Of a stretch of DNA of 64,000 nucleotides, positions 1-64,000 are shown piece by piece. The translations under genes were made by a program, and so were the position numbers. Within the stretch, counting starts at the first letter, position 1; every line of letters begins with the position of its first letter. Source of the stretch: an uncultured Alphaproteobacteria bacterium (GTDB lineage: Bacteria > Pseudomonadota > Alphaproteobacteria > Rhizobiales > Beijerinckiaceae); assembly GCA_963748545.1 (NCBI GenBank), contig CAVVJO010000018.1, forward strand, positions 18,535-82,534, written 5' to 3'. The notes under the pieces are model-generated. The model saw only the letters and a list, made by a program, of their open reading frames with translations, was not told where the DNA came from and ran no database searches.

Positions 1-268
1 GCTGTTTAAGGGGGCGACGCCCATCTGAGTTTGCCGCGGCGTTTCGTCTGGCTTTCCTGCAACCATAACTCGTCAATATTCAAGATCTTAGTTTAGAAAG
101 CGCTCCCCTCAGGGGGCTAAAGCCCGTATTTCCAAAGGCCCTAATCGGTACGGCTAAAACAGCTTGCGGAAAAACTTCGATTCACGAGGGTTTTGGGAAG
201 GGCACGAGTTTACTCAAAGATTGTGCACTTGACACAAGGTTGCCTTTGTAGTATTGTCTGAAATGTGA

Positions 269-415
269 TTAGACATTCTTTTTCGGCTTCCTCTTCGGCG
301 CTGGCTCTTCGCGCAGATGTTTCCGCACTGATTTCACTATCTCAGGATGGAAGAGGTGTTTCAGTGCCTCTTCGTCCGTCATCTCCATCGCGTGTTTCTT
401 CGATTTCTTTGGCAT
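269..415 (-). CDS. hypothetical small Lys-rich protein (48 aa)
   Basis: ATG at 413-415 inside track ORF 269..523. Sequence MPKKSKKHAMEMTDEEALKHLFHPEIVKSVRKHLREEPAPKRKPKKNV. Sits in low-GC DNA beside an IS remnant. No domain recognised. Confidence 0.3.
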   Translation of the reverse strand: MPKKSKKHAMEMTDEEALKHLFHPEIVKSVRKHLREEPAPKRKPKKNV

Positions 416-459
416 CGGTGATCCTATGAAAGAAGCAATCGATCTCTGTGGGCTGATAG

Positions 460-810
460 ATGAGTTTTGGTGACGATCAGCAGTGCCGCAACTATCTTGA
501 GCAGCTACGCTGGCCGCAGGCACGCAGTGCCCTCAATGCGAAAGCAAGGAGATTTCCTCGATCCTAAAGCGTGACCAGTACAATTGCGATAACGAATCAT
601 GCCGCTATCAGTTCTCCGTAACGGCGGGAACGATCTTTCACGATACTCATCTGCCGCTGGTAAAGTGGTTTCTCGCTGACGTACATGATGTGCCAGTCCC
701 GCAAGGGAATGAGTGCCAACCAACTTAAGCGGATGCTCCGAATCAACTACCGCACCGCTTGGTATCTCTGCCACCGCATTCGGCACGCCATGACCGAAGA
801 ACAGCCCCAA
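460..810 (+). mobile_element. IS1595-family transposase gene remnant (N-terminal Zn-ribbon/HTH part only; DDE domain absent)
   Basis: Reading across two frame breaks (~520, ~680) gives MSFGDDQQCRNYLEQLRWPQ.TQCPQCESKE...[62 protein letters not shown]. This is the typical IS1595 N-terminus. Homology stops at ~810, where an antisense ABC ATPase fragment begins. Confidence 0.75.
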
Positions 811-812
811 GA

Positions 813-1028
813 GCCCGAAAGCAGGCGCAGCACCGTCGACTTGCCGCAGCCCGAGGGTCCGAGCAGGGACAGAAACTCTCCAGAACGGATTTCAAGGTCG
901 AGCCCGGTCAGCGCGACGACCCGGTTGGCGAACACCTTGTCGACCTTCCGGAACGTCGCCAACGCCGGGGCGCGCGCCTTGGCGGGCGTTTGTCCTCCCG
1001 CGGACGGAAATGTGACCACTTTGGTCAT
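813..1028 (-). pseudogene. ABC transporter ATP-binding protein, N-terminal fragment only
   Basis: Track ORF 747..1028 starts MTKVVTF...[47 protein letters not shown], containing Walker A. The sequence then loses ABC character exactly where the IS1595 remnant abuts. Confidence 0.7.
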
Positions 1029-1353
1029 TCGTCCACCTGAACCACGGGCCCACGGACCATCGACGATGGAGTTCTGGGGGCTGCGGAAGAAACTCGGGCG
1101 CGAAGACAGAGTTCCGAAATCCCGCGCGAGCCGGCGTGCATCCTATGACCGCCGCCATTTCGCCCCCTCGTTGAGCCGCGTCCTCCGGGACGCCTTCTCT
1201 TCCTAAACTCTATCGAGATCAGGCGAAACGGTCAAACACCTCCGTTCTTCACACCCGTCCGCGGCGCGGTCCTTGACGACTCGAGTTGGGCTGTGTGCGA
1301 TTTGCTGGACCGCGGCGGCGGCTCGAGCCGGCGGCCTGAGAGGTTCCGGATTG

Positions 1354-2091
1354 ATGGCCAGAGATTACGTCGACGACACGCTACGAATTCCGAATCTGGA
1401 TTGGCTATTTCCCAATATGGCGGAATTCGACCGGAGCGTGACGACCTGGCCGTGGCTTCGCCGGGACGTCGATCACCAGGATCGGGCCACTGGTGCTATC
1501 CGATTGTCGGGTTCATCTCAACGGGGACGAGGCGTCGATCCTCACCGCCAACGCGCGCCTCTTCGCCGGACGGGCGGGGCTCGAGATCGGCGCCTGGCGC
1601 GGCTGGTCGACGGCCCATCTCCTCACCGCGGGCCTCGGCGCCTCTGCACGTCGTCGAACCGCTGCTCGCCGACCCCGAATGGCGGGCAGAGTTTTCAGCC
1701 GTGGCTCTGAGCGGTCGGCGGCGCCTATTCGGCGATCTCGTCGCGGACTAGAGTTTGGGGGCAATGTTGTCCGCCTCGGTCAGTCCGGGGTGGGTGGGCC
1801 GTTTGCTTTATTCAGCACTGCGACGACGGCACGGCTCAGCGCCGCCGCTCGCCGCCGCTCGCCTGCCCGCCTGGCCCGCGGCCGCCCAAAAAGGCCAAAC
1901 CGCATGTGGCGAACGGGTTGCGCGCGTTCGAGCAATCCGGCTGGCGCGTCATGGCGTATCAGACGGCGCAGATGATCGGGGTCGCCTGGCGCGGCGACGT
2001 CGCGCCGGTCGGCCACAAGCCGGACCCGACCCAGAGTTGGAGCGTACCGGACCATTTGAGAGGGATCTCGATCGCCGGCGGCGGCGGTTGA
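1354..2091 (+). pseudogene. class I SAM-dependent methyltransferase (Methyltransf_24-like), multiply frameshifted
   Basis: Recognisable pieces lie in three frames: MARDYVDDTLRIPNLDWLFPNMAEFDRSVTTWPWLRRDVDH; VHLNGDEASILTANARLFAGRAGLEIGAWRGWSTAHLLTAGLG; PFALFS..DG.H.GSAP; VANGLRAFEQSGWRVMAYQTAQMIGVAWRGD... with stop at 2091. Confidence 0.45.
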
Positions 2092-2130
2092 CGTCAACCG
2101 AAAGAGGGAGGCCGGAAAAATGGTTTCGAT

Positions 2131-2655
2131 TTGGGGCCCAAGGCCATTGTGACAATTGCGGCCGCCCTCTGCGGGCTCGCCGCTCCTGCGCTCGCCGACG
2201 ACGCGCAGATCGCGCGCGGCAAGTATCTCGTCACGATTGCCGGATGTTCCGATTGCCATACGCCGGGCGCCCTTTCTCGGCAGCCCCGACATGAAGCGCT
2301 ATCTCGCCGGATCGGACGTGGGCTTCTGGATCCCCGGCCAAGGGGTGTTCGTCGGCAACAATCTCACGCCGGACGCGGACACCGGCCTCGGCAAATGGAC
2401 CGCCGAACAGATTGTCATCGCCATCACCGCCGGCAAGCGTCCGGACGGGAGCCAGCTCAGCGGCGTGATGCCCTACGCTTCGTTCGCGCATCTCACCGAC
2501 GACGACGCCAAGGCCATCGCGGCCTTCCTTCAAGAGCCTGCCGCCCGTCCACAACGCGATCGTGTCCGACAAGCTGAGGGGACACCGTCCCGATCGCGGT
2601 CTCGGCGGTGCTGCCGCCTCCGGTCTACAATGCGCTTCCGGCGGCGCAGAAGTAG
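2131..2655 (+). pseudogene. c-type cytochrome (class I, CxxCH), about 3 frame breaks
   Basis: Signal peptide MGPKAIVTIAAALCGLAAPALA followed by GCSDCHTPG. Continues in other frames as DMKRYLAGSDVGFWIPGQGVFVGNNLTPDADTGLGKWTAEQIVIAITAGKRPDGSQLSGVMPYASFAHLTDDDAKAIAAFLQ, then LPPVHNAIVSDKLR, then VPIAVSAVLPPPVYNALPAAQK*. Breaks at ~2270, ~2534, ~2586. Confidence 0.6.
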
Positions 2656-2746
2656 CCGCCGCATAGCCGCTGGCGCGAGGCGCGGAGATCCGGCGTCCGG
2701 TTTGGACTCCTAGTTCTTCGGCCGGAGATCGAGGCCGACGCCCTTG

Positions 2747-3713
2747 TTAACGAATCGAAGGGTATAGGCCTGCTTGATAGTCGATGACCTCCTTCACCAC
2801 GCCGGCCTCCACCATCTTGTCGTAAAAGTCCTTCCAGCGCTCGTCGGTCATCGCCCCGATGCCTTTGGTCAGGTGTCGCCGGAATCGACGATGCCGTATT
2901 CCTTCAGCTTGGCGATCGAGAAGGCGATCTCCTCGTCGGTCAGCTCGGGATTCTGCTTCTTGATTTCGGCGTTCGCCTTGGAATTGTCGCCGTAGAGGTA
3001 ATGATACCAGCCGATAGCGGAAGCGCCTGACGAAGCGCTGCACCATATCCGGGTTCTTCTCGACGATCTCCCGGCGCGTCATGATCTGGGTCGAATAGGT
3101 GTCGTAGCCGTGGTCGGCGAGCAGGAAGACGTTGGGCTTGAACCCGCCCTGGCGCTCCACTTCGAACGGCTCGGAGGTGGCGTAGCCCTGCTGGATCGAG
3201 TGCTTGTCGACGATGAAGGGCGCCGAGTTGAAGTTGTAGGGCTTGATGTTGTCGTCCTTGAACCCGAAGGCGATGCGCATCCAGGCCCAGAAGGTGTTGA
3301 TCGCGCCGGCGCTGACGAAGGCCGGACTGGCGTTCGGCAGGTCTTCCCACTTGTCGAGCCCGACGCCGGGATGCGACATGAAGCACTGCGGATTCTTCTG
3401 GAAGTCGGCGGCGACGGTGACGGTCGGAATGTTGTTCTGCACGTTCAGGAAGTCGCCGATCATGTCTCCGCCCATGAAGAACTCGATCTTTCCTGCGATG
3501 AGCAGCATGCCGCCGTTGGCGCTCGGGCCTCCCTGCAGGATGGTGACGTCGAGACCGAATTTCTCGTAGGTGCCGTCGACCAAAGCCTGAAAAGTAGCCG
3601 CCCGCCTCCGGATCGGCGAGCCAGTCGGTGCCGAACGTCACCTTGTCGAGCGCCAGGGCCGGCCCGGCGAGGCCCAAAGTCGCAAGCAAGCCCGCGATGA
3701 TCGCAACGCGCAT
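2747..3713 (-). pseudogene. ABC transporter substrate-binding protein, NMT1/THI5-like (nitrate/sulfonate/bicarbonate family), 3 frame breaks
   Basis: SD GGAG plus ATG at 3713. MRVAIIAGLLATLGLAGPALALDKVTFGTDWLADPEAGGYF, then after a shift at the T-run 3590-3593, LVDGTYEKFGLDVTILQGGPSANGG...SEPFEVERQGGFKPNVFLLADHGYDTYSTQIMTRREIVEKNPDMVQRFV. An out-of-frame stretch lies between ~3021 and ~2872, then TKGIGAMTDERWKDFYDKMVEAGVVKEVIDYQAGLYPSIR*. Confidence 0.7.
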
Positions 3714-3940
3714 CCGACAATTCTCCTTCGTTTCGCTCCGGAAGGCGCCGAAACGCATGCGATGCCTCCCATCTTTGGAGAGGCTTCGACCCCCGCCCGC
3801 GACGTCCGCGAGCAGCGCCTCTGCGAGCCCCCTTCGAGGGGGTACCATACGAATGCGATTCGCTCCCGTCGATTTGAAAGTTCACGAAGCCGTGTTCCTG
3901 AGGCCTATCGGCCGGACATCGGTCAAAACGGAGTTTCCGC

Positions 3941-5272
3941 ATGCGCATCTGGATCAAGGACCCGCTCGCGATTCTCGCGCCCGACGCCGAGCGCGGAGTC
4001 GTCGTCGACGGCGACGAGATCGTCGAATGCATCCCGCGCGGACGCTCTCCGGCCGCGCCATGCGGGCTGACGTTCGACGCCTCCCGCCATGTCGTGCTGC
4101 CGGGCCTCGTCAATACGCATCATCATTTCGATCAGATGCTCACCCGCGCTCACCCCGCGGGCGAAGGCAAGGACCTGATCCCCTGGCTCGTGGCGATGGA
4201 GCGGATATGGGACCGGATGACGCCCGAAGCGATGGGCCTCGCGGTCCGCATGGCGCTGGTCGAGCTCCTGTTGTCGGGCTGCACGACGTCGGCCGACCAT
4301 CACAATCTGTTCCCGCGGGGTCTCGAGCACGCGATCGACATCGAGGTCGAGGAGGCCAAGGCGATCGGCTTGCGGATGACGGTCACGCGCGGCTCAATGG
4401 GCATCTCCGAGAAGGACGGCGGCCTTCAGCCGGACTCGATCGTGCAAAGCTCGGATGAGATCCTCAGGGACAGCGAGCGCGTGCTCAACCGCTACCACGA
4501 TCCAAAGCCCGGCGCGTTGGTGCAAGTCGCGCTCGCGCCCTGCTCGCCGCTGGCCACGCCCTTGCGCGTGTTGTCGGAATCCGCCGCGCTCGCCGAAGCG
4601 CACGACGCGCGCCTGCATTGCCACCTCTGCCAGTCGCCGGACGAAGACGCCTATGCGATGCAGGCCTTCGGCAAGCGCTCAGTCGATCTTTTGCAGGACG
4701 CCGGCTGGCTTTCTCCCCGGACCTGGGTCGCGCACGGCGTCCATTTCAACGCCGATGAGATTGAGCGGCTCGGGCGCGCGGGGGTCGGCGTCTCTCATCT
4801 GGCCTCCTCGGACATGGCTTTCGGCGTCGGGATCTGCCCGACACGGGAACTCGAAGCGGCGGGCGTCCCCGTCAGCCTCGGCGTCGACGGCTCGGCCTCG
4901 AACGATTCCTCGAACGTCATGGAGGAGGCGCGCCACGCGCTGATGCTGCAACGCGCCCGGTACGGCCACGCGGCGATCGGCCCGTATGACGCGCTGCGCT
5001 GGGCGACCGAGGGCGGCGCCCACTGCCTCGGCCGCGCCGACATCGGCCGGATCGGCGCGGGCCTGCAAGCCGATCTCGCGCTCTATCGCCTCGACGAGCC
5101 GCGCTTCTCGGGCGCGCAGGATCCGATCGCCGCGCTCGTCCTCTGCGGCGCCCACGCCGCCGACCGCGTCATGGTCGCGGGCCGGTGGCGGGTCATCGAC
5201 GGGCGGCCCGAGGGCGTCGACCTCGAGGCACTGATCGCCAGGCATAAGGCGGCGGCGAAGGCGTTCGCCTGA
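3941..5272 (+). CDS. amidohydrolase, 8-oxoguanine deaminase / hydroxydechloroatrazine ethylaminohydrolase-like
   Basis: Intact 443-aa ORF with SD. Metal-binding HxH (LVNTHHHF). Overall pattern of cytosine/guanine-deaminase-type amidohydrolases (GVDGSASND, ADLALY). Confidence 0.8.
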   Translation: MRIWIKDPLAILAPDAERGVVVDGDEIVECIPRGRSPAAPCGLTFDASRHVVLPGLVNTHHHFDQMLTRAHPAGEGKDLIPWLVAMERIWDRMTPEAMGLAVRMALVELLLSGCTTSADHHNLFPRGLEHAIDIEVEEAKAIGLRMTVTRGSMGISEKDGGLQPDSIVQSSDEILRDSERVLNRYHDPKPGALVQVALAPCSPLATPLRVLSESAALAEAHDARLHCHLCQSPDEDAYAMQAFGKRSVDLLQDAGWLSPRTWVAHGVHFNADEIERLGRAGVGVSHLASSDMAFGVGICPTRELEAAGVPVSLGVDGSASNDSSNVMEEARHALMLQRARYGHAAIGPYDALRWATEGGAHCLGRADIGRIGAGLQADLALYRLDEPRFSGAQDPIAALVLCGAHAADRVMVAGRWRVIDGRPEGVDLEALIARHKAAAKAFA

Positions 5273-5282
5273 CCGGCGAGGC

Positions 5283-5843
5283 TTACGGCTCGCCCCGCTT
5301 CTTGCGGTAGACGACGTAGCGACGGAGAGGATCGTCTGGCCTGCGATGCTCGCGCTCGAAGTCGTCGGCGGGATCGTGCGTCATGCCGATCCGCTCCATG
5401 ACACGCCGCGACGGCGCATTGACGGCAACGGCGTAAGCGACGATTTCCGCCAGATCGAGCCTCCCGAATCCGTCGGCGAGCGCGGCGCGCGCGCCCTCGG
5501 TCGCGTAGCCGTAGCCCCAATAGTTGCGCGCCAGACGCCACCCGGCCTCGACCGCCGGCCCAAACGGCACTTCCGTTCCGATGTGCAGCAAGCCGACGAA
5601 GCCGATGAAGCGCGACACGCCAGGAACCTCCGCGGCCCAGAAGCCGAAACCGTGCTGTTCGATGTGCTTCTGGAACGTCGCCGCCTGAGCGTCGCTGTCT
5701 TCGCGGCTGAGCGTCGCCGGCCAGTAGCGACGCACTTCCGGATCGGCGTTCAGCGCAGCGTAGGGCGCGAAGTCCTCCTCCCGCCAGGGTCGAAGAATGA
5801 GGCGGGGGGTTTTGATGACGAAGTCTGGCATCTGAGCGATCAT
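5283..5843 (-). CDS. GNAT family N-acetyltransferase (RimJ/RimL-like)
   Basis: MIAQMPDFVIKTPRLILRPWREEDFAPYAALNADPEVRRYW...NYWGYGYATEGARAAL...NAPSRRVMERIGM. The ATG overlaps the lpxB stop (ATGA). Confidence 0.85.
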   Translation of the reverse strand: MIAQMPDFVIKTPRLILRPWREEDFAPYAALNADPEVRRYWPATLSREDSDAQAATFQKHIEQHGFGFWAAEVPGVSRFIGFVGLLHIGTEVPFGPAVEAGWRLARNYWGYGYATEGARAALADGFGRLDLAEIVAYAVAVNAPSRRVMERIGMTHDPADDFEREHRRPDDPLRRYVVYRKKRGEP

Positions 5844-7072
5844 TGATGGGCGGAGGAAATCTCTTTCCGGTTCTCTGGCGCTTGCGCCGGCGACAAGCCG
5901 CGCCGCGCGGCCATCGTCTCCATGACCGCCCGCGCTGCGTGCGCGCTCGGCGCCCCGGCGTCGGACAGGCGCATAGCCGCATCGAGCCGCGCAAGCCCCT
6001 CGATTTGGGCCTCGCGCTCGGGGCCGTCGCGGAGGATCGCTGCGAGATCGACCGCAAGCGCTGTCGGCGTGCAGGCGCGCTGTAGCTTTTCGGGAATCGT
6101 CCGGTCGGCGAGGATCAGGTTCGGCAGCAGGATCGATGGGACCTTGATCAAGAACTTCAGCTGCTCCTCGACAATCCCGACCTTGTAGGCGCCGACCAGC
6201 GGCACGCCGGAGAGCGCAAGCTCGAGCGTCACCGTGCCGGAGGCGGCGAGCGCCGCGCGCGCGGTGCGGAAGGCCTCGAATTTCGCCTGCTCGCCGAGCA
6301 CGATCCGCGGCGCGACAGGCCACAGCGCGGCGCGCGCGCGCACCTCCTCCTCGATATGCGGCAGGGTCGGAAGGATGGCGGTGAACGGCCCAATCTCCGC
6401 TTGCAGCGCGCCCAGCGCGGCGCCGAAATCGGCCATCAGCCGGCGGATCTCCGAGCGGCGCGAGCCCGGAAGCACCACCAGCACGGGCGGTTCGGCGTTG
6501 CGTCGTCGCGCCTCGTCCTCGTTGGGCCTGAGTTCATCAAGCCGCTCGATCAGCGGGTGCCCGACATAGACGCAGCGCGGGCCTCCGAGCCGCACATAGG
6601 CGTCCGGCTCGAAGGGCAGGAGGCCGAGCACGCAATCGACATAGGGCAGCATCGCCTTGGCGCGGCCGGGCCGCCAGGCCCAGACGGTGGGACTCACGTA
6701 GTCGATGATCGGCAGGTCGGGCAGCGCCTTGCGCACCTTTCGCGCGACGCGGTGGGTAAAGTCGGGGCTGTCGATGACGACGAGCGCGTCCGGCCGTTCC
6801 GCAATGATCGCTTCGGCCGTCTGACGGATGCGCTTGACGAGCGTCGGCAGGCGGGCGACCACCGGCAAGAGCCCCATGACGGCGATGTCGCCGATCGGAA
6901 ACAGGCTTTCGAGGCCTTCGGCTTCCATCGCCTCGCCGCCGACGCCGGTGAACGCGACGCCCGCGGGGTTGGCTTCGCGGAGCGCCCGCATCAGCTTGAA
7001 ACCGAGCTGGTCGCCGGAATGTTCGCCAGCGACCAGAGCGATGCGCAGCGGTCGATCCCGCTCGAGGGTCAC
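5840..7072 (-). CDS. lpxB: lipid-A-disaccharide synthase
   Basis: LRIALVAGEHSGDQLGFKLMRALR...VVIDSPDFTHRVARKVRK...VLPGSRRSEIRRL...ASGTVTLELALSGVPLVGAYK. The GTG start overlaps the lpxI stop (GTGA at 7069-7072). The track ORF extends further upstream as a shadow. Confidence 0.9.
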   Translation of the reverse strand: MTLERDRPLRIALVAGEHSGDQLGFKLMRALREANPAGVAFTGVGGEAMEAEGLESLFPIGDIAVMGLLPVVARLPTLVKRIRQTAEAIIAERPDALVVIDSPDFTHRVARKVRKALPDLPIIDYVSPTVWAWRPGRAKAMLPYVDCVLGLLPFEPDAYVRLGGPRCVYVGHPLIERLDELRPNEDEARRRNAEPPVLVVLPGSRRSEIRRLMADFGAALGALQAEIGPFTAILPTLPHIEEEVRARAALWPVAPRIVLGEQAKFEAFRTARAALAASGTVTLELALSGVPLVGAYKVGIVEEQLKFLIKVPSILLPNLILADRTIPEKLQRACTPTALAVDLAAILRDGPEREAQIEGLARLDAAMRLSDAGAPSAHAARAVMETMAARRGLSPAQAPENRKEISSAHQ

Positions 7073-7932
7073 GCCGCAAATCCGGTGATGAACAGACCCG
7101 CTGCCTCGGCGTCGCGCAGGCAGCGCTCGCGCTCGACGATGAGAACCGCCCCGGCCGCCAGCGCGAGCCCGCAAAGACCGGCCCGCGCCGCCCCGGCAAT
7201 TGTGTCGGGGCCGATCGCCGGCATGTCGAGCCGCAGGTCCTGCCCGCGCTTCGGCGTCTTGACCAGGACGCCGGCCCGCCCCTTGTGCCGAAGCCGCCCG
7301 CTTTGGCGCATCTCGGCCACGCGCGCGAGCATCGCGTCGGTGCCCTCGGCCGCCTCGATCGCCAGCACCCTGCCGGCCGCGACCACGGCGCATTGGCCGA
7401 CGTCGAAATCGGACAGCGCCGCGATCAGCCGCGCGCCGAAGGCGATGTCGGCGTCGTCCTCGGGGCTGGGGCCGCGTCCGCAGAGTCGGCCGGCCGGCGC
7501 AACCAGGCGCGGCGCGATCTCATGCGCGCCGACGATCCGCACGCCCTCGCGTTCAAAGATCGCAGCGAGCCCGACGAGGAGGCCGTTGTCGCCGCGTCGG
7601 AAGAGTTGCGCCAGTTCGCCCGCTCGCTTGACCGCGCCCCAGTCGAGCCTGAGCTCGGCGAGCTCCGGCCGGGTGATCGCGCCCACCATGGCCATCTCGG
7701 TGGCGCCGTGGCCCTTGAGGGCGGCGAACAGCTTGCCGACCTCGCCGAGCCTGACCCAGGCGTGCGGATAGGCCTCGATGGCCGCGTCGGACACGCCGGT
7801 CACGCCGATCATCAGCGGCTCACGCCCGGCCCGGCGGGCGTCGGCCGCCACCTCGAGCGGAAAGGCGCCGGCGCCGCAGAGGATTGCGAGGGGCTCAGGC
7901 GCGACCGCTGGTCCGCCTGCCGGCGCGTTCAC
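7069..7932 (-). CDS. lpxI: UDP-2,3-diacylglucosamine diphosphatase LpxI (DUF1009)
   Basis: PLAILCGAGAFPLEVA...GQCAVVAAGRVLAIEAAEGTDAMLARV...GVLVKTPKRGQDLRLDMPAIGPDT. Located between lpxA and lpxB as in alphaproteobacteria. The GTG start overlaps the lpxA stop. Confidence 0.85.
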   Translation of the reverse strand: MNAPAGGPAVAPEPLAILCGAGAFPLEVAADARRAGREPLMIGVTGVSDAAIEAYPHAWVRLGEVGKLFAALKGHGATEMAMVGAITRPELAELRLDWGAVKRAGELAQLFRRGDNGLLVGLAAIFEREGVRIVGAHEIAPRLVAPAGRLCGRGPSPEDDADIAFGARLIAALSDFDVGQCAVVAAGRVLAIEAAEGTDAMLARVAEMRQSGRLRHKGRAGVLVKTPKRGQDLRLDMPAIGPDTIAGAARAGLCGLALAAGAVLIVERERCLRDAEAAGLFITGFAA

Positions 7933-8738
7933 GCCTCCTCGCCCTTGATGTCGCGGGGGATGCAAATCGCCCGGTCGCCGCCTGCGCTGAGGAAGGCCAC
8001 CACCTGCTGCACCGCTTCCTGATCGGGAAAAGCCTCGGCGACGTCGCCGACGCGTTCCTTGAGCGTGCCTTTGCCGAAGAACAGCATCTTGTAGGCGCGG
8101 CGGAGCTCGTGGATCGCTTCGTGCGAAAAACCGCGCCGCTTGAGGCCGACGAAATTCAATCCGGCAAGCGAGGCGCGATTGCCGAGCGCCATGCCGAACG
8201 GAATGAGGTCGTGCTCGACGCCCGCGAGACCCCCGACAAAGGCGTGCGCGCCGATGCGAACGAACTGATGCGCCGCCGCGCCGCCGCCGATGCTGGCGAA
8301 GTCGCCGACCTGCACATGGCCGGCGAGCATCACGTTGTTGGACAGGATCACCCCCTCGCCAACTCGGCAGTCGTGACCGACATGCGCGTTGGTGAGGAAC
8401 ACGCTGCGCGGACCGATGACGGTTTCCCCGCCGCCGCCCTCGGTGCCCGGGTTCATCGTCACATGCTCGCGGATCAGGCAGTCCTCGCCAACGACCAGGC
8501 GGTTTGGCTCGCCGCGGTATTTCAGGTCCTGCGGCTGATGGCCGATCGCGGCGAACGGGAAGATGCGCGTGCGGGCGCCGATGGTCGTGTCGCCGGCGAC
8601 GCTCACATGCGACACGAGGCTCACGCCGTCACCGAGCCTCGCCTTGGGGCCGACATGGCAGAACGGCCCGATCTGGACGTCGGCGCCGAGGCTCGCGCCG
8701 TCTTCGACCACCGAGCTCGGATGGATCTTGACCGTCAT
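7929..8738 (-). CDS. lpxA: acyl-ACP--UDP-N-acetylglucosamine O-acyltransferase
   Basis: [30 protein letters not shown]..., hexapeptide repeats, C-terminal [27 protein letters not shown]. The ATG overlaps the fabZ stop (ATGA). Confidence 0.92.
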
Positions 8739-9199
8739 TCGCGCACCAGCATGGCGGAGACTTCCGCCTCGCACACGAGCGCGCCGTCGACCTTGGCCTG
8801 GCCACGGAACCACCACATGTTCCGCTTCTTGGCGATCCGCGTCATCTCGAGCCTCACCTGATCGCCCGGGACGACGGGCTTCCTGAACTTCGCCTTGTCG
8901 ATGGTCATCAGATAGACGACGCTCGGCGGCCCGCCTGACGGCTGGGACGCCACGCAGAGCGCGCCGGCGGTCTGGGCCATGGCCTCGATCAGAAGCACGC
9001 CCGGCATCACCGGGCGGCTGGGAAAATGGCCCTGAAAATGCGGTTCGTTGACCGTCACGTTCTTGATCCCGACGCCGTACTCGTCGCCGCGCGCTTCGAC
9101 GATCCGATCGACGAGCAGGATCGGATAGCGGTGCGGCAACAACTGGAGCAGCCTCTGAATGTCGTAGCTCTCGATGACCTGACCCGTCGCCTCGTTCAT
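8735..9199 (-). CDS. fabZ: 3-hydroxyacyl-ACP dehydratase FabZ
   Basis: [16 protein letters not shown]...[26 protein letters not shown]. Start at MNEATG is preferred because of SD AAGGGGGA upstream. The alternative ATG at 9247 would overlap lpxD. Confidence 0.9.
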
Positions 9200-9236
9200 T
9201 CCGTCCCCCTTTCCGTCCGGGTCTCGAGCCCCATGT

Positions 9237-10298
9237 TCATTGCTCATCCGAATGCTCCGAGTCCGTTCGGCCGGCCGCGAGCTTCTTGACCGCCGCGACT
9301 TCTCGGAAGAATTCGCGGATCGGCTTCGCCGGCGCTCCGCCCCAGCGCTCGCCCGCGGGAATGTCGGTCATCACGCCGGCCGCGGCTGCGACCTGCGCGC
9401 CGGCGCCGACCTTGAGATGGCCGGCGATACCCGCCTGGCCGCCGAGCGCGGCGAAGTCGCCGATCACGCTCGATCCGGATACGCCGGACTGCGAGACGAG
9501 CACGGCATGACGGCCGACGACGACATTATGCGCGATCATCACGAGATTATCGATCTTCGCGCCCTCCCCGATCACCGTGTCGCGATTGGCGCCGCGGTCG
9601 ATCGTCACGCCCGCGCCGATCTCGACGTCGTCCTGGATGATGACCCGGCCGACTTGCGGCACCTTGAGATGGCCGCGGGCGCCGAGCGCAAAGCCGAAAC
9701 CGTCCTGCCCGATATGCACGCCCGGATGGATGATCACCCGGTCGCCGATCAGCGCGGCCATGATCGTCGTGGTTGCGCCGACGGCGCCATTGCGGCCGAT
9801 CCGCACCCCCGGGCCGATGACCGTGTTGGCGCCAATCACCGTGCCCGCGCCGATCTCGGCGCCCCGTCCGATCACGGCGCCCGGATCGACGACGACGCCG
9901 GCCTCGAGCCGCGCAGAGGGATGGACATGCGCGGCGGCCGATACGCCGGCCTCGACGAACGCCGGTCCGGGCTTCATCGCCGACGGATAGAGCTTCGCCA
10001 TGACCTGCGCCATGGCCCGGTAAGGCTCGCGCGTAATCAGCGCCGCGCAACCGGGCGGCGCCGCTTCGGCGAACCGCGGCGCAACCAGCGCCGCGCTCGC
10101 GCGCGTCGTCCGGAACGCGTCGAGATACCGGGGATTGTCGAGGAAGGTCAGCTCGCCCGGGCCCGCCTGATCGAGCGCGGCGACATCCTCGACGATCAGG
10201 CTTCCGTCGGCTTCGGCGGCAAGCGTCGCGCCGCACCATTCCGCAACCTCGGCCAACGTGGGGGCGCAGCTTTGCGGAAAGAAACGGATCTTGGCCAA
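9237..10298 (-). CDS. lpxD: UDP-3-O-acylglucosamine N-acyltransferase
   Basis: 353-aa ORF with TTG start. N-terminal [24 protein letters not shown], long hexapeptide-repeat core, and the position upstream of fabZ. Confidence 0.9.
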
Positions 10299-10378
10299 AC
10301 GTGCGGTTCCGTCAGATGCGACGACGGGCGCGTCAGCTCGTGACGCGCCCGCATGATGTGGGACAGGGGACGTTCAGG

Positions 10379-12856
10379 CTAGAACGTCGCGCCGCCTGAG
10401 AAATTGAAGACCTGCGTCTGGTCGTACTTGCCCTTCGAGAGCGGGAGGGCGAAATCGAACCGGATCGGCCCCATCGGCGACGCCCAGATCAGGCTCGCGC
10501 CGACCGAGGTGCGGATCAGGTTCGGGTCCCACACCTTGGCGCAGCTCGGCTGCGTGATGAGGAACACGTTCTGTCCCGGGCAATAAGTGTAGCCGAGGAA
10601 GTTCGAGAAGTTCGTCTGCCCGGCGTAGCCGATCAGGTTGCCGGCATCGGCGAACAACGCGCCCTTGAGCCCGATTTCCTTCGGCAGGCCGAAGATCGGG
10701 AAATCGACCTCCGCGGACGCGCCATAGTAGGTCGTGCCGCCGAGCGCCGAGCCCTCGATGTTGTTCAGACCGCTCGAGACATCGCGCGGGCCGATGCCGC
10801 CCGGCGCAAAGCCGCGCACCAGCGACGGCCCCATATTGAAGTTGTTGATGATGTCGAGCTGCTTCGAACCGTAGCCGTTGATCTGGCCCGCCTGAAGATG
10901 GATCTGTCCGATAAAGTCCTCGGTGATCGGATGGAACCAGCGCGCGTCGGCCGTCTCGCGGATGAAGTCGGACTGGCCGCCGACGCCCGCGAAGTCCTGC
11001 TTGTAAGTCGCGGTCCAACCGCTGCTGGGGTCCCTGCGGTTGTCGAGATTGTTGTAGCTGAGCGTGAAGCCGACGAGCGACGTGACAATCGCGCCCTGGG
11101 CCGCCGCCTGCTTGATTTCCACCGGCGCCTCGCCGTTGGTCAAGCAGTTGATCAGCACGGTCGGCGTAATGGCGTAGAACGTGCCGCCGACGACCCATGG
11201 GGAGTTGGGGCCGTAGCAGTCGTCATAGGGCTCGGACGACGTGTTCGGGATGGTGATCTTGAACTCATAGAGAGAGTAGTTCGGCTGGAAGGTGAGATCG
11301 TCGGTGACCGGGATGCCCAGTCGCAGCGTGCCGCCCGTCGTCCAGTTCTCGTAGAGCGCGTACTGGTTGTTCAGATTGACCTGGTGATAGAGGTCGAAGC
11401 CCGCCGCCAGCCGCTGACCGAGGAAGTAAGGCTCGGTGAACGACGCCTTCCAGCCTGAGCTGTACTGGCCGTCGGATACGCTCAGGCGCACATACTGGCC
11501 GCGGCCGAGAAAGTTGGTCTCGGTGTAGGCAAGCTCCGCCATGATGCCCTGGGTGGTTGAATACCCGCCGCTGAGGCTGATCGAACCGGTCGGCTGATCC
11601 TCGACGTCGACGACCACGATGACGCGGTCGGGCGACGAGCCCGGGCGGTTCGAAATGTGGACCTTCTTGAAGTAGCCAAGGCCGTTGAGCCTGCGCTCCG
11701 CCCGCTCGATCAGGACGTGGTTGTAGGGGTCGCCTTCACCGATGTCGAACTCGCGCCGGATGACGAAGTCGCGGGTCCGGGTGTTGCCGGTGATGTCGAT
11801 CCGCTCGATGTAGACCTTGGGGCCGTCGTCGACCGAATAATTCAGGGCGATGGTGTGGTTCGTGGGGTCGCGCTGGCCGTGCGGCCGCACTTCCGAGAAC
11901 GCGTAGCCCTGGCTCGCCACCGAGCGCGTCATGGCGTCGACCGTTTTGTCGACCCCGCCGGCGTCATAGACGTCGCCCGGATGCAGGGTCGAGTATCGCA
12001 GCAACGCCGGCCCGTCCACCTTGGGGATGTGCGAGTCCGCCGAAACGCTGGCGACGTGGTACTGCGGCCCCTCGTCCATCGTGATCGTGATGATGTAGCC
12101 GGGCGGGTTCGCCTGATAGGTGACATCGGTGTTGGTGATGCGGAAGTCCGCATAGCCGTTCTTCATGTAATAGCGCCGGATCGTCTCCTCGTCGGAAGCG
12201 AGGCGATCGGGATCGTAAACGTCCGTGCTCTTGATGAAGGACAGAAAGTTCATCGTGCTCGTCTGAATCATATTGTGCAGACGGTAGTCCGAGACCGCGT
12301 GATTGCCGACAAACCGGATTTCGCGGATTCCTGTCTTGTCGCCTTCGTCGATGGTGAAGACGAGATCGACCCGGCCGTTCGGGAGCTGAACCAACCGCTT
12401 GGTGACCCGAGCCTCGTTGCGGCCGTATTTCTTGTAGGCGTCCTTGATGCGTGCGATGTCGCCTTCCGCCGTGGCCTCGTTGTAGACCGTGCCGGGCTTC
12501 GACTGCACCTCGACCTCGAGCTGCTCCTTGGTGATTTTGGTCTCGCCTTCGAACGCGACGCGGTTGAGGACCTGCTTGGCGACGCTGAGCGAAACCACGA
12601 TCCGCCCGTCCACCTCCCTGGCGCTGACGGAAGAATAAATTCCGCTCGACTTCAGGTCGTCCACGCCGCGCTGAATGGAAGCCGGATCGGTGCCTGTGAA
12701 ATAGGGCTTGAGACTGGCGGCGGAGACGCCCGAGCCGCCTTCGACGACGATCTGTTGCGCCTGCGCCGGCGAGCAGGAAAGAACTCCGCTGAAGGCGATC
12801 GCCAACGTCAGAACTAGAGCGCCGAAGAAACCGCAAATCCAACTCATGTCGCTCAT
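10379..12856 (-). CDS. bamA: outer membrane protein assembly factor BamA
   Basis: Signal-like MSDMSWICGFFGALVLTLAIAFSG. POTRA-type repeats (VVEGGSGVSAASLKPYF; IREIRFVGNHAVSDYRL; YIERIDITGNTRTRDFVIRREF). C-terminal barrel ending FNFSGGATF. The track ORF start at 12988 is an upstream extension. Confidence 0.93.
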   Translation of the reverse strand: MSDMSWICGFFGALVLTLAIAFSGVLSCSPAQAQQIVVEGGSGVSAASLKPYFTGTDPASIQRGVDDLKSSGIYSSVSAREVDGRIVVSLSVAKQVLNRVAFEGETKITKEQLEVEVQSKPGTVYNEATAEGDIARIKDAYKKYGRNEARVTKRLVQLPNGRVDLVFTIDEGDKTGIREIRFVGNHAVSDYRLHNMIQTSTMNFLSFIKSTDVYDPDRLASDEETIRRYYMKNGYADFRITNTDVTYQANPPGYIITITMDEGPQYHVASVSADSHIPKVDGPALLRYSTLHPGDVYDAGGVDKTVDAMTRSVASQGYAFSEVRPHGQRDPTNHTIALNYSVDDGPKVYIERIDITGNTRTRDFVIRREFDIGEGDPYNHVLIERAERRLNGLGYFKKVHISNRPGSSPDRVIVVVDVEDQPTGSISLSGGYSTTQGIMAELAYTETNFLGRGQYVRLSVSDGQYSSGWKASFTEPYFLGQRLAAGFDLYHQVNLNNQYALYENWTTGGTLRLGIPVTDDLTFQPNYSLYEFKITIPNTSSEPYDDCYGPNSPWVVGGTFYAITPTVLINCLTNGEAPVEIKQAAAQGAIVTSLVGFTLSYNNLDNRRDPSSGWTATYKQDFAGVGGQSDFIRETADARWFHPITEDFIGQIHLQAGQINGYGSKQLDIINNFNMGPSLVRGFAPGGIGPRDVSSGLNNIEGSALGGTTYYGASAEVDFPIFGLPKEIGLKGALFADAGNLIGYAGQTNFSNFLGYTYCPGQNVFLITQPSCAKVWDPNLIRTSVGASLIWASPMGPIRFDFALPLSKGKYDQTQVFNFSGGATF

Positions 12857-13114
12857 AGTCCCTCTTCGCGCCGCGGTGGCGAGTGCCGCACGCGCCGCTC
12901 CAGCCCCGCACTCGCAATCAAGACCATGGTTGGACCACCACGATTTTCTTACGCACGGCGCACGACGCTTCTTTCTGATCCCCCGCAAGAGGGAACAGCG
13001 CGTTTAAACGGCCTTTTATCGTTTTCGGCCACTCCTGCAAACCTCTATTCGGCAACCCTACACCATTTCGCGAGGGCGTTGCCGAGAGGACACGCAAAGA
13101 TGGTCGATCATTCG

Positions 13115-14257
13115 TTAATTGACGCTCCCGACGAGCCGCAGGATGTCGTGCGAGGTGGTGAAGACCAGCAATGTGGCGACCAGCACGATCCCGATTTTCA
13201 AGCCAAGTTCCTGCATCCGCTGACTCAACGGACGCCCCAGGGCGGCTTCGAAGGCGTAGAAGACGAGGTGGCCGCCGTCGAGCAAGGGAATCGGCAGCAG
13301 GTTCATGAACCCGACGGAAACCGAGAACCATGCGGCGAGGCTGAACAGCTCCCACAAGCTGATCTTGGCCATTTCGCCCGCCATCTGCGCTGCGCCGATC
13401 AGCCCCGAGACCTGATCGGTCAACTCGCGGCCGGCGAATATGCCCCCGATATAGGCGCTCGTCGCCTTTACGATGAACCAGACCTGCGACGCGCCCCACC
13501 CGGCGCAGACCGGCGCGCTGCAACGCTCGACGGTGACGTCGCTGGGGCTGTTCGAGGACGCAAGGCCGAGATGGCCCATTCGGCGCTTACCGAAGACGCC
13601 CTGATCGACCACGCTGATCCTGGGTGTCGCGGTCAGCGGAACCTCTTTGCCGTCCCGTTCGACCACGAACGTCATCGGCAGCCCGGTGCTCATGAGCGTG
13701 GCTTCCTGCAGCCCCTCGAAACTCACGATCGGATCGCCGTCGACCGACTTGACGAGGTCGCCGGGCAGGAAGCCTGCGGCGGCGGCGGGACTGTTCGCCT
13801 CCACCCGGCCGATGCGCGCGACGTGCTCGACCCGCCCGAAGGCCATGAAAAAGAACGTGAAAATCACGAAGGCGAGGATGAAGTTGGCGACCGGTCCGGC
13901 CAGCACGATCGCTGCGCGATTGGCGACCGGCTGGGCGGCGAGGGTGCGCGGCTGATCGACCGAGATATCCAGCGAGCCGACATTGACGCTCGCGGCGTTG
14001 GCGTCGCCGTGAAACTTGACATAGCCGCCGAGCGGGAGCGCCCCGACCCGCCAGCGGGTGCCGTGCGAATCGACCCGTGCGAACAATTCCGGTCCAAAGC
14101 CAATGGAAAAGGCGTCGATCCGAACGCCGCACCACCGTCCCACCAGATAATGGCCCAGTTCGTGAAAGAACACGATCGCGCTGAGGATCACGATGAACGG
14201 CAGGACGTACCAGCCGAGCCAGGACAGGAGATCTGAAACCGAGTGCAGAAGGGCCAT
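13115..14257 (-). CDS. rseP: RIP zinc metalloprotease RseP
   Basis: HELGH motif in the first TM (FFHELGHYLVGRWCGV), a PDZ-like middle region, and C-terminal NLLPIPLLDGGHL. Confidence 0.9.
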   Translation of the reverse strand: MALLHSVSDLLSWLGWYVLPFIVILSAIVFFHELGHYLVGRWCGVRIDAFSIGFGPELFARVDSHGTRWRVGALPLGGYVKFHGDANAASVNVGSLDISVDQPRTLAAQPVANRAAIVLAGPVANFILAFVIFTFFFMAFGRVEHVARIGRVEANSPAAAAGFLPGDLVKSVDGDPIVSFEGLQEATLMSTGLPMTFVVERDGKEVPLTATPRISVVDQGVFGKRRMGHLGLASSNSPSDVTVERCSAPVCAGWGASQVWFIVKATSAYIGGIFAGRELTDQVSGLIGAAQMAGEMAKISLWELFSLAAWFSVSVGFMNLLPIPLLDGGHLVFYAFEAALGRPLSQRMQELGLKIGIVLVATLLVFTTSHDILRLVGSVN

Positions 14258-14340
14258 CAACGTCTCCGCGGCGCAGGAAGCGCGCATTCTCCGGCGGATG
14301 GCCGGGCCGTTTTCGCCGAAATGTTAGCCGACCGCGGCGC

Positions 14341-15561
14341 TCAGGCCAACAGTCCGCGCGTTCTCTCGCCGGCGATATGGTGAATTGCGAGCGCCTGCGC
14401 AACATTTCGCGGCGTCGTCAGTTCGCCGGCGGCGTGCATGCTCGTGACGGTTCGCTCGACCAGCCGGGCCATGTCGCGGAAGCCGATCTGACTGGCCAGG
14501 AAGGCGGCGACTGCGACCTCGTTGGCGGCGTTGAGCGCGGTTGGGGCCCCGCCGCCCGCGCGAAGCGCGTCGATGGCGATGCCGAGCGCGGGAAAACGTT
14601 CGAGGTCCGCGCGCTCGAAGGTGAGACGGCCGAGCGCGGCGAGATCCGGCCCCCGCACGCCCGAGGCGATGCGCTCCGGATAGGCGAGGCAATGCGCGAT
14701 CGGGGTGCGCATGTCGGGCGACGCCATGCCAGCGATCAGCGAACCGTCGACGAAGGCGATGAGCCCATGGACGATCGACTGGGGGTGAACGACGACATCG
14801 AGCCGTTCCGGAGGAACCCCGAACAGGTAATGCGCCTCGATCAGTTCGAGCCCCTTGTTCATCAGACTCGCGGAGTCGATGGTCACCTTGGGGCCCATCA
14901 CCCAATTCGGATGGGCGAGCGCCTCGGCGCGGGTGGCGGCGGCGATGCGCTCTGCGCTCCATTCGCGGAACGGCCCGCCCGAGGCGGTGATCGTCATCAT
15001 CGCGATCGTGTCCGGATCCCGCGATCCGATCGCCTGGAAAAGCGCGTTGTGCTCCGAATCCATTGGCAGCAGCAGGGCGCCGGCGTGCGCGGCGGTCTCC
15101 ATCACCACCGCGCCGGCGCACACCAGCGTCTCCTTGTTGGCGAGGGCGACCGTGCGCCCCGCCTCGATCGCGGCGAAGGTCGGCTCGAGGCCCGCAGCGC
15201 CCACGATCGCCGAGACGACGAGGTCCGCCTCGCGCAGCGCCGCTTCGCGCACGGCTTCCGGGCCGGCCGCGGCCTCGACTCCCGTCCCCGCTAGCGCCGC
15301 CTTGAGGTCGGCGTAGGAGTCCGGGTCGGCGATCGCCGCAAATTCCGCTCCGAGTTCGATGGCGCGCCGCGCCAGCGCCCCGCCATCCCGCCCGGCGGCG
15401 ACCGATACGACCGAAAAGCGACCCGGCGCCGCGGCGATGACCTGGGCGCAAGATCCGCCGATCGACCCGGTCGCGCCGAGGATCGCGAGCCGTCTCGGCG
15501 CCGCGCCGCGTTTCGGCGCGTGAGCTGGAGCAAGGTCGATGAGTTCGGCAGCGCTTACCAT
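14341..15561 (-). CDS. dxr: 1-deoxy-D-xylulose-5-phosphate reductoisomerase
   Basis: RLAILGATGSIGGSCAQV...ANKETLVCAG...LLPMDSEHNALFQ...TASGGPF...HPNWVMGPKVTIDSASLMNKGLELIEAHYLF. ATG at 15559-15561 overlaps the cdsA stop. The rest of track ORF 14341..16071 is shadow. Confidence 0.92.
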   Translation of the reverse strand: MVSAAELIDLAPAHAPKRGAAPRRLAILGATGSIGGSCAQVIAAAPGRFSVVSVAAGRDGGALARRAIELGAEFAAIADPDSYADLKAALAGTGVEAAAGPEAVREAALREADLVVSAIVGAAGLEPTFAAIEAGRTVALANKETLVCAGAVVMETAAHAGALLLPMDSEHNALFQAIGSRDPDTIAMMTITASGGPFREWSAERIAAATRAEALAHPNWVMGPKVTIDSASLMNKGLELIEAHYLFGVPPERLDVVVHPQSIVHGLIAFVDGSLIAGMASPDMRTPIAHCLAYPERIASGVRGPDLAALGRLTFERADLERFPALGIAIDALRAGGGAPTALNAANEVAVAAFLASQIGFRDMARLVERTVTSMHAAGELTTPRNVAQALAIHHIAGERTRGLLA

Positions 15562-16445
15562 TGAAAGAGTCCGCTTGCGATGAAGGAGCCGCGCGTATTG
15601 AGCGCGGCGACGACGGCGGCGAAAGCCGACGCGGCGATGAACGAATCGAGCCTGTCCATCACCCCCCCGTGGCCAGGGATGATGCGGCTCGAATCCTTGA
15701 CCCCGAATCGGCGCTTGACCGCCAACTCGAACAGGTCGCCGAGTTCCGACACCACCGCGGCGGCGAGACCCAGCGCGAAGACGGGACCGATCGGAAGCGG
15801 CCCGGGGACAAGGATCAGGCTGAGCACGAGGCCGAGCGCGGCGCCGGCGAGCGCCCCGGCGACGGCGCCTGACCAGGTCTTGCCAGGCGAGACGCTCGGC
15901 CAAAGCCTCGGGCCGCCGATCGCGCGGCCGGCGAAATAGGCGGCGACGTCGGCGCCCCACACGATCGCGAACAGCCACAGGATCGCGGGCAACCCGTAGA
16001 TCGGGCTCGCTTGCAGAAGGCCCAGGCTGACGACCAGCGCGCCGGCGTAGAGCGCCCCCGCTCCCGCCCACGTCGGTCTTTCGCGGCCGCCGGCGAAGGC
16101 GACCGCCACGGCGGCGGCGACAAGCGCTAGGACGGCGAGAAGCAGGTGGTTGTGCATGGCCATCAGCGCGGCGACGGCGAGAGCCACAGCGCCGACAGCG
16201 ACCCGCAGGACGAGCCGCTCACGCGCCACGATCCGCTCCCATTCCCAAAGCACGACGACCGAAACGATCCACCAGAATACGGAGAACACGATTCCGCCGG
16301 TCCAGGCGGACGCGAGCGCCGCAACGCCCATGACGACCGATGCGGCGACGCGGGGCCACAAGTCGGGCCCGATGCGAGGGATCCCCCTCTCCGGAATCCG
16401 CTGGGCTTTGGCGTCGTCGGGGCTCGCGCTCATCTGCTCAGTCAC
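15555..16445 (-). CDS. cdsA: phosphatidate cytidylyltransferase
   Basis: Multi-TM protein with C-terminal signature [12 protein letters not shown]...[36 protein letters not shown]. The GTG start overlaps the uppS stop; an alternative ATG lies at 16433. Confidence 0.9.
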
Positions 16446-17206
16446 GAGGCAGTTAGGATTGCGGGCGTTTCGGCGGTGGCGCCGAAACGGCGCTCGCGCG
16501 CTGAATATTGCTGCAGCGCCGCGGCGAACGCCGCCTCGTCGAAATCCGGCCAGAAGATCGGCATAAAGACAAGTTCTGCGTAGGCCGCCTGCCAGAGCAG
16601 AAAGTTCGACAGCCGCATTTCGCCGGAGGTGCGGATGATCAGGTCCGGATCGGGAATGTCGGCGGTGTCCAGCCGCGCGGCGAAGTCCTCCTCGCAGATC
16701 GCGTCCGGATCAAGCCGTCCCAGGCGGACCTCCTCGGCCAGACGCCGCGCTGTGGCGACAATCTCCTGGCGCGAGCCGTAATTGAAGGCGACGATCAGGG
16801 TCAGGCCGCAGTTTTTTAGCGTGACAGCCTCCGCTTCGTCGAGCAGCAGGCGGATATCGGACGAGAGGCCGTGGCGCTCGCCAATGACGCGCACCCGAAC
16901 GCCGTTGCGGTGCAGGTCCGCAAGGTCGTTGCGGATATATCGCTTCAACAGGCCCATCAGCATCGCCACCTCGTCCGCGGGGCGGCGCCAGTTTTCGGAC
17001 GAGAAGCTGTAGATGGTCAGATAGCGCACGTCATGGTGGATGGCGGACCGCACGGCCCGGCGGACCGCCTCGACGCCGCGGCGATGGCCTTCGAAACGGG
17101 GCAAACCGTGCGCCTTCGCCCAGCGGCCGTTGCCGTCCATGATGATCCCCACGTGGGTGGGCGTCTGGTCGCTGCGCGGGCTTGCGGGGGAGCGGGCGTA
17201 AGACAT
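16442..17206 (-). CDS. uppS: isoprenyl transferase (undecaprenyl-diphosphate synthase)
   Basis: [14 protein letters not shown]...[14 protein letters not shown]...[24 protein letters not shown]. Confidence 0.93.
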
Positions 17207-17235
17207 GAAGGGGTCCTCGCGACCGGGCGCTTCGC

Positions 17236-17802
17236 CTAGACCTGCATGATCTCCTTTTCCTTGGCGGCGAGCGAGGCGTCGATGTCCTTGATGGCGATAT
17301 CGGTCGCCTTCTGCACCTCAGTCTGGTGTTTCGCCTCGTCGTCTTCGCTGATTGCGTGGTCCTTCAGCAGTTTCTTGAGGACGTCGATGCCGTCACGGCG
17401 CACATGGCGCACGGCGACGCGCGCGTCTTCGGCGTATTTGTGGGCGATCTTGACCATTTCCTTGCGCCGCTGCTCGTTCAACTCGGGAATGCGGATGCGC
17501 AGCGTCGTGCCCTCGACGGTCGGGCTGAGGCCGAGATTGGAGTCCCGGATCGCCTTGTCGACAGCGTGCACCAGCCCCTTGTCCCAGACGGACACGGCGA
17601 GCGCGCGCGATTCGGGCACGCTGATCGTAGCGACCTGGTTGATCGGCACCCGGTTTCCGTACGCCTCGACCTGGACGGGCTCGAGCAGGCTCGCGCTCGC
17701 GCGGCCGGTTCGTAAGCCGCCGAGTTCGTGCTTGAGAGAGGCGTGCGCCGCCTGCATGCGCCGCTTGAGGTCCTCGAGATCGAATTTGGGCAATTGCGCC
17801 AT
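17236..17802 (-). CDS. frr: ribosome recycling factor
   Basis: 188 aa: [27 protein letters not shown]...[31 protein letters not shown]. Confidence 0.95.
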
Positions 17803-17940
17803 GGTGGTCCTACACGTTGTCCATGCAAGCCGCGTCGCGCGAAGCGCTGTTCAAACGCGGCTCGGCCGCCTTTAGGGGCGACCGTCGGCCTCATTAGCAT
17901 AGCTTCCGGGCTGTGACAGCGGGAATGTCCGCGGCTCTTC

Positions 17941-18648
17941 CTAACCGGCCTGTATTTTCTCGAGCCTCGCCGCCGCGGCCATCGCCGCCAGCGCCGCCTG
18001 GCCGTCGGGCTGGATCAGTCCGGCGGACATGATGAGCTTGGCCCCTTCGTCGGCGCTGATCGGCAGCTCGATCACGTCTTCGGCGGCGATGTAGAAAAAG
18101 AAACCGGTGGTCGGGTTCGGGGTGCAGGGCATGAACACCGACACCATCGGCTTTTCGCCCGGCAGGGCGTTCGCAACGACGGGGCCCGGATCCGAGGACA
18201 AAAACACGATCGACCAGCTTCCCTTAATGGGAAACTCGACCAATCCGACCTTCCGAAATTGCGAGCCGGATTTGCTGAAAACCGTCTCGAACACCTGCTT
18301 CAGGCCCTTGTAGAGCCCGCGCACGACGGGCATGCGGTCGAGCATCGCCTCGCTGTACCCAACCAGGGTGCGGCCGATGATGGTGGCGGTGAGGAAGCCG
18401 AGCAGGGTGAGGCCGACGACGCCGATCAGAACGCCGAGGCCGGGCACGTGCACCGGGAGGTAGGCGTCCGGCGACAGGCTCCAGGGAAGCACCGGCTTCA
18501 CCCAATTGTCGATGGTGTTGATGACGAACCAGGCGACGTAAGCGGTCACCGCCACCGGGCCGAAGACGACCAGCCCGGTGAAGAACCACGACCGCAGGCG
18601 TTGCCACAGCGACCGGTGAAACGAGGCGCGCTGCAAATCGATCGACAT
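17941..18648 (-). CDS. DUF502 domain membrane protein
   Basis: 235 aa with two N-terminal TM helices. The conserved motifs IPVVRGLYKGLKQV and VFMPCTPNPTTGFFFYI are typical of DUF502. Confidence 0.8.
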   Translation of the reverse strand: MSIDLQRASFHRSLWQRLRSWFFTGLVVFGPVAVTAYVAWFVINTIDNWVKPVLPWSLSPDAYLPVHVPGLGVLIGVVGLTLLGFLTATIIGRTLVGYSEAMLDRMPVVRGLYKGLKQVFETVFSKSGSQFRKVGLVEFPIKGSWSIVFLSSDPGPVVANALPGEKPMVSVFMPCTPNPTTGFFFYIAAEDVIELPISADEGAKLIMSAGLIQPDGQAALAAMAAAARLEKIQAG

Positions 18649-18732
18649 CAGGGCTCACATTTGTAGAAGCGCAAGCCGGAAAAACTGCTGGCTCGCCGTG
18701 GCGAATGCAAGGCGCCGCGCGTGACCGCCGAG

Positions 18733-19140
18733 CTATCCCTGTTCGTCGTCGAGTTCGTAGTCCTCGCACGACCGACCGAAAGCCGAAAGCGCGTCCTCGA
18801 GGTAGTCCGGCAGCAGAGGAATGCCGATCAGATATTTCCAGGTCGGGCCTTCGCGGCGCTCGCCCGCGGCGGCGACAGCGCTCTTCCAGTCGTCGGCCTC
18901 GAAGTCGCCGCGCCCGATCCAGACCAGCGCGACCAGCGCCGCCTGCTCGTCGACGTCGAGGTCGCGGATGAACTCCACGAGCTCCCGGCGAAACGCATTG
19001 CCCGCGGCGCCGGTCAGAATGATCCGCTCGCCGTCGTCGGAGGGGTTGGACGCGTCGGGCGAAGCGTCGACGTCCTCGCTGAACAGCTCCCGCGCCTTCT
19101 CGATGATGAAGCACACCTTCGCGGGATTGATCTCGGGCAT
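18733..19140 (-). CDS. DUF3775 domain protein
   Basis: MPEINPAKVCFIIEKARELF...LVEFIRDLDVDEQAALVALVWIGRGDF...YLIGIPLLPDYLEDAL. Internal ATG at 19140 chosen over the track start at 19194. Confidence 0.7.
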   Translation of the reverse strand: MPEINPAKVCFIIEKARELFSEDVDASPDASNPSDDGERIILTGAAGNAFRRELVEFIRDLDVDEQAALVALVWIGRGDFEADDWKSAVAAAGERREGPTWKYLIGIPLLPDYLEDALSAFGRSCEDYELDDEQG

Positions 19141-19277
19141 CGGTTTTTCGCTGGTATCGATCCTGCGCATCAGCCGTCTCCTCACCCCAGTCATCGCGCC
19201 GTCATCATCCGCGCAAGTTGCGGCAAGTCAAAGCGGAGACGAAAAAACGCCGGATTGCGCCGCCGATCCGGCCGCCG

Positions 19278-21102
19278 TCATTCGACCGTGACCGATTTCG
19301 CCAGGTTGCGCGGCTGATCGGCGTCTTTGCCCATGAGCACCGCCGTATGGTAGGCGAGCATCTGAACCGGCACGGCGTAGACGATCGGGGCGAAGTTCGC
19401 GCCGACGTCGGGCATCGCCAGGAAATGCTCGATCTCGACCGCCGCCTCCTCGGCCGCATGCCGCTCGCCGATCAGGATGATGCGCCCGCCGCGCGCGGCG
19501 ACCTCCTGCATATTGGACACGGTCTTCTCCAACACCGCGTCACGCGGCGCCAGGACGACCACCGGCATGTCCGGGTCGATCAGCGCGATCGGCCCATGTT
19601 TGAGTTCGCCTGCGGCGTAACCCTCGGCGTGGATGTAGCTCAGCTCCTTGAGCTTGAGGGCGCCCTCGAGCGCGACCGGAAAGCCGGTGCCGCGGCCGAG
19701 ATACAGAACGTCGCGGGCGTGGGCGATGGCGCGGGCGAGCTTTTCGACGGCGGGCTCCAGTTTCAGCGCTTCGGCGAGAAGGCCGGGCGCGGCGACCAGT
19801 TCGGCGAGAAGGCCGGCCTCCTGTGTCGCGTCGATCTCGCCCCGCGCCATAGCCAGCCCGATGGCGAGCGCCGCAAGCGCCGCAAGCTGGCAGGTGAAGG
19901 CCTTGGTCGAGGCGACGCCGATCTCGGGGCCGGCGAGCGTCGGCGCTGCGACGTCGGTCAGTCGCGCGATGCTGGACTCGGGCACATTGACGAGGCCGAT
20001 CGTCTTCGCCCCGCGCTCCATGACATATCGGAGAGAGGCCAGCGTATCGGCCGTCTCGCCCGACTGGGAGATCACGATGCAGAGGCCGTTCCGGTCCACC
20101 GGCGCCTCGCGGTAGCGATATTCCGAGGCGACGTCGATTTCGACAGGAATTCGGGCGAAGCGCTCGATCCAGTACTTGCCGACGAGCCCGGCCATGTAGG
20201 CGGTGCCGCAGCCGATGATCGTCACCCGAGATAGCGTCTTCGGGTCGGCCGGCCACGCGAAGGGTTTGAGCCGCATCGAAGCCATGTCGATATAGTGAGC
20301 GAGCGTATGCCCGACGACTTCCGGCTGCTCGTGGATCTCCTTGGCCATGAAGTGCCGGTAATTGCCCTTCTCGGCCAGCAGGCTGCCGGGCTGGCTGCGC
20401 TGGACGCGGCGCTCGACGGGCTTTCCGGAGGCGTCGCGGACCTCGGCGCCGGCGCGCGTCACCACAACCCAGTCGCCCTCTTCGAGGTAGGCGACCCGGT
20501 CGGTGAAGGGCGCGAGCGCCAGCGCGTCGGAGCCGAGATACATCTCGCCGTCGCCATAGCCGATAGCGAGGGGCGCGCCCTGCCGCGCGCCAATCAAAAG
20601 GTCGTCGTGGCCTTCGAACAGGTAGACCAGCGCAAAGGCGCCGCGCATCCGCCTCAGGCCTGCGAACACCGCGTCGGCCGGCGTCTTGCCGGACGCTATC
20701 TCGTCCTCGACTACGAGCGCGGCGATCTCGGAGTCGGTTTCCGTCACAAAGCCGTAACCCTTGGCCGCCAGCTCTTCGCGCAGGGCCTTGAAGTTCTCGA
20801 TGATGCCGTTGTGCACAACCGCGAGCCCGCGCGCGGCGTGGGGATGCGCGTTCGCCTCGGTCGGCTTGCCGTGGGTCGCCCATCGGGTGTGGCCGATGCC
20901 GCTTGCGCCCTTGAGCGGCTCTGCGGCGAGCCTCGCCTCGAGGTTCCTGAGCTTGCCTTCGGCGCGCCGCCTCTCGAGCCTGCCGTTTTCGAGCGTCGCG
21001 ACGCCTGCCGAAGTCATAGCCGCGATATTCGAGCCGCTTCAGCGCGTCGACGATCGACCCCGCGACGGCCCCCGTACCCAGAACGCCTACAATTCCACAC
21101 AT
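19278..21102 (-). CDS. glmS: glutamine--fructose-6-phosphate aminotransferase, interrupted by an apparent 1-nt insertion near 21011
   Basis: The N-terminus MCGIVGVLGTGAVAGSIVDALKRLEYRGYD is in one frame (track ORF 19540..21102). The remainder, SAGVATLENG...HTRWATHG...SGETADTL...ending KSVTVE, is in track ORF 19278..21017. The junction reads gacTTcggc where gacTcggc would restore YDSAG. Confidence 0.9.
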
Positions 21103-21294
21103 AGGGTCTGCACCTGTGCTTCGGCCCTATTTGGGACCCGCAAGCGTTAAGCCAGCGACCCCGACCGCCTCAAGTCAATTTCTTTGAAAGAATGTGAATC
21201 GCGTCAATCAGCCGAGCCCCAATTGCGCCGTTCAGCCCCATAGGCTACCAATCGACTGGCTTTAACGAATTGCGGATCAGAAGGGCTTAAGGCG

Positions 21295-21759
21295 GTGAAG
21301 CGCGGCGGCAAGGCGGAGCGGCGGAGGCTGAGGGCGAAACCCAGCCTCACGGCTTTCCGTTCGCCGCTCACCGCCCTTGTCGCCGCGCTGGCGCTGCTCT
21401 TTCAGCTTGCAGTCGTCCCCTATCATCAGGCGCTCAGCGCCCCGATCGCCGCGCCCGGGGCCGTCGACGTCGCTGGCGTAGCGGCTGAGCTGCAGGCGAC
21501 GTTCGGCGCCGCGGCGGCGCTCTGCACCGAGACCGACGGGAAGGGCGGCCCACTCGCGCCGGCGGGCGATTGCGACGACCACTGCCCGCTTTGCCATTTC
21601 GCCGCGCAGGCGGGCGCGCTGGTCGCGCCCGACGCCCCCGCCCTGCCCGATCGCCTCGATGCGGCCGGTCTGACGCTCGGCGCCGCGCCGGAGGCCGGCG
21701 ATGTTCCCGCCTCCCCAACTCGTCACAACCGCGCCCGGGCGCCGCCCTTCCCCGTCTGA
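21295..21759 (+). CDS. DUF2946 domain protein
   Basis: N-terminal TM/signal segment (LTALVAALALLFQLAVVP) and the C-terminal Cys motif DHCPLCHFAAQAG characteristic of DUF2946. Lies at the head of the copper gene cluster. GTG start. Confidence 0.65.
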   Translation: MKRGGKAERRRLRAKPSLTAFRSPLTALVAALALLFQLAVVPYHQALSAPIAAPGAVDVAGVAAELQATFGAAAALCTETDGKGGPLAPAGDCDDHCPLCHFAAQAGALVAPDAPALPDRLDAAGLTLGAAPEAGDVPASPTRHNRARAPPFPV

Positions 21760-21833
21760 GATCGCCTCGTTCGGCAGCGCCCGCCGCGGGTGGGCGCAAG
21801 TCGTCTTGTCCTCAGATCCGAAGGTGTCCTTTC

Positions 21834-22766
21834 ATGTCGCTCCCCTCACCGCGCGCCCTTGTCGGCGTGCTCGCCGGCGCGGGCTTATGCCTGTGGCTGA
21901 CTCCCGCCTACCCGCACGCCGTCTGCGGCGACCGGGTCTTCCCCGCCACGCTCGCGATCGACGATCCGGGCGTTCTCGACGAACTCACGCTGCCGACCGT
22001 CAGCTGGGTTCCCAATAATTCGGACGGCGCCCACGAGTGGGACGCAAGCTTCAGCTGGACCAAGACGATCACCCCGGGCCTCAGCGTGGTGTTGAGCGAC
22101 GGCGCCACCTGGGAGCACCCCGGGGGCTACGGCTGGGACGCGCTCGACACCGAGTTGCAATGGCAGGCGCTCTGCATCCCCGACGCCGAGTTCATGATGA
22201 AGGTCGGCTTCGACATCTCCTGGGCCGGAACCGGCACTGGGATCAACGCCGCTTCCGGCCGGGAAAACTCCTACTCGCCGCTGGTGGCCGCAGGCCTCGG
22301 CTTCGGCAGCCTCCCGAAAAGCCTCAACTATCTGCGCCCGTTCGCGATCACGGCCGAGTTCAGCACGTCCGCGCCCGGCTACAATTGGGTGAACGGGACG
22401 CCCTACGTCACCACCTTCAACTGGGGATTCACCCTCCAGTACAGTCTGCCCTACTTCAACGCGCACGTGGCCGCGATCGACAACGACGTCCTCAAGCACT
22501 TGGTCCCGGTCGCGGAGTTCGCCTTCCAGACGCCGATCCACAATGGCGGCGCGGCGGGACAATTGACGACCGGGTATTTCCAGCCAGGCGTCGTTTACAT
22601 AGCCGACAAATGGCAGGTCGCCGTCGAAGCCATGGTCCCGATGACGGGCGCGACCGGCCACGGCGTCGGCGTGATCGGGGCGCTTGATTTCTATCTCGAC
22701 GACATCCCCGGCAGAATCGACGAACCGATCTTCCCCCACGGCCTCGGCATCGCTCCCGGAATCTGA
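21834..22766 (+). CDS. secreted protein of the copper cluster (possibly outer-membrane MetA-pathway/transporter-like family)
   Basis: ATG at 21834 inside track ORF 21570..22766. Signal peptide MSLPSPRALVGVLAGAGLCLWL. FPATLAIDDPGVLDELTLPTVSW is followed by alternating beta-like segments. The family assignment comes from memory of this motif only. Confidence 0.55.
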   Translation: MSLPSPRALVGVLAGAGLCLWLTPAYPHAVCGDRVFPATLAIDDPGVLDELTLPTVSWVPNNSDGAHEWDASFSWTKTITPGLSVVLSDGATWEHPGGYGWDALDTELQWQALCIPDAEFMMKVGFDISWAGTGTGINAASGRENSYSPLVAAGLGFGSLPKSLNYLRPFAITAEFSTSAPGYNWVNGTPYVTTFNWGFTLQYSLPYFNAHVAAIDNDVLKHLVPVAEFAFQTPIHNGGAAGQLTTGYFQPGVVYIADKWQVAVEAMVPMTGATGHGVGVIGALDFYLDDIPGRIDEPIFPHGLGIAPGI

Positions 22767-22784
22767 CGCAAAGGAACCTCGCTC

Positions 22785-23144
22785 ATGCGCAACACGCTCT
22801 TGAAAATCGCCGCGACGCTCGCCTTCGCCCTCTCCGCGAGCGCCGCATTCGCCCACGCCCAGCTCGAGAGCTCGTCGCCCCCGGTCGGGGGAACGGTCTC
22901 GTCGCCGAGCGCGATCCAGCTCACCTTCAGCGAAGGCGTCGAGCCGAAATTCACAGGCGTCGTGGTGACGGGACCGAGCGGCGCGGCGGCGCTCGGCGCC
23001 CCTGCGGTCGAGGCCGGCCATCAGAATGTGCTGATCGTCCCGGTCGCCAAGCCCCTGTCGCCCGGAGTCTATACGGTCAAGTGGCGCGCCGTGTCGGTCG
23101 ACACGCATCACACGCAGGGTACGTTCGAGTTCACCGTGAAGTGA
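22785..23144 (+). CDS. copC: copper resistance/binding protein CopC (YobA-like)
   Basis: Signal peptide ends AFA, then mature HAQLESSSPPVGG, and C-terminal YTVKWRAVSVDTHHTQGTFEFTV. Classic CopC domain. Confidence 0.9.
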   Translation: MRNTLLKIAATLAFALSASAAFAHAQLESSSPPVGGTVSSPSAIQLTFSEGVEPKFTGVVVTGPSGAAALGAPAVEAGHQNVLIVPVAKPLSPGVYTVKWRAVSVDTHHTQGTFEFTVK

Positions 23145-23215
23145 CGAACGGTGCGCGAGCGCGCGGTCCGGCCGGCGCTCGCGCACGGAAAACTGAAAAG
23201 AAGGAGGATTCTGCC

Positions 23216-23713
23216 ATGACCCGCAGCACTGCTCTCGCCCTCGCGCTGGCGCTCGCCACGACCGCCGTTCCCGCGCTCGCCCAGGAATTCAAGGTCGGCG
23301 ACATCACCATCGACAAGGCCTGGTCGCGCGCCACCCCGAAGGGCGCCGACATCGGCGCCGGCTATCTGACGATCCACAACACCGGCGCGACGCCCGACAA
23401 GCTCACCGGCGGCTCGGCCAATTTCGGCGCCGTCGAGATCCATGAGATGAAGACCGAGAACGGCGTCATGACCATGCGGGAGCTGAAGGATGGGCTCAAT
23501 ATCCCTGCTCACGGCACGGTCCGGCTCGCGCCCGGCGGCTACCACATCATGTTCACCCACCTGACGAAGCCGCTCGACAAGGGCGCCAAAGTCTCGGCGA
23601 CGCTCAACTTCGAGCATGCCGGACCGGTGGCGGTCGATTTCCCGGTCGAGGCCGTCGGCGCGGGAAGCCCGACGCCGATGAAGGGCGACGACATGAAGGG
23701 CATGAAGATGTAG
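23216..23713 (+). CDS. periplasmic copper chaperone PCuAC (DUF461)
   Basis: Signal peptide plus the H(M)x10Mx21HxM-type motif: VEIHEMKTENGVMTMRELKDGLNIPAHGTVRLAPGGYHIMF. Met-rich tail MKGDDMKGMKM. Confidence 0.9.
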   Translation: MTRSTALALALALATTAVPALAQEFKVGDITIDKAWSRATPKGADIGAGYLTIHNTGATPDKLTGGSANFGAVEIHEMKTENGVMTMRELKDGLNIPAHGTVRLAPGGYHIMFTHLTKPLDKGAKVSATLNFEHAGPVAVDFPVEAVGAGSPTPMKGDDMKGMKM

Positions 23714-23731
23714 CGCCAGCGACCCCGAACG

Positions 23732-24606
23732 GTGATCGCCCTCGCGTCCTGCCGCTTTCTCCATTTCCTGGCGGCGATGCTGGCTTTCGGGTCGAGCGCC
23801 TATCTGCGGCTTTATGCGCCCGGCGAATTGCGGCGGACGCTGGCGCCGACGATCCGGCGCCTCGCGATCGCGGCAAGCCTGATCGTGCTCGCGACCGCCG
23901 TCCTCTGGCTCGCGCTGCGAGGCCGCGTCGATGGCCGAGGATCCCGGCGCGGCGCTCGATCCGGGGACGATCGGCGCCGTCCTCGCCGACACCGCTTTCG
24001 GGCGGGCCTGGATTCTGCATCTCGTCCTCGCCGTCGCCTTCGTCGCCGCCACGGTTTTCGCGCCGCGCGACGCCTGGACGACGATGGCGGTTCTTTCCGG
24101 TCTCGTGCTGGCAAGTCTCGGGCTCGTGGGCCACGCGGCGATGCAGGCCGGCGTCGAGGGCGCGCTTCATCGCGCCAATCACGCGGCGCATCTTCTCGCC
24201 GCCGGCGCCTGGATTGGCGGCCTCGATCCCGTTCGTGATGTGCCTCCACGTTTACGCCCGCGATGTCCTGCGTCGCGACGCGGTCGACGCCATGATGCGC
24301 TTCTCGTTCTGGGGGCACTTCGTCGTCGCGGCGCTCGTCGCGACCGGGGTCGTCAACATTGCGTTGACATCGGGCCGCGCGCCGCTGCCGCCGAGCACGC
24401 CCTACCGTGCGCTGATCGACCTGAAAATCGTCGTCGTCGCGGCGATGATCGGGCTTGCGATCGTCAACCGCTATGTCCTCGTCCCGCGGCTGAAAGCGAG
24501 CCCCGACGCGCTCGCGGGTTTGCGCGCGATCAGCCTCGCCAACGTCGCCCTCGGGACGGTCGTCGTGGCGCTGGTCAGCGTCTTCGCCCTGCTCGACCCC
24601 GCGTGA
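23732..24606 (+). CDS. copD: copper resistance membrane protein CopD, two apparent frame breaks (~23918, ~24225)
   Basis: Three consecutive frames read as one CopD: MIALASCRFLHFLAAMLAFGSSAYL...; MAEDPGAALDPGTIGAVLADTAFGRAWILHLVLA...GHAAMQ...HRANHAAHLLAAGAWIGGL; IPFVMCL...FSFWGHFVVAALVATGVVN...IVNRYVLVPRL. Confidence 0.8.
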
Positions 24607-24643
24607 GGCGCGCGGTCCCGCCAATCGCAGAGTTCTCGCCAAC

Positions 24644-25018
24644 ATGGAGATGCGTGTGCTTCAAAATTCCGGTCATCGCGTCGCTCGTCTTGTCGCTACG
24701 ACGGTCGCGCTCGCAACTTTCGGGGTTCCGGTCCCGGACTTTAGCGTAAGCCGGGCGCCCGCGATCGCCGAGGCCCGCGCGGACGAGGCCGCAAAGATAT
24801 TCCACGGCGTCGGGACCGTCACCGCGGTTGACGCCAACTCTGGCGTCCTCACTGTCGACCATGGAGACATTCCGGGCTTCATGGACGCGATGGAAATGGC
24901 CTACAAGGTACGCCCGATCGCCCTCAGCAAGGGCTTGCAGAAGGGCGACAAAATCGCCTTCGGCGTCGATGGCCAGAGCTACACGATCGTCGAGATCCAG
25001 AGAGTCGCCAAGCCTTAG
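24644..25018 (+). CDS. CusF-like periplasmic copper-binding protein
   Basis: FHGVGTVTAVDANSGVLTVDHGDIPGFMDAMEMAYKV...GDKIAFGVD matches the CusF/copper-binding OB-fold pattern (H...M.M). Confidence 0.75.
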   Translation: MEMRVLQNSGHRVARLVATTVALATFGVPVPDFSVSRAPAIAEARADEAAKIFHGVGTVTAVDANSGVLTVDHGDIPGFMDAMEMAYKVRPIALSKGLQKGDKIAFGVDGQSYTIVEIQRVAKP

Positions 25019-25142
25019 CTGACGGCCCATCGATCGGAGCGGCGCGCCCCACTGCGTTGCGAGCCCATTTGGGCATGCCGAGGAGCCGACACAAACACCC
25101 GGCCGGGACCGGCGTCTATGCCGTCGCCCCGCCGGAACAGGG

Positions 25143-25832
25143 TCAGTCCTCGACCTCTTCGCCGCGCGCCAGCGCCTTGAGCCGACGAACGTCCGCGACC
25201 ACGATCGCGGCGCCGTCCTCGGGCCCGAGCACCCGCACGCGCTTCAACTGGGCGATGCAGCGGCTCACGGTTTCCGTGGTGACGCCGAGATAGTCCGCGA
25301 TTTCGGCGCGCGAGAGGGGCACGACCGCCTTCGAGCGCAGCGCCTTGGGATCGGCCAGCAAGGCGGTGAGGAAGCCCGCGACCCTGGCCATCGCAGATTT
25401 TTGCCCGAGCAGCACGACGTGATCGCGCATCCGCCGGATCTCGTCCGCCATCGCGAGAGCGAACCGCGGCGCGAGCGGCGACGCCCAGGTCGCCTGGTCC
25501 AGACGATAGGCGGTGACGATGCACGGGGCGAGCGTGATTGCGGTGCATTCCCGCGCGGCGCTGCGGGAAAACCCGAACAGCCGGCGGGGACCGACGATGT
25601 CGATGATCTGGCGCCGGTCGTCGGCAAGACCCTGCAAAATCATCGCAGCGCCGGCCGACACTTCGTAGACCAAGTCAGCGGGATCGGCGCGATCGAAGAT
25701 GCGATGGCGAGCGGGAACCCGGCTCTCCCGAACGTCCTGGGCGCGCTGACATCCGTGTAGCTGTCGGCAACGCAAGCCCAACGGGGCGGTCGTGCCGGAA
25801 CGGGGATCAAAATCAACTCTTGCGTCGTCCAT
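25143..25832 (-). CDS. Crp/Fnr family transcriptional regulator
   Basis: cNMP-binding-like N-terminal half and a C-terminal HTH (LSRAEIADYLGVTTETVSRCIAQLKRVRVL). No FNR-type N-terminal Cys cluster seen. Start at MDDARV chosen. Confidence 0.85.
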   Translation of the reverse strand: MDDARVDFDPRSGTTAPLGLRCRQLHGCQRAQDVRESRVPARHRIFDRADPADLVYEVSAGAAMILQGLADDRRQIIDIVGPRRLFGFSRSAARECTAITLAPCIVTAYRLDQATWASPLAPRFALAMADEIRRMRDHVVLLGQKSAMARVAGFLTALLADPKALRSKAVVPLSRAEIADYLGVTTETVSRCIAQLKRVRVLGPEDGAAIVVADVRRLKALARGEEVED

Positions 25833-26065
25833 CGACGACCTCGTGCATGCAGTAGCGGAGCGCGGACCGCCCCTCTCGAACGGGCAAGGCGCGGCCAACG
25901 GACTCGGCGCGCTCCGACTGTGTCAAGATAACACGACACCGTCAAGCGTCATGGACATAAGACAAAAGATGGCTCTCCGAAGGTCCGGACGGGTACACGG
26001 TTGCGCTCGTCCCGGAGGCGCTAAAGGCTGACCCGTTCGGCTCTTCGTGGCAGACGGCCGCTGCG

Positions 26066-26356
26066 TTAAGCCAACGCTTCGAGGCTGACGATCCGCGCGG
26101 AGCTGCAGGCGTCGTGAATGTCTTTGAGCCCCTGGAAGGCTGGCCCGCGATAAAGCGATTCCCAGGCCGCGAGGGAAGGAAATTCGAGCAGGACAAGGTC
26201 GCTCGGCGTCCAATTTCCTTCGTAGACCTTCAAGACGCCATCGCGCGCCAAATACTTTCCACCCGCAGCCTCCACGGCATGCCAAAGCAGGTCTCGGTAT
26301 TCCTGATAGCGGATCGGATCCTGGATCTCGACGTCGAAAATTACGTAAGTCTTCAT
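26066..26356 (-). CDS. DUF1330 domain protein
   Basis: MKTYVIFDVEIQDPIRYQEYRDLLWHAVEAAGGKYLARDG...VLLEFPSLAAWESLYRGPAFQGL. Confidence 0.8.
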   Translation of the reverse strand: MKTYVIFDVEIQDPIRYQEYRDLLWHAVEAAGGKYLARDGVLKVYEGNWTPSDLVLLEFPSLAAWESLYRGPAFQGLKDIHDACSSARIVSLEALA

Positions 26357-26582
26357 GGTGTTGCTCTCGCATCGCCAACCCCGGACGCGGTCGATCTCGT
26401 GCTGGGCGAGATCGTTTGATCCTCGCCTGCCCGAGATAGGAAACCGCGCTGTGGGGGGCTTCGACGCCGCCAAGCATCGCAGAGTTCGGCCGGACGCGTT
26501 TGATCTCAGTCAACGAAGAGCGAGTTAGGTGGGATCAGGGCGTACCAGCGGAGCGACCAACGCCATTTGCAGCCGCGCTGCC

Positions 26583-27001
26583 TTAGGCCTCCAGTCCGAG
26601 ACAAACGACGCGCATGTCGGCCGCAGCCTTGCGAAGCGCGGCGTCGAGCGTCGCAAGCGGCAAGCTGCGCCGCCGCGCGAGCTCCAGATACGTCGCGTCA
26701 TAGATCGTGAGACCATAATGGTCCGCGAGCTTCAGGGTGGTTGTCCAGGCATAGAGTCCGTGTCGACGTCGACGGTTATCGTCAACGAGGCGAGTTCGGC
26801 GAGAGAACTCGTCTCGATAGGCCGCGTGATCCGTGTCCGACGGATAGCGGATTGGAACGCGTTGGCGACTTCAAGGCGCCAGAGCATAGGGGCCACGGCA
26901 CGGGACTCCACGATCCGATCGAGCACCGCGTCAGTCGCCGGAGTGGCTTCGTCGTCGAAATACCACGCCATAGTGAGCGAGGCATCGACCACCAGGGTCA
27001 T
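26583..27001 (-). pseudogene. vapC: type II toxin VapC (PIN domain), frame break near 26755
   Basis: MTLVVDASLTMAWYFDDEATPATDAVLDRIVES...LWRLEVANA... continues in another frame as YAWTTTLKLADHYGLTIYDATYLELARRRSLPLATLDAALRKAAADMRVVCLGLEA*. The ATG overlaps the antitoxin stop (ATGA). Confidence 0.75.
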
Positions 27002-27239
27002 AGGCGACCTTCATCGATCAACGCCCTGAGCGAGAGGCCGCCAAGCTTCACACCTCTCCGCATCTCCCAATCCGCTGCGCGGCGCGCCGCCCGCGCTCGC
27101 GATCGGGCGTGGCGCCCGGCGGGACGAGCCGCGCGACAACCTTGCCGCGCCGCGTGATGACGACATCCTCACCCGCTTCGACCCAATCGAGCAATTGCCC
27201 GAACCGATCCTTCGCCTCGAACGCACCGATTTCTTTCAC
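26998..27239 (-). pseudogene. type II antitoxin (Phd/YefM-like), frame break at the CCC run 27066-27068
   Basis: GTG-start VKEIGAFEAKDRFGQLLDWVEAGEDVVITRRGKVVARLVP... One base fewer in attGGGaga would give ...EMRRGVKLGGLSLRALIDEGRL*, ending in ATGA overlap with vapC. Confidence 0.65.
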
Positions 27240-27310
27240 AACCAGCCTCGAACAGCGAGACAACAGTCTAGCTACGATACGCTCCGGCGGGATCAGAGGT
27301 CCACCGCTTC

Positions 27311-28546
27311 TTACCGCCCTGAGCCCTCCGCATGCGCCGTCCGCCGCTCGAGCAAGAAATTCCCGAGCGCCCCGGCCGCCATCAGAACGGCGGTGCCGAG
27401 AAAGACCGCGCGCATGCCGATGTGGCCGCCGACAAAGCCGCCCGCGAGCGGGCCCAGCACCTGCCCGACATATTGGGTCGAGACCGACCAGCCGAGCAGG
27501 CCGCCGGCGATCGTCTCGGGCGCGCTGTGGCGAATGACGCTGGTCATGCCGGGCGCGAGCCCCCCGAGCGCCAGGCCCAGCAGAAACCTCAGCGCGACGA
27601 GCTGCCAGCTCGCCGCCACAAAGGCCTGCGGAACCAGGATCAGCGCCGCCGCCGCGAGCGACAGGACGACGATTCGCCAGGGGCCGTAACGGTCGGCGAG
27701 CCGGCCGATCGGCGGCCCCGACAGAACGCCGCCGAGAGCGCCCGCCGACATGGCGAAGCCTGACACGACCGTGATCTGCGACGGCGCGGCGAACAACGCG
27801 ACATAGACGGTGATGATCGGCTCGATCGACGTCAACGCGAAGGTCAGGAGGAGCCCGGTCGCGAGCATGGCCACGACGGGGCGCTTGTCCGGAATCCGCG
27901 CCCACAGGCCGGATCGGGCGCCTTGCGCCTTCGGGGGCCGCGGCTTCTCGCGCAACAGGAATGTCGTCCCGAGGAAGCTCACGAAGATCGCGGCGCCCGA
28001 CAAGAGAAAAGTCGATCGGATGCCGATCAGGGGCGGCAAAATTCCCCCGATCAGCGGGCCGACCAGATTGCCGGCCATGATGCCCGAGGACAGGAGGCCC
28101 AGCGCCCAGCCCGACTTCGTCTTGGGCGTCTGCGCTGCGACCAGGATCATCGAGCCCGAGGCGTAGCCGCCGAGGAGCCCGGTCAGGAGCCGTATCAAGA
28201 CCAACTGCTCGATGGTCTGCGCCATGCCGGTCAGCGACATCGCGACGGCCATGCCGAGGCTCGCGCGGATCAGCATCAGCTTCCGCCCGTAGAGGTCGCC
28301 GAGCCGCCCCCATAAGGGGGCGGTCAGCGCGGCGGTGAAGAAGGTCGCGCCATAGGCGACCCCCGACCACTGCACGATCGCGGCATGGCCCGTGACGCCG
28401 ATCTCCTCGACATAGATCGGCAGGAACGGCAGGAGCAGCGTCATCGCCACGATGGTGGTGAACGAGCCGAGCGTGCAGACGATCAGGTTTATGAACCAGG
28501 GGTCGTCGTGGGGGGTCGCCTCTGCGACGCGCGCCGCCTCCGTCAT
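27311..28546 (-). CDS. MFS transporter (drug/H+ antiporter-like)
   Basis: 411 aa with 12 predicted TM helices and the MFS motif GRLGDLYGRKLML. ATG at 28546 overlaps the stop of the GntR gene (ATGA). The track ORF 27311..29122 upstream part is shadow. Confidence 0.85.
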   Translation of the reverse strand: MTEAARVAEATPHDDPWFINLIVCTLGSFTTIVAMTLLLPFLPIYVEEIGVTGHAAIVQWSGVAYGATFFTAALTAPLWGRLGDLYGRKLMLIRASLGMAVAMSLTGMAQTIEQLVLIRLLTGLLGGYASGSMILVAAQTPKTKSGWALGLLSSGIMAGNLVGPLIGGILPPLIGIRSTFLLSGAAIFVSFLGTTFLLREKPRPPKAQGARSGLWARIPDKRPVVAMLATGLLLTFALTSIEPIITVYVALFAAPSQITVVSGFAMSAGALGGVLSGPPIGRLADRYGPWRIVVLSLAAAALILVPQAFVAASWQLVALRFLLGLALGGLAPGMTSVIRHSAPETIAGGLLGWSVSTQYVGQVLGPLAGGFVGGHIGMRAVFLGTAVLMAAGALGNFLLERRTAHAEGSGR

Positions 28547-29208
28547 CGGCCTGCCGCCATGAGGCCGCTCGCCCGCAAGAGCCGACGATTGTCGTTCAGC
28601 GAGCGGATCAGCCGGTCGCGGGTGTCGCGGACATGCTCCGCCGCCTCGCGCGCCGCCTCGTCCGGCTCGTTCCGCCTGATGTGCCCGAGGATGCGCCGGT
28701 GCTCGGCCCAGGCCAATTCGCGCGACGGCTCGGTCCAGACTTCCAGCCACCGCGCCCGGGCGAGACGCGTCATCACGCCGGCGATCGCCTTGACGAGAAA
28801 CGGATTGCCCGACAGCCGGGCGACCGCGACATGGAAGTCCGCCCCGACCCGATGCCACTCCTCGCGCGGCGTTCCCGGGCCGCAAGCGTCGAGCATCGCC
28901 TCGATCGCGTCGACGTCCGGCGCGCTCGCGCGCGCGGAGGCGAGGCGGACGGCGGCGGTCTCCAGGGGTTCGCGGAACTCGGCGAGCGCCTCGATCTCGC
29001 TGAGATCGACCGGCGCGACCGCCCAGGCCCGGCCGTCGCGGCCGACCAGCTCCTCGGCTTCCAGGCGGGCCAGCGCTGCGCGGATCGGCGTGCGCGAGCC
29101 CGCGAACCGGCTCTCGAGCCATCGCTCCGTCAGCCGTTCGCCCGGCGCGAGGTCGAGCGACAGGATCATCTCGCGAAGCTGAGCGTAGATCTGGAGCATC
29201 TGGGACAT
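28543..29208 (-). CDS. GntR family transcriptional regulator (FadR/FCD-type C-terminal domain)
   Basis: MSQMLQIYAQLREMILSLDLAPGERLTERWLESRFAGSRTPIRAALARLEAEELV (wHTH) followed by a helical FCD-like domain. Co-transcribed with the MFS gene. Confidence 0.85.
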   Translation of the reverse strand: MSQMLQIYAQLREMILSLDLAPGERLTERWLESRFAGSRTPIRAALARLEAEELVGRDGRAWAVAPVDLSEIEALAEFREPLETAAVRLASARASAPDVDAIEAMLDACGPGTPREEWHRVGADFHVAVARLSGNPFLVKAIAGVMTRLARARWLEVWTEPSRELAWAEHRRILGHIRRNEPDEAAREAAEHVRDTRDRLIRSLNDNRRLLRASGLMAAGR

Positions 29209-29279
29209 CGCGGCCTTAACGGGAGCAGGTCTTTTGGCGCCTCTCGCTAGCGGCCTTTGGTATCCCGAGCAAGCTATTT

Positions 29280-29291
29280 TTGGTATACCAA
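29280..29291. promoter_or_regulatory. candidate GntR operator: perfect 12-bp palindrome TTGGTATACCAA
   Basis: Lies about 72 nt upstream of the GntR start and fits the GntR-family GT-N-AC core. A TTGGTAT half-site repeats at 29257-29263. Confidence 0.45.
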
Positions 29292-29372
29292 TCGCCCAGC
29301 CCGACTTCGCTCTCGGCGTCTGCGCCGCGACCAGGATCATCGAGTCCGAGGCATGGCCGCCGAGGAGACCGG
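29291..29372 (-). pseudogene. ~80-bp remnant of a second MFS gene (paralogue of 27311..28546)
   Basis: DNA is about 88% identical by eye to 28101-28180. It translates to ...GGHASDSMILVAAQTPRAKSGWAI, compared with GGYASGSMILVAAQTPKTKSGWAL in the intact MFS. Truncated on both sides. Confidence 0.7.
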
Positions 29373-29528
29373 GATCGGACCCGGCGACGCGGCAGTCTCT
29401 TAAGCGCCGCGCGGGACGAACTAGGACAGCGGAAATCTCACTCTACATTGTTAACCAGATTTGATATGAATTATCTTTGCCATCGAACGCGTAGCAGAAA
29501 ATGCGAGACAGCACCGAGAGGCGATACA

Positions 29529-29783
29529 ATGCACAAACTGGTTATTTCGGGCGCCATTGCCGCGTTCGTTTCAGCGGCGCAGCCTGCTTTAGCGGGATCG
29601 TTCTTTGATTCTGGGGCTGGAGGCGTTGTCGGACTCGCCGTCGGCCTCATGGCCGGACAGGCCATGTTCTGCGCGTCCCATCCAGAAGCCTGTCAGGGGC
29701 GCCGTGCGGTACGAAGGGTGGCGCTGCTCACCGATCGGAACCTGAGCGTGCTGTCACGTACAAGCACTCGGCCCCCCATGTGA
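29529..29783 (+). CDS. hypothetical small secreted protein with glycine-zipper segment
   Basis: SD GAGAGG 8 nt upstream. Signal peptide MHKLVISGAIAAFVSAAQPALA, then GGVVGLAVGLMAGQAM and CASHPEAC. The Arg-rich tail may be out of frame (see findings). Confidence 0.45.
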   Translation: MHKLVISGAIAAFVSAAQPALAGSFFDSGAGGVVGLAVGLMAGQAMFCASHPEACQGRRAVRRVALLTDRNLSVLSRTSTRPPM

Positions 29784-30646
29784 TGCCGGCCACGCGGACA
29801 GTTACGGCAGCCCCGTTGCCATACGCACCCCAGGCGCCCACTTCGCCATCCACGTCAAGCCCGGATGAAACGAGTTATCAGCGCGCGCTCGAAGAGCGCC
29901 TGGACAAGGTGGTGCAAGCCGCCACAAAGCAGCTTAATTTCGTGGCCCAATTCATAAAAGAGCATCCCAAGAGCCCCAAACTCCTCGAGTACCTGAGTGA
30001 AACGGCTACACTTAAAGCTGCTGTCGAGAAGGGCAATCCCGACGACATCGAGCAAAAATCGACAACGCTATCCGCGGACTTGGCGCGAGATCAGGATTAT
30101 CAGGTGTTCGACGCCAAGCGAGCGAAGGAGCAGAAGATTATAGAGGCACAGAATTTAAGCGACGACATTCAACGGGCCCAAGTTCAGCGCGCGTTCCTCA
30201 TTGACTACGTTACCAAGAATCCACTCGCATCCGAAGTCGTAAACTTTCTGCCGCTTATCAAGCAGGTCGATCCTGCACTCGAGAACCCGGGCGTTGATCA
30301 ACTGCAACGATTGACCGGTCAGATCGAACTCGCCATCCGTGAAGCCAATCTCGATGATGCGTTTCGCAATTTTCAAGTAGACCCGGCAAAGCCTTCTCTG
30401 CAGATCGACGGCAACAATGCTGAGCAGAACGAAATGAGGCTGCCGATCACAGACAAGAACCGCTTTCTTCTAGAAGGCGATCTCAACGACGTGATCGCGC
30501 TTTACAACGCAAGCTCTCGCGCGCCTCATGTTGCCCACAATTTGCGCGGGCAATTCGTGTTTACTGGCGACCGCGCGGCTATTTGCCTTTTTGGTGACAA
30601 CCCCGCGGGGGTATCGCTCATCGTCCGCTCCAAACTGGCTCGATAA
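29783..30646 (+). CDS. hypothetical protein (no recognised family), low-GC islet
   Basis: Start overlaps the preceding stop (TGATG). A Pro/Ser/Thr-rich N-terminus is followed by a ~200-aa helical region and a beta-rich end (...FVFTGDRAAICLFGDNPAGVSLIV). About 50% GC versus about 66% in flanks. Confidence 0.5.
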   Translation: MPATRTVTAAPLPYAPQAPTSPSTSSPDETSYQRALEERLDKVVQAATKQLNFVAQFIKEHPKSPKLLEYLSETATLKAAVEKGNPDDIEQKSTTLSADLARDQDYQVFDAKRAKEQKIIEAQNLSDDIQRAQVQRAFLIDYVTKNPLASEVVNFLPLIKQVDPALENPGVDQLQRLTGQIELAIREANLDDAFRNFQVDPAKPSLQIDGNNAEQNEMRLPITDKNRFLLEGDLNDVIALYNASSRAPHVAHNLRGQFVFTGDRAAICLFGDNPAGVSLIVRSKLAR

Positions 30647-30718
30647 GTCATCAAAACCGTCACCGGACTTGAGCAATCGTGTGATGCTCAAAAGCTCGAA
30701 ACGTATGACATCGTCGCT

Positions 30719-31768
30719 ATGCAACGTGGCGCTTTCCTGAAGACAGCCCAACCCGAAGCACTTTCCTTGATTAAGCAAATTGAAATCGGCGGTATGCGCC
30801 AATTCGCGATGATAAGCGCCAGCGAGATTGCCGCTTCATCCGCAGCCGAACGCGCTGCAGTTGAGCAGATCACGGCCGACGTTGCAGCTGGGGCTCGTAA
30901 TGGGTTTGGCGTGCTCTTGTTGGAGAACAACTCCCCAGGCTTGTGTCTCATCACATCGGAGAAGAGCGAGGCCCACTCCCAACTTATTCTTAAGAACGCG
31001 GACAAATTGACATTCGATATGCACGTCGCCCCAACCCTAGCAATCAAGTCGCTCGAGGACGCTTTCCTCGCCACAGAAAAAGCCCAGTGTGGGGCGGTTT
31101 ATGCATCTGCATCTGATCTCAAGACCATCAGTGGAAGTTTGGCTGGCGCGGGCATCAAATCCACCTTCTCCAGCCTTTGGATTGCTCCTTCGGAGCTTGA
31201 CGCCAAGGACGCCGAATTGGCTGATCAGAAACAACTCGAGGCACAGCAGTCTCTTGACCGCCAGCAAAGGGCCGACGACGAAGCACGCCTGCGGGCACAG
31301 CGTGATAAGGATCTTGCCTCAACCCAGTCCGTGCAGCAGGCGGAATTGCGCACCAAGTACGAGGGATCTGCCCAGGCGGCTGTGGCCGCCATCGTCGCGG
31401 ACGTCAAAAACTGGGAACAAAACCAGACTGGACCTGTTGGGGTTGAATTTTCAGAATTTAGTGAGTGGTTAGGTGCAATTAGATCTGACCACTGGGAAAT
31501 CATGACGACTGGCTCCGAGGTTCAGGACTATGGAACTTCGGACTTTAAGGGCCGCTCGTTGGATACCGCCCTTGCCCGTGTCACCATACGCATTAAGAAC
31601 TCGATCCTGGGTGAGTATAAGGATGCGTGCTTCGTCTTCGCGCGAATGGTCGATCCAGAATTCAATATGGTTCGTGAGCCTGTGTCCGCGCCCTGCGAGA
31701 ACATGGACCCTGTCAGAGTTTGGCAAACGGGGCACAGGTTTGAGAGCCGGTGGGTCGTCGGCGGCTAA
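30719..31768 (+). CDS. hypothetical protein with central coiled-coil (no recognised family), low-GC islet
   Basis: Same frame as the preceding ORF, separated only by TAA 30644-30646 plus 72 stop-free nt. No SD before ATG 30719. Coiled-coil ELADQKQLEAQQSLDRQQRADDEARLRAQRDKD. Confidence 0.5.
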   Translation: MQRGAFLKTAQPEALSLIKQIEIGGMRQFAMISASEIAASSAAERAAVEQITADVAAGARNGFGVLLLENNSPGLCLITSEKSEAHSQLILKNADKLTFDMHVAPTLAIKSLEDAFLATEKAQCGAVYASASDLKTISGSLAGAGIKSTFSSLWIAPSELDAKDAELADQKQLEAQQSLDRQQRADDEARLRAQRDKDLASTQSVQQAELRTKYEGSAQAAVAAIVADVKNWEQNQTGPVGVEFSEFSEWLGAIRSDHWEIMTTGSEVQDYGTSDFKGRSLDTALARVTIRIKNSILGEYKDACFVFARMVDPEFNMVREPVSAPCENMDPVRVWQTGHRFESRWVVGG

Positions 31769-31795
31769 CGCTCGCCGCTGCCTAGGGCGAAAGCA

Positions 31796-32383
31796 TTAAT
31801 TATTCGCCGGCTTCGACCGCGCGGCGAGCGCTTCGAGCTTGGCGACCATGGCGTCGCTGTCCCACTCGGCCGCGCCCTCGCGGATGGCGAGCGCCGCGCC
31901 GTCGCGGCCGACGATCAGCGTGGTCGGGAAGCCCCGGGCGCTGAGCCCGGTCGCAAGCCGGCCCTCGGGGTCAAGGTAGAGTTTCAGGCGCTTCAGCCCC
32001 ATCCGCTCGAAGGTCTCGCTCGAGGGCGACGGGCCGACCGGGTCCTTGGTCACGGCGACGACCGCGAAGTCCTTGTCCGGCAGGCGGGCGGCCAGCCGGT
32101 CGAGCGAGGGCATCTCCTGAAGGCACGGCCCGCACCAGGGCGCCCAAAGGTTGAGGATCACCGTCTTGCCGCGGAACGCCTCGATCGAAACCGGGCGGCC
32201 GGACGCGTCGAGGAAGGCGCTGAGCTCAACCGGCTCCCGGTTCAGAAGCTCGACGAAATCCGTCGTTGCGGGCGGCCGCTGCGCCTGGAGCGCCGCGAGG
32301 ATCGCAACGCCGATCCCAAGCAGAAGCGCGAGCGCGGCCCATTCGCGCCTTTTGCGGGCGGGCGCCGCGACGGTCGCGCTCAT
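31796..32383 (-). CDS. TlpA-family thiol:disulfide oxidoreductase (membrane-anchored thioredoxin)
   Basis: N-terminal TM anchor and the thioredoxin motif LNLWAPWCGPCLQEMP. The ATG overlaps the stop of the upstream HCO-like gene. Confidence 0.88.
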   Translation of the reverse strand: MSATVAAPARKRREWAALALLLGIGVAILAALQAQRPPATTDFVELLNREPVELSAFLDASGRPVSIEAFRGKTVILNLWAPWCGPCLQEMPSLDRLAARLPDKDFAVVAVTKDPVGPSPSSETFERMGLKRLKLYLDPEGRLATGLSARGFPTTLIVGRDGAALAIREGAAEWDSDAMVAKLEALAARSKPANN

Positions 32384-33792
32384 CCCGCGGCGCCCGGCAT
32401 CCTCGGCCGCGTCAGCGCCCGGATCGCGACAAGGACGAAGGCCGCCCCGCCCAGGATGGTGAAGATCGAGGCGATCCCGTGCACCCCCATGCCGGCCGCC
32501 GCCACCGGATCGAGCGAGCCGACCCCGCTCGGGGTCTTGCGCAACGCGCCATAGCCGCCCGCGACGAACATGCCGATCGAGGCCACGAACTGGCCGCCGG
32601 CGTAAAGTCCGATCAGCCAGCGCACGGCGCGCGCGGGCGCCGGCGGAAGCTGCAGCGCGTCGAGGCCGAAGGTCAGCAGCATGCCCGCGCTCGACACGCT
32701 GACGGCGGTGACGACCGCGTGGTAGTGCGCGGGCGTCCTGGTGTCGGAGCCCGTGATCAGAAAGCCCATGACGCCGCCCAGCGCAAAGAGCGCGAGCGAG
32801 GCCGCGAGGGTGAAAAAGGCCGGGTCGCGCCACGGCCATGGCCGGCCGCCGAGCGCGGCGCGGGCGTCGCGCACGAGCGCGATCGCAAACACCAGCGTCG
32901 GCAGCGCGAGCCCGAACTGGAGCAGCCGGAAGGCCTCGTGCTGCTGAGGCGAGAAGGGCGCGAACGCCGCATAGAGGAACGGCCCCGGAAGGGCGAAAAG
33001 CGCAATCGTGCCGACGGCGACGCGGAAGACTCCATCGGCGGCCGCCACCTCCCCAAAGCTGCGGCCGGCGAGAATCCGCCAATTGCTGAGGAGCAGGATC
33101 GCGTTGACGAACTGCAGCAGGTGCCCCCCGCCCCAGAACAGGGCTTCCCGGTCGGCGAGGAACGGGTCCTGCCGCGACAGCAGGACCCCGGCGACGCCGA
33201 ACGATACGAGCGCCAGGACAAAGACGAACCCGGCCAGAGCCATCGACAGGGTCAGCGTCGGCAAGGACCGCCGTCCGGGAAGATTGACGAACAGGCGCAC
33301 GACCGGGGCAAGCACCCCGAGCGCCAGAAGGACGAGGCCGATATCGTAGGCCGGATGGCGCAGGAGCGGGATATAGTTGGTCAGCTCCGGCTGCGTCTGA
33401 TCGAGAAAGGCTGGCGCGAACAGGCAGGGGAAGGCGACGAGCGCGACGCCCTGCCCGATCCGCCCGAGCGCGCCCGCCCGCGGCGCGCCGCCAGCGGCCT
33501 CGCGGGTCGCGACCGTGGTCAGAAACGCGAACACGCCGAAGAGCCAGATCACCAGCGAAAAGATCACGTGGATGACCAGGCCCTTGTAGAAGAACCCGAT
33601 CGGCCAGAGCGGCGCCTTGTCCATGCCCGGAACGCGCGAGAGCGCAAGCAGCAGGGCGAAGACGCCGGCCAGCGCCAGCGCGCCGACCGCGATCCACGCC
33701 CAGCCCCTGAGTTCGCCGGAGAGCGCCGTCCCCGCAGCGCGATCGGGCGCGTACGCCGCGGCGCGGGGCGAGGCGTGAACGATCCCGCTCAT
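32380..33792 (-). CDS. haem-copper oxidase subunit I-like 12-TM membrane protein (divergent, stand-alone)
   Basis: 470 aa with about 12 hydrophobic helices. His positions resemble HCO helices II (GLVIHVIF), VI (LFWGGGHLLQF) and X (TPAHYHAVV). The helix VII position reads QQH rather than HH. Alignment was done by eye only. Confidence 0.6.
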   Translation of the reverse strand: MSGIVHASPRAAAYAPDRAAGTALSGELRGWAWIAVGALALAGVFALLLALSRVPGMDKAPLWPIGFFYKGLVIHVIFSLVIWLFGVFAFLTTVATREAAGGAPRAGALGRIGQGVALVAFPCLFAPAFLDQTQPELTNYIPLLRHPAYDIGLVLLALGVLAPVVRLFVNLPGRRSLPTLTLSMALAGFVFVLALVSFGVAGVLLSRQDPFLADREALFWGGGHLLQFVNAILLLSNWRILAGRSFGEVAAADGVFRVAVGTIALFALPGPFLYAAFAPFSPQQHEAFRLLQFGLALPTLVFAIALVRDARAALGGRPWPWRDPAFFTLAASLALFALGGVMGFLITGSDTRTPAHYHAVVTAVSVSSAGMLLTFGLDALQLPPAPARAVRWLIGLYAGGQFVASIGMFVAGGYGALRKTPSGVGSLDPVAAAGMGVHGIASIFTILGGAAFVLVAIRALTRPRMPGAAG

Positions 33793-33796
33793 GGCG

Positions 33797-34228
33797 TCAG
33801 CTCCCCGGCAGGGGATAGAGGTGGACCGCCATCACGTAGACCACCAGACCCGACACCGCGACGAACATCCATGAGGGGTAGGTGACCCGCGCAAAGCGGC
33901 GATGCACGGCGAACCGGCCCTTCAGGGCGTTGTAGAGCGTGATCGGGACCAGCACCGCGACCGCGAAGGCCATCACGACGTGAATCGCGAGCAGCGTGAA
34001 ATAGATCGGCCTGATGACGCCCTCGCCGCCGAATTTCGCGAGGCCCGCGAAGGCGTGATAGACGAGATAGACCGCCAGAAAGACCGCGCCGATCGCGATC
34101 GCGACCAGCATCGCGCGCCGGTGGCCCTCGCGATCCTTGGCCCGGATACGACTGTAGGCGTAGAGGAGCACGACGATCGTCGCCGCATTGAGAACGGCGA
34201 GCACGTGCGTGAGATCGTGAATCGTCAT
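33797..34228 (-). CDS. DUF420 (CtaM-like) membrane protein
   Basis: MTIHDLTHVLAVLNAATIVVLLYAY...HRRAMLVAIAIGAVFLAVYLVYH...IHVVMAF...HRRFARVTYPSWMFVAVSGLVVYVM. Four TM helices, typical of DUF420. Confidence 0.8.
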   Translation of the reverse strand: MTIHDLTHVLAVLNAATIVVLLYAYSRIRAKDREGHRRAMLVAIAIGAVFLAVYLVYHAFAGLAKFGGEGVIRPIYFTLLAIHVVMAFAVAVLVPITLYNALKGRFAVHRRFARVTYPSWMFVAVSGLVVYVMAVHLYPLPGS

Positions 34229-34230
34229 CG

Positions 34231-34359
34231 CTAGTGACCGAAGGTCGGCGGGTTCATGAACACGAAGGCGTAGAGCGCTACGGCGACGCCGACGAGAACA
34301 GCCAGGAGAATCCAATTGGCTGTCGTGGCGTCGTGGTCGTTACGAGACTTCTCGGGCAT
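34231..34359 (-). CDS. small single-TM protein (cytochrome oxidase small assembly protein-like position)
   Basis: MPEKSRNDHDATTANWILLAVLVGVAVALYAFVFMNPPTFGH (42 aa). Sits directly between ctaB and the DUF420 gene, 2 nt from the DUF420 start. Confidence 0.5.
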   Translation of the reverse strand: MPEKSRNDHDATTANWILLAVLVGVAVALYAFVFMNPPTFGH

Positions 34360-34471
34360 CGGATCGCTCTTGATAAGGGGCCTCGCGCCGAACGCCTGCG
34401 GGCCCGGCGAAGGCAGGCGCGCGAAGGCGCGGCTTGCGCCGGCGGCGGGGGTCGCCATGGTCGGCAAACGC

Positions 34472-35415
34472 CTAGCGCCTAAGCAGAACCTCTGCAAGCA
34501 GGGCGGCGTAAATCAGGAACATGTAGAGGATCGAGTAGCCGAACAGCGCCATCGCCGCCTTGCGGCGCGGCCCTTCCTCGCCGTCGCGGAGCCGGTAGAG
34601 CGCGAGAACCCGCCACAGCAGGACGCCGTCGCAAACCGCGGCGATAACGGCGTAAAGAAGTCCGACGCCGGGGATCAGCAGCGGCCCGAACGAGGACGCT
34701 GCGAGCAGGACCGCATAGATCGCGATCTGCCGGCAGGTTTCGGCGGGACCGACGACATTCGGCAGCATCGGCACGCCGACGCGCTCGTAGTCGCCGCTGC
34801 GGCAGAGCGCCAGCGCCCAGAAGTGCGGCGGCGTCCACAGGAAAATGAACAGGAACAGTGCGAGCGAGCCGACCGACACGCTTCCCGTCGCCGCGGCCCA
34901 GCCGATCAGCGGCGGCAAGGCGCCGGCGGCGCCCCGATCACGATATTTTGCGGCGTCCGGCGCTTCAGCACCATGCTGTAAAGCGGGATGTAGATCGCGA
35001 TCGTCAGGGCGAGCAGCGCGGAGGCCAGCCAGTTGACCTGAACGCCCAGCGCAATGACCGAAACGACGCCCAGCAAGAGGCCGATCGCCAGCGCCTGGTT
35101 CGGGGGAACGGTTCCGCGCGGGATCGGCCGCATTGCGGTTCGCGCCATCTTGGCGTCGATGTCGGCGTCCCACCACATGTTGAGCGCGCCGCAGGCGCCC
35201 GCGCCCGCCGCCATGGCGGAGAGCGTCGCGAGCATCGCCAGGCCATGAAAGGGAACCGGCGCGAGCGCGAAGCCGACCGCGCCCGTGAACACCACGAGCG
35301 ACATCACCCGCGGCTTCAGAAGGACAAGATGATCGACGACTCCGCCCTTCGCCGCGCGGGGCTCGTCCGCTCGACGTTCGACCCTGCGCGCGATCGTACC
35401 GACCCGTGTCGTCAC
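34472..35415 (-). CDS. ctaB: protohaem IX farnesyltransferase (haem O synthase), apparent 1-nt deletion in the G-run at 34932-34935
   Basis: VDHLVLLKPRVMSLVVFTGAVGF...NMWWDADIDAKMARTAMRPIPRG...YSMVLKRRTPQNIVIG in one frame. Then GAAGALPPLIGWAAATG...FLWTPPHFWALAL...VGVPMLP in the other. GTG start. Confidence 0.88.
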
Positions 35416-35643
35416 TATGCCCTCATCGTCTGAACCGCCCCCGGCGCATTCCGTCCGACCGCTTTCGCTTCGATCGGACGTTCTCGATAAGCCGTCGTTC
35501 GATCGGAATCGCCGACGGTTCTGTCTTTACCCAAATCCACGATGATCGACATCACATGTCAAGCGAAGTCGCAAGCCGATTTTGGAGCGAGACTCCCGTT
35601 GCAGGGACCTGACCCCCTGCATCAACCGGACCTGAACGCGCCG

Positions 35644-37434
35644 TCAAGCGACGTTGTCCATGACGGTTCCGGCCGTCTCGAACTGCAGCCTCGCAAGCCT
35701 GGCGTAGACGCCGCCCTTCGCCACCAGCTCCGCGTGCGAGCCTTCCTCGACGATGCGGCCCGCTTCCATGACGAGAATGCGGTCCGCCTTCTGCACCGTC
35801 GCCAGCCGGTGGGCGATGACCAGCGTCGTGCGTCCGTTCATCACCTCGTCGAGCGCCGCCTGAACCTGCGCTTCGTTGTGGGCGTCGAGCGCGGAGGTCG
35901 CCTCGTCGAGCAGCAGGATCGGCGCGTCCTTGAGGATCGCCCGCGCGATCGCCAGGCGCTGCCGCTGCCCGCCTGACAGCGTGACGCCCCGCTCGCCGAG
36001 TTCGGTCGCGTAGCCCTCGGGCAGCTCGCGGATGAAACCGTCCGCAGCCGCGCGCCGCGCCGCAGCCTCGATCGCCTTTTCGCTCGCCTCGCCCCGGCCG
36101 TAGGCGATGTTCTCCGACACGGTTCCCCCGAAAATCGACGGGTCCTGCGGCACGGGCGCGATCCGCGCGCGGAGGGCGGCGGGATCGACGGTCTTCACGT
36201 CGACCCCGTCGATCAGCACCCGGCCCTGTTCGCAGTCGTAGAAGCGCATGATCAACTGGAACACCGTCGATTTCCCCGCGCCGGAGACCCCGACCAGAGC
36301 GACCCTCTCCCCGGGCGCGATCGCGAAACTCAGGTTGTCGATCACCAGAACGTCGGGCGCCCGGCATAGGCGAACGACACGCGCTCGAAGGCGATCGCGC
36401 CTCGCGCCGGGGGCATCGCGACGGGACGCGTCGGCGCGACGATGTGGGGGGCGACGGCGAGCAACTCGGAAAGCCGCCCGGCGGCGCCGGCCGCTGCGGC
36501 GGCCTCGCTCCACACCTGCGACAGCTCGCCAAGCGAGGTCGCTGCGAGCACCGCGAACAGCACGAATTGCGACAGGAGGCCGCCGCTCATGCTGCCCGTC
36601 GAGCACGTCATGCGCGCCGAGCCAGAGAACGAAGACGACCGCGCAGAAGGCCAGCGACACCGCGACGGCGATCAGAATCGCGCGCGTGACCGCGGCGTCA
36701 CGGGCGGCCGCATAGGCGCTCTCGACCGCGCGGGCGAACCGGGCCGCGCTCGCCGTCTCAGCCCCGAACGCCTGCATCGTCCTGACGCCGCCGAAGCTCT
36801 CGGAGGCGAAAGCGGTCGCATCGGCAAGGGTGTCCTGGGCGTGGCGCGATCGGCTGCGCACGATCCGGCCCGAGGCGATCAGCGGCGCGGCGATGAGCGG
36901 TATGGCGACGAGCACCAGCGCAGAGAGCTTGGGGCTGGTATAGACCATCAGCGCCGTCGCGCCGACGAACATGAAGAGATTGCGCAGCGCGATCGAGGCC
37001 GAGGCGCCGAAGGCGGACTTGATCTGGGTCGTGTCGGCGGTGAGGCGGGAGACGAGCTCTCCGGTGCGGGCGCGATCGTAGAAGGCGGCGTCGAGCCCGG
37101 TCAGATGGGCGAAGACTTCGCGCCTGAGGTCGGCGACGACGCGCTCGCCGAGCGTGGTGACGAGGTAATAGCGGGTGGCGGCGGCGAGCGCGATCACGAT
37201 CACCACGGCGGCCATCGCCACGAAATAAGCGTCGACCGCGCCGCCGCTGTCCTTCGAGAAGCCGAAGTCGATCATGCGCCTCAGCGCGAACGGCACCGCC
37301 AGCGTCGCAACCGACGACACGAGGAGCGCCGCCAGCGCCGCGAGCGCCCGGCCCTTGTAGCGCGATCCGTAGCGCAACAGAGGAAGGAGAGCGCGGAACG
37401 AGGCGCGCTTGGGCGGTGTCGGGGCGTCGGTCAT
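35644..37434 (-). CDS. ABC transporter, fused permease/ATPase (ABCB/MsbA-Atm1-like exporter), two compensating frame breaks (~36596, ~36356)
   Basis: Six-TM domain, then Walker A GVSGAGKST, signature LSGGQRQRLAIARA and Walker B ILLLDEATSALD. The segment 36356-36596 is correct only in the frame of track ORF 36342..36611 (SMSGGLLSQFVLFAVLAATSLGELSQVW...). Confidence 0.88.
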   Translation of the reverse strand: MTDAPTPPKRASFRALLPLLRYGSRYKGRALAALAALLVSSVATLAVPFALRRMIDFGFSKDSGGAVDAYFVAMAAVVIVIALAAATRYYLVTTLGERVVADLRREVFAHLTGLDAAFYDRARTGELVSRLTADTTQIKSAFGASASIALRNLFMFVGATALMVYTSPKLSALVLVAIPLIAAPLIASGRIVRSRSRHAQDTLADATAFASESFGGVRTMQAFGAETASAARFARAVESAYAAARDAAVTRAILIAVAVSLAFCAVVFVLWLGAHDVLDGQHERRPPVAIRAVRGARSDLAWRAVAGVERGRRSGRRRRAAFRVARRRPPHRRADASRRDAPGARRDRLRARVVRLCRAPDVLVIDNLSFAIAPGERVALVGVSGAGKSTVFQLIMRFYDCEQGRVLIDGVDVKTVDPAALRARIAPVPQDPSIFGGTVSENIAYGRGEASEKAIEAAARRAAADGFIRELPEGYATELGERGVTLSGGQRQRLAIARAILKDAPILLLDEATSALDAHNEAQVQAALDEVMNGRTTLVIAHRLATVQKADRILVMEAGRIVEEGSHAELVAKGGVYARLARLQFETAGTVMDNVA

Positions 37435-37504
37435 GGACGCCTTCCTAAACGCTTCGGACGGCAAAGACACGGCCGGCGGATGGCCCCCGTGGGCAAAATC
37501 CGCC

Positions 37505-38071
37505 TCACGCGCTCCGGGACCCCGTCCAATCGACCATGGTCACGCCGTCGTCGAACGTGTGGGCCGGCTGGGCCTCCAGCCCGGCCCCGGCCAGAACCTC
37601 CTCGGGCGAGCGCCCGGTCAACTGCTCGCGGAAAAGCGGAACGCCTCCGGGCAGGCGGACGCCGGGCGCGTGGCTCAGATGAAAAACGTCGTAGCCGATC
37701 GTGAGAAACAGGCTGAAGACAAACGTCCCGCCGATGACGGCGATCGTGCCCGCCTCGACTCCAAGCGCATTCCGGGCCTGCTCGAACGGCGCGCCGCCGG
37801 GATTCCAGAGCCACGCGTTCGGATTAGCCGGGTCCGGCGCCAGCCCGGCGATGCGCCGCGTCACCACCAGCCGGCGCCTTTGGGGCGAATTCGGCTGCCA
37901 TTCATAGGACAGCGACCCGTTGATCAGGATCGTCGCGCGATCGAGCGCCTCCTCGTACACCTTCTGATCGGACGCGAACTTGAGCGAATTCGGCATCAGA
38001 CCGTCCGCAGCCGCGATCATGCCGTCCTCGGAGACGATCGCGTGACCCTCGATGGCAAACTGACCGCGCAT
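37505..38071 (-). CDS. dihydrofolate reductase-like (RibD C-terminal domain) family protein
   Basis: 188 aa: MRGQFAIEGHAIVSEDGMIAAADG...LVVTRR...IAVIGGTFVFSLFL... matches the RibD_C/DHFR-like pattern. Confidence 0.65.
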   Translation of the reverse strand: MRGQFAIEGHAIVSEDGMIAAADGLMPNSLKFASDQKVYEEALDRATILINGSLSYEWQPNSPQRRRLVVTRRIAGLAPDPANPNAWLWNPGGAPFEQARNALGVEAGTIAVIGGTFVFSLFLTIGYDVFHLSHAPGVRLPGGVPLFREQLTGRSPEEVLAGAGLEAQPAHTFDDGVTMVDWTGSRSA

Positions 38072-38172
38072 GCGCCGACCTCCGACTGCGTAAGAAGCGA
38101 GTTTGTGTGGAGCGTCGGCGTCGACCCCCTCTCACCGCTTGCGGGGATTGGGCCGGGGCCTCCGCGGCTTAA

Positions 38173-38198
38173 CCTTCTCCCCGTGAACGGGGAGAAGG
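38173..38198. repeat. perfect 11-bp stem / 4-nt loop hairpin (REP-like intergenic element)
   Basis: CCTTCTCCCCG-TGAA-CGGGGAGAAGG lies between two minus-strand genes. No adjacent T-run. A related CTCCCC...GGGGAG hairpin is at 50373-50393. Confidence 0.6.
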
Positions 38199-38237
38199 AA
38201 CCGCGCCTCTCCCGAATCGCAACCAGCTCCAGGTCTT

Positions 38238-39003
38238 CTACGAGCCCAGCGCCTTAATGGTTTCGATCATGGCGCCGGGCGGGAGCTTGAACAATCCGGA
38301 GTAGGGCTGCGACAGCTCGATGATGATGAAGATGGCGCTGGCGACCGCGATCGCGCCGAGCGCCAGCGCCGTGACGACCGTGGCGTTGACCGGCGACACC
38401 AGCCCATAGCCGCAAAAGAGAAGGAGCGACCAGCAAACGACGATCGCCAGCATCGGCCAGGAAATGCCGCCGGCCAGTTGCAGCGTCATCAGGACCCGGG
38501 TCTGGGCGATCTGGCTCGCGGCGACGTTGGCGGTCGCCAGCACCTGCTTCTGGGCGTCGGTCTTCGGAGTGAGCGACATCAGAAACATCTCGAGCATCTT
38601 GCTTCCGGCCAGGACGGGCTTGACGCTCAGGCTCTCGACGTCGGCGTCCTCCTGGCCCCAGATCCTGTTGTAGCTCTGCGTGATCGCCTTCCTTAAGCCG
38701 TCGCGGCCCGGTTGCGCCTCGGGGCCGAAAGCCTCGAGCGCCGAATTCGAGCTGCAGGGTTCTGGCCGCCAGGGTCTCGAGCTCCGCCTTTTGCGTGGCG
38801 TAAACCGTATAGGCCGAGCCGACCAGCGTGCCGAGGACGAGGGCCAGCAGAAGGCTGAGCATCCCGGTCATCGCTCCGATCATTTCGCGGGAGCGGTCGG
38901 GGGCGTGCTTTTCGGGCAGCCAGACGTGCAGCGTGAGACCCAGCATGCCCGCGCCGAAGGCGAACACGGCGATGCCGACCACGAAAATCAGCGTATTCAC
39001 CAA
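38238..39003 (-). CDS. DUF4239 domain membrane protein, frame break near 38740
   Basis: MVNTLIFVVGIAVFAFGAGMLGL...GAMTGMLSLLLALVLGTLVGSAY...LQLEF, then after the shift ALEAFGPEAQPGRDGLRKAITQSY...MLEMFLMSL...GISWPMLAIVVCWSLLLFCGYG...IIELSQPYSGLFKL. Confidence 0.7.
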
Positions 39004-39229
39004 AACACCCCCCAGACCTTTGCGAGCGCGTGCGGCGGGCGCGGCCCCTACCCTGTCGCAAGGGCGGGCGTCCTTTGCCGGACGCCCGACCGGAGCCCGC
39101 CTTCCATAGCCGCGGCCCCAAACGCCGTTTACGCCGCCCGCGACCGTCCTATCAACCCGCCAGTCTATTCAGCCGCGCGAATTTCCCCTAAGAGCCGCAT
39201 CCCGAACGCAACCGCCGGACGCCTCTCCC

Positions 39230-39955
39230 ATGAACGGACGCAGACTGATTCCTGGGAAGCCCGTACCGCCTTCGGACATCCCGGACTATACGATTGCCCG
39301 CGACACGCTCGACGAGACGCCGTCGGCCCTGTTTCTCGATCGGCTCGCCCGCCTCAACGCGATCGTGGAGGCGTCCGGAGAGCCGTTGGAAGGCAACATC
39401 TTCTACCCCGATCTCGATCCGGCTTACGCCAGGAACCCTCCCGCGCCCGCCCTCGCGCCGGCGCGGCGCAATTTCTGGCGCGCGGCGCGGTTCAAGCGGC
39501 GGCTCCTCGAAGTCGGCGTCAACGCCGGACACAGCGCGCTCCTCGCGCTTTCGGCCAACAGGACCCTCGAATACACCGGCGTCGACATTCTGGCCCACGC
39601 CTATACGGTCGAATGCATCGATTTTCTCAAGGGCGAGTTCCCCGGCCGCGTGCACCTCTTTCCCGGCGATTCCCGAGAGGTGCTGCCCTGGCTCGCCGAC
39701 CGGGGCGAAGCGACGGACTTCGATCTCTTCGCCGTCGACGGCGGCCACACCGACGAGGTCTGTCTTTCGGACATGACCCACTGCGTCCGCATGGGCGCCG
39801 GCCAGAGGGGCCGCCACTTGCTCCTGGACGACGTGCACGCGAGCTGGATCTTCGACATTTATTGCGAATTCGTGGCGCGCGGCGAACTCACCGCCGAGAC
39901 GTTCTTCGACGACTGGGAGGACGCCGGCCGCAATCTGCTGGCGCGGATCGAGTGA
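39230..39955 (+). CDS. class I SAM-dependent methyltransferase
   Basis: LLEVGVNAGHSALLAL (motif I-like) and FDLFAVDGGHTDE. The stop overlaps the GTG of the downstream glycosyltransferase gene. Confidence 0.7.
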   Translation: MNGRRLIPGKPVPPSDIPDYTIARDTLDETPSALFLDRLARLNAIVEASGEPLEGNIFYPDLDPAYARNPPAPALAPARRNFWRAARFKRRLLEVGVNAGHSALLALSANRTLEYTGVDILAHAYTVECIDFLKGEFPGRVHLFPGDSREVLPWLADRGEATDFDLFAVDGGHTDEVCLSDMTHCVRMGAGQRGRHLLLDDVHASWIFDIYCEFVARGELTAETFFDDWEDAGRNLLARIE

Positions 39956-40794
39956 CGGCGCACGCTCCGACCGACTTCGCCTCCTTCTGGCACGGCGGCC
40001 CGCTGCACGCCTTCGCCTGGGCCTGTCTCGCGTCCTTTCCCGACGAGGGCGCCGCGCTCAGCCTCTACAGCTATGACTCGCGGCTCGAGGTCCCCTCGGG
40101 CGTGCGGCTCCTCGACGCGCGAACGATCTGCCCGGACGAGACGCTCGTTCAGCGCTACCTCGCCAACGGCAAGCCGTCGATCGCCACCTTCGCCGACATG
40201 TTCCGCTACCGGATGATCCGGGAGACGGGCCAATGCTGGGTGGACACCGACCTCGTCTGCCTCGAGACGCCGGCGTTCGCCAAGGACGCGATCATCTTCT
40301 GCCGGCAGGCGGACGCCGTCAGTACGCTGCTCGTCAACAACGCCGTGCTGCGTTTGCCACGCTCCGAACCCGCGCTGGCCGAACTCGTCGCCACCGCGGA
40401 GGCCGCGGCCGGCGTGGACGGCCGCTGGGGGGCGCTCGGGCCGTTCCTGCTGACGCCGGTCTTGGAGAAGCACGGCCTCTACGCCAAGGCGTTCGAGCCG
40501 CGGGTCTGCTATCCGATCGAGCCCGAGCAATTCTGGAAGCCGTTCCTGCCGAGCTTTCGCGATGAGGTGGAGACAATCGTCGAGGGCGCGACCTTCCTGC
40601 ACCTGTGGAGCGAGGCGATCCGCTGGTGCGGCTTCGATTTCGGCGTTTGCCCGCCCGAAAACTCCTATCTCTGGGCGCGTTTTCGCAAGGTCGGGGCGCT
40701 CGGCCGGTTCACGCGAATGAGCGACGAGGACGAGGTCCGGCGCCTGATGGGCAAGGCGATCGCGGAATACGAACAGCGGCGGCGCGCGCGTTAG
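39952..40794 (+). CDS. glycosyltransferase (sugar-binding Gly_transf_sug/OCH1-like, DxD)
   Basis: Only the last 280 codons of track ORF 38680..40794 look real: FWHGGPL...FADMFRYRMIRETGQCWVDTDLVCL...LGPFLLTPVL. GTG at 39952 is coupled to the methyltransferase stop. Confidence 0.65.
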   Translation: MTAHAPTDFASFWHGGPLHAFAWACLASFPDEGAALSLYSYDSRLEVPSGVRLLDARTICPDETLVQRYLANGKPSIATFADMFRYRMIRETGQCWVDTDLVCLETPAFAKDAIIFCRQADAVSTLLVNNAVLRLPRSEPALAELVATAEAAAGVDGRWGALGPFLLTPVLEKHGLYAKAFEPRVCYPIEPEQFWKPFLPSFRDEVETIVEGATFLHLWSEAIRWCGFDFGVCPPENSYLWARFRKVGALGRFTRMSDEDEVRRLMGKAIAEYEQRRRAR

Positions 40795-40859
40795 GCCAGC
40801 GACAGGCGCGCGCGGATCGGCCTTCCATGGGCCTTAGGCTCCTCGCCCTGACCCTCTTC

Positions 40860-41651
40860 TTATCCAGCGTGGTGCTGCTTTTCGGAGGCCGCACGGTGTT
40901 TCGGAGGGTTGAAGAGCTGAAAATGACAGCAATGCATCTTGATCTCTTCGCTGCAATTGAAAATACCTACACCATACTTGTGTGCAAGAGACTGCGGCGG
41001 TCGTCGAAAAGCTCCCCTATGATCGGATATGTCAACGGCGTGACCGTCCAGATGATGCGAAACATAGTGTTTGTTTCCTTTGCGCGCCTCTTTTAATACG
41101 TCTACAATGTTTTCCTTCGTATACTGGTTGCTGTCGATCAAAGCTCTAAGTTTTGTTATGTAGTCTGGCGTTCCCTTCTTGCAGTACATCTCCAGTGTAT
41201 TTTTATTCATCTTGAGCATTGCTTCCGCCTGCTCTTCCTCGGTACGTTTTCCCGACGTGACGACCGCCGACCCGACGTGAGCTATAAGGTGAATAATCGC
41301 GTTCCTTAATCTCTCGTTGACTCCAGCAGGTTTGTATAGTTTGCTCAAATCGGAATCAGCAATATTCCAAAGCCCTTTGAACGTACCGCCGTTGGGCTCA
41401 ACGAGCCCATCGGGAACCGGGGTTCCCAGGATGTCCTTTTGAAAGGCAATGATCGCCTTTACGGTTTGCGACTGTAGAGGCGGTTTTTCAATCTTGCCGT
41501 TTATTCCGTGAGGATTCAGGTTGATGGCGTTGTTCAATGTTCGGGAGACTATCGCAAGCATCTCCTGAACCGTACTAACATCGGCAGGATTATTGATGGC
41601 CCCAGCTTGCCAGCTTCCAACTGTTCCTTTAATCGCCCAATGTCTGGCCAT
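40860..41651 (-). CDS. peptidoglycan-binding-like domain + VanY/M15-type (LAS) zinc peptidase, no signal peptide
   Basis: SD GGAG 8 nt upstream. N-terminal VSTVQEML...SQTVKAIIAFQKDILGTPVPDGLVEPNGGTFKGL (PG_binding_1-like). C-terminal TSGKRTEEEQAEAML...SHHLDGHAVDIS...MHCCHF (SxxR..E.Q / SxHxxGxAxD / H motifs). About 40% GC. Confidence 0.65.
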   Translation of the reverse strand: MARHWAIKGTVGSWQAGAINNPADVSTVQEMLAIVSRTLNNAINLNPHGINGKIEKPPLQSQTVKAIIAFQKDILGTPVPDGLVEPNGGTFKGLWNIADSDLSKLYKPAGVNERLRNAIIHLIAHVGSAVVTSGKRTEEEQAEAMLKMNKNTLEMYCKKGTPDYITKLRALIDSNQYTKENIVDVLKEARKGNKHYVSHHLDGHAVDISDHRGAFRRPPQSLAHKYGVGIFNCSEEIKMHCCHFQLFNPPKHRAASEKQHHAG

Positions 41652-41670
41652 GTAAACGCTCCATTATTCA

Positions 41671-41925
41671 ATGTACGTCCTCTTCAACAATCCCGACGAG
41701 CATAAAAGTTGCGCCGCTCTCCTTGAAAAATACGCTGAAGAGACTGCCGATGGAAGATGGAAAATAGGAATATACGGAAGGATTCTGGTATGGACGCGCA
41801 TTGAACTTAGCCTGCGCCAGTTGACGCCGGCCAACAGCGAGGCGAAAGTGAGGATCGCTCACATCCGCAATCCTCCCGGGCCCCGCGCTTCCGCCGCACC
41901 CCCGAGGGGGTCGCGGGCGGCTTAG
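41671..41925 (+). CDS. questionable small ORF adjacent to the peptidase gene (strand ambiguous)
   Basis: MYVLFNNPDEHKSCAALLEKYAEETADGRWKIGIYGRILVW... starts 19 nt from the divergent peptidase start. A competing minus-strand ORF (GTG ~41868 to stop 41668) ends 17 nt upstream of the peptidase ATG. Neither can be preferred from sequence alone. Confidence 0.2.
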   Translation: MYVLFNNPDEHKSCAALLEKYAEETADGRWKIGIYGRILVWTRIELSLRQLTPANSEAKVRIAHIRNPPGPRASAAPPRGSRAA

Positions 41926-41951
41926 GGGGTCGCCGAGCGTTGAGGGGGTCG
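41905..41951. repeat. three direct copies of AGGGGGTCG at 19-nt spacing
   Basis: Copies at 41905-41913, 41924-41932 and 41943-41951. The last ends 2 nt before the ATG of the DUF2865 gene. Confidence 0.8.
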
Positions 41952-41953
41952 AC

Positions 41954-42890
41954 ATGAATGGACAGCCGGCGACGGAGGTCATCGGGACAGCGCTTGACGC
42001 CGGATGTGGGCGTCGCCTGAAGCCGCCTGCGGCTCGCCGCCGTTGGCTCCTGGCGGTTGTTCTTGCGCTTTTCACCCTGCCGCTCGCCGACGGCGGGGCG
42101 CTCGCGCAGTGCGCGCGATGCGGCCAAACGAACATGGGCGCGACCATCGCCGCTCCCGCCCCCGTTGTCGCCGCCCCCCGAAGAACCGTGGTTGCCCATC
42201 TCTGGAGCGGGTCCGACACGCAGACCTCGCATCATGGCGCGGCGAGACCAGCGTCGAGCGGGGGCGGCAGCGCCGTCGCCATTTGCGTCCGCACCTGTGA
42301 CGGCTCTTTTTTTCCGGCATCCTATGCGAGCGAGGCGAGCCGGGCCAAGTCGCTGGCGGACGTCTGCCGGTCGCTCTGTCCCAACGCCGAAGTGGCCCCC
42401 TATTCGTTTCCGTTCGGGGGTACGATCGATCAGGCCGTCTCGACGACGGGCGAACCGTATAATCGTCTGCCGAACGCGCATAAGTTCGAGCAAGCGTTCG
42501 AACTCGAGCTGCTCATGCCGCGCGCCGGGGCAAAGCTGGGCCGAAGCGCTCGCCGCCGCCGAGGCCAAATACCGGCGCCCTTCGAGGGACACCCTCGTCA
42601 CCGCTGCGGAGGCGGAGCGGATGTCGCGGCCCGTCGAGGCGGCAAAGCCGGCGCCGGCGATTGCCGCTGAGCCCGGTCCTACGGCTCAGGTCGATCCGGA
42701 CCTCGACGTCAACGGCGTCGACACGGTCCTGACCGCCGCGGTCAAGACGATCAGCCGCGAGGCTTCAGGCGTCCGCGACCAGGACCCGGAACGCCCCATG
42801 AGCTTCGGGCTCAAACAGGGTCACACGATCGAAGAGACGGATTCTGAGGGAGCGGTCCGCAAGGTGCGGGTTCTGCCGACCTCGTTCTGA
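41954..42890 (+). CDS. DUF2865 domain secreted Cys-rich protein, frame break near 42500
   Basis: Signal/TM segment WLLAVVLALFTLPLA. VAICVRTCDGSFFPASY...ADVCRSLCPNAEVAPYSF...YNRLPNAHKFEQAF, then after the shift NSSCSCRAPGQSWAEALAAAEAKY... (track ORFs 41954..42670 and 42057..42890). Confidence 0.75.
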
Positions 42891-43528
42891 GCCCCTTTCG
42901 CCGGCCAGCTCCCTCATCCGTCCTGGCCTGGGCTCGACCCGGACATCCACGAGACAGAGGGGCGTCAAGCTTAGCCCCATGAGCCCGGCCCTTGTGGGGC
43001 GGGTGGCGCTATGCCTCGAAAAGTTCTTGCAGATAATCAGTACATTGTGTACATTGAATAATGGAATTCAGAGCGACAATCGGCAAGGCGTCAGTTCGCG
43101 CCGGCTTGCTCGATCGCCGGCCTCGCGGAAGATGCGGGCGAACGAAGCCAAGGCCTTGAAAAGGCTGAAAACGGCAATGGGAGGGCCTTGTCAGGAGTTG
43201 GCATGGATTGGGGTCGGCGAGGCGCCGACTTGGCGCCCGGCCGCTGTGGGGCGGGGATCGTTCACCCGTGCGAGGGGTCGGCGCAGGCGGCGTTCGCCGG
43301 TCTCGGGACCTTGAATCCAGCGCGAGAAAGCCGCCGCAACCTACTGAAAACGCTCGGTTATTGACTGAAATTACGCGGATTTCTTGACCCCGGCCTATGC
43401 AATGCGGGCGCGGCCCTACTCGCTGCGCCTCGGTGAAAAAAGTGACAGCTTTGTGCGCTTAACCGTTTGCAATCGCTAGGCCCAAGCCAACGCTGCGCGG
43501 ACCCACCGTGCGGCTCGGCCTCCGCATC

Positions 43529-45190
43529 TCACAGCTGCTGGATCGTCGGCGTCAGCACCGAGACCTTGGACCGCTTCTGCCGATTGCGCTTCGGCGCGAC
43601 CGAAAAATTCGCCTTCAGGGGCTCCTTCAGGAACTTGTGGGCCTCCGCCTCGGCGATCTGGTCGGCCTTGGTCACCCTTGCGCGCAGGTGCTTGAGTTCG
43701 AGCAGCGACTGGATCAGGAACGTCTCGACCACCCTTCCGGCTTCGCCTGTGTCCTCGAACACGTTCCAGGCGAAGGCGCCGTCCCGCTTCCGCTCGAACC
43801 CGATCTCCTGCATCGCGGAGAGGAAGTCCGCCCGATCCTTGGGGTCGATCTTGTACTCGACCGTGACCAGAACCGGACCCTGGTCGTCGTCGACCGGCTG
43901 GACGAAGGTCCGGTCGCGCCAGTGCAGCGAGGGCGAGAGGTCGAGCGCTGCCGCCGTCTGGAGCTTGCGGCTCGAGGTCACGATCATGGCGAGGAAGGCG
44001 CCGGCGGCGGCGACATAGAGCGTGTCCGACAGACCCCAGAGACTCGCAACCTTGCCCCAGACGGCGCTGCCGATCGTCATCGCGCCGAAATAGGCGGTGA
44101 GCAGGATCGCCATGCCCCGCCCACGCACCCAGTCCGGAAGCGCCACTTGCGCCGACACGAACAGGGTCGTCATCATGATGGTCCAGGACGCGCCGGCGAG
44201 GAAGCTCGCCCCCAACGCGAGCCCGAGGCCGTGGGCCGCCCCGTACATCGCGAGCGCCGCGATGGTGCCGATCGACGCCAGCGCCGCCAGCCGATCCGGG
44301 CCGAGCCGCTCCTTCAGCCAGTTGAGGGCGAGCGAGCCGATAATCGACCCAAACCCGATCATGCCGAGGAGAATGCCGTAGGTGGCGGCGCCGTTATGCA
44401 TCTGGCTGCGCGCCACCAGCGGCAGGAGCGCCCAGTAGGCGCTTCCGAACAGGAAAAACGCGACGGCGCGGATCAGGGTTCCGTCCATGTCCCGGTTATG
44501 GCGGACATAGCGGAGCCCAGTGATCACGGCGCTGGTGAACCGCTCAGCCGGCAGCGTCTCCTTGATCCTGCGCGGCGCCCGCCACCAGACGACCGCGGCG
44601 ACGACCGCCAGATTGCCGGCCGCATAGCACCAAAACGGGACGTCGATGCTGAGGGCCGCGATCGCAAGGCCGCCCAGCGCCGGGCCGATCGCGCGACTGA
44701 CGCTGTAGGACGCATTGTTGACCGCGATGGCGCTGTCGAGGTCGTCCTTCGGCACGAGCTTCGGCGTGACCAGTTGCCAGACCGGGGCCGCGAGCGCGCC
44801 GCCCGCGCCGAGCGCAAACGTGGTCAGAAGAAGGTTCTCCGGCGATGCGAAGCCCCCCGTCACCACCAGGGCGAACACGATCGAGATCGCACCCACCGCA
44901 GCCTGTGCGCCGATCAGAAGCCGGCGCAAGTCGACGATGTCGGCGAGCGCCCCCGCAGGCACCGTGAGCAGGAACATCGGCGCCATGGTCGCGACCTGAA
45001 CCGCCGAAACCATCATCGGATCGGGATTGAGATTGGTCATCAGCCAGCTCATCGACGTGTCGAACATCGCGATGCCGACGTTCGAAAGGGAGCTCGCAAT
45101 CAGGATGACCGTAAACGCGAGGTTGCCGAAGACGCCCCATCGCGATCGCCCACCGGGGAGCGGCTGCGATCCGATGCTGGACTGGCTGGT
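43529..45190 (-). CDS. MFS transporter (MFS_3/EntS-like) fused to a C-terminal ABM/Dabb-like domain
   Basis: 12-TM core (FLLTVPAGALADIVDLRRLL...). About 110-aa tail PVLVTVEYKIDPKDRADFLSAMQEIGFERKRDGAFAWNVFEDTGEAGRVVETFLIQSLLELKHLRARVT. The start is uncertain; TTG at 45190 was chosen by comparison with the paralogue. Confidence 0.8.
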   Translation of the reverse strand, partial: TSQSSIGSQPLPGGRSRWGVFGNLAFTVILIASSLSNVGIAMFDTSMSWLMTNLNPDPMMVSAVQVATMAPMFLLTVPAGALADIVDLRRLLIGAQAAVGAISIVFALVVTGGFASPENLLLTTFALGAGGALAAPVWQLVTPKLVPKDDLDSAIAVNNASYSVSRAIGPALGGLAIAALSIDVPFWCYAAGNLAVVAAVVWWRAPRRIKETLPAERFTSAVITGLRYVRHNRDMDGTLIRAVAFFLFGSAYWALLPLVARSQMHNGAATYGILLGMIGFGSIIGSLALNWLKERLGPDRLAALASIGTIAALAMYGAAHGLGLALGASFLAGASWTIMMTTLFVSAQVALPDWVRGRGMAILLTAYFGAMTIGSAVWGKVASLWGLSDTLYVAAAGAFLAMIVTSSRKLQTAAALDLSPSLHWRDRTFVQPVDDDQGPVLVTVEYKIDPKDRADFLSAMQEIGFERKRDGAFAWNVFEDTGEAGRVVETFLIQSLLELKHLRARVTKADQIAEAEAHKFLKEPLKANFSVAPKRNRQKRSKVSVLTPTIQQL

Positions 45191-45478
45191 CAATCGGCGC
45201 TCCGCCCGCTCGACCGCGTGGGGAGCGGTCGGGCCCCCGAGATGGCAGGGCGGCGTCTCGATTTCAAGTCGGCTCGGCTGGATCAGGCGAAGAAGGCGGA
45301 GCGGCGCGGCGCGCCGCGGCGATCGGCCCAATGGCGGGACGCCGCCGACGCCGCTATAACGCGCGCGGCAAGCTCCGAATGGAACATTCCCTGCGGGGAA
45401 GCGCTCCAGCATACGGGAACAGGACGACCGGGTTCTCCATGCGGTTTTCCCGGGCCTAGACCAGTTTGAGAGGACGAT

Positions 45479-46303
45479 TTGACCCTGTCGACCCTGATGG
45501 TCTGCCTCCGGGTCGACCGCTCCAACGCCCAGCTTCTGGCGGTCGCGGCCGACCTCGCCAAGCGGTTCGGATCGCACATCGTCGGCATCGCGGCCCGTCA
45601 GGTTTCTGCGCCCTCCATGCGCGGTGCGGGTCCGTTCGAGCCGACCAGCCACGACATGCACAAGTTCGCCGAGCAGGCGGCCGCCGCCGAGCGCGAGTTC
45701 TACGCCGTCCTGTCCGGTTTCGGCGCCCTGGATTGGCGGATGCATATGACCTTAGGACCGGCCTATGAGCATATCGCCGACGAAGCCCGCTGCGCCGATC
45801 TCGTGCTGGCCTCCGCCGACGCCCACGAAAGGACGTTGTTTTCGTCCGGGCATGCCGAGGTCGGCGATCTTCTGATGCGCCTTGGGCGACCGATCCTGAC
45901 CGCCCCGGCGAGCGCGAACGGTTTCGCCTTCGGTCAAGCCCTAGCCTGCTTCAAGGAGGTGCGTGAAGCGCGCCGCGCCCTGGCGGACGCCCTGCCGGTG
46001 CTTCGGGCCATGAAACGCGTGATGGTGGTGGAGATCGTCGAATTCGGGACCCTTGAGGCCGGCCGCCATCGGCTGAGCGATGTCGCCGCCTGGCTCTCCC
46101 GGCACGGGATCGTCGCAGCTTACGACGCTATACCCGCCAACGGCGCCGTAGGCCGCCAACTCGCCAGGCTTGCTCAGGAGCTCGAGGCCGATCTTATCGT
46201 CGCCGGCGCGTACGGCCACAGCCGCCTGCGGGAGTGGGCGTTCGGCGGCGTCACCCAGGACCTCCTCCTGCGCAGCGACCGCTGCGTCCTCTCGTCGCAT
46301 TAG
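45479..46303 (+). CDS. universal stress protein, tandem Usp domains
   Basis: 274 aa, TTG start with SD GAGAGGA. C-terminal domain ends ADLIVAGAYGHSRLREWAFGGVTQDLL, the USP ATP-binding-type motif. Confidence 0.8.
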   Translation: MTLSTLMVCLRVDRSNAQLLAVAADLAKRFGSHIVGIAARQVSAPSMRGAGPFEPTSHDMHKFAEQAAAAEREFYAVLSGFGALDWRMHMTLGPAYEHIADEARCADLVLASADAHERTLFSSGHAEVGDLLMRLGRPILTAPASANGFAFGQALACFKEVREARRALADALPVLRAMKRVMVVEIVEFGTLEAGRHRLSDVAAWLSRHGIVAAYDAIPANGAVGRQLARLAQELEADLIVAGAYGHSRLREWAFGGVTQDLLLRSDRCVLSSH

Positions 46304-46324
46304 ACGCAGACGGACCCGAAACGC

Positions 46325-47969
46325 ATGGATCCGTCTAGTCCCGAGTCGCCCGACGCCGAGCCAAAGGCGTGGCTTGGCGTCTTCGCGCATTACAACTTCG
46401 CCATCGTCTGGCTGGCGAGCACCTTCGCTCTGGTCGGAATCTCAATGTACGACACGGCGTCGGGATGGCTGATGACCACCCTCGCTCTCGATCCGCTCGA
46501 CGTGTCTCTGGTGCACGCCGCGACCAGTCTGCCAATGTTCCTGTTCACCCTCCCGGCTGGAGCGCTCGCGGACATTGTCGACCCGCGCAGGCTGATCCTC
46601 TACATCTCCTGCGGAATCGCCCTGCTGATCGTCGTCTTCGCCGGCGTGGTGTCGTTAGGCTTGGCCTCCCCCCTTTCCCTGCTCCTGACGACGTTCCTGC
46701 TCAGCGCCGCATGGTCGGTGAATGCGCCGGCCTGGCTTGCGATCTTGCCGGCGCTCGTCCCGAAATCGGACCTTGCGGGAGCGATCGCGGCCAACGGCGT
46801 CGCCTACAATCTCAGCCGCACGATCGGGCCGGCCGTCGGCGGCCTGGCGATCGTGCGTTACGGGGTGTCGGCCCCGTTCTGGGCGTTCGCGGCGGCCAAC
46901 CTCGTCGTCATCGCCGCCCTCTTGTGGTGGCGCGCTCCGGCCAAGCAGACTGCTTCCCTTCCGGCCGAACGTCTGACCGGGGCGGTTCGGACGGGGCTGC
47001 GGCACGCCGTCAACAACCGGCTTTTCCGCGCAACCCTCATGCGGACCCTGGCGGTCTACCCGTTCGCGGCGGCCTACATGGGCCTCATGCCGCTAATCGC
47101 CCGTGGGTCCGGAGAGGGCGCCGAGAATTACGGCCTGCTTCTCAGCATGATCAGCGCCGGAGCGCTTGTCGGATCGCTCGGCCTCCGATTCCTACGCCGG
47201 TTCATCAACCTCGACTGGATGGTGGCGCTCGGATCGCTTGGGACGGCCGTAACGCTCGTGCTGTTCGGTTCGAAGTCACGCCTTCACCGTCCTGCTCGGC
47301 GCGTCGTTCCTGGCCGGCGCCTCGTGGGTCGTCGTCCTGACGAGCCTCTCCGTCTCGGCCCAGAACGTGCTGCCGCAATGGGTCCGGGGCCGCGGCCTCG
47401 CGATCTTTCTCACCGTCATCTTCGGCGCGGTCGCCCTCGCCAGCGCGGCCTGGGGACAGGCGGCGGCGAAGTTCGGCGTCGATCATGCGCTGATCGCCGC
47501 CGCCGCTGGCGTGCTTCTTGCAATCCCGCTGACCTGGCCGTGGAAACTGCATGACGCCGAAGCGATCGATCTGACCCCCTCCCTCCACTACAGACTGCCT
47601 CGCGCCACGGAAGAGATTGCGGACGATCGCGGACCCGTGCTGGTCAAGATCGAGTACCTGATCGATCCCAAGGATCGAGACCGCTTTCTGAGCGCAGTCG
47701 ACGAGCTTGGCGAGCAGCGCAGGCGGGACGGGGCGTTCGCATGGGGAGTGTTCGAGGACATGGCGACGTTCGGCCGGTTCGAGGAAGCCTACTTGATCGA
47801 ATCCTGGCTCGAGCTCATGCACTTTCGCGAGCAAGTCACAAAGGACGACCGCCAGATCGAGGATGAAATCGGAACCATGCTGACGCAGCCGCCGCATATC
47901 GAGTTTCTCGTCGCGTCCGAGCGCGAGCTGCTGCGCCGACGGGCGCGCGACGCCTCCGTCGGAGCCTGA
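46325..47969 (+). CDS. MFS transporter + ABM/Dabb-like C-terminal domain (paralogue of 43529..45190), frame break near 47277
   Basis: Track ORF 46325..47554 carries TM1-9. The frame of ORF 47367..47969 extends upstream as HAFTVLLGASFLAGASWVVVLTSLSVSAQNVLPQWVRGRGLAIFL...PVLVKIEYLIDPKDRDRFLSAVDELGEQRRRDGAFAWGVFED. Confidence 0.8.
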
Positions 47970-47975
47970 TCCGCG

Positions 47976-48560
47976 GTGCGCGTCCTCGTCGTCTACGCTC
48001 ATCCGCTGGAAACGAGCTTCCTCGCAGCGGTCCACGGCCGGATCGTTCGGGCGCTCGGCGCCGCAGGCCATGAGGTTGACGACCTCGACCTTTACGCGGA
48101 GCGGTTCGATCCCGTCCTCACCGCCAGTCAGATGCGCGCTTACGTCGATACGACCGCCAACACGCGCGAGGTCGAGGCGTATGTGGCGCGGCTGCGCGCC
48201 GCCCAGGCGCTCGTGCTGGTGTTTCCGGTCTGGTTCGACGGTCTGCCGGCGATCTTGCAGGGTTTCTTCCAGCGGGTGTTCCTGCCGGGAGTCGCGACCG
48301 TCATCGACGCCGACAAGCTCTTCCACCCCAATCTGATGAACCTCAAGCGGATGGCGACGGCGTGCGCCTACGGCGAACGCCCATCGGCCGTGGCGGTGAA
48401 GCACGATCCGCCGCGACGCTTTGTGCGCGACAACATCGGCGTGTTGATCGATCCCGAGGGTCGGTTCGACTATTACGCGATCTACGGCATGGACTTCTCG
48501 ACCGCGCCGCGCCGCGCGGCCTTTCTCCGCCGGATTGAGCGCGCGTTCGCCGCATGGTGA
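47976..48560 (+). CDS. NAD(P)H dehydrogenase (quinone)-like, flavodoxin-like fold protein
   Basis: MRVLVVYAHPLETSFLAAVHGRIVRALGAAGHEVDDLDLYAERFDPVL...LVLVFPVWFDGLPAILQGFFQRVF (Flavodoxin_2 pattern). GTG start. Confidence 0.8.
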   Translation: MRVLVVYAHPLETSFLAAVHGRIVRALGAAGHEVDDLDLYAERFDPVLTASQMRAYVDTTANTREVEAYVARLRAAQALVLVFPVWFDGLPAILQGFFQRVFLPGVATVIDADKLFHPNLMNLKRMATACAYGERPSAVAVKHDPPRRFVRDNIGVLIDPEGRFDYYAIYGMDFSTAPRRAAFLRRIERAFAAW

Positions 48561-48910
48561 GCGCCGGGGTCCGCGGTCCTCACAGGCGACGATCGCCCGC
48601 GCCATGAGTTCGATGGGCGCGTCGAGACCCAAAACCACCGAACGACCGGTTCCCTGCAAGCGTTAAGATGCGGCCTGTTTCGGGGCGCGAACTGAACCCT
48701 TCGCTCCCCCAACCCGCGTGTCGCATCTCTGACTTCCCGGCGCGTGCGTTTGCACACCGCGCGCGGAACCTTTTCGAACGCTGACCTCGCAACAAATCTC
48801 GCGCCGCGCGTTGCAGGATCGGAGGCGGCCCGCTTGCCAACGTTAGCAAGCCCCAACGCAGCGCCGCAGCCGAATGGCGCCGGGACCCGCAGAAATCTTG
48901 CGCTGGGGAG

Positions 48911-48935
48911 GAACCATCCGCCCTTTCAGCGGTTG
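48911..48935 (+). promoter_or_regulatory. candidate EcfG-type (general stress response) promoter
   Basis: GGAAC (48911-48915) followed 15-16 nt later by CGGTT (48931-48935), about 35 nt upstream of the CsbD/DUF883 gene. This is a near match to the alphaproteobacterial GGAAC-N16-17-CGTT consensus. Confidence 0.35.
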
Positions 48936-48971
48936 CCTTGTACGCGGTCAACTGACCAAGGAGAGATTCAA

Positions 48972-49424
48972 ATGAACAAAGACACTCTGGAAGGCAATGT
49001 TCGCTCCGTCGTAGGGCAAGGCGAAAAGATTTGGGGCGAAGCGACCAACGACAAGGGAACGACGGCCCAGGGCATTTACGACGATGCGGCTGGGAAGGCA
49101 CGCTCGGCCTATGGCAGCGCGAAGGACGCGGTGAGCAGCGGGGCTGACGCGATTTCGTCACTCGATTTCTCCGGATTAAAGGATGAGATTGCGCGGCTGA
49201 CCCAACAGGTGTCGGCGCTCGCCCAGAACCAGGTCTCTGTCGGTCGAGATCAGGTGGTCAGCGCGATGGGCGCGGCTCAGGACACCTTGTCTCAATCCGC
49301 CGCTACGGCGCAGGACAAGTTTGCCGACGTGCAGGGCGACGTCGAGTCCCGCATCAAGAAAAACCCTTGGGGCGCCGTCGCGGTCGCGGGCCTGATCGGG
49401 CTGCTCGTCGGAAAGATGAGCTAA
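48972..49424 (+). CDS. CsbD-like + DUF883 (ElaB/YqjD-like) membrane-anchored stress protein
   Basis: SD AAGGAGA. MNKDTLEGNVRSVVGQGEKIWGEATNDKGTTAQGIYDDAAGKA (CsbD). C-terminal IKKNPWGAVAVAGLIGLLVGKM (DUF883 anchor). Confidence 0.8.
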   Translation: MNKDTLEGNVRSVVGQGEKIWGEATNDKGTTAQGIYDDAAGKARSAYGSAKDAVSSGADAISSLDFSGLKDEIARLTQQVSALAQNQVSVGRDQVVSAMGAAQDTLSQSAATAQDKFADVQGDVESRIKKNPWGAVAVAGLIGLLVGKMS

Positions 49425-49428
49425 ACCG

Positions 49429-49791
49429 GTGCGTTCGACGCTCGAGCTGGTTCTGGACCTCGCCGGTCAGGTTCGGGAGTTGATGCGCGTCGAGCTTTCG
49501 CTGGCCCGCACGGAGGTCCGCGAGGGCGCAAAGGCCATTCCGTCGAGCCTCGCGGCGGTCGCGGCCGGCGGCGTGCTTCTCGTGATCGGCCTCGGCCTGA
49601 TCCTGGTCGCGCTCAGTCTTGCGCTGTTGCAATTCGGGCTGCCGCTAGACCTGTCGTTTTGCATCGTCGCAGTGGCCGCCATCCTCGTGAGCGTGATCCT
49701 GATGCGGGTCGGCGCGTCAGGCCTGAAGGTGTCGCGCATGGTTCCCACAAGAAGCATCGCGCAAATCTCGACCCTGTTCGGAGGGCGCTAG
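49429..49791 (+). CDS. phage-holin-family (Holin-X / YqjE-like) membrane protein
   Basis: LELVLDLAGQVRELMRVELSLARTEVRE... followed by two TM helices. Lies directly after the DUF883 gene, as in yqjD-yqjE-type modules. Confidence 0.7.
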   Translation: MRSTLELVLDLAGQVRELMRVELSLARTEVREGAKAIPSSLAAVAAGGVLLVIGLGLILVALSLALLQFGLPLDLSFCIVAVAAILVSVILMRVGASGLKVSRMVPTRSIAQISTLFGGR

Positions 49792-49792
49792 C

Positions 49793-50363
49793 ATGGGCGT
49801 GAACGTTCCTACGGCCAGCGCGTACGAAGCGGAAGCCGATCGACTGCGCGCGCAGATCGGCGCGACCTTGGATACGCTGCGCTCGAGGCTAACCCCCTCG
49901 AACATGGCGTCCGAGATGGCCAACGAAGCCGCCTCGCGCGCCGGGATCGCCGATTTGTCGTGGAGTGGCGCATTCGACTACGCGAGCAAGCGGCATCCTG
50001 TCCCAACCGCCATCATAGGCTTGGGCGTCGCGCTTTGGACGCTATCTGCGCTTCGAAAACGGTCAGGGCGCGGCGCGATCGCGAGCTTGGCCGGGCCGAT
50101 GAGACAATCTTCGGAGTCGATTGTTGGATCCGCGACCCGCGTGTTGCGGGCGCGAGCCGAAGCGAAACGGCGCGAGTTCGTCGACGTCGCCCAGTCGCAG
50201 GTTGCTACCGGCGCCGCGCTGCTATCCGACCAGATCGAGAAGGGTCTTGAGACCTATATCGATCGGGTGCCGGGTGGAATACAGGTGCGGCCGCTGCTCG
50301 AAATCCGCGATCCAGATTGCTCTGGCTGCCGGGCTTGAGGCCCTGCTGCGACGGCGGACGTAA
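49793..50363 (+). CDS. DUF3618 domain protein, probable frame break in the A-run at 50301-50303
   Basis: ADRLRAQIGATLDTLRSRLTPSNMASE (DUF3618), then TM PVPTAIIGLGVALWTL. The C-terminus reads better after a -1 shift as ...RPLLESAIQIALAAGLEALLRRRT*. Confidence 0.65.
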
Positions 50364-50372
50364 GGGACCTTT

Positions 50373-50393
50373 CTCCCCGCCTCTTGTGGGGAG
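50373..50393. repeat. hairpin CTCCCC-N9-GGGGAG between convergent genes
   Basis: Same stem core as the 38173-38198 element, with an overlapping GCCTCT/AGAGGC pairing. No T-run on either strand. Confidence 0.45.
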
Positions 50394-50411
50394 CCAGAGG
50401 CGCCCCCGCGC

Positions 50412-52121
50412 TCAGTCCCTCACGAACTCCATCCGGTCCACGTCGACGAGGCCCATATCGGTGATCTTCAGGTGCGGGATCACCGGGAGGGGCAGGAAGG
50501 CGACCTGGAGGAACGGCTCGGCCAGCGTTACTCCCAGTCCCTTCGCGGCGGCGCGCAGCGGAATGAGGCGCTCGCGCACGTCCTCGAACCTCGAGAGGCT
50601 CATCAATCCGGCGACAGGCAGCGCCAGCTCGGCTACGACCTTACCGTGCTCAGCGACCGCGAAGCCGCCCTCGATTTCCCGCAGCCGGTTGACGGCGGCG
50701 GCCATGTCGAGGCTGTTCGTCCCGACGACGCAGAGGTTATGGCTGTCGTGTCCGACCGAGGACGCGATCGCCCCCCGCTTCATGCCGAAGCCTTTGACGA
50801 ATGCGGTCGCCATATTGTCGTTGACGCCATGGCGGGCGACCACCGTCACTTTGATGACGTCCTGATCGAGATCCACCTCGCGCGCGCCGTTCCGATAGGG
50901 CAGCGTGACGGGCACGCTCTCCGTGATGATCTTGCCGGGAACGACGCCGATCGCCAGAGTCGAAGGTCCCTGCCCCCGGGCGACGAAATCCTCCGGCGCA
51001 ACATGCCGCGCCTTGATGCTTTCACGCCCGACAGGCTGCAGCGCGCCGCGCGTCGCGAACAAGGCGTCATCGACGATCCGGCCCGCGGCGAGCACGGTCG
51101 AGACGGCGCAGCTTTCCAAATCGTCGACGACGACGAGGTCGGCGCGCCACCCCGGCGCGACCAGCCCACGATCCGGCATGCGAAAAATTCGCGCCGCAGA
51201 AATGCTCGCGGCGCGATAGGCGGCGAGCGGCGGCGCCCCTAACCGGATCGCGGTGCGGATGAGGAAATCGAGATGGCCCTCCTCCGCGATGTCGAGCGGA
51301 TTGCGGTCGTCGGTGCAGAAGGCGATGAAGGGCGAATTGCGCTCGGTGATCAGCGGCGCCAAGGCATGCAGGTCCTTGCAGACCGAGCCCTCGCGGATCA
51401 GCACCGCCATGCCCTTCGACAGCTTTTCATAGCCCTCCGGCAGATTTGTCACCTCGTGGTCGGTCCGCACGCCGGCGCTGAGATAGCCGTTGAGGGCATA
51501 GCCGCCGAGCAAAGGGCTGTGGCCATCGATCGGCCGGGTCTGGAAAGCGGCGAGCTTGGCCAGGCAGGCAGGGTCGCGCTTGAGCAGGCCGGGAAAGTTC
51601 ATGAACTCGGCGAGACCGAGCACCTTCGGATGGTCCGCCAGCGCCAAGAGATCGCCGACCTCGAGCCGCGCCCCGGCCGTTTCGAGGTCGGTTGAGGGCA
51701 CGCAGCTCGAAAGCTGAACGCGTAGGTCCATCGCCGTCGCCATCGCGCCTTCGAGAAAGTAGCGCAAGCCAGCGGACCCGAGCACGTTGCCGATCTCGTG
51801 CGGATCGCAAATCGCGGTCGTGACGCCGTGGGCGAGCACGCAGCGGTCGAATTCCAGCGGCGTGATCAGCGACAACTCGACGTGACAGTGCGTGTCGATG
51901 AACCCGGGAACGATGATCTTGCCGCGACCGTCGATCTCGCGGACGCCGCTATAGTCTCCGAGCGTCCCGACGATGCGATCATTGCAAATCGCGACGTCGC
52001 CGGCAAGGAGTTCGCCGCTGACGAGGTCGAAGACCTTTCCGCCCTTCAGCACGATATCGGCCTTGGAAAGACCCTGCCCCTGCGCGATGGCGCGGCTCAA
52101 GAAGGCGATGGCGTCGCTCAT
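50412..52121 (-). CDS. ade: adenine deaminase
   Basis: [30 protein letters not shown]...[14 protein letters not shown]...HEIGNV..., about 570 aa. ATG at 52121 has SD GAGGAG. The track TTG at 52136 overlaps that SD. Confidence 0.88.
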
Positions 52122-52220
52122 GGGGTTGCTCCTCAAAATGGCGGCGGCATTGTCTCAGGCTTGCTCCTGCCCCTCAACCCGCTTTGACGACAGCGCCGAA
52201 TTATCGTCTGCTCCGGCGCC

Positions 52221-53072
52221 ATGCGTCCGATCCTGTCGATCCAGTCCCACGTCGTATATGGCCATGTCGGCAACGATGCGGCGGCGTTTCCGCTTCAGCG
52301 CCTCGGTCGTGAAGTCTGGCCTCTCATGAGCGTGCAATTTTCCAGCCACACCGGCTACGCGGGCTGGCGCGGCCGCGCCTTCGACGCTGGCATGATCGAC
52401 GAATGCGTCGCGGGGCTCGACGCCCTTGGCGTCCTGGAGACCTGCGCCGGCATTCTGACCGGCTACCTCGGCAAGGCCGAGATCGGCGAGGCGGCGTTGC
52501 GGACGCTCGCGACGATCCGCGCCGCCAACAGCGACGCCGCCTGGTGCTGCGATCCCGTTATCGGCGATGTCGGCCGCGGACCCTATGTGGCCCCCGAGGT
52601 CGCAGACTTCTTCCGCGACCGCGCGATGCCCGCGGCCACAATCGTCACTCCGAACGCCTTCGAACTGGAGTGGCTGACCGGGCGGCGCGTCGGGTCGCTC
52701 GCCGATGCCCGCGCGGCCATCGTAGCCATCGTCGGGCGCGGGCCAAAGGTCGTCGCCGTCACGTCGCTTGCCCTTGATGACACGCCTGCAGATGCGCTCG
52801 ACGTGCTGGTCGGGGACGGCGCCGGGCTTTGGCGCGCTCGGACGCCAAAGCTGCCGATTGCGGTCAGCGGCGCAGGCGACCTATTTGCGGCGCTGTTCTT
52901 CCACCATTGGCTGGACAGCCGCTCGGCTCCTGCCGCGCTGTCGAGGGCCGTGTCTTCGGTGTTCGGGATCGTCGCAGCGACGCTGGCTTCGGCAGGGCGC
53001 GAACTCGCGCTGATCGAGGCCCAGGCAGAAATCCCGCGACCCTCGCAGGTCATTCCGGCGGAGCCGGTATGA
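52221..53072 (+). CDS. pdxY: pyridoxal kinase
   Basis: MRPILSIQSHVVYGHVGNDAAAFPLQRLG...CDPVIGD...TPNAFELEWLTG...VSGAGDLFAALF. Confidence 0.88.
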   Translation: MRPILSIQSHVVYGHVGNDAAAFPLQRLGREVWPLMSVQFSSHTGYAGWRGRAFDAGMIDECVAGLDALGVLETCAGILTGYLGKAEIGEAALRTLATIRAANSDAAWCCDPVIGDVGRGPYVAPEVADFFRDRAMPAATIVTPNAFELEWLTGRRVGSLADARAAIVAIVGRGPKVVAVTSLALDDTPADALDVLVGDGAGLWRARTPKLPIAVSGAGDLFAALFFHHWLDSRSAPAALSRAVSSVFGIVAATLASAGRELALIEAQAEIPRPSQVIPAEPV

Positions 53073-53171
53073 TGGCTTCGGTCATTTACTTTTTTCGCAA
53101 GCCGTCGCACAACGGACCGCGATCCCATGATAGACATGCCGATGAGACTTGCAGCGCGAAAGGGAATGGCC

Positions 53172-53489
53172 ATGCCGCGTCCGGTTAAAATCTACGGCGC
53201 CGTCGCGCTCGGAATTCTGATCGGCTTGGTTTCGACGGCGGAGGCCCAGACTGTTCACCGCCACGTCCGCCACCCGGTCGCGGAAGGCCGTCAGATCACA
53301 GTCTACGGCGCCGAATCCTACTTGACCGCTGGGCCGGGCGCGTCCGTGGGCACATACAACAGCTACGCGCTCGATACGATCTCGAGCACGGCGCCCTTCG
53401 TGCCGTTCGTGGACCATACCACCGTCGGCGTGCGCGGTCTGGATCGCATCCCGAACAATTTAACCGTCCCCGGCTGCTGCAACCCGTGA
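53172..53489 (+). CDS. hypothetical small secreted protein
   Basis: MPRPVKIYGAVALGILIGLVSTAEA signal peptide, ending ...NNLTVPGCCNP. No family recognised. Alternative upstream starts lie from 53127. Confidence 0.45.
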   Translation: MPRPVKIYGAVALGILIGLVSTAEAQTVHRHVRHPVAEGRQITVYGAESYLTAGPGASVGTYNSYALDTISSTAPFVPFVDHTTVGVRGLDRIPNNLTVPGCCNP

Positions 53490-53535
53490 GAGCCGGGCTG
53501 CGCTGAGATTGGAGAGCCGCCCAGGGGGCTTCGGC

Positions 53536-54438
53536 ATGGGGCGCCGCTTTTATACGCTCGACGTCTTCACTGAGCAGCCTCTTGCGGGCAACCCGCTCGC
53601 GGTGGTTCTGGACTGCGACGGCCTCGACGACGCGCGCATGCAGCGGATTGCGCGCGAATTCAATCTTTCCGAGACCGTGTTCGTCTTCGAGCCGCGAGAC
53701 CCCATCCATTCGGCGCGAATCCGGATCTTCACGCCCGGCCGAGAACTGCCCTTCGCCGGCCACCCCACGATCGGCGCCGCGTGCCTTATCGGGCGCATCC
53801 GCGCGCCGGACATGATCGCTGCGCGGGATTTGCGTTTGGTTCTCGAAGAAGAGGTCGGCGACGTCGTCTGTCTCGTTCGCCACCGCATCGGATGCGCGCT
53901 GGCGGCGGACTTTACTCTTCCGCGCTTGCCGGAGCGGCTCGACCAAGCGCCGCCTTCGAAGGGCGAAATTGCCGAAGGCGTCGGCCTCACGGAAGACGAC
54001 ATCGGTTTCGACCGGCACAAGCCAAGCCTGTTCAGCGCCGGCGCGCCGTTTCTGTTCGCGCCCGTGCGATCGCTCGCGGCAATCGGCCGAGCCCTTCCGG
54101 GGCGCATGCCCTGGACCGAGAACGGCGGACCGGCAACGTTTCTGTACACACGAGAGGTCGTCGAGGAGGGGTCCACCTTCCATGCGCGGATGTTCGGCGG
54201 CGCCTGGGGCATCCCGGAGGACCCCGCGACCGGCAGCGCCGTCGCGGCCTTTGCGGGCGTCGCGCTCGCCTTCGATCGTCCACCCGACGGGGAGCACGTC
54301 CTGACCATCGAGCAGGGACTCGAGATGGGGCGCGGGAGCCGGATCGTGCTCGGCTTCAACGTCAGAGGCGCAGCCCTGCAATCGGCGTCGATCGGCGGCT
54401 CGGCGGTCATCGTGTCAAGCGGCGTCCTGGACCTGTGA
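53536..54438 (+). CDS. PhzF family phenazine-biosynthesis-like isomerase
   Basis: MGRRFYTLDVFTEQPLAGNPLAVVLDCDGLDDARMQRIAREFNLSETVFV...PFAGHPTIGAA...EDPATGSA. Confidence 0.88.
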   Translation: MGRRFYTLDVFTEQPLAGNPLAVVLDCDGLDDARMQRIAREFNLSETVFVFEPRDPIHSARIRIFTPGRELPFAGHPTIGAACLIGRIRAPDMIAARDLRLVLEEEVGDVVCLVRHRIGCALAADFTLPRLPERLDQAPPSKGEIAEGVGLTEDDIGFDRHKPSLFSAGAPFLFAPVRSLAAIGRALPGRMPWTENGGPATFLYTREVVEEGSTFHARMFGGAWGIPEDPATGSAVAAFAGVALAFDRPPDGEHVLTIEQGLEMGRGSRIVLGFNVRGAALQSASIGGSAVIVSSGVLDL

Positions 54439-55205
54439 CGGAAGCGCCGCAGCTTTTTGAGGTCGCGGAGCTCGACTTCACGCTCGAGCCCGAGCCGTGG
54501 CGGTTCGCTGAGACCGAAGGCGACGCGATCGCGCGCCACTGGGCTGAAGCCATCGCCCGGAAGCCGGCAACCTACAACGGCCGCGTGCTCCTGCTTCGCA
54601 GGCGCGAATGGGTTCGGCTCCCGAACGGCGCTCTGCGGCTTCAAGGCGCCTATCTCGAGACGGACTACGCATCCTTCCTGGCCTGGCGCGACTTTGGCCG
54701 ACGAACCGAGCCGGGCGAGAACTGCTTTTCGATGGCCGCGCTTCGAAGCGATGATGGCGCGTTCCTACTCGGCGAAATGGCGTCCCACACCGTGAACGCC
54801 GGGTCCGTCTATTTTCCGGCGGGCACGCCCGACCCAAGCGACGTCTTCGATGGCCACGTCGATCTCGAAGCCAGCGCCAGACGGGAGCTTTTCGAGGAGA
54901 CCGGCCTGTCGGCGGACGCGGCGGCGATCCAGCCGGGGTGGACGGTGGTCCTGGCCGCGCGGCGCGTCGCGTGCATGAAGGTGATGACGATTCCGCTTGC
55001 GGCTGATGAGGCCAAGGCGCGCATCGACGCCTTCCTCGCGCGCGATCCCAATTCGGAACTGACCCGCATGCACATCGTTCGCCGGCCAGACGACATCGAT
55101 CGCGCGCGCACGCCGGAATTCGTCATCGCCTACCTCGAAGCGGCTTTCGCATCAGGGGCCCAGAGGTCAGGCCGCACCGGACGCCGTCAAAGTCCGGTCG
55201 GATAG
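54435..55205 (+). CDS. NUDIX hydrolase
   Basis: The GTG overlaps the phzF-like stop. Nudix box GHVDLEASARRELFEETGL. The rest of track ORF 53781..55205 is shadow. Confidence 0.75.
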   Translation: MTEAPQLFEVAELDFTLEPEPWRFAETEGDAIARHWAEAIARKPATYNGRVLLLRRREWVRLPNGALRLQGAYLETDYASFLAWRDFGRRTEPGENCFSMAALRSDDGAFLLGEMASHTVNAGSVYFPAGTPDPSDVFDGHVDLEASARRELFEETGLSADAAAIQPGWTVVLAARRVACMKVMTIPLAADEAKARIDAFLARDPNSELTRMHIVRRPDDIDRARTPEFVIAYLEAAFASGAQRSGRTGRRQSPVG

Positions 55206-55531
55206 CCGTGACGCTGCTCAGAGGCCGTGATCATGGCTTTCGCCTCGGCGTCATGGCCCGCCGAGCACGCGGTTTCTGCACCCGCGATCTCGCGCTGGAT
55301 CTGCGTGTAGACCGACTGGGCGACGTGCCCCATCGACAGGTCGTTGTCTTGGACGGCGCGGTAACGGGCGATGGCCGCCCTGCAGTCGCTCCCTCCCGGC
55401 ATCTGGAAGTTGGACGGCGTCACGAGCACTGAGCCCGGAGCCGGCGGTGGCGCTGAGGCTTGCGGCGCGGGAGCGTTGCACGCGCCCGTCGTAATCGCGA
55501 CAAGCGCAGCGGCGACAATCGAAAGCTTCAT
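55187..55531 (-). CDS. hypothetical lipoprotein
   Basis: MKLSIVAAALVAITTGAC, a lipobox-like TGAC, followed by a Pro-rich linker and a small Cys-containing domain. Confidence 0.55.
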   Translation of the reverse strand: MKLSIVAAALVAITTGACNAPAPQASAPPPAPGSVLVTPSNFQMPGGSDCRAAIARYRAVQDNDLSMGHVAQSVYTQIQREIAGAETACSAGHDAEAKAMITASEQRHGYPTGL

Positions 55532-55638
55532 CGAAGACCCCAACCTGTGGACCAAACTACCTCGCCGAAGCGACGCTGACTTCAAACTCCAACATCTCAG
55601 CAAGCTCTGCACAAGCCCAAGCGCCGAACTTCGGCGAC

Positions 55639-55920
55639 ATGCCATCGAGTCCGTCGCCGCCCTGCGCTGAGAAACGCCGCACCCCGCGTGCGCTGCGCCT
55701 GCGCCAAGCCCAATGCGTTTTCAACGAGGGATCGTCGACGCTTGACGTAACCCTCCGCAACATTTCCGTGACCGGCGCCAACCTCGCGAGCGACGCGCTG
55801 ATCTCCCTGCCTGAGACGTTTGAGATCCGGGTCCTTGACGGCTTAGGCGGCTACTCGGCCCGAAAAGCCCGCCTCGTATGGTCAAGAGGCAGGACGGCGG
55901 GCGTCAAGTTCATCGCCTGA
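55639..55920 (+). CDS. PilZ domain protein
   Basis: EKRRTPRALRL (RxxxR) and DVTLRNISVTGANL (D/NxSxxG), typical c-di-GMP-binding PilZ motifs. 93 aa. Confidence 0.7.
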   Translation: MPSSPSPPCAEKRRTPRALRLRQAQCVFNEGSSTLDVTLRNISVTGANLASDALISLPETFEIRVLDGLGGYSARKARLVWSRGRTAGVKFIA

Positions 55921-56850
55921 GGTCGACGCTCTAATCGGCGCATAGACGTCGGACGCCTCTTCGCGCAAAACTCTCCGAAACCATTGCAAAACGGGATCGG
56001 CGGCGCGCAGACGCGTCGAGACGACCGTCATGTCGAGCGCGTCATCGAACGGGGGCGGCTTCAGGACGAGATCGAAGTTTGGCGCGAAGCGCGCCGCGAA
56101 CGCGGCGGAGATCGTGGTGACGAGATCGCTTGCCGCGACTGCGGCTACTGTCGCCATGAAGTGCGGCGTCACAAGCCCAATTCGCCGCTCGACGCCAGCC
56201 GCGCCAAGTCTTGCGTCGATCTCGGAGAGGCCGTCGCCGAAGAAGGACACGACCGCATGCCGGTAGAGCGCGTAGTCGGCGAGCGTCCATTCCCGGTTCG
56301 CCGCAGGGTGGCCGCGCCGCATGACCAGCGCCAGGCGGTCGCGACCGATGGCCTCGCTGAGCGCGCCCGGCGGCAGAGGCGTGGCCGCGGTGGCGAAGCA
56401 GAGATCAACCTCGCCGAGTTCCATCCGGCGCAGAATGTCGCGCCCGATCGACGAAAAGACGAGATCGACGCCCGGCGCTTCACGCTCAAACCGGGCGATC
56501 AGTCGCGGCGCGAGCAGGATCGTGTGCGCATCCGCCGCGGCCAGTCGAATCGTCCGTGCGAGTCCCGCCGGATCAACCGCGGGCGGGCGGAAGAGACCGC
56601 GCAGGCCTTCGAGCGCCGTCGCCACTTTCGGCGCGAGCGTCTCGGCGACCGGCGTCAGGGCGAGGGTTCCGCCCGTTCGGACCAGAAGCGGATCGTCGAA
56701 AACGTCCCGCAGCCGCGCGAGCGCCCGGCTCATCGCGGGTTGGCTCAAGCCGACCTCGGCCGCCGCTTGGGTGACGTTGCGCCGCCGCAGGAGCGCCTCG
56801 AGCGCCGGAAGTAGATTGAGGTCCAGTGCAGCTAAATTCACTTCCCGCAT
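55882..56850 (-). CDS. LysR family transcriptional regulator
   Basis: LNLLPALEALLRRRNVTQAAAEVGLSQPAMSRALARLRDVFDDPLLVRTGG (HTH) plus a LysR substrate domain. Divergent from the SDR gene. Confidence 0.88.
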   Translation of the reverse strand: MREVNLAALDLNLLPALEALLRRRNVTQAAAEVGLSQPAMSRALARLRDVFDDPLLVRTGGTLALTPVAETLAPKVATALEGLRGLFRPPAVDPAGLARTIRLAAADAHTILLAPRLIARFEREAPGVDLVFSSIGRDILRRMELGEVDLCFATAATPLPPGALSEAIGRDRLALVMRRGHPAANREWTLADYALYRHAVVSFFGDGLSEIDARLGAAGVERRIGLVTPHFMATVAAVAASDLVTTISAAFAARFAPNFDLVLKPPPFDDALDMTVVSTRLRAADPVLQWFRRVLREEASDVYAPIRASTSGDELDARRPAS

Positions 56851-56981
56851 GATCGAGATATAAACTATGCATTTCTGATATAATCAAGGTCGGAGTACGC
56901 TCCAAACCATTCGTAGAGGGCGCGCCGATGACCGCGCCCGGCGGGTCGGCGACCCCGCCCCTCAACGACGGAGGTTTCACC

Positions 56982-57986
56982 ATGAACGGCAAAATCGTCA
57001 TATTCGGCTACGGTCCTACCGGCCGGGCGACGGCGGAGCGCCTGCTGGCCGAGGGCCGGGATGTGGTCGTGGCCCAGCGCCGGCCGCCCGCCTCGCTCCC
57101 CAAAGGCGCAGTTTTTGTGGCCTGCGACGCGCTCGACCGGGACAGCGTCATCAGTGCGGCGCGTCAGGGCGAGCAGTTTGTCGTCGCCATCGGCTTCGAA
57201 TACCGCAGTAAGGTCTGGCGTGAAGCCTGGCCGAAGGCGATCGGCAACTTCATCGCCGCCTGCGAGGCGACCAGCGCCCGCATGGTGTTTATCGACAACC
57301 TGTACATGTACGGGCCTCAGACCGCCCCGCTCGTCGAAACCATGCCGCTCACCGCCTATGGCCAGAAGCCCGCCGTGCGCGCCGCCGTCACGCGCACATG
57401 GGAGGAGGCCTGCGCCAAGGGGCGCGCCCGGATAGCCGCACTGCGCGCGCCCGATTTCTACGGGCCAGGGGTTGGCTTAAGTTACCTGGGCGATACGTCG
57501 ATCGGCGCCATGGCGAAGGGCAAGGCGGCGTTTTTCATCGGTTCGCCCGACATCCCGCACGACTACGCCTACGTTCCCGACATCGGCCGCGCCGCGACGA
57601 CCCTCCTCGCCGCGCCCGACTCCGCCTACGGGCAGGTTTGGCATGCGCCCTGCGCGCCAATTCAAACGACGCGACAGGTCCTTCAACGCGCGGCCGACGT
57701 CCTCGGGATCAAGCTCAGGCTCAACATCCTGCCCGAGTTCCTGCTGGGCCCGCTCGGAATCTTCATTCCGTTCCTGAAGGAGGCGAAGGAGATGCGGTTC
57801 ACTTTCGACCGCCCTTATCACGTCGATTCGAGCAAGTTCGCCAAGACCTTCTGGTCCGATGCGACTCCGTTCGAGGAAGGCGTCCACAAGACCGCGCTCG
57901 CCTTCCGAGTCGCCGCGCAGACCGGAGCAGCGAACCCGGAATACCGGGCAACGGCGCCCGCGTTTGAACGCCCGCCGCGCGTTTGA
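56982..57986 (+). CDS. NAD-dependent epimerase/dehydratase (SDR family)
   Basis: SD GGAGG. MNGKIVIFGYGPTGRATAERLLAEGRDVVV (Rossmann GxGxxG). About 334 aa. Confidence 0.8.
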   Translation: MNGKIVIFGYGPTGRATAERLLAEGRDVVVAQRRPPASLPKGAVFVACDALDRDSVISAARQGEQFVVAIGFEYRSKVWREAWPKAIGNFIAACEATSARMVFIDNLYMYGPQTAPLVETMPLTAYGQKPAVRAAVTRTWEEACAKGRARIAALRAPDFYGPGVGLSYLGDTSIGAMAKGKAAFFIGSPDIPHDYAYVPDIGRAATTLLAAPDSAYGQVWHAPCAPIQTTRQVLQRAADVLGIKLRLNILPEFLLGPLGIFIPFLKEAKEMRFTFDRPYHVDSSKFAKTFWSDATPFEEGVHKTALAFRVAAQTGAANPEYRATAPAFERPPRV

Positions 57987-58032
57987 GCGGCGGTGACTTC
58001 GCGAGGACGCTCGATGAAAGCCGCCGATGTCT

Positions 58033-58311
58033 CTAGCGTACAGCCGGGACGCTTCGCGGCGAGGCTCGAAGCCCGACGAAACCGAGGGCGGCGAATCCCG
58101 CCAGCAGCATCGCCCAGGTGGAAGCCTCTGGGACCGCCCTGGGAATCGGCGGATCGATCGTAGTGACCAACTCGTTGGAGGAATCGAGAAAGGCCCAGTT
58201 CGCTTCTTTCGGGCCGTACTTGCTGTCGAAGGAGAACTGGAGATCCGTAGTGGTCGCCGAATGTAGGCGCGCTCGGAGCAAGCATGTCGTGCTGGCTGGG
58301 ACGATCAGCAA
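58033..58311 (-). CDS. PEP-CTERM sorting-domain protein (possibly truncated; no N-terminal signal peptide)
   Basis: C-terminus VPEASTWAMLLAGFAALGFVGLRASPR fits PEP-CTERM: PE.STW, a TM helix, then a basic tail. TTG start immediately after an in-frame TGA. Confidence 0.4.
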   Translation of the reverse strand: MLIVPASTTCLLRARLHSATTTDLQFSFDSKYGPKEANWAFLDSSNELVTTIDPPIPRAVPEASTWAMLLAGFAALGFVGLRASPRSVPAVR

Positions 58312-58377
58312 AACGGTTCAGCACACAGCCGACGCGCACCCGCCCGGCGGCGAGCGGCCGGCCTCCCGTGACCGGCG

Positions 58378-59099
58378 TCACGGCGGGTCGGGGTCCGCCG
58401 CTTCACGGACCGGGCCGCGAAAACCTGTCGCCAGAACATACATCTCGGAACTGCCGGCGCGGCTCGCCTTGGGCTTGAGATGGCGGACGACCGCGAACTC
58501 CCGCTTGAGCCGGGCGAGCAGCACGCCCTCGGCGCCGCCCTGAAGCACCTTGGCGAGGAAGAAGCCGCCGGGCGCCAGCACTTGGCAGGCGAAGTCCGCG
58601 GCAAGCTCGACAAGCCCGATGATGCGCAACTGGTCGGTCTTACGGTGGCCGGTGGCGTTCGCGGCCATGTCCGACATGACCCCGTCGGCCAGGCCTCCCA
58701 GCCAGTCCCGCAGCCGTTGCGGCGCATCCGCGTCATGGAAGTCCATCTGTCGGAACTCGACGCCCTCGACCACGTCCATCGGCTGGAGGTCGATGGCGAT
58801 CACCCGGCCCCGTCCGTGCCGCGACCCGGTCTTCGTCGCGGCAATCGACTCCAGCCGCCGGGCGCGGCGCCGAGGTCGACGATGCGTTGGCCGAGTTTGA
58901 GGATCTTGTGCTTCTCGTCGATCTCCAGAAGCTTATAGGCGGCGCGAGAGCGGTAGCCCTCGCGCTTGGCCTGCGCCACATAAGGGTCGTTGAGCTGGCG
59001 CTCGAGCCACAAAGTCGAGGCCAGCGAGCGCTTGCGGGCCGTCTTGACGCGCGTTTTGAGCGCCCGTCCGCCCTCGCGGCCCGAGCCGCCGCCGGTCAT
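58378..59099 (-). CDS. rlmE: 23S rRNA (uridine2552-2'-O)-methyltransferase RlmE/FtsJ, frame break near 58847
   Basis: [60 protein letters not shown] in one frame. Then ...[10 protein letters not shown]...[19 protein letters not shown]...[12 protein letters not shown] in track ORF 58378..58803. Confidence 0.88.
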
Positions 59100-60151
59100 C
59101 GTGCGCGGCCCCGATGCGGTCCAACGCGGTCCTCGCGCATCAGCTGAGTCAGGATGCCCTCCCGCAAGCCTCGGTCGGCAATTCGCAGCCGGTCGGCGGG
59201 AAACTCTGTCTGGATCGCCTGGAGTATGGCGCAGCCCGCAAGCACCAGGTCCGCCCGATCCTGCCCGATGCAGGCGTTGGCGGCGCGCTCGGCGTAGGAC
59301 ATCGACCTCAGGCGGGCGACCGCGGCGTCCACGTCGATCCGATCGAGCCAAAGTCCGTCCACCGCCCGGCGGTCGTAGCGCGGCAGGTTGAGGTGGACGC
59401 CCGCGATTGTCGTCACCGTCCCTGATGTGCCGAGCAGGTGAAACCGGTCGCATCGGGTTTCGTCGGCGACCTTATTGACAAAGGGCTTCAGCGCCGCGCT
59501 CACATAGGCCGTCATGTCCGCAAACGTTCGGTCGGTGACGTCGACGCCGCCGAATTGTTCGGCGAGCGACACCACGCCAAGGCGCATCGATTCCCAGGCC
59601 TGCACGCGGCGTCGACGCGAGCCCTCGCCGCTGCTGAGCCAGATGATTTCCGACGACCCGCCGCCAATATCGAACATCACGATCGACTTCGCATCGCGAT
59701 CGGCGAGATCGCCGACGCCCGCAGCCGCCAGATGCGCCTCGGTTTCCCGATCGACGATTTCAAGCGTCACGCCGAGTTCTTCACGCACCCGATCGACAAA
59801 GGCGGCGCCGTTGACCGCCGAGCGACACGCTTCGGTGGCGATCGTTCGGGCGCGCGTGACGGCGCGGGCCGCCATTTTGTCGCGGCAGATGCGCAGTGCG
59901 GCGAGCGTCCGCTCGATCGCCGCTTCGCTGAGACGTCCGGTGAGAGACAGCCCCTCGCCGAGGCGCACGATGCGCGAAAAGGCGTCCACCACCCGGAAGC
60001 CGTCGGCGGTCGGCCGGGCGATGAGCAGGCGGCAATTGTTCGTGCCGAGATCGAGCGCCGCATAGGTCGGCGCCGCCACGACCCGCAGACCGCCTTTCGA
60101 TCGACGCAACCTGGGCGCCGGCCCCGAGCGGGGGGCTCGACGAAAATACAT
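59096..60151 (-). CDS. Ppx/GppA family exopolyphosphatase/phosphatase
   Basis: [18 protein letters not shown]...[12 protein letters not shown]...[11 protein letters not shown]. The stop overlaps the rlmE ATG. The start is uncertain (ATG 60151 or further in). Confidence 0.85.
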
Positions 60152-60293
60152 CTGACAAATCCAGAACCTCAAAAGCCCGGATGTCCAAACCCCATCCGCC
60201 GGCCGTATTCGCCGCCGACTCTAACAAGCCTGCCGGCCAATGCAATGCGCGGCAGCCGTTCCGCTTCTGTCGCGGGTTCCGACGTCGTCGGGC

Positions 60294-60755
60294 TCAGGGC
60301 TTGAAAAACGCGTGCCGCACGCGGTCGCCGACCTTGAGCCCGATCGAGGCGGCGACGCCGCCGTTGAGCTCGAGCACCGCCACGCAGGGTGGACCCGAGG
60401 GAATCACGCGCTCGGACAGCGGCTCGGCGTCCGACACGATATGCGTGACCTGCCCGGTCGGCGAGAGGAAGATCATGTCAAGCGGAATGTAGGTGTTCTT
60501 CATCCAGAAGGCGACCTGCGCCTTCTGCTGGAACTCAAACAGCATGCCGTGATCGGCCGGCATGAAGCGCCTATTCATGAGGCCCCGCTCCCGGCTCGCG
60601 TCATCAGCCGCGATCTCGACCTTGAAGTCATGCGTCCCGCCGCCCGTGACGATCTGCAACGGCTCAAGCCCTTCCGCTGCAGCCGGCGCGACCAAGCCGA
60701 GGACGAGGACCAGAGACAAGAACACGGCCCGGAACCGAGCGCCGACCTCGTTCAT
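60294..60755 (-). CDS. DUF192 domain secreted protein
   Basis: Signal peptide MNEVGARFRAVFLSLVLVLGLVAPAAA. ERGLMNRRFMPADHGMLFEF...FWMKNTYIPLDMIF...AVLELNGG. Confidence 0.85.
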   Translation of the reverse strand: MNEVGARFRAVFLSLVLVLGLVAPAAAEGLEPLQIVTGGGTHDFKVEIAADDASRERGLMNRRFMPADHGMLFEFQQKAQVAFWMKNTYIPLDMIFLSPTGQVTHIVSDAEPLSERVIPSGPPCVAVLELNGGVAASIGLKVGDRVRHAFFKP

Positions 60756-60855
60756 CGCGATGCTCCCATTGCGAAGTGTCGCCGCGCGCAAAGCCTGGCG
60801 CCGACGCTGTTCTTTCAAGGCAGAGAGAGGCGCCGTCAAGCGACGGGCGAAGCAA

Positions 60856-61440
60856 TCAGTGTGGCGCGAGAACGCGGGATCCGTCGAGCGGGCGCACCTC
60901 GGCGGCCATCAGTCCCTTCGGCCCCGGACCGAACCGGGCCAGCATGCTGTCGCCGGGCTTGGGATCGACGAAGCCGTAGCGCCGCATCGTCTCCATGTGG
61001 ACGAAAATGTCCTCGGTGCCCTCGCCGCGGGTGAGAAAACCGAAGCCGCGGGTCCGGTTGAACCACTTGACGATGACAATCTCGAAACCGCCGACCGAAG
61101 CCGCCTGCGCCCGCGTGCGCGCGGGCGGGGGCGGCGGCGCATAGCCGGCTTCCGGCTCCGCGACCGAGACGACCTTCAGGACCTGAAGACCGCGCTCCCT
61201 GCGATGAGCCTCCGCCACCACGCGCGCGCCCTCCCGCAAGGTCGAGAAACCGTCGCGCCGTAACACCGTGACGTGGATCAAAATATCGGTCTCGCCGTCG
61301 TCGGGCACGATAAATCCGTACCCCTTCGCGGCGTCGAACCACTTGACGCGACCTGCCACCTCCACGATCGGCGCCGCATGCTCGCCGCCCTGATGGGAGT
61401 CCTGCGCCGCAACCAACGGCTTGATGAGGTCCTCACCCAA
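60856..61440 (-). CDS. cold-shock protein with two cold-shock domains
   Basis: Two CSDs: GRVKWFDAAKGYGFIVPDDGETDILIHV and IVKWFNRTRGFGFLTRGEGTEDIFVHM. TTG start at 61440, so start uncertain. Confidence 0.85.
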   Translation of the reverse strand: MGEDLIKPLVAAQDSHQGGEHAAPIVEVAGRVKWFDAAKGYGFIVPDDGETDILIHVTVLRRDGFSTLREGARVVAEAHRRERGLQVLKVVSVAEPEAGYAPPPPPARTRAQAASVGGFEIVIVKWFNRTRGFGFLTRGEGTEDIFVHMETMRRYGFVDPKPGDSMLARFGPGPKGLMAAEVRPLDGSRVLAPH

Positions 61441-61613
61441 TTCGGCCCCCTACTCAACGCTTCGGCGACGCCGCGCGGCCCTATCGAACCGATTTGGCCT
61501 TGCGGCCGCAAACCCTGTCTGCTCCCGCGTCGCCGGCCGAATTCTCTCAGGCAAGGATAGCAAATCGCAAGGCATTGAATAGAGTCATCACGCGAAACTT
61601 GAGCGGGGCTGTG

Positions 61614-61653
61614 AAAAACAAAAATCCCGCCGGTCCTGATCGGATCGGCGGGA
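61614..61653 (-). terminator. rho-independent terminator downstream of rpoZ
   Basis: On the minus strand, stem TCCCGCCG...CGGCGGGA is followed by ATTTTTGTTTTT. It lies about 25 nt after the rpoZ stop. Confidence 0.7.
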
Positions 61654-61678
61654 CAAAATTCAGCCGCGGCGAAGCGGC

Positions 61679-62074
61679 TTACTCGGCCTCTTCTTCCGGC
61701 TCCGGCGGAGGCGCCAGACCCTCAAGACCCCGCAGAAGGTCTTCCTCGGTCATGCGGTCGAACTGGGGCTCCCCGCCGACGTCGACCTGGGCTTGGGCGT
61801 TGGGATTGACCATCAGCGGCGCAGCCTCGGCCTCGGGCTCGTCGACCTCGACATGCTTCTGCAGCGCATGAATGAGGTCCTCGCGCAGATCGCCCGGCGA
61901 CAGCTTGCCGTCGCCGATTTCGCGCAGCGCCACAACCGGATTTTTGTCGTTGTCGCGCGCCACGTTGATCGGCGCGCCGGATGAAATGGCGCGAGCGCGG
62001 TGGCTGGCCATGAGGACGAGATCGAAACGATTGTCGATCTTCTCGATGCAATCCTCGACGGTGACGCGAGCCAT
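61679..62074 (-). CDS. rpoZ: DNA-directed RNA polymerase subunit omega
   Basis: [35 protein letters not shown]...[13 protein letters not shown], with an acidic C-terminal tail. Confidence 0.93.
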
Positions 62075-62263
62075 GGAGACTCCTTCAAGAGACACGGAAA
62101 ACTGGGGGATCGAACGGGCCCTGTACACCGTCAGCGCGCTTGATGCAAGTTTTGCGCGACGGGTTCCCTGCCTGCGACAGGCTCAAGGAGCGGCCCCACA
62201 GGCGGCGCGACCGCCGACGGCGCTCCTGCAGGCGGGCGGCGGCGCAAGCGCCGCCCTAGTGTT

Positions 62264-63427
62264 TCATACTGCGGCCCGGGTCCGCCCTGCCCGCATCCGC
62301 TGGATCGCCGCGGCGAAGGCCGCCGCGAACCGCTCCACATCGGGCGCGACCGAGGCCCACCCGAGGCTCAATCGGATCGCGCCACGAGCCAGATCCGTGG
62401 CCACGCCCATAGCCGCCAGCACGTGCGACGGCGTCACCTTTCCGGACGAACAGGCCGAACCCGAGCTGACCGCGACGCCGGCGAGATCGAGCGCGATCAT
62501 CAATGTCGCCGCCTCGACGCCCGGAACGGCGAAACAATGCGTGTTGGACAGGCGCGGCGCGGTCGCGCCAAACACGATGGCGTCTGGAGCGGCCGCGAAC
62601 ACCGCGTTGGAGAGAACGTCGCGAAGCGCGGCAAGCCGGGACAATTCGGCCGGGATCCCGACCGGGGCGGCGCGAGCGGCGGCGCCGAAGCCGGCGATCG
62701 CCGCGACGCTCTCGGTCCCGGCCCGCGCGCCGCGCTCTTGGCCGCCGCCGCGGATCAGCGGCTCGCCGAGACTGACGTCGGGGCCGGATGCGATGAGCGC
62801 CCCCGCCCCTTTCGGCCCTCCCATCTTGTGAGCGGACAGCGCGAGCGCGTCCGCGCCAAGCGAAGCGAGCGAGACGTCGGCGCGCCCCGCCAGCTGGACC
62901 GCGTCGCAAAACAGGAATCCTCCGGCCGCGTGGGCGAGGACTGCCGCTTCCGCCACCGGCTGTACGACGCCGGTCTCATTATTCGCCCCCTGCAGCGCGA
63001 CCAGCGGCCGTCCGGGCTTCCGACAGGCTGCGGCCAGCGCTTCGAGATCGACGCGGCCGTCTGAGCCAAGCGGCGCGAGTTCGACCGCGGAGTGGGGAAA
63101 CCTGTGGCCTCGAAGCACGGCCGGATGCTCGCCGGCGGCGAGGATCAGCCGGTCGAGCGGCGGTTCCGCCGCTCCCACGCCGAAGCGCGGGTTGAGCGCC
63201 ATGTTGGCCGCCTCAGTCGCCCCCGACACGAACGTCACGCAGCGCGAGGGGACGCCGCCAAGGCGCGCTACCTCGGCCCGGGCGTCCTCGACGATCCGTC
63301 GCGCGGCGCGTCCCTCGGCGTGGACGGACGACGGATTGCCGATCGTCTCCAGCGCCGCAACCACGGCCGCGCGCGCCTCGGGCCGCATCGGGGCGGTCGC
63401 ATTGTAATCGAGATAGGTTCTCGTCAT
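62264..63427 (-). CDS. cysteine desulfurase (NifS/IscS-like class V aminotransferase)
   Basis: MTRTYLDYNATAPMRPEA...GNPSSVHAEGR...FVSGATEAN...LSAHKMGGPKGAGAL...SSGSACSSGKVTPSHVL. Confidence 0.88.
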   Translation of the reverse strand: MTRTYLDYNATAPMRPEARAAVVAALETIGNPSSVHAEGRAARRIVEDARAEVARLGGVPSRCVTFVSGATEAANMALNPRFGVGAAEPPLDRLILAAGEHPAVLRGHRFPHSAVELAPLGSDGRVDLEALAAACRKPGRPLVALQGANNETGVVQPVAEAAVLAHAAGGFLFCDAVQLAGRADVSLASLGADALALSAHKMGGPKGAGALIASGPDVSLGEPLIRGGGQERGARAGTESVAAIAGFGAAARAAPVGIPAELSRLAALRDVLSNAVFAAAPDAIVFGATAPRLSNTHCFAVPGVEAATLMIALDLAGVAVSSGSACSSGKVTPSHVLAAMGVATDLARGAIRLSLGWASVAPDVERFAAAFAAAIQRMRAGRTRAAV

Positions 63428-63676
63428 CGGCCTCGCGGCGGGCATCCCGACTCCAACCCCGTACGACGGTCGCGCCGGCAAGCCTCTTCCCGCCCTTGCA
63501 GCGGTTTTTGCTTGCAATCTCGGGCGCCTTGCGTGCTATGAGGCTGCCTCCGAGGCGAGCCTCGCGTCGACAGCGAGACATACGCGCACCAAGCCCGCGC
63601 CGCAAGCCGCGCCATCCGTCGCCGCCACGCGGCCCCGGCGGCCGTGAAAGCCGGCCGACAGGTTTTTGGAGTATTC

Positions 63677-64000
63677 ATGCCCGAGGTTTTCTTCAACGGT
63701 CCCGCCGGTCGGCTGGAAGGCCGTTTCCACCCCGCCAAGCAGAGGGGCGCGCCGATTGCCGTCGTGCTTCACCCGCATCCGCAGTTCGGCGGGACGATGA
63801 ACAACCAGATTGTTTACAACACTTATTACAATTTCGCCGAGCGCGGGTTCTCCGTCTTGCGCTTCAACTTCCGCGGCGTCGGACGGTCGCAAGGCGCCTT
63901 CGACCACGGCCAGGGCGAGCTTTCCGACGCCGCCTCCGCGCTCGACTGGGCCCAGTCGATCAGCCCCGAGGCGCGCGCCTGCTGGATCGCCGGGGTGTCG
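63677..64000 (+). CDS. alpha/beta hydrolase (partial, runs off the window end)
   Basis: MPEVFFNGPAGRLEGRFHPAKQRGAPIAVVLHPHPQFGGTMNNQIVYNTYYNFAERGFSVLRFNFRGVGRSQG...CWIAGVS. The nucleophile-elbow region is beginning. Not in the track because it has no stop. Confidence 0.7.
   Translation, partial: MPEVFFNGPAGRLEGRFHPAKQRGAPIAVVLHPHPQFGGTMNNQIVYNTYYNFAERGFSVLRFNFRGVGRSQGAFDHGQGELSDAASALDWAQSISPEARACWIAGVS

Follow-up and report, generated by a model that had tools for sequence, protein, structure and literature searches.

The low-GC islet between a gntR-MFS gene pair and tlpA in the window (the whole 64-kb stretch of DNA analyzed here) is probably acquired foreign DNA with one damaged cargo gene from an uncharacterized family of exported proteins, most likely a decaying, non-functional relic. 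The host, a Roseiarcus-like alphaproteobacterium, would have acquired approximately 2.5 kb of DNA in place of its own sequence between tlpA and the gntR-MFS pair. The islet carries one gene rather than three, and that gene belongs to a large, uncurated Hyphomicrobiales family of exported cell-envelope proteins. In most relatives, PG_binding_1/2, SH3_3, TPR, or TonB-C domains putatively anchor the shared module to the cell wall or outer membrane. The window copy appears to have three defects: the 300–400 N-terminal residues of its closest relatives are missing, a TAA breaks the frame where a conserved Tyr is expected, and a C6 run marks a loss of frame between it and a putative signal peptide encoded by the first open reading frame (ORF1). 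It is these three defects that suggest decay and loss of function. In the living cell, the gene would presumably be a pseudogene; the frameshift could be an assembly error.

The islet is compositionally foreign. The lowest-GC 2-kb interval of the entire 64 kb lies at 29.8 kb, where GC is 0.548 versus a mean of 0.663 (sd 0.029; a departure of ~4 sd). The original prediction was right that the islet contrasts with its flanks, although its figure of ~50% GC was slightly low. In 300-nt intervals, GC is 0.52–0.58 between 29.25 and 31.8 kb, but ~0.61–0.66 across ORF1 (29.55–30.0 kb), and 0.65–0.76 in the flanks. The contrast extends to third codon positions (GC3), with values of 0.64, 0.62, and 0.61 for ORF1, ORF2, and ORF3 versus 0.90–0.91 for the flanking genes (a GntR/FCD regulator, an MFS_1 transporter, a TlpA-like thioredoxin-fold protein, and a COX1-like protein). 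An AT-richer leader (29373..29528, forward strand; GC 0.53), recognized from its sequence and GC, includes a GAGAGG Shine-Dalgarno sequence at 29516–29521; a consensus scan revealed no sigma-70-like promoter. No integrase or transposase ORF was identified within 29.3–31.8 kb, and the islet junctions featured no repeats beyond chance, no flanking direct repeat, and no tRNA. A literature search on Roseiarcus and genomic islands found nothing relevant. Elsewhere in the window, a second low-GC patch (39.8–40.9 kb) is kept in relatives, with 84–86% protein identity to the related contig L011, and this conservation ruled it out as a second islet.

The interval between the gntR-MFS pair and tlpA was compared with four related, Roseiarcus-like contigs (L009, L010, L011, and L013, whose COX1-like proteins are 85%, 90%, 81%, and 81% identical, respectively), as the original prediction had recommended. 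The islet was absent from the same locus in all four, which, together with its foreign composition, upholds the proposed horizontal acquisition. DNA similarity to the relatives stops at 29291, in the gntR upstream region (aligned to L011 position 12761), and resumes at 31806, at the tlpA 3′ end. The non-ancestral segment between these breakpoints (29292..31805; 2,514 bp) contains the lowest-GC interval and stands in place of ~0.2–0.8 kb in L009, L011, and L013. A 151-aa membrane-protein gene occupies the islet’s spot, between tlpA and gntR/MFS, in two of the four relatives, and tblastn detected no remnant of it inside the islet. These observations support a scenario in which the islet’s arrival came with loss of resident DNA, including all trace of the 151-aa gene, in keeping with the predicted insertion with deletion.

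At the left junction is an 85-nt internal fragment of an MFS ortholog (29288..29372, reverse strand), previously noted as a remnant of ~80 bp and here found to be real. It is 87% identical to positions 28098–28182 of the resident MFS gene (~codons 108–136 of that gene; residues 122–150 of the L011 protein) and 84–90% identical to the MFS orthologs of the four related contigs. The fragment is not present upstream of gntR in L011 and is specific to this genome. Its derivation from a diverged MFS ortholog hints at recombination with a related donor’s version of the same locus. The low GC might instead be intrinsic to an ancestral gene that the relatives have since lost, and the tlpA/MFS interval is indeed variable in all of them (the 151-aa gene in two, nothing in one, and an RND pump in another). 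However, this scenario is very improbable given the GC3 of 0.61 versus 0.90 in neighboring genes, the MFS fragment at the junction, and the observation that homologs elsewhere match the GC of their own surroundings (0.54–0.67). Moreover, the closest homolog is only 69–71% identical and occurs in unrelated mobile contexts.

The original prediction delimited three ORFs within the islet with correct coordinates (ORF1, 29529–29783; ORF2, 29783–30646; ORF3, 30719–31768), and the TGATG overlap of ORF1 and ORF2 and the common frame of ORF2 and ORF3 that it described are both present. Its reading of them as an ORFan cassette did not survive comparison with homologs. The fused ORF2 and ORF3 match 45 proteins (E from 1e-68 down to 2e-294), many of which cover 90–100%, and many 94–100%, of the fusion as single proteins. 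A profile search identified 1,807 cluster representatives (clusters at 50% identity) with E ≤ 1e-3, of which 806 reach E ≤ 1e-30. ORF2 and ORF3 are therefore not ORFans. Alignments of the homologs are collinear and in one frame, with the exception of two that shift to another frame and two in separate pieces, and no homolog begins or ends at the ORF2/ORF3 boundary points. Because homologs run as single polypeptides across the intervening stop, ORF2 and ORF3 can be assigned with confidence, from these alignments, to one gene divided in two by an in-frame stop, a single TAA (30644..30646, forward strand). Of 44 alignments, 28 have Tyr opposite the TAA; these include every one with >50% identity apart from P0020, which has His. 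Where the family motif is LAPY, the window reads LAR followed by the stop, indicating that the codon before the TAA has also changed (Pro to Arg).

The alternative of a three-gene cassette with separate products, in which ORF1 and ORF2 are translationally coupled via TGATG, has next to no likelihood. While the overlap and the ATG at 30719 exist, the three ORFs are not independently conserved: ORF2 and ORF3 form one protein in all homologs, and the 24 codons (72 nt) from the TAA to the ORF3 ATG are open and homologous to family coding sequence. Neither ORF2 nor ORF3 has a ribosome-binding site, and the Shine-Dalgarno sequence is, as originally described, found at the first ORF only (GAGAGG, 7 nt before ORF1). 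In addition, a six-Cys module without a signal peptide would sit in the wrong compartment.

Collinear tblastn alignments to the 45 homologs and an AlphaFold model of the homolog P0018 suggest that ORF2 (29783..30643 up to the stop, forward strand) encodes a Pro/Ala/Ser/Thr linker, a helical domain (~29894–30400), and the first alpha/beta strands (from ~30440). The rest of the module (30647..31768, forward strand; ORF3 is the part from the ATG at 30719) is predicted, from the alignments and a model of the homolog P0016 (pLDDT 89.9), to comprise alpha/beta structure to ~31190, a long helix (~31190–31430), and a C-terminal NTF2-like beta-sheet domain (~31440–31765). The coiled coil that had been predicted appears in both models as a helix of ~80 residues.

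ORF1 (29529..29783, forward strand; 84 codons) encodes a signal-peptide-like N-terminus (MHK, a hydrophobic core, and ALA-G) followed by a Gly-rich hydrophobic stretch. Its GC3 fits the module and not the host, and its codon-position pattern is coding-like in the ORF1 frame only. A search of 5.8 billion proteins returned no ORF1 homologs. Two profiles of family N-termini, built from 14 and 19 sequences and covering the signal peptide plus a GG[ILV].G motif, were run against all six-frame fragments of the window, and ORF1 had no significant match. BLAST similarity to P0026 and P0030 was weak (E 0.07–0.9). On these results, ORF1 was rejected as the conserved family N-terminus. Even so, it probably forms the 5′ portion of the gene that continues in ORF2 and ORF3, on the basis of composition, position, and signal-peptide-like sequence rather than homology. 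It is one base out of frame with ORF2 at a C6 homopolymer at their junction (29772..29777, forward strand), where one added C fuses the two in frame (…TRPPHVMPATRT…) and generates a 746-codon frame from the ORF1 ATG with one internal TAA. A single secreted protein of ~740 aa, which the original prediction gave as its other option, is nearer the truth. Programmed -1 frameshifting at the C run was rejected because CGG CCC CCC ATG forms no X XXY YYZ heptamer in the ORF1 frame.

Across ~17 kb of aligned coding sequence in the window, conserved syntenic genes contain at least seven frameshifts, some of them at short G/C runs. Because the assembly is indel-prone, the ORF1/ORF2 break at C6 may be an artifact. 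Taken further, the gene could be intact and encode an exported protein of ~745 aa in which a signal peptide, a Gly-rich segment, and a linker precede the module, with the C6 frameshift and the TAA both being errors in a long-read MAG. The frameshift tally and the continuous frame obtained with one added C are consistent with this, as are the Shine-Dalgarno sequence, signal-peptide-like sequence, and islet-like GC3 of ORF1, the restriction of a ribosome-binding site to that ORF, the retention of the conserved cysteines, and the existence of family members in which a short linker joins the signal peptide to the module. The TAA could be a base-calling error, but conserved genes of the same assembly contain no in-frame stop in 5,596 aligned codons. 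This suggests that a spurious stop is uncommon in the assembly and that stop-creating substitution errors are rare here. The Pro to Arg change before the TAA and the lack of homology of ORF1 to any family N-terminus also argue against an intact gene. Likewise, substitutions at columns that are ≥95% conserved are somewhat raised in the window copy (9 of 126 versus 3–6 in its three closest relatives). On balance, an intact gene appears unlikely, and a decaying relic is the preferred explanation. Any decay would be recent, given that all six Cys and 117 of the 126 conserved positions are kept. The short N-terminus is not in itself a defect, because in some family members, of 700–770 aa, nothing but a signal peptide and a short linker precedes the module.

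Members of the family are exported proteins of ~700–1,400 aa that share a ~650-aa module and are named ‘hypothetical protein’ or ‘peptidoglycan-binding protein’ in databases. Metagenomic members are 36–71% identical overall to the window copy. The family features six near-invariant Cys and the motifs NRFL.EGDL, NLRG.F.F, QRGAFLK, CGAVYASA, DHWE, and LGEYKD.CF. End-to-end collinear similarity, together with the retained motifs and Cys (none of the mismatches at conserved columns is a Cys), firmly places the window copy in this family. Among 41 diverse members, PG_binding_1 was identified in 20, PG_binding_2 in seven, and SH3_3 in six, with TonB_2 at the C-terminus of two further members; TPR domains are also common in relatives. 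These domains, the six Cys, and the signal-peptide-like N-termini of homologs suggest that the family resides in the cell envelope, presumably in the periplasm, where its putative role would be one of binding or scaffolding rather than catalysis.

Screening of the islet ORFs against Pfam, NCBIfam, PADLOC, and PHROGs returned nothing meaningful and no curated-family match near a gathering score, in agreement with the earlier failure to recognize a Pfam-type motif; no characterized family matches. A PDB sequence profile search yielded no matches at E ≤ 10. The proposed AlphaFold-Foldseek comparison, conducted on the homologs P0018 and P0016, produced confident models (pLDDT 84–90) and weak fold-level matches only, with no match at E ≤ 0.001 to PDB or BFVD in three Foldseek searches of the two models. 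In the models, a helical domain leads into a bilobed alpha/beta region, which is followed by a long helix and an NTF2-like domain; the module may weakly resemble Tim44-C, ARC6, and SnoaL-like folds and type II binding proteins. Membership in a defense system was rejected, as PADLOC-DB models identified no families for the window pieces or for four homologs and defense genes occurred only in the neighborhoods of homologs. A phage origin was also rejected, with no relative on 2.9 million viral contigs and PHROG matches that reflect coiled-coil noise.

Loci that encode homologs include integrase, relaxase, IS elements, Cas1 with PolB (casposon-like), GmrSD, CBASS, and DUF499/DUF1156, and family members occur on plasmids of Methylobacterium, Mesorhizobium, Aminobacter, Agrobacterium, and Rhizobium. 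No neighbor genes are conserved across 50-odd homolog loci, where the only recurrent non-self cluster is Cas1. Collectively, these distributions suggest that the family travels on plasmids, integrative elements, and genomic islands of soil Alphaproteobacteria, where it is carried as a lone cargo gene.

What appeared to be a three-gene ORFan cassette is thus replaced by a more ordinary case, a foreign cargo gene in a variable intergenic spot, either damaged in fact or made to seem so by an indel-prone assembly. The frameshift tally suggests that other ORF-level oddities in the window should be read with assembly quality in mind. The family itself is large and confidently foldable, has no Pfam, NCBIfam, or PDB representative, and deserves to be curated as a domain of unknown function. 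Its members are consistently exported and fused to cell-wall-binding domains, and they turn up repeatedly on mobile elements in soil and plant-associated Hyphomicrobiales. A further reading, which is decidedly doubtful, is that these would be periplasmic proteins anchored to peptidoglycan, carried singly by plasmids, integrative/conjugative elements, and casposon-like elements beside GmrSD, CBASS, Bil-like, and DUF499/DUF1156 systems, and would represent a new envelope-level defense, exclusion, or competition factor, with the window copy a recently inactivated example.

Among known structures, NTF2-like folds (the Tim44 C-terminal domain, 3qk9; the ARC6/PARC6 intermembrane-space domains, 5d9r/5u9o; and SnoaL/ketosteroid-isomerase-like proteins, 3d9r) may resemble the C-terminal ~110 residues of the module, predicted to form a curved antiparallel sheet on helices. 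Foldseek probabilities are 0.9–0.98 with target-normalized TM-scores of 0.37–0.50, but E is only 0.01–0.15, there is no sequence similarity, and no catalytic residues are assignable, such that the resemblance is at fold level only. Type II periplasmic substrate-binding proteins (4zv2, 4g4p, 6ssy) are similar to the predicted two-lobed alpha/beta center of the module and provide the best Foldseek match of the second model (E 6.7e-3, probability 0.99; not significant), but differ in their target-normalized TM-scores of 0.17–0.29, rmsd of 8–20 Å, and lack of hinge or ligand-site correspondence. Among the closest counterparts is the unnamed Hyphomicrobiales family itself (e.g., WP_234742300.1 of Methylobacterium radiotolerans pNYY1_1, WP_199202647.1 of Mesorhizobium sp. 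131-2-5, and MGO4871364.1 of Roseiarcus sp.), which has the ~650-aa C-terminal module in common with the window copy; plasmid members are 30–33% identical to it over the last 440 residues. Unlike these proteins, the window copy has an N-terminal side devoid of PG-binding, SH3, and ‘domain A’ regions; a TAA lies inside it, and its putative signal peptide is in a different frame. Compared with small acquired islets in general that harbor decaying cargo at variable intergenic spots, the islet differs in having no integrase, transposase, tRNA, or flanking direct repeat, but is alike in its deviant composition, absence from relatives, replacement of resident DNA, and damaged gene.

Our analyses support the interpretation that the low-GC islet between tlpA and the GntR-MFS gene pair holds a single gene, a member of a large, unannotated family of exported, cell-wall-associated proteins distributed by mobile elements within the Hyphomicrobiales. 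Translation of 29783-31768 on the plus strand in one frame yields 661 codons interrupted by one internal stop, the TAA at 30644-30646 that separates ORF2 (29783-30646) from ORF3 (30719-31768). The fusion of ORF2 and ORF3 matched 45 proteins (E 1e-68 to 2e-294), most of which are 830-1,100 aa in length and many of which span 94-100% of the fusion as a single polypeptide. In tblastn searches, nearly all homologs gave a single collinear frame-2 alignment (~29.75-31.76 kb) running through the TAA. Tyr is opposite this codon in 28 of 44 alignments and, where identity exceeds 50%, in all except that of homolog P0020 (His); the family motif LAPY here reads LAR followed by the stop. No homolog in these alignments starts or stops at the ORF2/ORF3 split, which indicates that the split is a nonsense change peculiar to the window sequence rather than a conserved two-gene arrangement. 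The three-gene reading of the original prediction is therefore not sustained.

The compositional part of that prediction was borne out. In 300-nt windows, GC content is 0.52-0.58 across 29.25-31.8 kb, locally ~0.61-0.66 over ORF1 (29529-29783, plus strand), and 0.65-0.76 in the flanks. The 2-kb window from 29.8 kb is the GC minimum of the 64 kb (0.548, versus a mean of 0.663 and standard deviation of 0.029 for all 2-kb windows). Codon-position counts gave third-position GC (GC3) values of 0.62, 0.61, and 0.64 for ORF2, ORF3, and ORF1, respectively, versus 0.90-0.91 for gntR, MFS, tlpA, and the COX1-like gene. The predicted ORF coordinates, the TGATG overlap of ORF1 and ORF2, and the presence of a Shine-Dalgarno sequence at ORF1 alone (GAGAGG, 7 nt before it) were likewise confirmed, and domain assignments verified the flanking genes, all on the minus strand: an MFS_1 transporter (27311-28507), a GntR/FCD regulator (28543-29208), and a Redoxin/AhpC-TSA thioredoxin-fold protein (tlpA, ending at 31796) whose TlpA-like role fits the adjoining COX1-like, DUF420, and UbiA genes. 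Examination of ORFs and repeats in the islet revealed no integrase, transposase, tRNA, or junction repeat. The next-lowest GC values of the window (0.58-0.59 in 2-kb windows) lie at 39.2-40.9 kb, in a patch that codes for a Methyltransf_24 protein and a protein of 278 aa that has no Pfam match. Both proteins are 84-86% identical to those of a related contig (L011); the patch is thus ancestral, and it was rejected as an islet.

ORF1 had no homolog among 5.8 billion proteins, and profiles of family N-termini did not match it. It is tied to the downstream gene by its islet-like GC3, by a coding-like codon-position pattern in its own frame that the ORF2 frame upstream of 29783 lacks, by its ribosome-binding site, and by a signal-peptide-like sequence (MHK, a hydrophobic core, and ALA/G). 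Moreover, one C added to the C6 run at 29772-29777 brings ORF1 and ORF2 into frame (746 codons, one internal stop), and family members of 700-770 aa exist with just a signal peptide and short linker ahead of the ~650-aa shared part (hereafter, the module).

Proteins of two relatives (L011 and L013) align with shifts of frame to at least five conserved window genes, namely a bestrophin-like gene (~38.72-38.75 kb), an ABC transporter (two, ~36.60 and 36.35 kb), UbiA (heme O synthase-like; 34.93 kb), CopD (two, ~23.92 and 24.23 kb), and an MFS_3 paralog (47.27 kb). Across 5,596 aligned codons of conserved genes there were at least seven frameshifts and zero stops in frame, a pattern more consistent with an indel-prone, probably long-read, assembly than with mass pseudogenization. 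The ORF1/ORF2 break may thus be an assembly artifact; the TAA is more likely real. The window copy keeps all conserved cysteines and has mismatches in 9 of the 126 highly conserved columns (3-6 in its three closest relatives), a pattern that fits a recent relaxation of selection. That the gene is intact in the organism and mis-assembled, as the neighboring frameshifts could imply, seems unlikely beside an in-frame stop of a kind seen in none of the conserved genes. We consider the window copy, which is N-terminally short and interrupted, to be probably a pseudogene, and its defect is likely to be real.

The COX1-like protein adjoining tlpA shares 77% identity with its Roseiarcus fermentans counterpart and 81-92% with several metagenomic proteins. 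The order DUF420, COX1-like, tlpA is kept in four related contigs, from all of which the islet is absent at the tlpA locus. Content beyond tlpA differs among them, comprising a 151-aa membrane-protein gene, gntR, and MFS in L011, the same 151-aa gene and MFS in L009, MFS directly in L013, and a 239-aa ORF, RND pump, and MFS in L010. Gene turnover in Roseiarcus-like genomes thus seems to have a local hotspot in the tlpA-MFS interval. Similarity to the relatives' DNA ends at 31806 (tlpA end) and at 29291 in the gntR operator region, and no trace of the 151-aa gene is left in the window; these observations support the predicted insertion with deletion. This region bears conserved TGGTAT/ATACCA half-sites. 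Upstream of gntR (29240-29291), the motifs TGGTATACCA and GGGATACCAAA are conserved with L011 (TTTGGTATGC…GGGATACCAAA) and likely represent the GntR operator; they mark exactly where, at the left junction, ancestral sequence ends. The predicted MFS remnant was also recovered there, with 29288-29372 being 87% identical to 28098-28182 within the resident MFS gene. This 85-nt fragment sits exactly at the junction, has no counterpart upstream of gntR in L011, and is about equally diverged from the resident gene (87% identity) and from orthologs on other contigs (84-90%), which indicates an origin in the MFS gene of a different lineage and not in a recent local duplication. A plausible route would be recombination with a related donor already bearing the module gene in its tlpA-MFS interval. 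On the other side of the MFS gene, before a Crp-like regulator, lies a minus-strand pair (26732-27299): a Phd/YefM-type antitoxin ORF (Pfam E 3.7e-9) and, after it, an 89-aa ORF without a Pfam match that by eye resembles PIN/VapC; this interval is ~0.7 kb longer than that of L011.

A HMMER profile of alignment A1 (26 homologs plus the window pieces) recovered, at E ≤ 1e-3, the representatives of 1,807 clusters (50% identity), of which 806 remained at E ≤ 1e-30, indicating that the islet ORFs are not the ORFans they had been taken for. The module had no match in Pfam, NCBIfam, or PADLOC searches, only coiled-coil noise in PHROGs, and zero matches at E ≤ 10 in a PDB sequence profile search; the family is therefore large yet uncurated. 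Members bear the name 'hypothetical protein' (including one from a Roseiarcus sp. MAG) or, when plasmid-borne in cultured strains, 'peptidoglycan-binding protein.' AlphaFold models of homologs P0018 (696 aa; pLDDT 84.4, pTM 0.43) and P0016 (443 aa; pLDDT 89.9) concur in a helical domain, an alpha/beta region of two similar lobes, an ~80-residue helix, and a C-terminal four-stranded curved sheet with helices. Foldseek returned nothing at E ≤ 0.001 against PDB and BFVD. Weak Foldseek resemblances link the C-terminal domain to NTF2-like folds (Tim44-C, ARC6/PARC6, SnoaL-like; target-normalized TM-scores 0.37-0.50) and the alpha/beta part to type II periplasmic binding proteins (E 6.7e-3, poor rmsd), and would make binding or scaffolding a likelier role than catalysis.

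Outside the module, Pfam domains in 41 diverse members comprised PG_binding_1 (20 members), PG_binding_2 (7), SH3_3 (6), TPR families (6), Caspase (Peptidase_C14; 2), and Trypsin_2 (1), and two close homologs have a C-terminal TonB_2 domain. Together with the signal-peptide-like N-termini of full-length members and six near-invariant cysteines, these accessory domains indicate that the proteins are probably exported and retained at the peptidoglycan or outer membrane. A ~220-aa 'domain A' (FVVDGLA…FTWC…TILHS…REIQRLS…LRI.AV; A1 profile positions 5-330) precedes the module in the closest homologs and is missing from the window copy. Some proteins with a best match that excludes the module contain domain A as well (e.g., P0233, P0242, P0248, P0261, P0262, P0267, and P0310), indicating that it is an independent, equally unannotated domain. 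The window instance is modest in itself, but it would be reasonable to curate the family to which it belongs.

Neighbors of module-gene homologs include a phage-type integrase, GmrSD, ResIII, a methyltransferase, DUF4411, and an M78 peptidase (L003); DUF1156/DUF499 and a relaxase (L004-L006); CBASS, IS21, IS66, and a Cas1 fragment (L007); an integrase and IS66 (L008); IS256 and a GSU2403-type nucleotidyltransferase (on plasmids, in Methylobacterium); and a ThiF/E2/multiubiquitin cluster and RES-Xre pair (on plasmids, in Mesorhizobium). All-against-all comparison of flanking ORFs from >50 loci revealed no recurrent neighbor except Cas1 in five loci, and no module relative was found in viral contigs. 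These genomic contexts indicate that the family travels as mobile cargo and has no fixed partners. Cas1 adjoins the homologs in L029 (766-6776), L025/L026 (~200-6200), L007 (15917-16612), and L001 (~3500-3800). In L029, and similarly in L025/L026, it lies beside a family-B polymerase-like gene, in L029 an ORF of ~1,000 aa with weak family-B DNA polymerase matches, followed by GmrSD; this arrangement of Cas1 and a polymerase-like ORF is reminiscent of casposons.

Follow-up and report, generated by a model that had tools for sequence, protein, structure and literature searches.

Within a window of 64,000 nucleotides (the whole stretch of DNA analysed) from an uncultured alphaproteobacterium of the Beijerinckiaceae, a 470-aa membrane protein, here called HCOL, was identified as a true homologue of subunit I of the haem-copper oxidases (HCOs) that is predicted to keep both haem pockets and to have shed the copper site. 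The reading preferred here, with a probability of roughly 0.4, is that HCOL is an oxidase-biogenesis or redox component handing off farnesylated haem, and possibly copper.

The HCOL gene belongs to a cluster of five co-directional, tightly packed genes, all on the minus strand between 31796 and 35415, as had been described earlier (Table 1). The start of the TlpA-like gene overlaps the HCOL stop by ATGA, and the gaps between HCOL and DUF420 and between DUF420 and the 42-aa ORF are 4 and 5 nt, respectively. Pfam and NCBIfam matches at the locus were UbiA/haem O synthase, DUF420 (123 bits), COX1 (PF00115) and Redoxin/TlpA-like. In the assembly, the ctaB gene, previously read as one gene, is split into two frames by a break that this reading had missed: compared with all homologues, one nucleotide is missing from a GGGG run at 34935-34932 on the minus strand. 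No other recognisable ctaB occurs in the assembly, and the genome has no second DUF420 gene. The small membrane ORF is conserved: in nine related loci a similar ORF of ~38-42 aa with the motif R-R-N-W-[IL]-V separates ctaB from DUF420. The gene downstream of HCOL encodes a TlpA-like fold but not, as the name TlpA given to it earlier implied, the canonical protein, since it scored 117 bits against the cut-off of 230 bits of the TlpA equivalog model NF047696; the canonical TlpA of the same genome, the C20 paralogue, scored 244 bits and is encoded on a different contig. In other lineages the slot of the TlpA-like gene is taken by a CuA cupredoxin. A promoter and terminator scan of the locus was uninformative.

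Table 1. Genes of the HCOL cluster (positions are those of the window).
Feature	Position	Strand	Description
TlpA-like gene	31796-32383	-	membrane-anchored thioredoxin-fold paralogue, WCGPC motif
HCOL gene	32380-33792	-	470-aa CuB-less HCO subunit I paralogue, 12 TM helices
DUF420/CtaM-like gene	33797-34225	-	4-TM protein, four invariant His (H7, H35, H82, H108)
42-aa ORF	34231-34359	-	single TM
ctaB	34472-35415	-	haem O synthase; two frames, 34906-35415 and 34472-35176

The preliminary description had placed the 12-TM protein among non-canonical members of the HCO superfamily and had proposed a PF00115 profile search, a structure prediction and a phylogeny as checks, all of which agree with that placement. 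HCOL matched PF00115 over its full length with 58.5 bits (cut-off 34.8; profile positions 7-411 of 436). The AF2 model (pLDDT 92) has 12 TM helices and the HCO fold, and its best match among solved structures in Foldseek was the ba3 oxidase of Thermus thermophilus (TM 0.76-0.79), with whose subunit I HCOL also gave a profile alignment with an E value of 1e-29. This kinship is visible by profiles only, since BLASTP of HCOL against the aa3, A2 and CcoN proteins of its own genome gave noise and single-sequence phmmer against the PDB gave no match. A different fold such as NnrS, which had been raised earlier, is ruled out, because Pfam at E<=1 returned PF00115 alone and the histidines align with HCO ligands; the literature gave no characterised function for the family.

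In the profile alignment, the ba3 histidines that bind haem b, CuB, haem a3 and again haem b fall on H75, H224, H356 and H358 of HCOL, respectively, and the motifs picked out by eye in helices II, VI and X were correct. H75 (helix II) and H358 (helix X) are thus the predicted bis-His ligands of the low-spin haem and H356 (helix X) the proximal ligand of the high-spin haem. None of the four varies in a set of 79 relatives, and in a set of 157 each is near-invariant (96-97%); R418/K419, at the position of the propionate-binding pair, is likewise near-invariant in the set of 157. Of the three-His CuB/FeB site, formed by one histidine of helix VI and two of helix VII, H224 alone stays, in the helix VI motif W220-G-G-G-H224-L-L-Q227-F228. 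The helix VII pair had been read as QQH, but this was an alignment error: F272/L273 are the residues opposite the ba3 HH pair, and both positions are hydrophobic throughout the family (157 sequences), while Q283-Q284-H285 belongs to the non-conserved VII-VIII loop, where a histidine occurs in 16 of 157 sequences. The absence of the cross-link tyrosine, a mark of the O2-reducing HCO families A, B and C, was noted correctly; its position (H+4) is F228, a phenylalanine in 82% of the 157 relatives, and among these Y274 is a tyrosine in only 54%, no conserved tyrosine having migrated with certainty. Equivalents of the K-channel tyrosines were not found in the alignment to ba3. With both metal histidines of helix VII, the cross-link tyrosine and the K-channel tyrosines lost, HCOL cannot be a conventional O2 or NO reductase. 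W220, H224, Q227, R418/K419 and both haem sites are strictly conserved among HCOL relatives, and 14 alignment columns do not vary among sequences that share only 24-50% identity, a pattern pointing to strong purifying selection on the cofactor sites.

A small tree recovered the HCOL family as monophyletic and placed an eNOR-like clade as its sister with 100/98 support, and the family probably arose as a paralogue of an eNOR-type subunit I. The earlier suggestion of an NO-reductase-like protein therefore holds for ancestry but not for the active site, where two of the three FeB/CuB histidines are absent. The NOR families have a three-ligand FeB/CuB site, made up of two His and one Asp in gNOR, and the active-site histidines are kept in all HCO families except gNOR (Murali et al. 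2024, PMC11214002). Identity with cNOR, qNOR, sNOR, gNOR, nNOR or bNOR is ruled out on profile and on ligands, HCOL having a single such histidine. Relatives matching at E<=1e-10 form ~700 clusters at 50% identity, and the family as a whole (~990 clusters at 50% identity) is spread over Alpha-, Gamma- and Deltaproteobacteria, Nitrospirota, Nitrospinota and Actinomycetota.

The search for canonical oxidases elsewhere in the source genome, also proposed earlier, gave five canonical HCOs. CtaA is present, Surf1 (PF02104) had no match anywhere in this genome, and the aa3 operon (CoxB-CoxA-CtaG-CoxC) carries neither ctaB nor surf1. An eNOR was not found in the source genome, so an eNOR-specific name would be unfit for HCOL.

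Across 80 HCOL loci, tallied by tblastn with labelled queries because greedy ORF calling was too noisy at high GC, the neighbours were ctaB (69), DUF420 (57), CoxA (34), Sco1 (19), CtaA (14) and eNOR subunit I (8), and HCOL usually lies inside A-family cox or eNOR clusters. The protein had been called stand-alone, which is true locally, no subunit II or III gene being adjacent, but Sco1-CoxB-CoxA-CoxC lies ~38 kb upstream on the same contig and cox or eNOR clusters surround HCOL in most other genomes. The operon of Terasakiella pusilla reads DUF2189-CtaA-DUF420-HCOL-CuA protein-CtaB-CoxB-CoxA-CtaG-CoxC. In loci of the Delta/Nitrospirota group the eNOR I and HCOL genes are adjacent, with the order eNOR_II-eNOR_I-HCOL-CtaB-Sco1 in L062, L066 and L071. 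HCOL is also fused to CtaB (P0203) and to thioredoxin-like domains (P0125 and P0007). In a class sample of 301 genomes, DUF420 scored above cut-off in five, all of them among the seven HCOL carriers. Surf1 was found in 226 of the 301 sampled genomes and was missing from 15 of 17 HCOL carrier genomes and from four of the five genomes with both DUF420 and HCOL in the sample, an anticorrelation given as raw counts that ignore kinship. Two genomes (G006 and G007) hold both Surf1 and HCOL, each beside a different cox operon.

Among the options listed in the preliminary description, an oxidase-biogenesis scaffold fits this gene context best. HCOL would work in the membrane together with the haem O synthase CtaB and CtaM/DUF420 and, depending on lineage, with CtaA, Sco1, a TlpA-like reductase or a small CuA cupredoxin, serving the cofactor maturation of haem-A/O-dependent oxidases (A-family cox or eNOR). 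Its two canonical pockets may take up farnesylated haem, hold or redox-poise it, and pass it, perhaps with copper, to nascent catalytic subunits, a job that Surf1 would do elsewhere. From the HCO fold and ligands, the monophyly and sister position to an eNOR-like clade, the linkage to ctaB and DUF420, the fusions with CtaB and thioredoxin-like domains, the Surf1 anticorrelation, and the placement of the source genome's sole ctaB and sole DUF420 in the HCOL cluster, we infer haem occupancy, partner contacts and a role in biogenesis. The ctaB gene also occurs in operons of true enzymes, e.g., cyoABCDE, so ctaB linkage alone does not prove a helper role. A pure chaperone would need no strictly conserved haem sites, propionate clamp or distal His/Gln, and Bacillus CtaM functions without any HCOL; both observations speak against biogenesis.

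The same conservation, of both haem sites, R418/K419, W220, H224 and Q227, favours a serious rival reading, which we consider somewhat unlikely, that HCOL itself does the catalysis in an independent membrane oxidoreductase, haem-only and CuB-less. A CuA cupredoxin (alternatively quinol or a shared CoxB/eNOR II) would pass electrons to the low-spin and then the high-spin haem, O2, NO, peroxide or another small molecule would react in a His/Gln distal pocket, and ctaB and CtaM would lie nearby only because the enzyme needs farnesylated haem. About 10 of the 80 loci have a small cupredoxin with an intact CuA motif (H...CxExCGxxHxxM); in eight checked loci of Alpha- and Gammaproteobacteria and Actinomycetota it is encoded directly downstream, with Gln for Glu in two of the eight (L063 and L070), and three proteins are HCOL-CuA fusions. 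Such pairing and fusion imply real electron input, which argues against the biogenesis reading, and the cupredoxin-linked clades branch early when the tree is rooted on eNOR. DUF420 might be a subunit-III-like partner, the top Foldseek/PDB matches of its model being the oxidase subunit III helix bundle, weakly (E 4e-3, TM 0.65). The published proposal that DUF420 is half of CtaA (Degli Esposti 2021) was unsupported, with no PDB sequence match and Foldseek favouring subunit III, if weakly. However, a haem-only enzyme would have to work without a second metal site, the cross-link tyrosine or the K-channel tyrosine equivalents, and most members, including HCOL of the window, have no dedicated subunit II. 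Moreover, in the 38 carrier genomes and loci examined an A-family or eNOR enzyme always accompanied HCOL, and HCOL co-varies with the assembly genes CtaA, Sco1 and TlpA-like.

HCOL, DUF420 and the CuA cupredoxin (its place here taken by the TlpA-like protein) might also form an oxidase-like I/III/II complex acting on a cofactor instead of a respiratory substrate, which we regard as improbable. In one version it would be a haem-only redox enzyme that drives or poises haem A formation from haem O, so that eNOR organisms without CtaA could be supplied with haem A even when O2 is very low or zero, and in another a localised cupric reductase using the vestigial one-His CuB site.

HCOL might instead be a redox partner in haem A formation, delivering electrons to or from CtaA or, in CtaA-less organisms, itself converting haem O to haem A. 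The HCOL gene neighbours CtaA and CtaB, or is placed between the two, in 14 loci and in Terasakiella, and four MAGs of the Delta/Nitrospinota/Nitrospirota group have eNOR, HCOL and CtaB with no CtaA match. In addition, a haem-a-type cofactor has been reported for eNOR (PMC11214002), and a 2026 Ferrigenium preprint points to the difficulty of explaining where haem A comes from under anoxia. Nevertheless, none of the 17 alphaproteobacterial and actinomycetotal carriers tested lacked CtaA, nor did the source genome, the four MAGs are of unknown completeness and could use haem O, and methyl oxidation by a haem-only HCO is without chemical precedent, so that this role is quite unlikely. Replacement of CtaA by HCOL is ruled out for Alphaproteobacteria, where CtaA was always present.

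How haem a and copper are inserted into subunit I, and what CtaM does, is still unclear (PMC9145763, PMC13344008). HCOL is a subunit I look-alike minus the copper site, genetically tied to CtaB, CtaM, CtaA, Sco1 and TlpA-like proteins and commonest in organisms without Surf1. If it is a hand-off platform, it would offer a tractable bacterial handle on the step behind the human Leigh-syndrome genes SURF1, COX10 and COX15, and should it prove to be a haem-only enzyme, it would be the first among HCO lineages to do without a binuclear centre. Annotation gives HCOL genes the names 'cbb3-type cytochrome c oxidase subunit I' or 'cytochrome c oxidase subunit I', and oxidase counts are inflated as a result.

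Compared with known systems, HCOL and the T. thermophilus ba3 oxidase, of the B-family, are alike in the ligands of haem b and haem a3, one CuB histidine and the propionate pair (R/R in ba3). H282/H283, the cross-linked Y237 and the K-channel tyrosines of ba3 have no counterpart in HCOL. Like HCOL, subunit I of eNOR, a B-family-related HCO, has the 12-TM HCO fold, a helix VI G-H-x-x-Q motif and no cross-link tyrosine, and both occur in operons with ctaB and Sco1. However, eNOR (~510-590 aa, against ~435-480 aa across HCOL members) keeps the three active-site histidines, with HH in nine of nine eNOR-like sequences where HCOL has hydrophobic residues, and the tyrosine position is Gln in eNOR and Phe in HCOL, the H+3 Gln (Q227) alone being common to both. 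Gln at the cross-link tyrosine position together with three active-site histidines is diagnostic of eNOR (PMC8756737). eNOR always comes with a CuA subunit II, but the gene that follows HCOL in this window encodes a TlpA-like protein instead of a cupredoxin. The Ferrigenium preprint names, with no description, an "eNOR scaffold protein of unknown function" in an operon with eNOR II, eNOR I, haem o synthase and sco1; this content matches L062, L066 and L071, and the scaffold protein probably belongs to the HCOL family.

A COX1-like protein kept in the ctaB cluster of Acetobacter, for which a prop role has been suggested, resembles HCOL in being a subunit I homologue beside ctaB with no working active site (PMC10715153). 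By analogy, and given the HCOL-CtaB fusion, HCOL might be a decaying duplicated subunit I kept only as a structural prop for CtaB. This is very improbable, since the Acetobacter protein is reported to lack any cofactor ligands, whereas HCOL keeps every haem ligand, with haem ligands (near-)invariant, 14 invariant columns, ~700 matching clusters, a confidently predicted fold and cofactor sites that appear to be under strong purifying selection.

CtaM of Bacillus and Staphylococcus belongs to the same Pfam family as DUF420 of the window and is needed for active aa3/caa3 oxidases; for the Bacillus protein a role in copper export instead of haem handling has lately been put forward (PMC13344008), a further point against the biogenesis reading. 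In Bacillota CtaM works without HCOL, whereas in the alphaproteobacterial sample DUF420 was found only in HCOL carriers. HCOL itself is not Surf1, having no PF02104 match; Surf1/Shy1, a non-homologous protein of two TM helices, a periplasmic domain and a single His ligand, would share with HCOL the proposed niche of haem a hand-off to subunit I, and the distributions of the two are largely complementary.

The 470-aa protein encoded in a cluster of five minus-strand genes (31796-35415) is a real, very divergent paralogue of haem-copper oxidase (HCO) subunit I that conserves two haem pockets but lacks a binuclear centre. The protein and its family are here called HCOL, and the features of the cluster and its flanks are listed in the table below.

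Features of the HCOL cluster and flanking sequence (TM, transmembrane)
Feature	Coordinates	Strand	Evidence
ctaB (haem O synthase)	34472-35415	-	UbiA/haem O synthase in both halves (Pfam, NCBIfam)
42-aa single-TM ORF	34231-34359	-	
DUF420 (CtaM)	33797-34225	-	123 bits (Pfam/NCBIfam)
470-aa HCOL	32380-33792	-	PF00115 COX1 58.5 bits, profile positions 7-411
Membrane-anchored thioredoxin-fold protein (TlpA-like)	31796-32383	-	Redoxin/TlpA-like 117 bits, equivalog cut-off 230
Low-GC stretch	29373-31795		GC 0.56 vs ~0.67
ABC transporter, upstream of ctaB	35644-37470	-	
ORF in other frame	36342-36611		Resembles genuine middle of the ABC transporter

The ATG of the TlpA-like gene overlaps the stop of the preceding HCOL gene (ATGA), and a canonical TlpA (244 bits) is encoded on another contig, C20. 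Counterparts of the 42-aa ORF (38-42 aa, single TM, motif R-R-N-W-[IL]-V) were found between ctaB and DUF420 in nine related loci (within L007-L024); it may match the small ORF following ctaB in classical alphaproteobacterial cox operons. The low-GC stretch abuts the TlpA-like gene and may have parted the cluster from earlier neighbours; at its position sister loci carry a convergent CtaA-DUF2189 pair.

The preliminary description had suggested that HCOL could belong to the HCO superfamily, and the PF00115 match, profile comparison and predicted fold all agree with this. On PF00115 the five canonical subunit I genes of the window's own genome scored 395-528 bits against 58.5 for HCOL, and pairwise BLAST between HCOL and these five gave noise only. 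A profile built from 79 diverse relatives (24-50% identity to the window HCOL) matched subunit I of the Thermus thermophilus B-family oxidase ba3 end to end (E ~1e-29), and the AF2 model on the same alignment (pLDDT 92, pTM 0.93, 12 TM helices) superposed on ba3 with a TM-score of 0.76-0.79. In the profile alignment to ba3, H75 occupies the helix II haem b ligand position, W220/H224 the helix VI Trp/CuB His positions, H356/H358 the haem a3/haem b ligand positions, R418/K419 the Arg pair holding the haem propionates and Y140-x-P142 the YPP motif. All these residues were invariant in the 79 relatives and 95-99% conserved in a larger set of 157 members. HCOL is under strong purifying selection; that it is a decaying relic is very improbable.

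Judged from the alignment, the CuB site of HCOL is gone, not modified. The helix VII His-His pair of ba3 is replaced by F272/L273, in columns where the 157 members show no residues other than L, A, V, F and I. F228 stands in place of the cross-link Tyr (His+4), and Leu aligns with the K-channel tyrosines of ba3, while Q227 (His+3) was invariant in the 79 relatives, with 96% conservation among the 157 members. The preliminary description was thus right that the site is altered but not in its reason, a QQH taken as the equivalent of HH: Q283-Q284-H285 lies in the unconserved VII-VIII loop, with His in 16 of 157 members.

An exhaustive search returned 993 clusters (50% identity) at E<=1e-3, of which 701 also passed E<=1e-10, from Hyphomicrobiales, Rhodospirillales, Terasakiella, Telmatospirillum, Gamma- and Deltaproteobacteria, Nitrospirota, Nitrospinota and Actinomycetota, with Roseiarcus as the closest named relatives. 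Members are named "hypothetical", "cytochrome c oxidase subunit I" or "cbb3-type ... subunit I" in their sources, and NCBIfam holds no model for the family. A phylogeny, as proposed in the preliminary description, was built under LG+C20 with references of the A, B and C families, cNOR and qNOR from the same genomes. It recovered HCOL as a monophyletic clade (100/100), whose sister group (100/98) combines helix VI W[GA]xGH[SPA]SQQ with an intact HH pair. This sister group was identified as eNOR because it carries Gln at the cross-link Tyr position, the eNOR diagnostic (PMC8756737); the sister relationship is provisional, since sampling was small and included only one bona fide B-family sequence. 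Murali et al. 2024 (PMC11214002) describe full conservation of the active-site histidines for every HCO family but gNOR; HCOL therefore falls outside that catalogue.

HCOL is inherited together with CtaB and CtaM and sits within clusters of haem-A/O-dependent HCOs. By labelled tblastn at 80 HCOL loci, ctaB was a neighbour in 69 and DUF420 lay immediately upstream in 57, followed by CoxA/CoxB/CoxC (32-34), CtaG (22), Sco1 (19), CtaA (14), DUF2189 (13), eNOR I (8) and TlpA-like genes (7). Recurrent arrangements are [DUF983-CoxC-CtaG-CoxA-CoxB] divergent from [DUF420-HCOL-CtaB] in Rhodospirillales; DUF2189-CtaA-DUF420-HCOL-CuA protein-CtaB-CoxB-CoxA-CtaG-CoxC, with overlapping genes, in Terasakiella; eNOR II-eNOR I-HCOL-CtaB-Sco1 in Delta/Nitrospirota; and CtaB-(small ORF)-DUF420-HCOL-TlpA-like, or with convergent CtaA, in the Roseiarcus-like lineage including the window. 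Hyphomicrobium sp. SB8 (G007) has two HCOL copies (C55:107563-108765 and C49:137058-138233), one adjoining an A-family cox operon and the other a gene that scores 223 bits on PF00115 and probably encodes a subunit I of eNOR-like type.

At about 10 of the 80 loci, from several phyla, a cupredoxin (149-193 aa) is encoded directly after HCOL (e.g. L093:11302-11751, L049, L050, L051, L055, L058), and the CuA ligand set H...C-x-E-x-C-G-x-x-H-x-x-M was kept in 8/8 checked, with Gln for Glu in L063 and L070. HCOL is also fused to CuA domains (P0141, P0180, P0186), to a full CtaB domain (P0203, 748 aa) and to thioredoxin-like domains (P0125, 661 aa, with a CxxC domain, and P0007); P0007 shares 83% identity with the window HCOL, and its fusion may just as well stem from a 1-nt error where the two genes overlap (ATGA). 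A passive chaperone would hardly account for the intact CuA partners and fusions, or for how strictly both haem sites and the distal His/Gln are conserved; these features favour the main rival, a genuine CuB-less redox enzyme, which we regard as possible if somewhat doubtful.

We tentatively prefer, at a probability of about 0.4, that HCOL is a cofactor-maturation component: a haem-loaded platform that, with CtaB (and CtaA), CtaM and thiol or copper factors of the periplasm, would supply nascent catalytic subunits. Its DUF420 partner has invariant H7, H35, H82 and H108 along with invariant Met, Arg, Trp and three Tyr, and was modelled by AF2 as a confident 4-helix bundle (pLDDT 93) whose best PDB matches were, weakly, the oxidase subunit III helix bundle (E 4e-3 to 0.1, TM 0.65); CtaA was not among these best matches. 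Active aa3/caa3 oxidases of Bacillota depend on CtaM, whereas the insertion of haem a does not (PMC9145763), and CtaM has lately been proposed to export or reduce copper for oxidase assembly (PMC13344008). CtaA was present in all alphaproteobacterial and actinomycetotal HCOL carriers tested and was not found in four Delta/Nitrospinota/Nitrospirota HCOL MAGs. Direct participation of HCOL in forming haem A is improbable and, like the relic, less likely than maturation or redox catalysis.

Canonical oxidases, which the preliminary description had proposed looking for, were found elsewhere in the genome: an aa3 operon (CoxB-CoxA-CtaG-CoxC) without ctaB or surf1, and a Sco1-CoxB-CoxA(A2)-CoxC operon ~38 kb upstream on the same contig as the window, with oxidase operon coordinates C3:401566-405546 and C18:8277-12337. 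DUF2189-CtaA lies on C15, and neither eNOR nor, anywhere in this 90.6% complete genome, a Surf1 gene was found. The split ctaB is the only recognisable ctaB, alongside four A-family oxidases and CtaA. Its halves lie in different frames, and the minus-strand GGGG run 34935-34932 is one base shorter than in all 10 aligned relatives. Because similar splits occur in related MAG loci and this is the sole ctaB beside those oxidases and CtaA, the break is probably a homopolymer assembly artefact rather than a pseudogene. The ABC transporter apparently also includes an out-of-frame stretch, which suggests further compensating indel errors.

Among 301 genomes drawn evenly across Alphaproteobacteria, HCOL was present in seven (six full-length and one interrupted copy) and DUF420 was above cut-off in five, all of which carry HCOL (hypergeometric p ~1e-9, kinship ignored). 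HCOL was found mostly where Surf1 is absent: Surf1 occurred in 226 of the 301 (75%), and was missing from four of the five genomes with DUF420 and HCOL and from 15 of 17 directly examined carriers, this genome included. In the two Hyphomicrobium genomes that carry both genes, Surf1 and HCOL adjoin different cox operons.

The fold and superfamily of HCOL are known, and the family has been noticed, though neither described nor characterised before. The "eNOR scaffold protein of unknown function" of a 2026 preprint is probably the same family, a label too narrow in any case, since this genome lacks eNOR. The review PMC13344008 regards CtaM as a protein of Bacillota that model alphaproteobacteria lack, and Surf1 as the alphaproteobacterial factor; the HCOL lineage inverts this picture, and the window adds a TlpA-like-coupled, eNOR-free and Surf1-free case in which the sole ctaB and the sole DUF420 of the genome both lie in the cluster.
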